Below are positions 1-24,000 of a stretch of DNA of 24,000 bases, one piece after another. This stretch comes from an uncultured Candidatus Bathyarchaeia archaeon (GTDB taxonomy: Archaea; Thermoproteota; Bathyarchaeia; Bathyarchaeales; Bathycorpusculaceae), in contig CAYGAG010000021.1 in the NCBI GenBank assembly GCA_964347765.1, positions 4,088 to 28,087 of the forward strand. Reading direction: 5' to 3'. Below the pieces are notes generated by a model. The model was given only the letters and a program-made list of their open reading frames with translations. It was not told the DNA's origin and did no database searches. Position 1 is the stretch's first letter. Each line of letters begins with the position of its first letter. Position numbers and translations under genes: made by a program.

Positions 1-2
1 AA

Positions 3-428
3 GCTCTGCATCGACTTCCAAGTGGTGACGTGCTGACTCATGGAGACTTTCATCCTGACAATATCTTGATGCCATCACATGGACCTATGATTATAGATTG
101 GAATGATGCAACAAAAGGTAGACCAGAGGCAGATATCGCTAGAACTCTATACCTGCTTCAGAAAGGTAGACCGCATCAGCCTTTCAACCTTGATTCGGAG
201 GAGATTGATTCAGTTCGCACTCAGTTTGTCAAAGTATATCTGAAACGATATAGACAAATCCGTTCAATATCCATAGAAGAGATAGAGTCGTGGCGACTAC
301 CCGTAATCGCTGCTAGGCTGAGTGAGGGCATAAAAGAAGAGAAGAATGAGATACTATCAATTCTCAAGAGGATGTGCTCAGCGAAAGCGAAACATACAAA
401 CAGAAATGCAGATTCAAGAAAAGGATAA
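3..428 (+). CDS. phosphotransferase (aminoglycoside/choline-kinase-like, APH fold) family protein, 5'-truncated by the window edge
   Basis: The frame is open from nt 3. Translation ...LPSGDVLTHGDFHPDNILM...MIIDWNDATKG... carries the HGDxxxxN catalytic loop and the I-D-W metal-binding Asp typical of this kinase fold. Stop is TAA at 426-428. Confidence 0.7.
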   Translation, partial: ALHRLPSGDVLTHGDFHPDNILMPSHGPMIIDWNDATKGRPEADIARTLYLLQKGRPHQPFNLDSEEIDSVRTQFVKVYLKRYRQIRSISIEEIESWRLPVIAARLSEGIKEEKNEILSILKRMCSAKAKHTNRNADSRKG

Positions 429-472
429 GCTAATACTTCAGCTCCACACACAGGTGTTCAGATAGTAGGATT

Positions 473-1432
473 GTGTACAGTTTGCCAAAGATTCCAGACG
501 ATGCTGCTCATGGTGGTCCTGGCTGGTCTCCGAGAACAGATTCGTTACAGCAGGAGATCGGCAAGATTTGGAAGAAGTGCGGTGTAGACTCGGAATGGGC
601 TTCGCTTTCTGCAGTTCTGATGCATCGACCAGGCCCTGAGATCGAATTGGTCACTGATGCCGATGATGCCCTGATGCTTGATGTTCCAGATGGTGCAGTA
701 GCTACACGACAACATGATGGTCTGGTTGAAGCCTATCGCGATGCAGGCGTAGAAGTCTACTATGTCAAGCCAAACCACATTCCTCCTCCAAACATGATGT
801 TCGTTGCTGATCTCTTCTTCATGACTCCTGAAGGAGCGATCTTAGCACGTCCAGCATCGGTTGTACGCGCAGGTGAAGAGCGTTTTGTCGCGCAAAGGCT
901 TGCTGAATTAGGCATCCCGATTCTGCGGTGCGTAAGAGGAAATGGAGTCTTCGAGGGAGCCGACGCATCCTGGATTAACCCGAACACTGTAATCATCGGC
1001 ACGGGACTTCGCACAAACAGTGAGGGAGCAGCCCAGGTAACAAGCCTCCTAGAAGAGATGGATGTAGAGGTTGTCAAAGTCGATCTTCCCCACGGAGCAA
1101 TGCACTTGATGGGAGTCTTGCGTTTTGCTGACCGAGACCTCGCTATCTCTTGGCGGACCAGACTCTCCGAAAAAGCTGTAAAAGCTCTTCAAAGCCACGG
1201 TTTCACAGTCACCTTCATTCCCGAAGAAGCTGAAGCCATCCATGGAATGGCCCTCAACTTCGTAACGCTGGCACCAAGAAAAATTTTGATGCCAAATGGC
1301 AATCCAACAACCCAATCTTTCTATGAAGATATAGGCATTCAATGCAGAACTGCTGAGATGAAGGAAATTCATAAAGCAGCTGGCGGAATCGGCTGCCTCA
1401 CAGGTATTCTAAAGCGAGAGTCTACAAAATAG
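473..1432 (+). CDS. guanidino-group-modifying enzyme superfamily protein (amidinotransferase / arginine deiminase / DDAH-like)
   Basis: 319 aa with a GTG start. Contains ...VFEGADASW..., ...GAMHLMGV... and the C-terminal nucleophile motif AAGGIGCLTG, as in the arginine deiminase/amidinotransferase fold. Confidence 0.6.
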   Translation: MYSLPKIPDDAAHGGPGWSPRTDSLQQEIGKIWKKCGVDSEWASLSAVLMHRPGPEIELVTDADDALMLDVPDGAVATRQHDGLVEAYRDAGVEVYYVKPNHIPPPNMMFVADLFFMTPEGAILARPASVVRAGEERFVAQRLAELGIPILRCVRGNGVFEGADASWINPNTVIIGTGLRTNSEGAAQVTSLLEEMDVEVVKVDLPHGAMHLMGVLRFADRDLAISWRTRLSEKAVKALQSHGFTVTFIPEEAEAIHGMALNFVTLAPRKILMPNGNPTTQSFYEDIGIQCRTAEMKEIHKAAGGIGCLTGILKRESTK

Positions 1433-1715
1433 CGCGCATAGAAGTATCAGGATTTAGATTCCTTTATTTCAGTTTCTTGCAGGTACTATTTGCTTCCATT
1501 TGAGCAGAATCAAGGGCTGATAATCGGTTTGGCTGTAGCGACAATCGACACATTCTGACCGCCCAAGAAGAATGCTCTCTCTGATCTCCGGAATTCTGGT
1601 GTGGCAGAAGAACGTGATGACAAGCTCTGCCTAACTGATCGTTTTCTTCATATCCCTGTAGACGTCACGGAAGGAGATGGTTTGGACGTGCTGGGTGTAT
1701 GTTCAGTGGCTATGC

Positions 1716-2213
1716 TTATTCTCTGACTTTCTCCACCAAAGTGAAGATCAACCAAATGATCACGCCGTAGATTACTCCGTTGAATATTGCTGATGCCAAT
1801 GTTCTAACAACTAATCCGCTCCACTCAACATCTGGGTCTACACCTGCAGCATCGCTGATCATGTTGCCCAGAGGCAGTTCAGGATAGGCTAGAGTCACGA
1901 CTAAGAAAATCACGAAGCCGATTAGGAATACTATTGCTCCTCGCATATTTTCTCGCTCATCAGCTTCTATGGCTAGGTGTTTCCTAATAAATTTAGTGTA
2001 CAGCAGGCAAAACTCGCGCGCAGTTTCGAAACGGTCAATCAGAAGACCTAAAGGAAGAGCTAGAGTATATAGAGAAGTAGAGCCATTCCAAGTTTGAAGG
2101 CCCTGAGCTTCTGGTGTGACAAGAGAAGGGATGGATGAGAGAATCATGCGAAGGCAAAGTAGACAAGAAACATAAGAAGCAACATTCCCCATCTGTATCT
2201 TGATGTGGCGCAC
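1716..2213 (-). CDS. hypothetical integral membrane protein
   Basis: 165-aa ORF. The C-terminal 76 aa (from Met at 1946) hold two clear hydrophobic helices (AIVFLIGFVIFLVVTLAY, IFNGVIYGVIIWLIFTLV). The N-terminal half is less convincing. No family recognised. Confidence 0.4.
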   Translation of the reverse strand: MRHIKIQMGNVASYVSCLLCLRMILSSIPSLVTPEAQGLQTWNGSTSLYTLALPLGLLIDRFETAREFCLLYTKFIRKHLAIEADERENMRGAIVFLIGFVIFLVVTLAYPELPLGNMISDAAGVDPDVEWSGLVVRTLASAIFNGVIYGVIIWLIFTLVEKVRE

Positions 2214-2368
2214 TTGTTGTGTTCTCTAACCGTGTGAATAATCTGCATATATGGTCTATGATGTGAATCCAGCAGACGATAACATCTAGAGCTTATCAAA
2301 TAGACGTAACAGCACGCGTTGAAAGAGCATCAAAGACTTATCAATAAGATGGTTAGATGAGAGCATAG

Positions 2369-2805
2369 GTGGCCCGTTTGGATGATTTAGAGGAGTTGAA
2401 AACGGAAATCTGGGACAGTTTTGCTGAACAACAGCATATCTTTCTTGCGACAGTTGAAGGCGATCAGCCTAGAGTGCGACCTGTAACGCTCATCTACCTG
2501 TCAAATAAGATGTACGTTGCTCCGGCTCCGACGATGCTAAGACGGGGCAGATAAAAGAAAACCCTAGAACAGAATTTTGCCTCATGATAGAGAAAGAAGG
2601 ACACAATGGCACGATTAGAGCAGAATGTCAAGCTAATATAGTCCAGGACAAGAAGGTCAAGGCTGATATCTACACCAGGATACCGTTCATTCGGGAGTTT
2701 TTCAAGACTCCAGAAGATCCAAGATACACACTTATTGAACTTGAGCCAACACGTTTCGAATACATGAAGCCAGGGACCGTGGAATCCGCGAAAATCAAGC
2801 CTTAA
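2369..2805 (+). pseudogene. pyridoxamine 5'-phosphate oxidase-like (FMN-binding split-barrel) protein, interrupted by a shift to the -1 frame near 2509-2527
   Basis: ORF 2369-2554 (..HIFLATVEGDQPRVRPVTLIYLSNKMYVA) stops after 61 aa. The -1 frame continues with ..GSDDAKTGQIKENPRTEFCLMIEKEGHNGTIRAECQANIVQDKKVK... to TAA at 2803-2805, overlapping track ORF 2584-2805. Joined, the pieces give a normal PNPOx-like domain of about 145 aa. Confidence 0.65.
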
Positions 2806-2835
2806 AGAGATTGATCTAAGACGCTTGGACGCTGT

Positions 2836-3342
2836 CTATTCCTCTAACTTGACGACTTTGCAACATCTTCTTTCCAGATGCCCCATTAAGTCGATGCCTG
2901 CCTTGCTTCTTTCCTCTTCTTCTTCAAGATACTTTTCAAACCCTACTTCTCTGACGCGGTTATAGTTTTCGACAACGAAGGGATACCAGTCTCGTTGATA
3001 TTCTGTATGCCTGCAGCCAAGATAGTCATCGCAGAGGAGGCAGCTCTTCAGCTTCTTTTCTTCTGCGCATTTTCTATTCTCGCAGGGTGCGCCTCCGCCG
3101 TTCAGGCACATGGAGCATTGGGCACTGGAGAACCATTCCAAACCTTTTCTGAACTGATCAAACTTGAATGATTTCACCACATGCTCAACCCAATTATAGC
3201 GAACAGTGTCAACGAGTCTTTTCAATTCTCCTGCTAATACCTTCACACGACCATTTCCACTAGGACATTGACCACAATATACACCGCATATTCCATATCG
3301 GTTGTTGCTGGTCAAACGAACCACCGACACAAAAATAGTCAA
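2836..3342 (-). CDS. DUF3795-type cysteine-rich protein
   Basis: N-terminal YGICGVYCGQCP and a later CSMCLNGGGAPCENRKCAEEKKLKSCLLCDDYLGC cysteine pattern, characteristic of DUF3795. Confidence 0.6.
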   Translation of the reverse strand: MTIFVSVVRLTSNNRYGICGVYCGQCPSGNGRVKVLAGELKRLVDTVRYNWVEHVVKSFKFDQFRKGLEWFSSAQCSMCLNGGGAPCENRKCAEEKKLKSCLLCDDYLGCRHTEYQRDWYPFVVENYNRVREVGFEKYLEEEEERSKAGIDLMGHLERRCCKVVKLEE

Positions 3343-3410
3343 TGCTGACTAAAATATTACACGCTGAAACCGGCATCTCCCTTCTTTTATGAAATCAAAG
3401 GTTCAAATGG

Positions 3411-4352
3411 CTACTGTACAATTCTTCTTTCTGCTTTTTCGGCATTGAATAGATTGAAGGTCAGAACAGCCACATCATTCGGTGTATAGTTTCCCTGGTC
3501 ATGATTTCCTACTGACAGTGACACAGACCTGCCTATGGCGTCCTTGAAATTCCTTGACACATCAACTGTTTCATGAATGTGTCCGTGCAATGTCAGGTAT
3601 GGCTGGTGCTCTTCGATGAAGAGCCTTATGGCCATGCTTCCGACATGTGAGCCATCGTATCGTTGGTCTAGATAGGTATTGTCTGGTGGCGAATGAAATA
3701 TGTAGACAGTTCTCTCAGGATCATCCGTGAATAGAGACTTGTCTAGATCTCTCTGAATGGATTCCTCACTTTCCATAGCCTCTGTAAAACGAAATCTCTT
3801 CCAGCCTTCCAAAGTGCTTCTAAATCCATCCAAGCGATAGTTCCAGCTTTTTCTATGATCATACTCAGTTGCCAAGGTTTGCGGAACTGCATTTAGGTCA
3901 AACTTCTCCCAATCCTTTAGCATAAAAGGCGTTATGGGAACAAAAGAGTAACCAATAACATCAAATCCTCCTGCCAAGTTCAACCTTCTGCCATGTATGA
4001 GATGGAAAAACTCATTATCAAATCTTTTCAGAATGTCAAGATTGCAGGCACAATCATCATTTCCCATCATTATATATATCTGCGAATCAGGGAATGCTTC
4101 CTTGAAAGGAAGAAGCAGATCAGGCAGTCTTTCTGAAAGGAACTCTCTCTGCATAGAGATGAAGCGATTCCGCGTTCCTCTTTGTGGAGCGATGTCTCCA
4201 CCTATTATTATGGAGTCCGCTGAGGTTGCCTTCGCAAGGTCAACCAGCTTTCTATATTGAGATTCATTTCCATGAAGATCCGCGGAGTAAACAACCAAAT
4301 GTTGCATACGATCAGCTCTATCATTTGACGGCAATGACTTTCCAATACTCAT
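3411..4352 (-). CDS. metallophosphoesterase (calcineurin-like phosphoesterase) family protein
   Basis: Ordered motifs SADLHGN, IIIGGDI, MMGNDD, FHSPP and LHGHIHE. The likelier start is Met16 at 4307 (MQHLVVYSADLHGN), which removes the 32-nt overlap with the upstream gene. Confidence 0.75.
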   Translation of the reverse strand: MSIGKSLPSNDRADRMQHLVVYSADLHGNESQYRKLVDLAKATSADSIIIGGDIAPQRGTRNRFISMQREFLSERLPDLLLPFKEAFPDSQIYIMMGNDDCACNLDILKRFDNEFFHLIHGRRLNLAGGFDVIGYSFVPITPFMLKDWEKFDLNAVPQTLATEYDHRKSWNYRLDGFRSTLEGWKRFRFTEAMESEESIQRDLDKSLFTDDPERTVYIFHSPPDNTYLDQRYDGSHVGSMAIRLFIEEHQPYLTLHGHIHETVDVSRNFKDAIGRSVSLSVGNHDQGNYTPNDVAVLTFNLFNAEKAERRIVQ

Positions 4353-4962
4353 GCGGCCGCTTAGTCCTGCTTTGGATAGGTTCTACGTTGACCTTCTCGA
4401 AATCTGCTAAGAGAGTGAGAACCTCTTCCTTCGAGAAGAAATGATGTGTTTCTTCAAACTTTTTCTGTTCGAAATCCTCTATGACTCGAAATGTTCCGTT
4501 TTCCAGCTTTTCGCCTGATCCATACCGAAAATCTTTAGCAGATAGAAGATTGGCCAAGAATAGACCGTTGTCCCTCAGGACTGTGTGGATCTCGCCCAGG
4601 GCTTTTTCAATGTCTTTTTTCAAACCATGATGGACAACACTTACACTGATCACGATATCGAATGCTTGCTTGACGAATGGGAGACGTGTCATAGAGCCAC
4701 GCAGAACCTCTAAGTTTGGAAGCCCCTCGGTTCTGGACCGAACCTTTGTCTTCTTCAAAGCACTCTCAGAAACGTCTACCCCGACCACATCATATCCTTC
4801 CTTCCCCAAGTAGATCAAATTTCTGCCCGCACCGCATCCCAAATCAAGAAATACTGGAGAATCATATTCTTTGAAAAGAGATAAAGAATCAACGATGAAT
4901 GGAACAGGTCTCTTGAGCCAATCTGGAAGTTGACGCATAATAGAATAGTACTCTTCCCACAT
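4321..4962 (-). CDS. class I SAM-dependent methyltransferase
   Basis: Motif I VFLDLGCGAGRNLIYL, then DVVGVDVS and FDIVISVSVVHH (post-I, II and III motifs). Confidence 0.75.
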   Translation of the reverse strand: MWEEYYSIMRQLPDWLKRPVPFIVDSLSLFKEYDSPVFLDLGCGAGRNLIYLGKEGYDVVGVDVSESALKKTKVRSRTEGLPNLEVLRGSMTRLPFVKQAFDIVISVSVVHHGLKKDIEKALGEIHTVLRDNGLFLANLLSAKDFRYGSGEKLENGTFRVIEDFEQKKFEETHHFFSKEEVLTLLADFEKVNVEPIQSRTKRPHEYWKVIAVK

Positions 4963-5231
4963 CTCTTACCACCTAGATTGTGAGTATACGAGTGGATTAC
5001 TACAAATTACTTTCCGCACTTTCATTTTCTGACTTAAGCATTACAGGCTCAACTTGTACTACTTTGCCCATGATCTTTCGCGTTTACCTAAGGAAGATGT
5101 AATGATCTAACGGCAGGAGTCAGAATCTAGCTTGGACATGGACTCAGGGAAGATATCTCCTGTAGATCCATCGGCTAACTCCGAGTCTGAATAAAGGAAC
5201 ATAAAGCACGCAAATGTCTGGTCTTGTATGT

Positions 5232-6233
5232 TTACTGCTGCAGTTTTGCAAGGACGCGAAGACCCAGAATCGTCAATTTTCCCTGGTTTATCAGATAATT
5301 GTCTTCGAGCTCTGAAATTACCTCTTTTCCCCATGAAATCTCTTTTCCAGCAGCAATCTTTCTCAGAGTGTTGAGAACAGGAAGTCGCCTCTCTATCCAA
5401 CTACAGAGTTCATCAATCAAGATTTCCCGTGGTTGCGCTCTCCTCCAGTAGTATCGGAACAGATCCCTACACCACTTGTGAGACCTTTTGTCTGCTGCGG
5501 TGAATCCTAAGTAGTCAAATCTCCTAAAACGTGTCAGTGTCCCCGTATCTAACACAGGAAAGGCTATTGTAGCGAGCCCTTTATCAGATATATAGAAGTA
5601 TATGTCAAGCTGTTGAAGCACTCTTTCATCCAGAAGCCCTTTAATCCTCCCCTGGATTAGAGACTTTCTTGTTTGTTCATCAGCGAGAAGGGCCTCGACA
5701 ATGTCAGGGGAAGGAACCAAATCCTTTGGCTCTATGTTCAGAACTTTCACTCCTCGTTCAAGCGCTTCCCCGAGTAAGGGCATACTACTCAGAAGGTAGT
5801 TATCAGTGATCAACCAAATGAATTTCTCTGCGCTGCTAATTATCTTGTCTACATTGAAAAAGGTAACTGAGATGTCATCACTATGTCTGCTGTCTGATAG
5901 GTCGCAAAGCCTACACACAAATTCTGGAGGAAGACGCTCCAGCGAGTGGGTCATGAAATAGTTCCTATGCTGTGATATGAACTCTAATCCGTTAAGTTGT
6001 TTCAGGACTAACTTGCCAAAAAGAGTAAGATTATGCAAGCCTTCATCCCTGTGCGTCACTCCAGCCTCGGCCAGTCGAGAAAGGTGCCTGCTGGACTCCT
6101 GGATTCTGATGCCCAACGAATTTGATAATCCTGTAACACTCATTGCTTGTTTGTTCAGTTCACGCATGATTCTAAGCCGATCCTTATTTGAAAACTCGAA
6201 GAACAGGTTACAGAGATTGTCCAACCCGACCAC
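5232..6233 (-). CDS. winged-helix (ArsR-like) transcriptional regulator with a DUF1724-type C-terminal domain (COG4742 / FilR1-like)
   Basis: N-terminus FSNKDRLRIMRELNKQAMSVTGLSNSLGIRIQESSRHLSRLAEAGVTHRDEGLHNLTLFGKLV is a wHTH. It is followed by ..HRNYFMTHSLERLPPEF.., typical of the archaeal DUF1724 regulator family. Divergently arranged with the beta-helix surface protein gene. Confidence 0.6.
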   Translation of the reverse strand: MVGLDNLCNLFFEFSNKDRLRIMRELNKQAMSVTGLSNSLGIRIQESSRHLSRLAEAGVTHRDEGLHNLTLFGKLVLKQLNGLEFISQHRNYFMTHSLERLPPEFVCRLCDLSDSRHSDDISVTFFNVDKIISSAEKFIWLITDNYLLSSMPLLGEALERGVKVLNIEPKDLVPSPDIVEALLADEQTRKSLIQGRIKGLLDERVLQQLDIYFYISDKGLATIAFPVLDTGTLTRFRRFDYLGFTAADKRSHKWCRDLFRYYWRRAQPREILIDELCSWIERRLPVLNTLRKIAAGKEISWGKEVISELEDNYLINQGKLTILGLRVLAKLQQ

Positions 6234-6317
6234 CTGTCAAAAGTAATGTTAATTTTTCCTAATAGGCATTGACCTCTCTAAATTGCTGTTTCGAAGACTT
6301 AATATGAAGTCTCTAAC

Positions 6318-8582
6318 ATGCTCTCTTTTTGCGGGGAGCCATTGGAGGTTGTAGAATTGTATAAGCATATCTGGACATTGCTACTGAGGAAATTGGGCAA
6401 AAAAACGATCTCCGCTATCGTTTTGGCTTTCGTCTTGTTGAGTGTGTCGATCATGGTGTTCAAAGTTCAACCAGCAAAGGCTAGAACAATAATAGTGCCT
6501 GATGAATATCCCACTATACAGGCAGCGATCAACGCAGCTAATGACGGCGACACCGTATCTGTAAGAAGTGGGACGTATTTAGAGAGCGTCTCTGTTCGGA
6601 GATCTATAAGACTTGTTGGTTGGAGTCCGCACACAACAAAGATAGATGGTGAAAAAGACCTAGCATTGGCTATAACAGCAGATGATGTGTCGGTAAGTGG
6701 TTTCACATTGGCATCGAGCAAACTAAGAGAGGGGGACCCTTCTCCCCATGAAGAAGACCTATTCATTGTCTGGGTAGAAGGTAGTAACTGCGTTATTTCA
6801 AATAATATTGTTCAAGGAGTCGCTGAAACACGCTGGGTCACTGGCATTCTGCTAGTAAGTTGCAGTAACAACAACGTTGAAAATAACAGGATTAGAGACC
6901 TGCACACAGATGGCGTCAGGATCTGGCTCTCTAATAGTAACGTCATTCGTAATAACGTAATCAACAATACCTCTTTGGGGATCAATGTGGTCACTTCCCA
7001 AAGCAATGCAATCGAAGGCAACATAATAACATACACTAATCCAGACTATCCCTCACCGTACCACGACCCCATGCACAAACACAAAGGCCTGCTACCGCCT
7101 TCAGGAATCTCTCTGTATTTAGACTCACAAGGGAACCAGCTGATCGAAAATACAGTTGTCAATAACGGGGTACATGGACTTTCCATTGGGAATCGATCTT
7201 CATATAACCTGGTAGTTGGCAATGTAATATCATCAAATGGAATATTCAAGCCCAACAGTTGGGAAAGCAACTATAACGTATGGGTGAACCTGAGTACTGC
7301 AAACAGGTTCTATCACAACTACTTCGACGATCGAAGCACAACTTGCAGTGTAGTAGGGAGCAACCTGAGGGATAACGGTTACCCCTCGGGAGGCAACTTC
7401 TGGAAGGAGTACGCTGCAGAGGACTCTTGCAGTGGAACTTCTCAGAATCAACAAGGCAGTGACGGAATATTTGATTATCCTTATTTTATTGACGAGAACG
7501 AAATTGACAGATATCCACTAATAGATCTAGAATGGGTTGACAAAAAGGTTCACAATCTTGATACAGACTCTCACTATCTAACTATACAGGAAGCGGTTTA
7601 TGCTTCAGAAACTTTGAATGGGCACACAATTGTAGTAGACAAAGGACTACGTTACGAGCACATTACGATTAACAAGAGCATATCGCTGATAGGAGAGAAC
7701 GTCTCCACAACATTCATAGACGGATATGGAATAGGCAGCGTGATCAAGATAATCGCTTCAAACGTCAAGCTTTGCAATTTCACAATACAGAATAGCGGTA
7801 CACATGAAATTTTAGTGGCAAATTCGTCTAATGCCGTCTTGCGAAACAACTCCATCGACAACATTGCAATCGAAGCTCGTGAAGATGCTCCCCTAAACTA
7901 TTTCATTCACGACATTGACGCCTCGAATCTTGTCAATGGGAAGCAGGTCATTTACTGGATTAACCGCCATGAAGGGAGAATACCGTCAAATGCAGGGTTC
8001 GTCGCCGTAGTCAATTCATCCAACATCATAGTGGATGGCTTGAAAGCAACGAACAACAGCCAAGGCATATTCTTCGCTTACACAAATAGCTCGATAATTA
8101 TGAACCCTGCTCTGCTTAACAATAACGAAGGGATACGGCTGCACCGCTCTTTTAATAACATTTTGAAGAGTAACTACTTTGCACGAAATCTCTGCGGCAT
8201 CGGACTGACATTCTCCTCAGGAAACAGGATTCACCACAACAACTTCATCGAAAATACCATACAAGCGTACACAATTTCTTCTTCGAATGCTTGGGATGAC
8301 AGCTACCCTTCAGGTGGCAACTACTGGAGAGACTACAGTGGCTTTGACTCAAACAACGATTCCATAGGAGACACACCATACATCATCAACGAAAACAACA
8401 CAGATAACCATCCCCTCATGAAATCCTACGCCATACAAGCATCAGTAACCTTGCCAAACCCAGTAGTAAGCGTCCTGCCTATAGTTACCCACCCTGTCAC
8501 ATGCTTTATTGAACTCCCCAAAAGCTACAGCGTAGACGAGACGAATGTACGTCAGTCTTCATCAATGGAACTGTCAACGTAG
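6318..8582 (+). CDS. secreted or surface right-handed parallel beta-helix (PbH1/NosD-like) repeat protein; the C-terminal domain continues out of frame (see 8549-8830)
   Basis: Two beta-helix modules rich in N-x-I/V-x-x-N repeats (NNIVQG, NNVENN, NNVINN...). Each is followed by YPSGGN[F/Y]W ... D-x-[YH]-PL. A Sec-type signal MGKKTISAIVLAFVLLSVSIMVFKVQPAKA/RT appears if translation starts at in-frame TTG 6393, so the start at 6318 is probably over-extended. Confidence 0.75.
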   Translation: MLSFCGEPLEVVELYKHIWTLLLRKLGKKTISAIVLAFVLLSVSIMVFKVQPAKARTIIVPDEYPTIQAAINAANDGDTVSVRSGTYLESVSVRRSIRLVGWSPHTTKIDGEKDLALAITADDVSVSGFTLASSKLREGDPSPHEEDLFIVWVEGSNCVISNNIVQGVAETRWVTGILLVSCSNNNVENNRIRDLHTDGVRIWLSNSNVIRNNVINNTSLGINVVTSQSNAIEGNIITYTNPDYPSPYHDPMHKHKGLLPPSGISLYLDSQGNQLIENTVVNNGVHGLSIGNRSSYNLVVGNVISSNGIFKPNSWESNYNVWVNLSTANRFYHNYFDDRSTTCSVVGSNLRDNGYPSGGNFWKEYAAEDSCSGTSQNQQGSDGIFDYPYFIDENEIDRYPLIDLEWVDKKVHNLDTDSHYLTIQEAVYASETLNGHTIVVDKGLRYEHITINKSISLIGENVSTTFIDGYGIGSVIKIIASNVKLCNFTIQNSGTHEILVANSSNAVLRNNSIDNIAIEAREDAPLNYFIHDIDASNLVNGKQVIYWINRHEGRIPSNAGFVAVVNSSNIIVDGLKATNNSQGIFFAYTNSSIIMNPALLNNNEGIRLHRSFNNILKSNYFARNLCGIGLTFSSGNRIHHNNFIENTIQAYTISSSNAWDDSYPSGGNYWRDYSGFDSNNDSIGDTPYIINENNTDNHPLMKSYAIQASVTLPNPVVSVLPIVTHPVTCFIELPKSYSVDETNVRQSSSMELST
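6360..6364 (+). promoter_or_regulatory. candidate archaeal TATA box for the beta-helix protein gene
   Basis: TTGTATAAGC lies about 30 nt upstream of in-frame TTG 6393, the codon that yields a canonical signal peptide. Confidence 0.3.
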
Positions 8583-8830
8583 ACCTTAACTTCCCAGCTC
8601 AAATCGGAGACTTCAATCTGAACAATGTTTCAGACCTTGAGATACGCTTCTTCAAAGCAGAGGTCGTTAGGTTTTGCCTAAAAAATCTTGAGTACATCGA
8701 CCCGTATTCTCCTATTGAAGTCGCTCTAGAATTAAATGGGTGTCTGAACTACGGCCAACCCTTCCAAGCGATAGCCGCAATCGAAATAATATTCTTTGGA
8801 TATAGAAGGGCAGGGATATTTCCTATTTAG
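8549..8830 (+). pseudogene. out-of-frame (-1) C-terminal continuation of the beta-helix protein
   Basis: The -1 frame is open from 8513 to TAG 8828-8830. It reads ..TSVFINGTVNVDLNFPAQIGDFNLNNVSDLEIRFFKAEVVRFCLKNLEYIDPYSPIEVALELNGCLNYGQPFQAIAAIEIIFFGYRRAGIFPI. Together with the in-frame CFIELPKSYSVDETNV this rebuilds the common archaeal surface-protein terminal module ('IELP.gY.v.dI.v.Si.lNGtv.a......GD.d.dg..DL.VkF.r.ev'). Confidence 0.6.
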
Positions 8831-8940
8831 ATAGGCTCTAAATGCCGCAATTCGTTAATTCATTTTTCAGATACAAACCCTGAAAACCATACACAGAAGA
8901 GGTTGCATTTGTAGACCTGTTTCCTTTATTAATCTTGGAT

Positions 8941-9372
8941 CTAGATCAGTCTAAAGAAACCGAGAACAGTGATTAGCAGAAAAAGATGTCTTAGTGGAAG
9001 AATCAAGATTCTTTCGTTCTTAAGCCTCCAGAACGTAACATAACAGTTAACCGCTGTCAACGCGAGCCACAGGAGAGATGGATAGAAGATCAAGAATTCT
9101 GATAATCTATCGCATGATGCGTCAACTACAAGTCCATCGAAACTCAGCAAATGTGTTTTCCTGGCCAAGAAGCCATCTAATGCATCGAGAAAAAGAACGA
9201 AAAACAACGACAAAATCCCATACGTAACCAGATTTAAGCTGAAAAAAAGGTAGACGGATATTGACATAAGCAGAGAAAACCATGAGACAGCATTTGGAGA
9301 AACGTCAACCTTCTCAAATGGCGTCAAAAGGAAGTCAGTTATAGCATGATAAAGAGTCCTGCTGTCAACCAT
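8941..9372 (-). CDS. CDP-alcohol phosphatidyltransferase family protein (short form)
   Basis: Exact signature D-G-x2-A-R-x8-G-x3-D-x3-D in DALDGFLARKTHLLSFDGLVVDASCD (codons 9109-9177). Several TM helices. The size of 143 aa is small for the family. Confidence 0.7.
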   Translation of the reverse strand: MVDSRTLYHAITDFLLTPFEKVDVSPNAVSWFSLLMSISVYLFFSLNLVTYGILSLFFVLFLDALDGFLARKTHLLSFDGLVVDASCDRLSEFLIFYPSLLWLALTAVNCYVTFWRLKNERILILPLRHLFLLITVLGFFRLI

Positions 9373-9716
9373 AGTCCTGCACCTATTGCTATTTTGTATC
9401 TCAGATTCAGGTTGAAGTCCACGATGTTGTCAAAAAACGGATGAAAAGGTTTGCTCTCACCAAGAAGGAAATCTAAAACATAATGGGATATTAAACCCAG
9501 GCAGAGGGCATTGTTTATTAGGATTGAAGCAACGATGAGAGGAGCGGCTATTGACAATTCATGCAAAATCGTCCTTGATTCTTGACCTCTGAATTTTTTG
9601 CGTGTATACGTGAAGATCTTGTCCAAGTCGAGAACTACTGCGCCTAGAATGAGCCACACATTTATGTTTCCTCCTGCAAGGATATACGCAAAGGCTATAT
9701 GTGAAATTGGGTCCAA
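9339..9716 (-). CDS. membrane-bound metal-dependent hydrolase (DUF457/YdjM-like)
   Basis: 125 aa and hydrophobic. N-terminal MDPISHIAF plus later ..ILHELS.. and ..SHYVLDFL.. His/Asp pattern, as in DUF457. Overlaps the downstream CDP-alcohol transferase gene by 34 nt, so they are probably co-transcribed. Confidence 0.45.
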   Translation of the reverse strand: MDPISHIAFAYILAGGNINVWLILGAVVLDLDKIFTYTRKKFRGQESRTILHELSIAAPLIVASILINNALCLGLISHYVLDFLLGESKPFHPFFDNIVDFNLNLRYKIAIGAGLWLTAGLFIML

Positions 9717-9961
9717 TTAAATCCCTGCTAGTTATACGAATATTGACATTCAAGAGAAAATTATTTAAGGCTTCTCAGCAAGATCATCGGAGAACCACAG
9801 ACATCAAGTATCTATTAGTGTTTTGTCCATTACATCTCAACGCTCTTAAGAAATATCTTGTGTGTTTAGAGGATTTTCAGCATTGCAAAAGAGAAAAAAT
9901 GAACCGTAACAATAAAAAAGCTAAATCTTGGGATAACCAATGTTTAATAGCGTGAGGATAA

Positions 9962-11467
9962 TTGAAATCTGTGTTCATTCTTGTTGATGGCGCTAGAGCA
10001 GATGTCTTTTACGAAATGTTAAGTCAAGGGCTTCTGCCGAATATTATGAAGCACGTGGCCAAGAGGGGTGCATCTGTAGAAAACGCCGTGACCGTTTTTC
10101 CGTCCACAACTGGACCGGCTCATGCGCCCTTCTTGACTGGAGCATTTCCTGGCCCACTGAACATGCCCGGCATCCGATGGTTTGACAGAAAGAAGAGCAG
10201 CTACAAGTATTACGGACGCTTATCTTGGTTTGAATTCGAACGTGATTATGTGGGGCCAGGCGCCTTCGCAATGAACACAGATATGAGTGACAAGATCAAG
10301 ACCATCTTTGAAAGGCTGAAGGGTTCCACAACAGCTGCAATCTTTGAGCCCATCACACGAGGGGCGAAATTCGTCTATCCTCCTCTTGCTAACGTCTTGG
10401 CTAAACTGCTTGCCCCCTTAAGAGCATTTACTTGGGAACACGCCGACGCCGTTGCAACACGCATATTTGAACTGGTCTACAGGTGCTCTGCCATGATGCG
10501 AGGTATGAAATTTCCTACGGAGCCTCCTGTCTTCTCCATAGTGTATATGCCGGGAGTGGATGAGGTCAGCCACGAACATGGGCCTCTCTCCCAGAACGTA
10601 CGACACGCAATGCAGAATGTGGATAACCAGGTTGGACGCATGGCTAGAACTCTTATTGACCTTGATCTTTACGAGGATACTTCCATTGTAATCAGCTCTG
10701 ATCATGGGCTTCGTCCCACTAGTTTGCACTTTGATCTTGCACAATTCATGAGTACAATTGGTTTGGATGTTCGTCGCTTTCCAGTGACATTCTTGCAAGG
10801 TTTTGGCGAGTTTGATGCCACGGTCGCTGTAAGCGGCAACGGCATGGCTCATATCTATCTAGCTGCGGAAGGCGCAGAGGAAAAAGCATTTCCGCTTCAA
10901 TATATAGCGCATAACTGGGAGCGAAAACCTACGTTGGAGGATCTTGAAAATTACAGGATTAGAAAAGGACGTGTAAACATTATAGACTTGGTTAGACACT
11001 TGTTACCAGTGCAACATGTCTTCGTCGCTGAAAACAGGTCAACTTTCCATGTCTACTCTAACGATGGACACGGCATCATAAGAAAAAAGGGACGAAATGA
11101 ATGCTCTTACGATGTGATTGAAGGTAAGGACCCTCTTGGTTACGCCGCTATCGTCGAAAATGGAAAGATCGCGTATGGCGAGTGGTTCGACGATCGCGAG
11201 TGGCTAGCAGCTACTTGTCAAGCTGAATTTCCAGACGCGCCTGTTCAGATTTCACAGATCTTTGAAAGCGAGCGGTCGGGAGACTTGATCGTGAACTCTC
11301 GGATGGGTTGGGATCTTATGCCTGAATTGTCACCGCATAAGGGTTCTCATGGCGGTCTTCATAAAACGGAAATGAAGATTCCACTTCTAATTGGCAATTC
11401 TAACTATGAGTACGGGCCAGATCAACCACTACGTACTCCAGATGTTCTAGACATACTTCTCGCCTAG
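9962..11467 (+). CDS. alkaline-phosphatase superfamily protein (type I phosphodiesterase / nucleotide pyrophosphatase-like)
   Basis: TTG start. ILVDGARADVF (metal Asp), FPSTTGPAHAPFLTG (Thr nucleophile motif), MPGVDEVSHEHG, VISSDHG and KGSHGG are the ordered metal and nucleophile motifs of the NPP/phosphodiesterase family. Confidence 0.75.
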   Translation: MKSVFILVDGARADVFYEMLSQGLLPNIMKHVAKRGASVENAVTVFPSTTGPAHAPFLTGAFPGPLNMPGIRWFDRKKSSYKYYGRLSWFEFERDYVGPGAFAMNTDMSDKIKTIFERLKGSTTAAIFEPITRGAKFVYPPLANVLAKLLAPLRAFTWEHADAVATRIFELVYRCSAMMRGMKFPTEPPVFSIVYMPGVDEVSHEHGPLSQNVRHAMQNVDNQVGRMARTLIDLDLYEDTSIVISSDHGLRPTSLHFDLAQFMSTIGLDVRRFPVTFLQGFGEFDATVAVSGNGMAHIYLAAEGAEEKAFPLQYIAHNWERKPTLEDLENYRIRKGRVNIIDLVRHLLPVQHVFVAENRSTFHVYSNDGHGIIRKKGRNECSYDVIEGKDPLGYAAIVENGKIAYGEWFDDREWLAATCQAEFPDAPVQISQIFESERSGDLIVNSRMGWDLMPELSPHKGSHGGLHKTEMKIPLLIGNSNYEYGPDQPLRTPDVLDILLA

Positions 11468-12162
11468 AAAAGATCTGAAGCCGTCACGAGCTAAGGCTAT
11501 GATAGCAGAGGTGAATATTCCGCGCTACAGTAAACCATAAACGAAGGCCTTCACGCGCTATCAGCTCTGCTACTAGCCAAGTTGCTTAGAATTAGCTCCA
11601 TCCCAAGTGTTTCAATCGGTGTCTTGTTCTTAGTTTTTCCCGATACTAACCACCCTCCAAACATGAAAATGGCGTTGAAAACTGGAAGATTTCGGTCAAA
11701 TCACGTTTGCCCCTCCAGGAACTTGTGGGCCTTATCCTCGCTTTGTCAGCATCCCTGATTGCGCACACAGTCCGTTCTCACCAATTTCTACTCGTACTAA
11801 ACTGTAGACTAAGCCATTTCATCGTTGACTTGCTTACAAGACCATGCCGACCGCTATTTCCTTTCTCCTATAAACAAGTAGACCCTAACCTTTATCGAGC
11901 GCGCGGATACGGTTTTCACGTTCATCCTAGGTCCAATGTACATGAAGGCGTTAGCATTCTGAGCGTAAGCAGCCTCGGCCTCTACATTGTTTGTTTGGAT
12001 TCCAATGCCTAAAAAGGAGCGTAGCAACCAGAAGACTAGATAACCGAAGTTTCTAAAATTTCCATAGCGTCGATCATGCAGTCAATCTTGGACAGGTCTT
12101 CTGAATGCAATATAGTACTGAGAAAGCTTATGAATGAATAGGAAGAGTGAAAAAGCAAATGG

Positions 12163-13833
12163 TTGGACTTAGAAATCAGATGTGGGTGGAAGAAAATCTT
12201 GTCTGACTCACCTTTCTCTGAAATTCTGGATGGGCTTTCATCTAGAATTGCTATTAAAGGTTCTATCTATGCAGCTTCGATCATACTGTTTTTCATGTTT
12301 ATTCTGTTACCTCCTATTCTGGGAGTAATTATCAGATGGAACACAATCGAAGAGGTTTTAGGTCAGCCGAGACTCATGTCTGACGCCTTAAATGCGGTCT
12401 ACGCATCTTTCGCTGTAGCTTTCTTCGTTTCGTTCATTGATATTGTGGCTGGTGTACCCATGGCTTGGATGGTTGCACGTGGGAAATCAAGATGGATCAA
12501 TGCGTTGGACACTTTTTCAGATATCCCCTTCATTGTGCCTACTTCCACTCTTGGGTACTCATTGTCTCTTTTCTGGAGTGGGTCGACCGGACTCTCGGCC
12601 TTTTTTGGCCGGCCTTTCGTCTCGCCGGGCTGGCTCCTCGTAGTATTGCTGCATTTTGCATTTTCATTTCCAGTTGTGGTCAGAGTGATGGTTGGAGCCT
12701 TGCTGGATTACGAATTGGAGTACGAACAAGCGGCAAGAACCTTGGGGGCTGCCCCGCTGACAGCCGCAAGAACTGTAACGTTTCCCATTTTAAAACACTC
12801 TGTGATAGCTTCTTTCACTTTGGCTTTTGCAAGATCACTCTCTGAAACAGGCGCAACAATGATAGTAGCAGGTCAGTTTGTTAATGGTCCAATATTCATC
12901 CAGAAGAATCTGGGTGTAGGGGGAGAAGGGCCGCTTGTCTTTGTTAGCTTGATTCTTCTGGGACTCTCTAGTCTGATATTCGTGACAATCCGTTTACTAG
13001 GTCCAAGGTTGGAGATGCCTATCAGGAGAGTCTGGCCTGAGACTGAGAGGAAGCTGAGCAGCTCTACAGTCTCTTCCTCTAGAAACGGAATAGCGCTGTC
13101 AATATTCTTGTTTTTGGTGCTTGTTCCCTCTCTTTTCGTCGCGCTGCCAGCGTTTGAAGCGATCTTCTCTGGAGTCTTGACGGACGCCTTAGGGGGGATT
13201 GGCGTTTGGAGCGATTATTGGCAAAGTATTTTCCTATCCTACTCTGTTGGGGCTGTTGTCACAGGAATAAACGTCATGATTGGTCTGCCTATGGCGATTA
13301 TAATAGCACGGAAAAAAATAGGGAGTGACCCCTCGACATTGTTGGACACGCTTGTTAACATCCCAATAATCGTCCCGTCTGTCGCTTTGGGGGCTTCCCT
13401 CTCAATTTTCTGGAAAGAGAATTTCGGATTCATACCTGATATTTGGCTGCTTATTTTCGCGCATCTATGTATTACGTATCCTTATTTTGTGAGATCAATG
13501 TCAGCTGCTGTAGAGAGAATAAGTGTCGAACTGGAAGAAGCCGGAAGAACGCTTGGAGCAAAACCATTGGCCGTGTTCAGAACGATAGTTTTTCCATTGA
13601 CCAAATACTCTATGTTTTCGGGTGCAATCATGATGTTTACGAGAAGCGTCAGCGAAACCGGTGCTACGTTGGTTGTCAGCAATCTTGTTACTGCCCCAGT
13701 TTTGCTGGTCCGATGGGTTAGAGAAGGAGTTCCAGAAATGGTTCTAGGCTTGGGGTGCGGCTTTCTTATCGTGTTTTCTTTCATAATCTTGCTAATTCTT
13801 AGACTCGTAGTGAGGAAGAGGGGAACATACTAA
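12163..13833 (+). CDS. ABC importer permease, fused double transmembrane domain
   Basis: 556 aa with about 12 TM helices. Two EAA loops: YEQAARTLGAAPLTAARTVTFPILK...ARSLSETGATMIVAG and LEEAGRTLGAKPLAVFRTIVFPLTK...TRSVSETGATLVVS. The SETGAT box resembles the GEFGA box of oxyanion-type permeases (CysTW/ModB/WtpB/Pst). TTG start is assumed. Confidence 0.8.
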   Translation: MDLEIRCGWKKILSDSPFSEILDGLSSRIAIKGSIYAASIILFFMFILLPPILGVIIRWNTIEEVLGQPRLMSDALNAVYASFAVAFFVSFIDIVAGVPMAWMVARGKSRWINALDTFSDIPFIVPTSTLGYSLSLFWSGSTGLSAFFGRPFVSPGWLLVVLLHFAFSFPVVVRVMVGALLDYELEYEQAARTLGAAPLTAARTVTFPILKHSVIASFTLAFARSLSETGATMIVAGQFVNGPIFIQKNLGVGGEGPLVFVSLILLGLSSLIFVTIRLLGPRLEMPIRRVWPETERKLSSSTVSSSRNGIALSIFLFLVLVPSLFVALPAFEAIFSGVLTDALGGIGVWSDYWQSIFLSYSVGAVVTGINVMIGLPMAIIIARKKIGSDPSTLLDTLVNIPIIVPSVALGASLSIFWKENFGFIPDIWLLIFAHLCITYPYFVRSMSAAVERISVELEEAGRTLGAKPLAVFRTIVFPLTKYSMFSGAIMMFTRSVSETGATLVVSNLVTAPVLLVRWVREGVPEMVLGLGCGFLIVFSFIILLILRLVVRKRGTY

Positions 13834-13903
13834 GATGTTTAGCAAATCGCTAATGTCTTGCACTCGATTCTATACAACTGGAAATCCAAGGAGATCAGAG
13901 TAA

Positions 13904-15007
13904 ATGCCTGTTGTACGTCTGGTGAACGTAAAAAAGAGCTTTGGGAAAATAGTGGCGGTTGACGGTGTCAGCCTCCACATCAAAAACAAAGAGTATTTCT
14001 CTTTGCTTGGTCCAAGCGGGTGTGGAAAGACGACCCTGTTGCGGCTCATTGCAGGGCTGGTTCAACCAGATGAAGGCGAGATCTACATTGGACAGAAGCT
14101 TGTAAATGATGTGCCTCCAGAAGATAGAAACATCGGATTTGTGTTCCAGACCTTCGCACTGTTTCCCCACATGGACGCGTGGAACAACGTCATCTATGGA
14201 CCCAGAGTGAAGGGTTTTGAAATGAGAAAAGCAGAGACCATAGGACATGAGGTGCTGGAGATGGTCAAGTTACATGAAAGGTTGAATGCCTTCCCAAATG
14301 AACTAAGTGGAGGAATGATGCAGAGAATAGCTGTGGCAAGAGCCCTAGCGGCCGGTGCAGAATTGCTGCTCCTTGACGAGCCCCTGGGACATTTGGACGC
14401 AAAGGTAAGAAACGAGTTAAGGTATGAGATAAGAAGGATGACAAAGGACTTGGGATTAACTGCAGTACACGTGACACATGATCAGAGCGAAGCCATGGCG
14501 ATTTCAGACAGAATTGCAGTTCTGAAAAAGGGAAAGATACTACAGACGGGAACCCCAACAGAGCTTTATCTGACTCCAAAGAACATTTTCGTGGCCCACT
14601 TCATCGGTGAATCGAACTTCCTAGAAGGATATGTTTCAAAGGTAAGCCCCGAGGGGTCAGCAATCGAACTTCGCGGAGAGGTGAAAGTTCAAGTAGGCCA
14701 GAAAGATTTCAAGAAAGGTGAAAGGGTGGTTCTAGCCGTAAGGCCTGAAACGTTCACCATTGCAGAGGGAAAGCGTGAAAAGGAAAACTCTGTTGTAGGC
14801 ACCATAGAACGGACTACCTTCGAAGGGACGAACATGCGTTACGAGATCAGACTTGAGAATCAAGATCTGGTTGTGGTTGTTAAACCGTCTCTGACTGAAG
14901 AATGGTTTAAGGTGGGAAGAACAGTAACAGTAAGTTTTTCTGCTGAAAAAGCTCATCTGTTCATATATCCTGAGTCAGGTTTGAGGGAGGAATTAGCAGT
15001 TGAGTAA
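13904..15007 (+). CDS. ABC transporter ATP-binding protein with a C-terminal TOBE-like domain (CysA/PotA/FbpC/ModC type)
   Basis: Walker A GPSGCGKTT, Q-loop FQTFALFPH, signature LSGGMMQR, Walker B LLLLDEP, H-loop VTHDQ. C-terminal beta-rich region (..VVGTIERTTFEGTNMRYEIRLENQDLVVVVKP..). AAGGAG lies about 10 nt upstream of the ATG. Confidence 0.9.
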   Translation: MPVVRLVNVKKSFGKIVAVDGVSLHIKNKEYFSLLGPSGCGKTTLLRLIAGLVQPDEGEIYIGQKLVNDVPPEDRNIGFVFQTFALFPHMDAWNNVIYGPRVKGFEMRKAETIGHEVLEMVKLHERLNAFPNELSGGMMQRIAVARALAAGAELLLLDEPLGHLDAKVRNELRYEIRRMTKDLGLTAVHVTHDQSEAMAISDRIAVLKKGKILQTGTPTELYLTPKNIFVAHFIGESNFLEGYVSKVSPEGSAIELRGEVKVQVGQKDFKKGERVVLAVRPETFTIAEGKREKENSVVGTIERTTFEGTNMRYEIRLENQDLVVVVKPSLTEEWFKVGRTVTVSFSAEKAHLFIYPESGLREELAVE

Positions 15008-15659
15008 TCTAATAAGATGGTTTGAGAAACGAAAGGAAATAAAAGCTTTGGAAACCGTGCAACGACACTTAGCATTGACTATAGGAATAGTCGAAGACCT
15101 GGAGAAGTCGATAGATGCATTAGCAAGAAACAATGAGGTGGAGATGGAGAGAAGTGTTCAAAGAGTGGCGAGCAGGGAGAAGGAAGCAGATAAGCTGCGC
15201 AGAAGAATTATGGACTATATTTCAAAAGGAGAGCTCCCACCCATCGACAGGGCAGATCTCATGGATCTTGTAAAAAAGGTAGATATGGTTGCTGACTGGA
15301 GTAGAGAGTCAACACGCATACTGAAGGCTATACCGATGACGCATCTCCCAGCCTTGGTTAAAGATGGATTAATGGAGATGGCTCAGGGGGTGAAGAGCTG
15401 TGCGATTTCCCTTCAGAAATGCATCAACAGAATGATCCTGAAACCCGAAGAAGCGCTTAAGGCGGCAGATGCAGTGGAGCTAGAGGAGGAGAAAGTCGAT
15501 GATATTCATGAAAGGGTTCGATTGTTGTTGGGCAAGATTGATTTACCTAGTGCCGGAATCACCGTCTTAGTCGCTCAACTCTTGGAGGCTCTGGAAATGG
15601 TTGGAGATTCATGTGAAGATGCAGTCGACCAAGTGAGGGTCATAGCTGTTCGAAGGTAA
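15000..15659 (+). CDS. DUF47 / PhoU-like (TIGR00153-type) protein, copy 1
   Basis: TTG start overlaps the ATPase stop by 8 nt and is preceded by GGGAGGA. ..REKEADKLRRRIMDYISKGELPPIDRADLMDLVKKVDMVADWSRES.. matches the DUF47 helical-bundle core. Confidence 0.8.
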   Translation: MSNLIRWFEKRKEIKALETVQRHLALTIGIVEDLEKSIDALARNNEVEMERSVQRVASREKEADKLRRRIMDYISKGELPPIDRADLMDLVKKVDMVADWSRESTRILKAIPMTHLPALVKDGLMEMAQGVKSCAISLQKCINRMILKPEEALKAADAVELEEEKVDDIHERVRLLLGKIDLPSAGITVLVAQLLEALEMVGDSCEDAVDQVRVIAVRR

Positions 15660-15791
15660 ACATTTTCTAAAAGAATCCAAGACCCCCCACCTGCGTGCGC
15701 AAACAGATTCTGAATCACACAACATATGAAGTACATCCACAACCTACATATCTCCGCGCGTCAGTCATGATGTTCGGACTTCCAAGAAGGG

Positions 15792-15798
15792 TTATATA
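15792..15798 (+). promoter_or_regulatory. candidate TATA box for DUF47 copy 2
   Basis: TTATATA lies about 39 nt upstream of TTG 15834. AGGAG (15821-15825) sits between them as an SD-like site. Confidence 0.4.
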
Positions 15799-15833
15799 CA
15801 AAACATGAAAAGTAACGTTGAGGAGACAAAGAC

Positions 15834-16502
15834 TTGGAAGGGAAAAGCTACAGATGGTTTGAAAAGCGACGAAGAACAAAAGCGTTAGATTTAGCCCAAG
15901 AACAGATAACCAAAGCGCTGGACACAGTGACCCTATTGCATAAAGCAGTGGAGAGTATTTCGAAAGCAAACAGAAAAGAGGCAATGCAACACATTGAGAA
16001 TCTTCTAGAGGCAGAGAAAGAAGTAGACAAGCTACGGACAGAAGTCTTCAAAGAGCTATCGAAAGGCGCAGCCCTGTTCGCAGATTACCGCGAAGACCTG
16101 ATGCACCTCGTGAAACGCCTTGACACACTTGCAGACCATGTGAAGGATGCAGCAAGATGCATCAAGATGCTGGCAGATTCCGAGATTCCAAAAGATCTTT
16201 GGCAGAAGACTGCTCACATGGTTTCCATTCTATTGGAATGTGCCAATGCCCTTCGCAGTAGCATCGAAAAGATCGCTGTAGATCCAATAGCAGCCATACG
16301 AGGAGCAAAAAAAGTAGAGCAGGTTGAAGGCGAGATTGATCAGGAATACCTTGAAACAAAATCTATGTTCATTGAATATGGAAAACAGATAGACAGTGGC
16401 TCCATGGTAATATTCGATGACTTGGTTGAATTCATTGAATACGCTGCCGACATATGTGCCGATACCGCAGACTATATCGTGATACTTGCAGGTACAGAAT
16501 AA
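15834..16502 (+). CDS. DUF47 / PhoU-like (TIGR00153-type) protein, copy 2
   Basis: A paralog of copy 1 (WFEKRRRTKALD.., ..AEKEVDKLRTEVFKELSKGAALFADYREDLMHLVKRLDTLADHVKDA..). TTG start. A 174-nt gap upstream contains a TTATATA box. Confidence 0.8.
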   Translation: MEGKSYRWFEKRRRTKALDLAQEQITKALDTVTLLHKAVESISKANRKEAMQHIENLLEAEKEVDKLRTEVFKELSKGAALFADYREDLMHLVKRLDTLADHVKDAARCIKMLADSEIPKDLWQKTAHMVSILLECANALRSSIEKIAVDPIAAIRGAKKVEQVEGEIDQEYLETKSMFIEYGKQIDSGSMVIFDDLVEFIEYAADICADTADYIVILAGTE

Positions 16503-16752
16503 CACGTTGACATTGAACATAGTCGACGAACGTCAAATCAGGAAACGCTCCAACCCACCTGACCCGCTAGGTTCAAGAATGACGATTATGTCTTCCCAGC
16601 AGAAGACTCACAACTAAAACTTGCAGACAGACTATTCAATACGGATGCCTCAGACCCGAGAAGAGCATCATCCTTGGGAAGCGGTTTCATCCCCTATTAA
16701 GCCTATCATTTGATTATTTCACGAATCCTAAATGTGTACGCAAACACAAACG

Positions 16753-16758
16753 ATAAAA
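16753..16758 (+). promoter_or_regulatory. candidate TATA-like box for the heliorhodopsin gene (leaderless geometry)
   Basis: cgATAAAAgt is centred about 28 nt upstream of ATG 16784, within a 260-nt gap after the preceding gene. Confidence 0.3.
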
Positions 16759-16783
16759 GTGCTTGGAAATAAAAGATAGCAGC

Positions 16784-17602
16784 ATGGATCGAAAAGAAAG
16801 ATTAGAAAATATAGCCAAATCACCGATTTCCTTCTCTTATCTAAGACGCTTCAACATCGGAGCAGGTTTTCTGCACTTGACCCAAGGAGTAGTAATGGTG
16901 ATTCTCGGACTGCTTAAAATCTATCCCAGAAACATATACACATTCTACCTTAAGTTTGAAAGAATAAGCCCAACTATTTTCCAGGTTGGGCCAGACCCTC
17001 AAGTCCTGTTTACAATAGACTATATAGGAGTCGTAGCAGCTTTGTTTCCTTTGATCTCCGCAATAGCACATTTCACCATTGCTTTTCCAAGAAATGAAAG
17101 CTACAATCAGAACCTCAAAAGAGCAATGAATCCATACAGGTGGTATGAATACGCCTTCTCAAGCTCAATAATGATAGTGTTAATCGCAACTTTCGTTGGC
17201 GTCTGGGATTTATGGTCCCTTGTCATGATATTCGTCCTGAACGCAATGATGATTATGTTAGGATACCTGATGGAAAATATCAATCAACACATCGAAAAGA
17301 CCGATTGGTCCTCCTTTGTCCTAGGATGCATTTCAGGCGGAATACCTTGGATAGTGCTGTATTCATATTTCGTTGCAGCCATACGCAGTGTGAATGCTGA
17401 CGTACCAACATTCGTGTACATGATACTTTTCATATACTTCATCTTGTTCAACGTCTTCGCGATAAACATGGTGCTGCAATACAAAGGCGTTGGACGCTGG
17501 AAAGACTACCTTTATGGCGAAAGAACCTACATAATGCTGAGTTTCATAGCTAAAAGCATTCTAGCCTGGCTAGTATTCATAGGAATCTTCGCACCATTCT
17601 AG
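16784..17602 (+). CDS. heliorhodopsin (retinal-binding 7-TM photoreceptor, inverted topology)
   Basis: Seven hydrophobic segments. Signature blocks: FNIGAGFLHLTQ, SAIAHFTIAF, NPYRWYEYAFSSSIMIVLIA (Glu codon 17147-17149), FVLNAMMIMLGYLME, GCISGGIPWIV, VPTFVYMI, and FNVFAINMVLQYKGVGRWKDYLYGERTYIMLSFIAKSILAW (Lys codon 17552-17554). I prefer ATG 16784 to the track's TTG 16763. Confidence 0.9.
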   Translation: MDRKERLENIAKSPISFSYLRRFNIGAGFLHLTQGVVMVILGLLKIYPRNIYTFYLKFERISPTIFQVGPDPQVLFTIDYIGVVAALFPLISAIAHFTIAFPRNESYNQNLKRAMNPYRWYEYAFSSSIMIVLIATFVGVWDLWSLVMIFVLNAMMIMLGYLMENINQHIEKTDWSSFVLGCISGGIPWIVLYSYFVAAIRSVNADVPTFVYMILFIYFILFNVFAINMVLQYKGVGRWKDYLYGERTYIMLSFIAKSILAWLVFIGIFAPF

Positions 17603-17690
17603 TGCACTCGCGAATAAAGCGTACCGTAGGTAGAAGTTGCTAGCTGACGCTGCACACGGCGCACACGCTATCCACAAACGCGTAGGCAAT

Positions 17691-18364
17691 CTAAAACGTC
17701 AGCAGCCAAGGTGCAAGAAATCTCGAGAGAAGCAGGATTGCAAAAGAGAACGAAGGCACAGTGACGTTATCATCAATACTGTAGAATTCGAAGTGCTCTA
17801 CAACAGATGCAACACCTCCAGCTGCAATTCCCGCAAATCCAAGCATTGCACCTACAGTCATGGAAAACGCGGCCATAGCCACGTTTCCCCACCAAGGCTT
17901 TGCCCTTTTTCTATAAAGATGATTTCTAACGATGCCTGTGACAGCATCACCAACTGACATGAAGAGAACGGGCAGGACCCGATTAGGAAGTCTCCTTCGG
18001 ACACTAACCAGCCTAGAGTGATCACAATTCCCCACATCATAGTGAATGTTACTTCATACATGTTTTCCGTTGTTTGAAACCAATACATCAATCTTTCAGT
18101 CTTGTGAGGAATGTAGGTGAAGATTGACAGTAATATAGACATCACCAAAGGAAAAAACGAAGTTGAAAAGAGATACGGAACCGCAGAAGCACAAACTCCG
18201 CCTGCAAAAATGTGAATGACCTTGCGATTATAGTAAACCGCAACATTATCTTCGACGCCTCGGCTTTTCATCCAAACAAACAGTCTCCTTGTGAGAATTA
18301 AGGTCACAAAGATAACCCATAGGAGAAGAAGCACAGCTGCGACTAGCTCGTATACCGCTATCAT
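17691..18364 (-). pseudogene. dolichol/phytol kinase-like (CTP-dependent polyprenol kinase / cytidylyltransferase family) membrane protein, interrupted by a shift to the -1 frame
   Basis: Upstream ORF 17858-18364 gives ..YYNRKVIHIFAGGV...MMWGIVITLGWLVS... The -1 ORF 17691-18035 gives ..VLPVLFMSVGDAVTGIVRNHLYRKRAKPWWGNVAMAAFSMTVGAML...EHFEFYSIDDNVTVP... These are the RK..H, GD..A..vG....K.weG..AM and E....DDN..vP blocks of this family. Only the joined product of about 225 aa is complete. Confidence 0.6.
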
Positions 18365-18424
18365 TGATAATGTGTCCTTCGGTATTCTTTATTCAGTTTC
18401 GCGCAAAACACAACTGCGCGCGTA

Positions 18425-18859
18425 TCAAGACGTTTCTTTCTCGATCATCGCTGCAATTTTCAGAGCAATTTCTATGTTCTTTTCAAGTTCATCCATCTCC
18501 GGCGAGACATTCCTGTAAAACTCTATCGTTCCTCGGTCAACTGTTTTTAACAGAATCAGATTGGTAGGGTAGAAATAATGACCAAACACATCTTTGCTTC
18601 GCAATGATTCTTCCTGCGATCCAGAAGATTGCCTGACATGTATTTGGGCAAAGACTACTCTGCCTCCGTGCTTTTCTTCAACTCTTTTTGCCAGCTCACT
18701 AAGTTTCGGCTTCTGTTCTTGGCACCCAAGGCATCCATCGCGAGTAACGGCAACAACGTAGACTTTTCCAAAGTCATGAGCCAAATAGTCTAGATGAGGT
18801 TCTCCTGTTTCCCATATCTTCTTCTCAAGTGTGGTGAATTCGATCGTGTTGATTGGCAT
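18425..18859 (-). CDS. thioredoxin-fold protein
   Basis: 144 aa. ..VYVVAVTRDGCLGCQEQKPKLSELA.. is a CxxC active site in the thioredoxin-type beta-alpha context. Confidence 0.55.
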   Translation of the reverse strand: MPINTIEFTTLEKKIWETGEPHLDYLAHDFGKVYVVAVTRDGCLGCQEQKPKLSELAKRVEEKHGGRVVFAQIHVRQSSGSQEESLRSKDVFGHYFYPTNLILLKTVDRGTIEFYRNVSPEMDELEKNIEIALKIAAMIEKETS

Positions 18860-18881
18860 GCGATTCTATCAGCAAGAAAGG

Positions 18882-18890
18882 ATATTTAAG
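18882..18890 (-). promoter_or_regulatory. candidate TATA box for the thioredoxin-like gene
   Basis: The reverse strand reads CTTAAATAT, about 27 nt upstream of the start at 18859, in the divergent intergenic region. Confidence 0.35.
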
Positions 18891-18954
18891 CGATTGCGAT
18901 TTCTTCCAAGATAGGTCTCGCCATCTAAAAGATGCATGTTCACTTGTGGTTTCC

Positions 18955-19698
18955 ATGATCGTCAGGGAAGTCCATGCGAAAACCATTCTATCAAAGTCCA
19001 AAGTTTCTGATTATACGATTAATCCTTACATTGGCTGTGAACATGGATGCACCTACTGTTACGCACGATTCATGAAAAGGTACACGGGTCACACGGAATC
19101 GTGGGGCGAATTTGCTGACGTGAAGATAAATGCGCCAACTCTGTTGCAACGCATAATTGAGAAGAAAAGACCAGGCAGAGTTTGGATCAGTGGGGTATGT
19201 GATCCTTATCAACCACTTGAGAAGAAATATGAGATCTCTAGAAAATGTCTCGAAATCCTATCAAACCATGGTTGGCCCATCACAATTCAAACGAAGTCTC
19301 CGCTCGTGAAGCGAGATGTGGATTTGTTTAGGACCTTCAAAGATATCGAAGTAGGACTTACAATCACCACAGCCGACGAGAACATTCGAAAGATCTTCGA
19401 GCCAAATACACCGGCGATCGAAGAGAGAATTGAGACTCTAGGGAAGCTACACTCAGCAGGGCTCAAAACCTATGCAATGATAGCACCATTACTCCCAAAT
19501 GCTGAAAGTTTGGTGGCTCAGCTAACCGGAAAAGTGGATCATGTCATCATCGACAGGATGAACTATCATTACGCGGACTGGGTCTACAAGAAGTATGGAT
19601 TAGAATATGCACTCACTGACAGCTTCTTCACACAAAAGAAGATGGAGCTTGCTAAGGCACTTGAAGAAGAGGAGATGAATTATCAATTGTTATTCTGA
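18955..19698 (+). CDS. radical SAM protein, COG1533 ('DNA repair photolyase'/SplB-like) family
   Basis: MIVREVHAKTILSKSKVSDYTINPYIGCEHGCTYCYARFM contains the family N-terminus and the CxxxCxxC cluster (19036-19059). The start is moved to ATG 18955; the track ORF begins at 18853 and overlaps the divergent gene. Confidence 0.7.
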   Translation: MIVREVHAKTILSKSKVSDYTINPYIGCEHGCTYCYARFMKRYTGHTESWGEFADVKINAPTLLQRIIEKKRPGRVWISGVCDPYQPLEKKYEISRKCLEILSNHGWPITIQTKSPLVKRDVDLFRTFKDIEVGLTITTADENIRKIFEPNTPAIEERIETLGKLHSAGLKTYAMIAPLLPNAESLVAQLTGKVDHVIIDRMNYHYADWVYKKYGLEYALTDSFFTQKKMELAKALEEEEMNYQLLF

Positions 19699-19886
19699 CC
19701 CGGACGTATACATTTAGGTGAAAAACCATATACTGATGTGATCTCTCCCGATGCGAGTGTACTCTAATGTACTGTGCGTGAGAATCCAGCAACGTGCCGG
19801 AAGAGATCTGGACACTACCGCAAGAAGAGATAGTCCTCGCAGATCCTCTTTTGCTTAGGGTCCAGTCAGATATTTTGTACTGAAGA

Positions 19887-19900
19887 TTTTATATTATAAT
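19887..19900 (+). promoter_or_regulatory. candidate TATA box for the MFS transporter gene
   Basis: TTTTATATTATAAT lies 35-45 nt upstream of GTG 19935, in a 236-nt intergenic region. Confidence 0.35.
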
Positions 19901-19934
19901 ACGCAGCAGACTGTGTCGCGAATTAGGTGGATTT

Positions 19935-21113
19935 GTGGCAGAAGGGAAATTTCAACGTAAATTGCTGTTCTTATGTGGTTCTCATACTTTGCTCCATGTC
20001 TATACAAATCTTCCCCTTGCTCTCTTGCCTATTCTAATTGATGAATATGGATTGTCTATTCTTCTTGCGGGTATAGTTGTGTCTATCCCTCGAGCCTTCT
20101 CACTTGTGTTTTCAGTTCCGAGTGGGTTACTTGCTGATCGTCTGGGTCACACTAAGCTTATCTCATTTAGCTTATTTTTGGATGTGTTGGCTGCTTCCTT
20201 GATCTTTCTGTTTCCGAATGTAGAAATCGATGTGTTAGGCTTTTCATTAATTGCTCTAGCATCAACATTTTATCATCCGCCTGCTTTGAGTGCAACGAGT
20301 AACATTTCCCCGTCAGATTTTTTGACTAGAGCATTAGGTTTTCATGGTGCAAGTGGCACATTGGGGATCTCTCTAGGACCCATTACATTGGGCTTTGTCT
20401 TGGGTTGGCGTGAATGGAGATACGTGTATCTCATTTGGATTGCCCCAATATTTTTCATTGCAGCTGCTGGGTTTTTCGTAAATATAGATGATCACCTAAA
20501 TGAAGGTCACGATAAGAGGAAAAAGAAGCGTCTGACCACTCCGCTAAAGGATGTTCTGTCAGTCAATTTCTTATCTTTTCTTTTACTTATGCTCTTCGCA
20601 AGTGCTGCAAGCGGAACCATTTCAACTTATTTGACAACTTATCTCACTGAAAGCAAAGGTTTACACGCCAGTTTGGCAAGCATCGTTTTCGGCTTAAGCC
20701 CCTTGATTGGCTTAGCAAGTGTCATTATAGGCGGCTATGCAGGAGATAAGCTGGGATGGAGAAGATCCCTTACGTTAGCTATCTCAACAGTGACTATTGC
20801 TCTGTTCTTAATGTTTGTCTCAACTTCGATCATGCAAACGGTACTGTTCTATTTTGTATATGGTTTCTTCAATATCATGACTATGCCAATCATGACTTCG
20901 TTGGTTGCAAAAATCATACCTCAGAAGTCAAGAGGAACTGCCTACAGTCTACAGTTCATTCCCGAGAGCGTTATAGGAATTGTACTGCCGATAATGTTGG
21001 GCGTATTGATCAATCTCTTTAAGATCTGGATAATCTTTCCCATAGCCATAGTCTTCTTCATCATCGTTCTCATTGTAACTCAAACGTTGGAAATACAGTG
21101 GATCGGAAAATAG
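19935..21113 (+). CDS. MFS transporter
   Basis: 392 aa with about 12 TM helices. Motif A-like SGLLADRLGHTKL between TM2 and TM3, and a central charged loop (HDKRKKKR). GTG start. Confidence 0.7.
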   Translation: MAEGKFQRKLLFLCGSHTLLHVYTNLPLALLPILIDEYGLSILLAGIVVSIPRAFSLVFSVPSGLLADRLGHTKLISFSLFLDVLAASLIFLFPNVEIDVLGFSLIALASTFYHPPALSATSNISPSDFLTRALGFHGASGTLGISLGPITLGFVLGWREWRYVYLIWIAPIFFIAAAGFFVNIDDHLNEGHDKRKKKRLTTPLKDVLSVNFLSFLLLMLFASAASGTISTYLTTYLTESKGLHASLASIVFGLSPLIGLASVIIGGYAGDKLGWRRSLTLAISTVTIALFLMFVSTSIMQTVLFYFVYGFFNIMTMPIMTSLVAKIIPQKSRGTAYSLQFIPESVIGIVLPIMLGVLINLFKIWIIFPIAIVFFIIVLIVTQTLEIQWIGK

Positions 21114-21166
21114 CGGCATCCACCGTAGAGAGGCTCACGTGGTAGACAATTCCCACGAAATTCCCC

Positions 21167-22270
21167 TCAACAATATTTTAGTGCTTTCTCTAGAACTTCA
21201 AAGGCTTCCGCAATTTCTGGTTTTCCCGGGTCCATGTTACCAAGGCCCAGTCTTATCTTGCTTGACTTAGATAAGTTGTAACCATGCCTGAAAAGAAAGA
21301 ATGCTCCTGGTACAGCAGCTAAACTGTGTTTGGGTATTGCGTGTTCAGTTACCCACTTGTACGTGTCTTCTATTGACAGCGTCACCCAGTAGGTAATCCC
21401 TATCTTGTTAGGGAGATACTCTAAGCTCTGTTCTTCCAAAAATCGTTCAGTCAAACTCTTGAGAACTAACCATTTTTGTTTGTGTCTTTCAAGGGTCTTG
21501 CAGTCTTTTGATAAAAGCTCTGACGCGATGAGCTGCACAATGTTTGGACTGTTGCCTACAGTATTCAATACATCCGTATAAAGTTCTTGAACAATATCCT
21601 TGCCAGCCAATGCCACGCCGAGTTTTAATCCTCCAAGTCCATAAGCCTTTGTAAAGCTCGTCGTTGTAATGCCCAAGTCTGGGTTAATAGAGAACATCGT
21701 AGGAATAGCAGTCCGATCGAACTCAGCGTAGATTTCATCGCATAATACATAGAATCCATGTTCTTGAGCGATGGTCATAATCTCTTCAAGTTCTTTCTTA
21801 CTAGATACGACGCCGCTAGGTGCATGTAGATTAGTCAATACAAGCAACGCGGTTTTCTCTGAAACTTTTCTCGAAAGGCCATCTATATCCAGACGATAGT
21901 CTTCCTTCTCCTTTCTTTCAAGTCTTTTGACTCGTGGAAAACATTCTTGAACCTTCCGTAATAGTGGTTCGTAGGTGGGATACTCAACTATTGCCTCGTC
22001 TTTCCCATTGTTTCGTTGTGAAATGCACCTGATTATCCGTGTGTTTTGGCCTGAAGCGCCTTCACTGGAAATGAAGACATTCTCAGGTTGCACAGCATAT
22101 CTCTTAGCAATTAGCTCAGAAGTTTCAGGATTGCCATACGCATAATTGAGACTTAGATCGACTTCACCTAACTTCAGACTATACCGGAATTTGCCAACAC
22201 CGCTTGAGCGAAGATCGTACTTCAATTCTGGTACATGAATATACCAATATAGGTATGATGAACGGTTCAT
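21167..22270 (-). CDS. pyridoxal-phosphate-dependent aminotransferase, class I/II
   Basis: TTSFTKAYGLGGLKLG matches the SxxK(PLP)xxGxxGxRxG motif. ..LVLTNLHAPSG.. and ..VLCDEIYAEF.. are also conserved blocks. Confidence 0.75.
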   Translation of the reverse strand: MNRSSYLYWYIHVPELKYDLRSSGVGKFRYSLKLGEVDLSLNYAYGNPETSELIAKRYAVQPENVFISSEGASGQNTRIIRCISQRNNGKDEAIVEYPTYEPLLRKVQECFPRVKRLERKEKEDYRLDIDGLSRKVSEKTALLVLTNLHAPSGVVSSKKELEEIMTIAQEHGFYVLCDEIYAEFDRTAIPTMFSINPDLGITTTSFTKAYGLGGLKLGVALAGKDIVQELYTDVLNTVGNSPNIVQLIASELLSKDCKTLERHKQKWLVLKSLTERFLEEQSLEYLPNKIGITYWVTLSIEDTYKWVTEHAIPKHSLAAVPGAFFLFRHGYNLSKSSKIRLGLGNMDPGKPEIAEAFEVLEKALKYC

Positions 22271-22455
22271 TCAAGATCCCTACCTGTGTTACTGTCCTAT
22301 TAATCTCCCTATCTCGTTTCTGATCGCCTGTGCAACATTCCACCATCCACAGGTTCGACGGTAAATCTACGTAGGTTCTATCTTCCTTTCCAAGATACTG
22401 AGCGTCTTCTATCTCTTTCTTCAATATATTAAGACCCAAGCGCGCTTATGGAAAA

Positions 22456-22464
22456 GCTTTTAAA
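22456..22464 (+). promoter_or_regulatory. candidate TATA box for the CofE-like gene (leaderless geometry)
   Basis: CTTTTAAAA is centred about 29 nt upstream of ATG 22489. Confidence 0.35.
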
Positions 22465-22488
22465 ACTTCTGCTATTCATAGCCAATCC

Positions 22489-23667
22489 ATGGTTAAGATA
22501 CCAAATTATGTAGGACCACTCGCTTTTGGAGTCAAGATGGGTGTCATCTTACCAGGAGATGACATCGTAGAAGACATTTTTGAAGCTGTTGAAAGATGCA
22601 ATCAAGACGGTTTAATCGATGATGGCGACATATTGTGTGTCACAGAATCTGTTGTGGCAAAAGCACAGGAAAACTATGTTTCCAGGAGAGAAATCGCTGA
22701 AGAAGCTAGGAGAAAATTAAGCATAGACGAAAAGGACAATCTTGGGATACTTTATCCTATAGCCAGCAGAAACAGATTCGTTCCAGTTCTAGAAAGTTTC
22801 GCCAAGGCAGTTCCTAAGGGAGATATTACTCTTCAATTCTCTTTTCCAACAGACTGTGTTGGCAATCAACTAGTACCAGAGGATTTAGATAGAAGGCTAA
22901 ACAAGAATTTGCTCACAGATGAAATAAGTTTCGATGAACTCAAAGAAGTACGCTTCTATCACCCTGCCACTGGTATTGATTACGTAGCTCTTTACAGTCA
23001 GACCATAGAAAAGGAAGGAGCCAAGCCCGAAATCTTTCTTTCTAACGACCCAACAAGAATCACCAAGCATGAGCCTGATGGCATAATTGTTTCTTGTATT
23101 CATGAAAGGAGAAGAATATTCCAGAAGATTAAGAACATATTTGATAATACTATAGCACTAGATGACTTGTTTAATGAGCCTAACAATAATGCTTGGTCTG
23201 AATGGGGACTTCTGGGTTGTAACTTGAATTCCACTGAACTGATCAAATTGGCGCCTCAGCAATCTTTTGAAGTTGCAAGAAAAATTCAAGCTAAGATAAG
23301 GGACGAGATAGGAAAGAAAACGGAGGTTTTAATATACGGCGATGGTGCTTACAAAGACCCTAGCACGGGCATCTATGAACTAGCAGACCCTGTATGCTCA
23401 TTTGGTTATACTGACGGTCTAGCTGGGAGGAGAGAAGGTATCAAATACAAATATTTTGTGGGTAGGCTGAGATCTCAAGGCAAAAGCAGAGAAGAAATAG
23501 AAAAATGCATTGAAAAAGAGAAAAATAAATCATACAAGATTGACCATGACTCCATGGAAGGCACTACTCCCAGGAAAATGGAAGACATAGCTGCAAGCTT
23601 GGCAGATTTAGTTAGCGGTTCGGCGGATGCTGGAACACCATTGGTAGTAATTAAGAATTTCCTGTGA
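22489..23667 (+). CDS. CofE-like (F420-0:gamma-glutamyl ligase family, COG1478-like) protein, long variant
   Basis: N-terminus ..VILPGDDIVEDIFEAV....GLIDDGDILCVTESVVAKAQENYV.. and C-terminus ..AASLADLVSGSADAGTPLVVIKNF resemble CofE-family ends. The central region is divergent and longer (392 aa) than canonical CofE. Confidence 0.45.
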   Translation: MVKIPNYVGPLAFGVKMGVILPGDDIVEDIFEAVERCNQDGLIDDGDILCVTESVVAKAQENYVSRREIAEEARRKLSIDEKDNLGILYPIASRNRFVPVLESFAKAVPKGDITLQFSFPTDCVGNQLVPEDLDRRLNKNLLTDEISFDELKEVRFYHPATGIDYVALYSQTIEKEGAKPEIFLSNDPTRITKHEPDGIIVSCIHERRRIFQKIKNIFDNTIALDDLFNEPNNNAWSEWGLLGCNLNSTELIKLAPQQSFEVARKIQAKIRDEIGKKTEVLIYGDGAYKDPSTGIYELADPVCSFGYTDGLAGRREGIKYKYFVGRLRSQGKSREEIEKCIEKEKNKSYKIDHDSMEGTTPRKMEDIAASLADLVSGSADAGTPLVVIKNFL

Positions 23668-23676
23668 TTTTTTTTT
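23668..23676 (+). terminator. oligo-T tract (archaeal-type terminator) immediately after the CofE-like stop codon
   Basis: TGA (23665-23667) is followed directly by T9. Confidence 0.4.
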
Positions 23677-23892
23677 GATTGTAGGTCGCGTATGTAGTGC
23701 CTATTCATCTCAGAGCTTGCAAATGTGAATGAGTGAATAGTTGGTCAGGTCGGACTTGAACCTATATTACTAATTGAGATGTCTCCCGCAATAGCCCTAT
23801 CTATGGTGTGACTTCCACTCTCTACAATGTACTTCGCAGATATGGTAGATGAGGAGTTGTTTTCTAGAAGTCTAACGCGCGCTGCATGCATG

Positions 23893-24000
23893 CTAATTTG
23901 GTGTGATTATCCCGTCTTTCATCATTATTCTTCTTTCTGCATAGTCGGCAATATCTTGTTCATGGGTGATAACAATGATTGTAGTTTTTGTTTCTTCATG
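23893..24000 (-). CDS. ABC transporter ATP-binding protein, C-terminal 35 codons only (gene continues beyond the window)
   Basis: The reverse strand reads HEETKTTIIVITHEQDIADYAERRIMMKDGIITPN then TAG (23893-23895). This is the H-loop (ITHE) and C-terminal 'R.i.l.DG.i' ending of COG1136-type ATPases. Confidence 0.65.
   Translation of the reverse strand, partial: HEETKTTIIVITHEQDIADYAERRIMMKDGIITPN

Follow-up and report, generated by a model that had tools for sequence, protein, structure and literature searches.

A bathyarchaeial gene deposited as a hypothetical protein encodes an intact heliorhodopsin, probably a retinal-binding light switch

The locus studied here raises the question of what is encoded by an open reading frame (ORF) at positions 16784-17602 of an archaeal contig, and what its product could do in its host. 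The window, that is, the whole stretch of 24,000 nucleotides that was analysed, comes from a member of the Bathyarchaeia. The protein is deposited as NIO38060.1 under the label 'hypothetical protein', which bears out the remark in the preliminary description of this DNA that pipelines often label such genes as hypothetical. Its deposited source is the Candidatus Bathyarchaeota MAG CS4-C051 (WVZV01000421.1), which is 72% complete and originates from 1-m marine sediment cores of the Gulf of Khambhat; rhodopsins are not mentioned in the paper describing this MAG. From the sequence alone, the gene product had been proposed to be a heliorhodopsin (HeR). According to the literature, HeRs are limited to monoderm (single-membrane) hosts, and the contig is assigned to a Candidatus Bathyarchaeota MAG. 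Bathyarchaeotal HeRs were published in 2020 in the Bathy-6 and Bathy-8 groups (Pan et al. 2020, PMC7110647).

The HeR coding sequence (16784..17602, + strand) opens with an ATG at 16784 and encodes 272 aa followed by a TAG stop codon ending at 17602. All the peptide blocks listed in the preliminary description (FNIGAGFLHLTQ, SAIAHFTIAF, NPYRWYEYAFSSSIMIVLIA and YGERTYIMLSFIAKSILAW) are present in its translation. A start at the TTG at 16763, giving a protein of 279 aa, was considered and rejected. We retained the ATG because homologs are 270-274 aa long and because a TATA-like ATAAAA box, seen by inspection of the sequence, lies 31 nt upstream of it (16753..16758, + strand). The TTG is also disfavoured by its position between two TATA-like ATAAAA boxes close upstream of the ATG. 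The box at 16753..16758 falls inside a 281-bp gap located 3' of the upstream DUF47 gene, and could serve as an archaeal promoter of the gene itself, in which case the mRNA would be leaderless or have a short leader. The gene downstream of the HeR gene is convergent. From the 281-bp gap, the TATA-like box and the convergent downstream gene, the HeR gene is apparently transcribed alone, as a monocistronic unit under a promoter of its own. Minus-strand ORFs at 17691-18364 were considered as a frameshifted CTP-transferase/dolichol-kinase-like gene, a reading that was dropped after Pfam and NCBIfam searches returned nothing, even with a hand-fused sequence of 224 aa.

Profile searches assigned the protein to the HeR family over its full length. 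It scored 308.3 bits with the Pfam Heliorhodopsin family (PF18761; cutoff 26.7, E 4e-92, profile positions 1-241 of 242), and 338.8 bits with the NCBIfam equivalog NF038020 "heliorhodopsin HeR" (cutoff 100, positions 1-244 of 244). Heliorhodopsin was the sole Pfam family found at E <=1 in the 272-aa protein. Among studied HeRs, TaHeR was matched with an E value of 2e-55 and 44% identity, and 48C12 with an E value of 4e-45 and 41% identity. The similarity to the HeR family is thus far beyond chance, as the Pfam and TaHeR E values indicate, and the heliorhodopsin assignment made earlier holds, with full-length matches to both HeR models at scores far above their cutoffs. The ORF is a genuine and intact heliorhodopsin gene encoding a full-length member of the family. 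The closest HeRs are all archaeal, and a search of species-representative genomes gave 554 relatives. Homologs 71-74% identical to the protein (P0045 and P0091) already carry the name 'heliorhodopsin HeR [Candidatus Bathyarchaeota archaeon]'. The family has been described before in this lineage, counts thousands of homologs and has dedicated curated HMMs, and the protein is an ordinary, textbook member of a group that is already known.

Functional residues were read from phmmer and MAFFT alignments with 48C12 and TaHeR, and their roles, together with the set of conserved polar and charged residues, were taken from PMC7049168. The 17 polar or charged residues that this paper gives as conserved in HeRs are all present, in addition to the retinal lysine, and the Lys, Glu, His and Ser columns are invariant among 29 close homologs. 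The lysine forming the Schiff base with retinal is K257 (AAA, 17552-17554), in the TM7 segment S253-F254-I255-A256-K257 (17540..17554, + strand); the Lys of SFIAKS, earlier designated as the Schiff-base residue, shares its column with K241 in 48C12 and K238 in TaHeR and is invariant in the 29 homologs. Its counterion is E122 (GAA, 17147-17149), which falls in the column of E107 (48C12) and E108 (TaHeR), as had been expected of the proposed counterion. Both codons had been placed exactly. E122 belongs to the TM3 core motif R119-W120-Y121-E122-Y123-A124-F125-S126 (17138..17161, + strand), in which R119 and S126 correspond to R104 and S111 of 48C12. The two conserved histidines announced for TM1 and TM2 are His31 (CAC, 16874..16876), equivalent to His23 of both 48C12 and TaHeR, and His96 (CAT, 17069..17071), equivalent to His80 of 48C12 and His82 of TaHeR; both are invariant in the homologs. 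Also in TM2, Ser92 (TCC, 17057..17059) corresponds to Ser76 of 48C12, whose role is to stabilise the counterion (PMC7049168).

The remaining functional positions follow the same pattern. Glu164 (GAA, 17273..17275), at the cytoplasmic end of TM4, corresponds to Glu149 of 48C12 and Glu150 of TaHeR, and Glu246 (GAA, 17519..17521), in the Schiff-base cavity, to Glu230 of 48C12 and Glu227 of TaHeR. The polar network is complete, with H31, H96, N24, Y107, N116, R119, W120, Y123, E164, M229, Q232, Y242 and E246 as the counterparts of H23, H80, N16, Y92, N101, R104, W105, Y108, E149, Q/M213, Q216, Y226 and E230 of 48C12, respectively. Position 213 of 48C12 is a Met (M229) here, as in TaHeR, and Met at this position is stated to be a common HeR variant (PMC7049168). 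In the TM5 segment F178...C182...G185...P188-W189 (17315..17350, + strand), F178, C182 and G185 correspond to positions 162, 166 and 169 of 48C12, which form one side of the lateral fenestration, and P188 is the helix-E proline (P172 of 48C12). The other side of the fenestration is formed by the TM6 segment F222-N223-V224-F225-A226 (17447..17461, + strand), equivalent to the 48C12 region with F206, N207 and A210.

The same residues bear on whether the protein could be a type-1 (bacteriorhodopsin-like) rhodopsin. It has a single Glu counterion in TM3 (E122), and a serine, S253 (S237 of 48C12, S234 of TaHeR; invariant in the 29 homologs), replaces the second type-1 Asp. The Asp85/Asp212-type counterion pair is therefore absent, Glu and Ser occupying both Asp positions. 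No type-1 Pfam profile was matched at E <=1, and type-1 structures match only remotely (E >=5e-3, 10-16% identity), so that membership in this family was rejected.

An AlphaFold2 model built from 30 close homologs contained seven helices, with moderate confidence only (pLDDT 64, pTM 0.60), which we consider adequate for assigning the fold. A Foldseek search with this model returned HeR structures for all of the top 10 matches (E 2e-16 to 1e-11, TM 0.65-0.78), and type-1 rhodopsins came next. A beta-hairpin had been announced in the long loop between TM1 and TM2 (AB loop), and it is present in the predicted HeR fold, at residues 49-78 (16928..17017, + strand), as DSSP strands 49-62 and 65-78 with a local pLDDT of about 70-79. 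With the N-terminus placed inside, as claimed earlier, the loops predicted to be cytoplasmic contain 10 Lys and Arg residues, compared with four in those predicted to be extracellular. This charge bias fits a putative inverted topology, in agreement with homology to HeRs of determined orientation. The extracellular halves of the helices carry no charged residue except R201, at the membrane edge. dN/dS values against four relatives ranged from 0.07 to 0.14, and the gene is under purifying selection.

The best solved relative is TaHeR of Thermoplasmatales archaeon SG8-52-1 (PDB 6IS6, 7U55 and 7CLJ), which is 44% identical over an alignment of 247 residues and is also the best match in fold (TM 0.71-0.78). 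The two proteins have in common, in TaHeR numbering, H23, H82, E108, K238, S78, S112, S234, E150, E227 and R105, as well as an archaeal host and the Met at the Gln213 position. The window HeR differs from TaHeR by a longer AB loop, an N-terminal extension of about 8 residues, and several substitutions (N153 versus T139, I157 versus N143, Y195 versus P181, Y218 versus I199, P89 versus L75 and L263 versus Q244); the host phyla also differ, being Bathyarchaeia for the window HeR and Thermoplasmatota for TaHeR. With 48C12, the family prototype described in 2018 (PDB 6SU3 and 6UH3; 41% identity), all Schiff-base, cavity and Glu149-region residues are shared, together with P172/W173 and the fenestration residues. 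Differences from 48C12 comprise Q213 to M229, S201 to I217, Q247 to L263, L202 to Y218 and L73 to P89. Pro40 of the 48C12 AB loop is aligned with N50, a proline being found 2 residues upstream, and 48C12 has a bacterial (actinobacterial) host, unlike the window HeR. The HeRs of Bathy-6 and Bathy-8 (PMC7110647) are of the same family and phylum, and raise the same questions about a retinal pathway with missing steps and about life in dark sediment; in contrast to the named Bathyarchaeota HeRs, the window protein carries the label of a hypothetical protein.

We consider that the gene encodes a functional Bathyarchaeia HeR that would bind retinal, cycle slowly without transporting ions and probably act as a light switch regulating a partner, a reading to which we give a probability of roughly 85%. 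By analogy with the studied relatives 48C12, TaHeR and Cv06, from which the functional steps are inferred, all-trans retinal would be bound as a protonated Schiff base on K257 and isomerised by green light. The Schiff-base proton would then pass to a water-filled cytoplasmic cavity lined by H31, H96, E122, E246, N116 and Y107, from which it would not be released, and an O state lasting seconds would follow. No ion transport would be expected, because the extracellular half is hydrophobic, and 48C12, TaHeR and Cv06 show no transport according to the literature. The long-lived state would most probably be a light switch that touches a partner protein directly and thereby alters its activity; other HeRs regulate glutamine synthetase, a photolyase and an ABC exporter by contact (PMC11109279). 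Chromophore binding, spectrum, photocycle and non-transport are all assigned here by homology.

Proton transport has been demonstrated for some viral HeRs according to the literature, and the window HeR could be imagined as an ion transporter driven or gated by light, in the manner of the viral V2HeR3. However, the transporting HeRs form a divergent, mostly viral subfamily 2, without the fenestration motif and with altered pocket residues, whereas the standard motif (F178, C182, G185, F222, N223 and A226) is found here together with P188. The extracellular half has no charged residue bar the one at the membrane edge, and TaHeR, the closest studied relative, is non-transporting. A transport function is exceedingly improbable.

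The fenestration bears on another explanation, in which the protein would be a two-antenna light harvester binding an exogenous xanthophyll at this site, with an energetic rather than sensory role. Whether HeRs are sensory or regulatory in general is still debated, and a preprint of 2025 makes the case that these proteins harvest light with the help of carotenoids (10.1101/2025.11.27.691015). The fenestration and carotenoid site are defined there by aromatic residues at positions 162 and 206 of 48C12, non-bulky residues at 166 and 210, Gly169 and Asn207. All six proposed positions have suitable residues in the window HeR (F178, F222, C182, A226, G185 and N223, conserved in 29 homologs). Nevertheless, the hypothesis comes from a preprint resting on docking and sequence motifs, and HeRs of this type have no known energy-conserving output such as an ion gradient. 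Carotenoid binding would also be compatible with a sensory role, and little light reaches the sediment habitat. We regard an energetic antenna role as very unlikely.

The supply of retinal was the other point raised by the preliminary description, which had stated that retinal-biosynthesis genes are absent from the window. This holds across the ORFs scanned with Pfam: no carotenoid or retinal family was found in the window in any ORF of at least 100 aa or in four of the nine gap ORFs (61, 73, 84 and 101 aa; the other five measure 45-58 aa). Retinal must be supplied either by the rest of the genome or by the surroundings of the cell. No Bathyarchaeotal MAG has the whole pathway to retinal, and the puzzle of this missing pathway in dark sediment has already been raised for the Bathyarchaeota (PMC7110647). 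Most microbes with HeR as their only rhodopsin are likewise without de novo retinal synthesis according to the literature. Light is scarce in 1-m sediment cores.

The source in sediment cores, the window free of retinal genes, the incomplete pathway of Bathyarchaeotal MAGs (PMC7110647) and the lack of de novo retinal synthesis in most HeR-only microbes would all suit a gene retained for a function independent of light or of retinal, such as a structural or lipid-related one, in a dark-living host unable to make retinal. Yet purifying selection is strong and leaves no variation in the Schiff-base Lys, the counterion Glu or any part of the retinal-pocket and cavity network, which is hard to explain without a chromophore, and none of the 29 homologs is a Lys-less variant. 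In addition, Bathyarchaeotal HeR genes are known to be transcribed in mangrove sediment under surface influence (PMC7110647). A retinal-free role has almost no probability in our view.

We then considered the gene environment for candidate partners of the proposed switch. Upstream of the HeR gene, and on the same strand, lie in this order genes for an ABC permease (12163-13833), an ABC ATPase (13904-15007), a DUF47 protein (15000-15659) and a second DUF47 protein (DUF47b, 15834-16502), the two DUF47 genes forming with the transporter an importer-type ABC and DUF47/PhoU-like module. This arrangement could suggest that HeR is a light-dependent regulator of the module, as OcHeR is with OmrDE, and there is a published precedent of a HeR regulating an ABC transporter (PMC11109279). 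The likeness to OcHeR and its ABC multidrug exporter consists in a HeR lying near same-strand ABC transporter genes. The published case, however, is a fused TMD-NBD exporter, while the system here is of the importer type with separate permease and ATPase; two DUF47 genes intervene, and the 281-bp gap with its TATA-like box parts the HeR gene from DUF47b. Conservation of the adjacency was assessed with tblastn, by comparing each of the 24 proteins of the window with 80 related HeR loci that included flanks no longer than 10 kb. The permease, both DUF47 genes and the phosphodiesterase were beside HeR in none of the 80 related genomes within 10 kb, including a genome whose HeR is 90% identical and from which the flanking genes of the window are absent too. 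The lone DUF47 exception was a weak match about 9 kb from HeR (L052), and generic ABC-ATPase similarity occurred at scattered positions only. A single locus had a match to CofE (L047), and scattered weak matches were found for the methyltransferase, HTH regulator, NosD-like, CDP-OH transferase and aminotransferase proteins. As the adjacency is unshared across the 80 loci, a functional linkage of HeR to the upstream ABC/DUF47 genes was rejected, and a regulator of this module is highly improbable. The locus likewise departs from an OcHeR-OmrDE-type pair in that it lacks a single operon, recurrence and a fused TMD-NBD exporter. The HeR neighbourhood of the window is idiosyncratic, unlike any of the 80 related loci, and gives no readable partner. 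tRNA and Rfam scans of the window returned nothing.

Other genes recur beside HeR in the related genomes. A gene of the SOUL haem-binding family was found in the fetched HeR flank in 32 of the 80, lying within 500 bp in 19 of them, and is usually divergently transcribed. The genomes with SOUL beside HeR include Bathyarchaeia and seven of the nine labelled Methanobacteriaceae, and their other neighbours vary. A Pyridox_ox_2 gene was located near HeR in 23 of the 80 genomes, including one with a 90%-identical HeR. The pairing with SOUL is outside the ten published HeR neighbour groups (PMC11109279), and a literature search for a link between HeR and SOUL found no relevant paper. The archaeal HeR clade might signal to a small soluble tetrapyrrole- or flavin-binding partner, SOUL and/or a PNPOx-like split-barrel protein, giving light-dependent control of haem or porphyrin handling and so protection from photosensitised damage, the partner of the window HeR being encoded elsewhere in the incomplete genome; we put this forward as a doubtful, speculative possibility. 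Adjacency is no evidence of interaction, and neither gene lies in the window, where tblastn (E <0.05) detected no SOUL, PNPOx2, Abhydrolase_5 or DUF6512 gene.

This protein is one more HeR among thousands and matters little alone, the sole correction needed being the public 'hypothetical protein' label of NIO38060.1. It illustrates a recognised question, namely why purifying selection strongly maintains an intact light sensor in sediment archaea without a visible retinal pathway. It also illustrates a second one, what HeRs signal to. The window is uninformative on this target because its gene neighbourhood is idiosyncratic, and the only lead that might bear on it comes from the SOUL and PNPOx genes that recur beside HeR in related genomes.

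The product of the gene at 16784-17602 (+) matched a single Pfam family, PF18761 Heliorhodopsin (308.3 bits, E 4e-92), over profile positions 1-241 of 242, and scored 338.8 bits against the NCBIfam equivalog NF038020 “heliorhodopsin HeR” (cutoff 100). Both profiles support the identity proposed in the preliminary description, that of an intact heliorhodopsin (HeR). Solved structures matched by sequence were heliorhodopsins only, namely TaHeR from Thermoplasmatales archaeon SG8-52-1 (6IS6, E 1.9e-55), the family prototype 48C12 (6SU3, E 4.4e-45) and the eukaryotic Cv06 (9VFC, E 8e-42). Aligned with MAFFT, the window HeR shared 44% identity with TaHeR and 41% with 48C12. All four peptide blocks quoted in the preliminary description were found in the translation, and its two codons were placed exactly (GAA 17147-17149 for Glu122, AAA 17552-17554 for Lys257).

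The polar and charged residues conserved in HeRs were tabulated by Kovalev et al. 2020 (PMC7049168). In 48C12 numbering, with the window counterpart in brackets, these are Ser237 (S253), Glu107 (E122), Ser111 (S126), Ser76 (S92), His23 (H31), His80 (H96), Asn101 (N116), Tyr108 (Y123), Asn16 (N24), Glu230 (E246), Arg104 (R119), Tyr92 (Y107), Glu149 (E164), Gln216 (Q232), Tyr226 (Y242), Trp105 (W120) and Gln213 (M229). Judged from the alignment, the whole set is present, position 213 being Met, which is a frequent variant there (PMC7049168) and is shared with TaHeR. K257 aligns with K241 of 48C12 and K238 of TaHeR; together with E122, H31 and H96, it occupies the Lys, Glu and His columns predicted earlier. 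The helix-E Pro-Trp is retained (P188-W189), and the conserved HeR columns are invariant across 29 close homologs. Clade-specific differences are minor. The 48C12 Pro40 column holds N50, with a Pro two residues upstream, while Leu73, Ser201, Leu202 and Gln247 are replaced by P89 (17048-17050), I217 (17432-17434), Y218 (17435-17437) and L263 (17570-17572), respectively. The last four are kept in 27-29 of the 29 close homologs (span 17045-17572) and may influence spectral tuning or helix packing. Cv06 also has Tyr at the Leu202 position, where this residue has been suggested to blue-shift absorption.

An AlphaFold2 model built with 30 close homologs as input had moderate confidence (pLDDT 64, pTM 0.60) and contained seven helices (17-44, 81-100, 117-138, 143-169, 175-202, 209-234 and 245-269). 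At this confidence (pLDDT 64), the TM1-TM2 loop forms the anticipated beta-hairpin, with strands 49-62 and 65-78. The best Foldseek PDB match of the model was TaHeR (E 2e-16, TM 0.71-0.78); at E about 1e-12 came 48C12 and a HeR bound to a nanobody, and matches to type-1 rhodopsins were limited to E 5e-3 or worse with 10-16% identity. Assuming that the N-terminus is inside, as previously suggested, cytoplasmic segments carry 10 Lys+Arg and extracellular segments 4, a charge bias that fits the inverted HeR topology. The extracellular helix halves lack charged residues, except for R201 at the membrane edge, which on sequence grounds is the pattern of non-transporting HeRs.

The ORF is full length, running from ATG 16784 to a TAG stop ending at 17602 (272 aa) with no internal stops. 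Translation from an in-frame TTG (16763) would lengthen the protein by seven residues; this start is disfavoured relative to the ATG because homologs are 270-274 aa long and because a TATA-like box, ATAAAA, precedes the ATG by 31 nt. This spacing is that expected of an archaeal promoter and would yield a leaderless or short-leader mRNA. Nei-Gojobori dN/dS values against orthologs at four related loci were 0.074 (L002), 0.114 (L003), 0.118 (L005) and 0.144 (L006), and the gene is therefore under strong purifying selection.

An identical protein, NIO38060.1, is encoded on NCBI contig WVZV01000421.1 (assembly GCA_011772235.1) and deposited as “hypothetical protein GTO27_10220”, which bears out the earlier remark that pipelines often call HeRs hypothetical; the current NCBIfam equivalog would rename it heliorhodopsin HeR. 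WVZV00000000 is the MAG “Candidatus Bathyarchaeota archaeon CS4-C051”, which spans 2.26 Mb in 578 contigs and has 72% completeness and 6% contamination. It was recovered from one-metre cores of sediment in the Gulfs of Kathiawar, and the paper describing it makes no mention of rhodopsins (PMC8319310). At E 1e-20 or better, 3466 homologs are present in the protein database, the closest being 91% identical, and some with 71-74% identity already bear the name “heliorhodopsin HeR [Candidatus Bathyarchaeota archaeon]”. Among species-representative genomes, 554 relatives were found; the best 80 are mostly from Bathyarchaeia, some being labelled Methanobacteriaceae or Hadarchaeota. Two genomes carry two HeR paralogs each (L036 and L037 in SAG AM-311-L02; L013 and L040 in MAG 8_1_Jan_SF_Bin48). 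Transcribed heliorhodopsins of Bathy-6 and Bathy-8 were reported by Pan et al. 2020, who found the retinal pathway incomplete and discussed a light sensor in sediment dwellers as a paradox (PMC7110647). The assignment is correct and, given the named homologs, the 554 relatives and the published Bathyarchaeota HeRs, already known in kind: the window HeR belongs to a curated family as an ordinary member, and HeRs of its lineage have been published.

Upstream on the same strand, a gene of the type-I phosphodiesterase family (9962-11467) is followed by a fused double-domain ABC permease (12163-13833), a TOBE_2-containing ABC ATPase (13904-15007) and a tandem pair of PhoU_div/DUF47 genes (15000-15659 and 15834-16502). 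No substrate-binding-protein gene is visible in this run (9962-16502), and the NCBIfam models that it most resembles (PhnT2, PotA, WtpB, ModB) all scored below their cutoffs. HeR modulation of an ABC exporter has been shown elsewhere (PMC11109279), which could suggest a functional link between the window HeR and the adjacent ABC/DUF47 genes. However, the transporter beside it has an importer-type architecture, a 281-bp gap separates HeR from the upstream gene, and the TATA-like box precedes HeR. Moreover, the adjacency is not conserved: the permease, DUF47, phosphodiesterase and downstream genes were found in the fetched flanks (up to 10 kb) of none of 80 related loci, among them L002, whose HeR is 90% identical; one weak DUF47 match about 9 kb away is the exception. 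The only other matches were generic, scattered ABC-ATPase similarities. On these grounds such a link is very improbable.

Downstream and convergent to HeR are two overlapping ORFs (17691-18364, -; 168 and 114 aa, overlap 178 nt) for an unclassified hydrophobic membrane protein; the two resemble a single gene interrupted by a frameshift or an assembly error and gave no Pfam or NCBIfam match, even when fused by hand. A weakly thioredoxin-like ORF (18425-18859), also convergent, follows; farther downstream are a radical-SAM gene, an MFS transporter, an aminotransferase and an F420 ligase. Near the window start, a 132-aa ORF (30-428, +) matches only the C-terminal part of APH phosphotransferases (profile positions 170-215 of 239) and is probably truncated by the window edge. 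A 622-bp gap contains two adjacent small ORFs (2369-2554 and 2584-2805, +; 61 and 73 aa), the first with weak PNPOx_N or Pyridox_ox_2 likeness (E 0.01-0.05, below cutoffs); the pair may represent a split-barrel flavoprotein gene that has been disrupted. Scanning the window for tRNAs and Rfam families gave no match.

We clustered the four genes on each side of HeR in the 80 related loci. One neighbour dominated, a protein of ~170 aa belonging to the Pfam SOUL haem-binding family (PF04832, E 1.6e-41). By tblastn, 32 of the 80 loci (for example L020, at 497-1018, L016, L010, L053 and L079) have its gene in the fetched flank, and 19 have it within 500 bp of HeR, 12 of these divergent upstream. Of the SOUL-bearing loci, 24 were labelled Bathyarchaeia or Thermoproteota, and seven of the nine loci labelled Methanobacteriaceae carried the gene. 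A Pyridox_ox_2 (PF12900) gene occurs near HeR in 23 of the 80 loci, including L002 (231 bp upstream, divergent), and one or other gene is present at 43. The remaining neighbours vary among loci, which argues that the adjacency is selected and not simply inherited as synteny. SOUL is absent from the ten published groups of HeR neighbours (PMC11109279), and our full-text literature search found no paper on a HeR-SOUL link. Since neither gene is present in the window (tblastn, E <0.05), this lead concerns the clade, not the window locus.

Beyond the identity, intact active-site network, fold, topology bias and selection observed here, the mechanism is drawn from 48C12, TaHeR and Cv06. By analogy, all-trans retinal would form a protonated Schiff base on K257; E122 would serve as its counterion, with S92, S126 and S253 providing stabilisation. 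Light would isomerise the retinal, and the proton would pass, without release, to a water cluster in a cytoplasmic cavity lined by H31, H96, N116, Y107, Y123 and E246; an O state lasting seconds would follow, without ion transport. As noted previously, the window appears devoid of retinal-biosynthesis genes: ORFs of at least 100 aa and four gap ORFs gave no Pfam match to carotenoid or retinal families. The retinal must come from genes outside the window or from uptake; de novo retinal synthesis is absent from most HeR-only microbes. An antenna carotenoid is possible, because every position of the lateral-fenestration/carotenoid-site motif proposed in a 2025 preprint (10.1101/2025.11.27.691015) is satisfied (F178, C182, G185, F222, N223 and A226). 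As its output, this HeR would most likely regulate a partner protein through contact, in a light-dependent manner, as demonstrated for other HeRs with glutamine synthetase, photolyase and the multidrug exporter OmrDE (PMC11109279), and in agreement with the view of HeRs as a “generalised light switch”.
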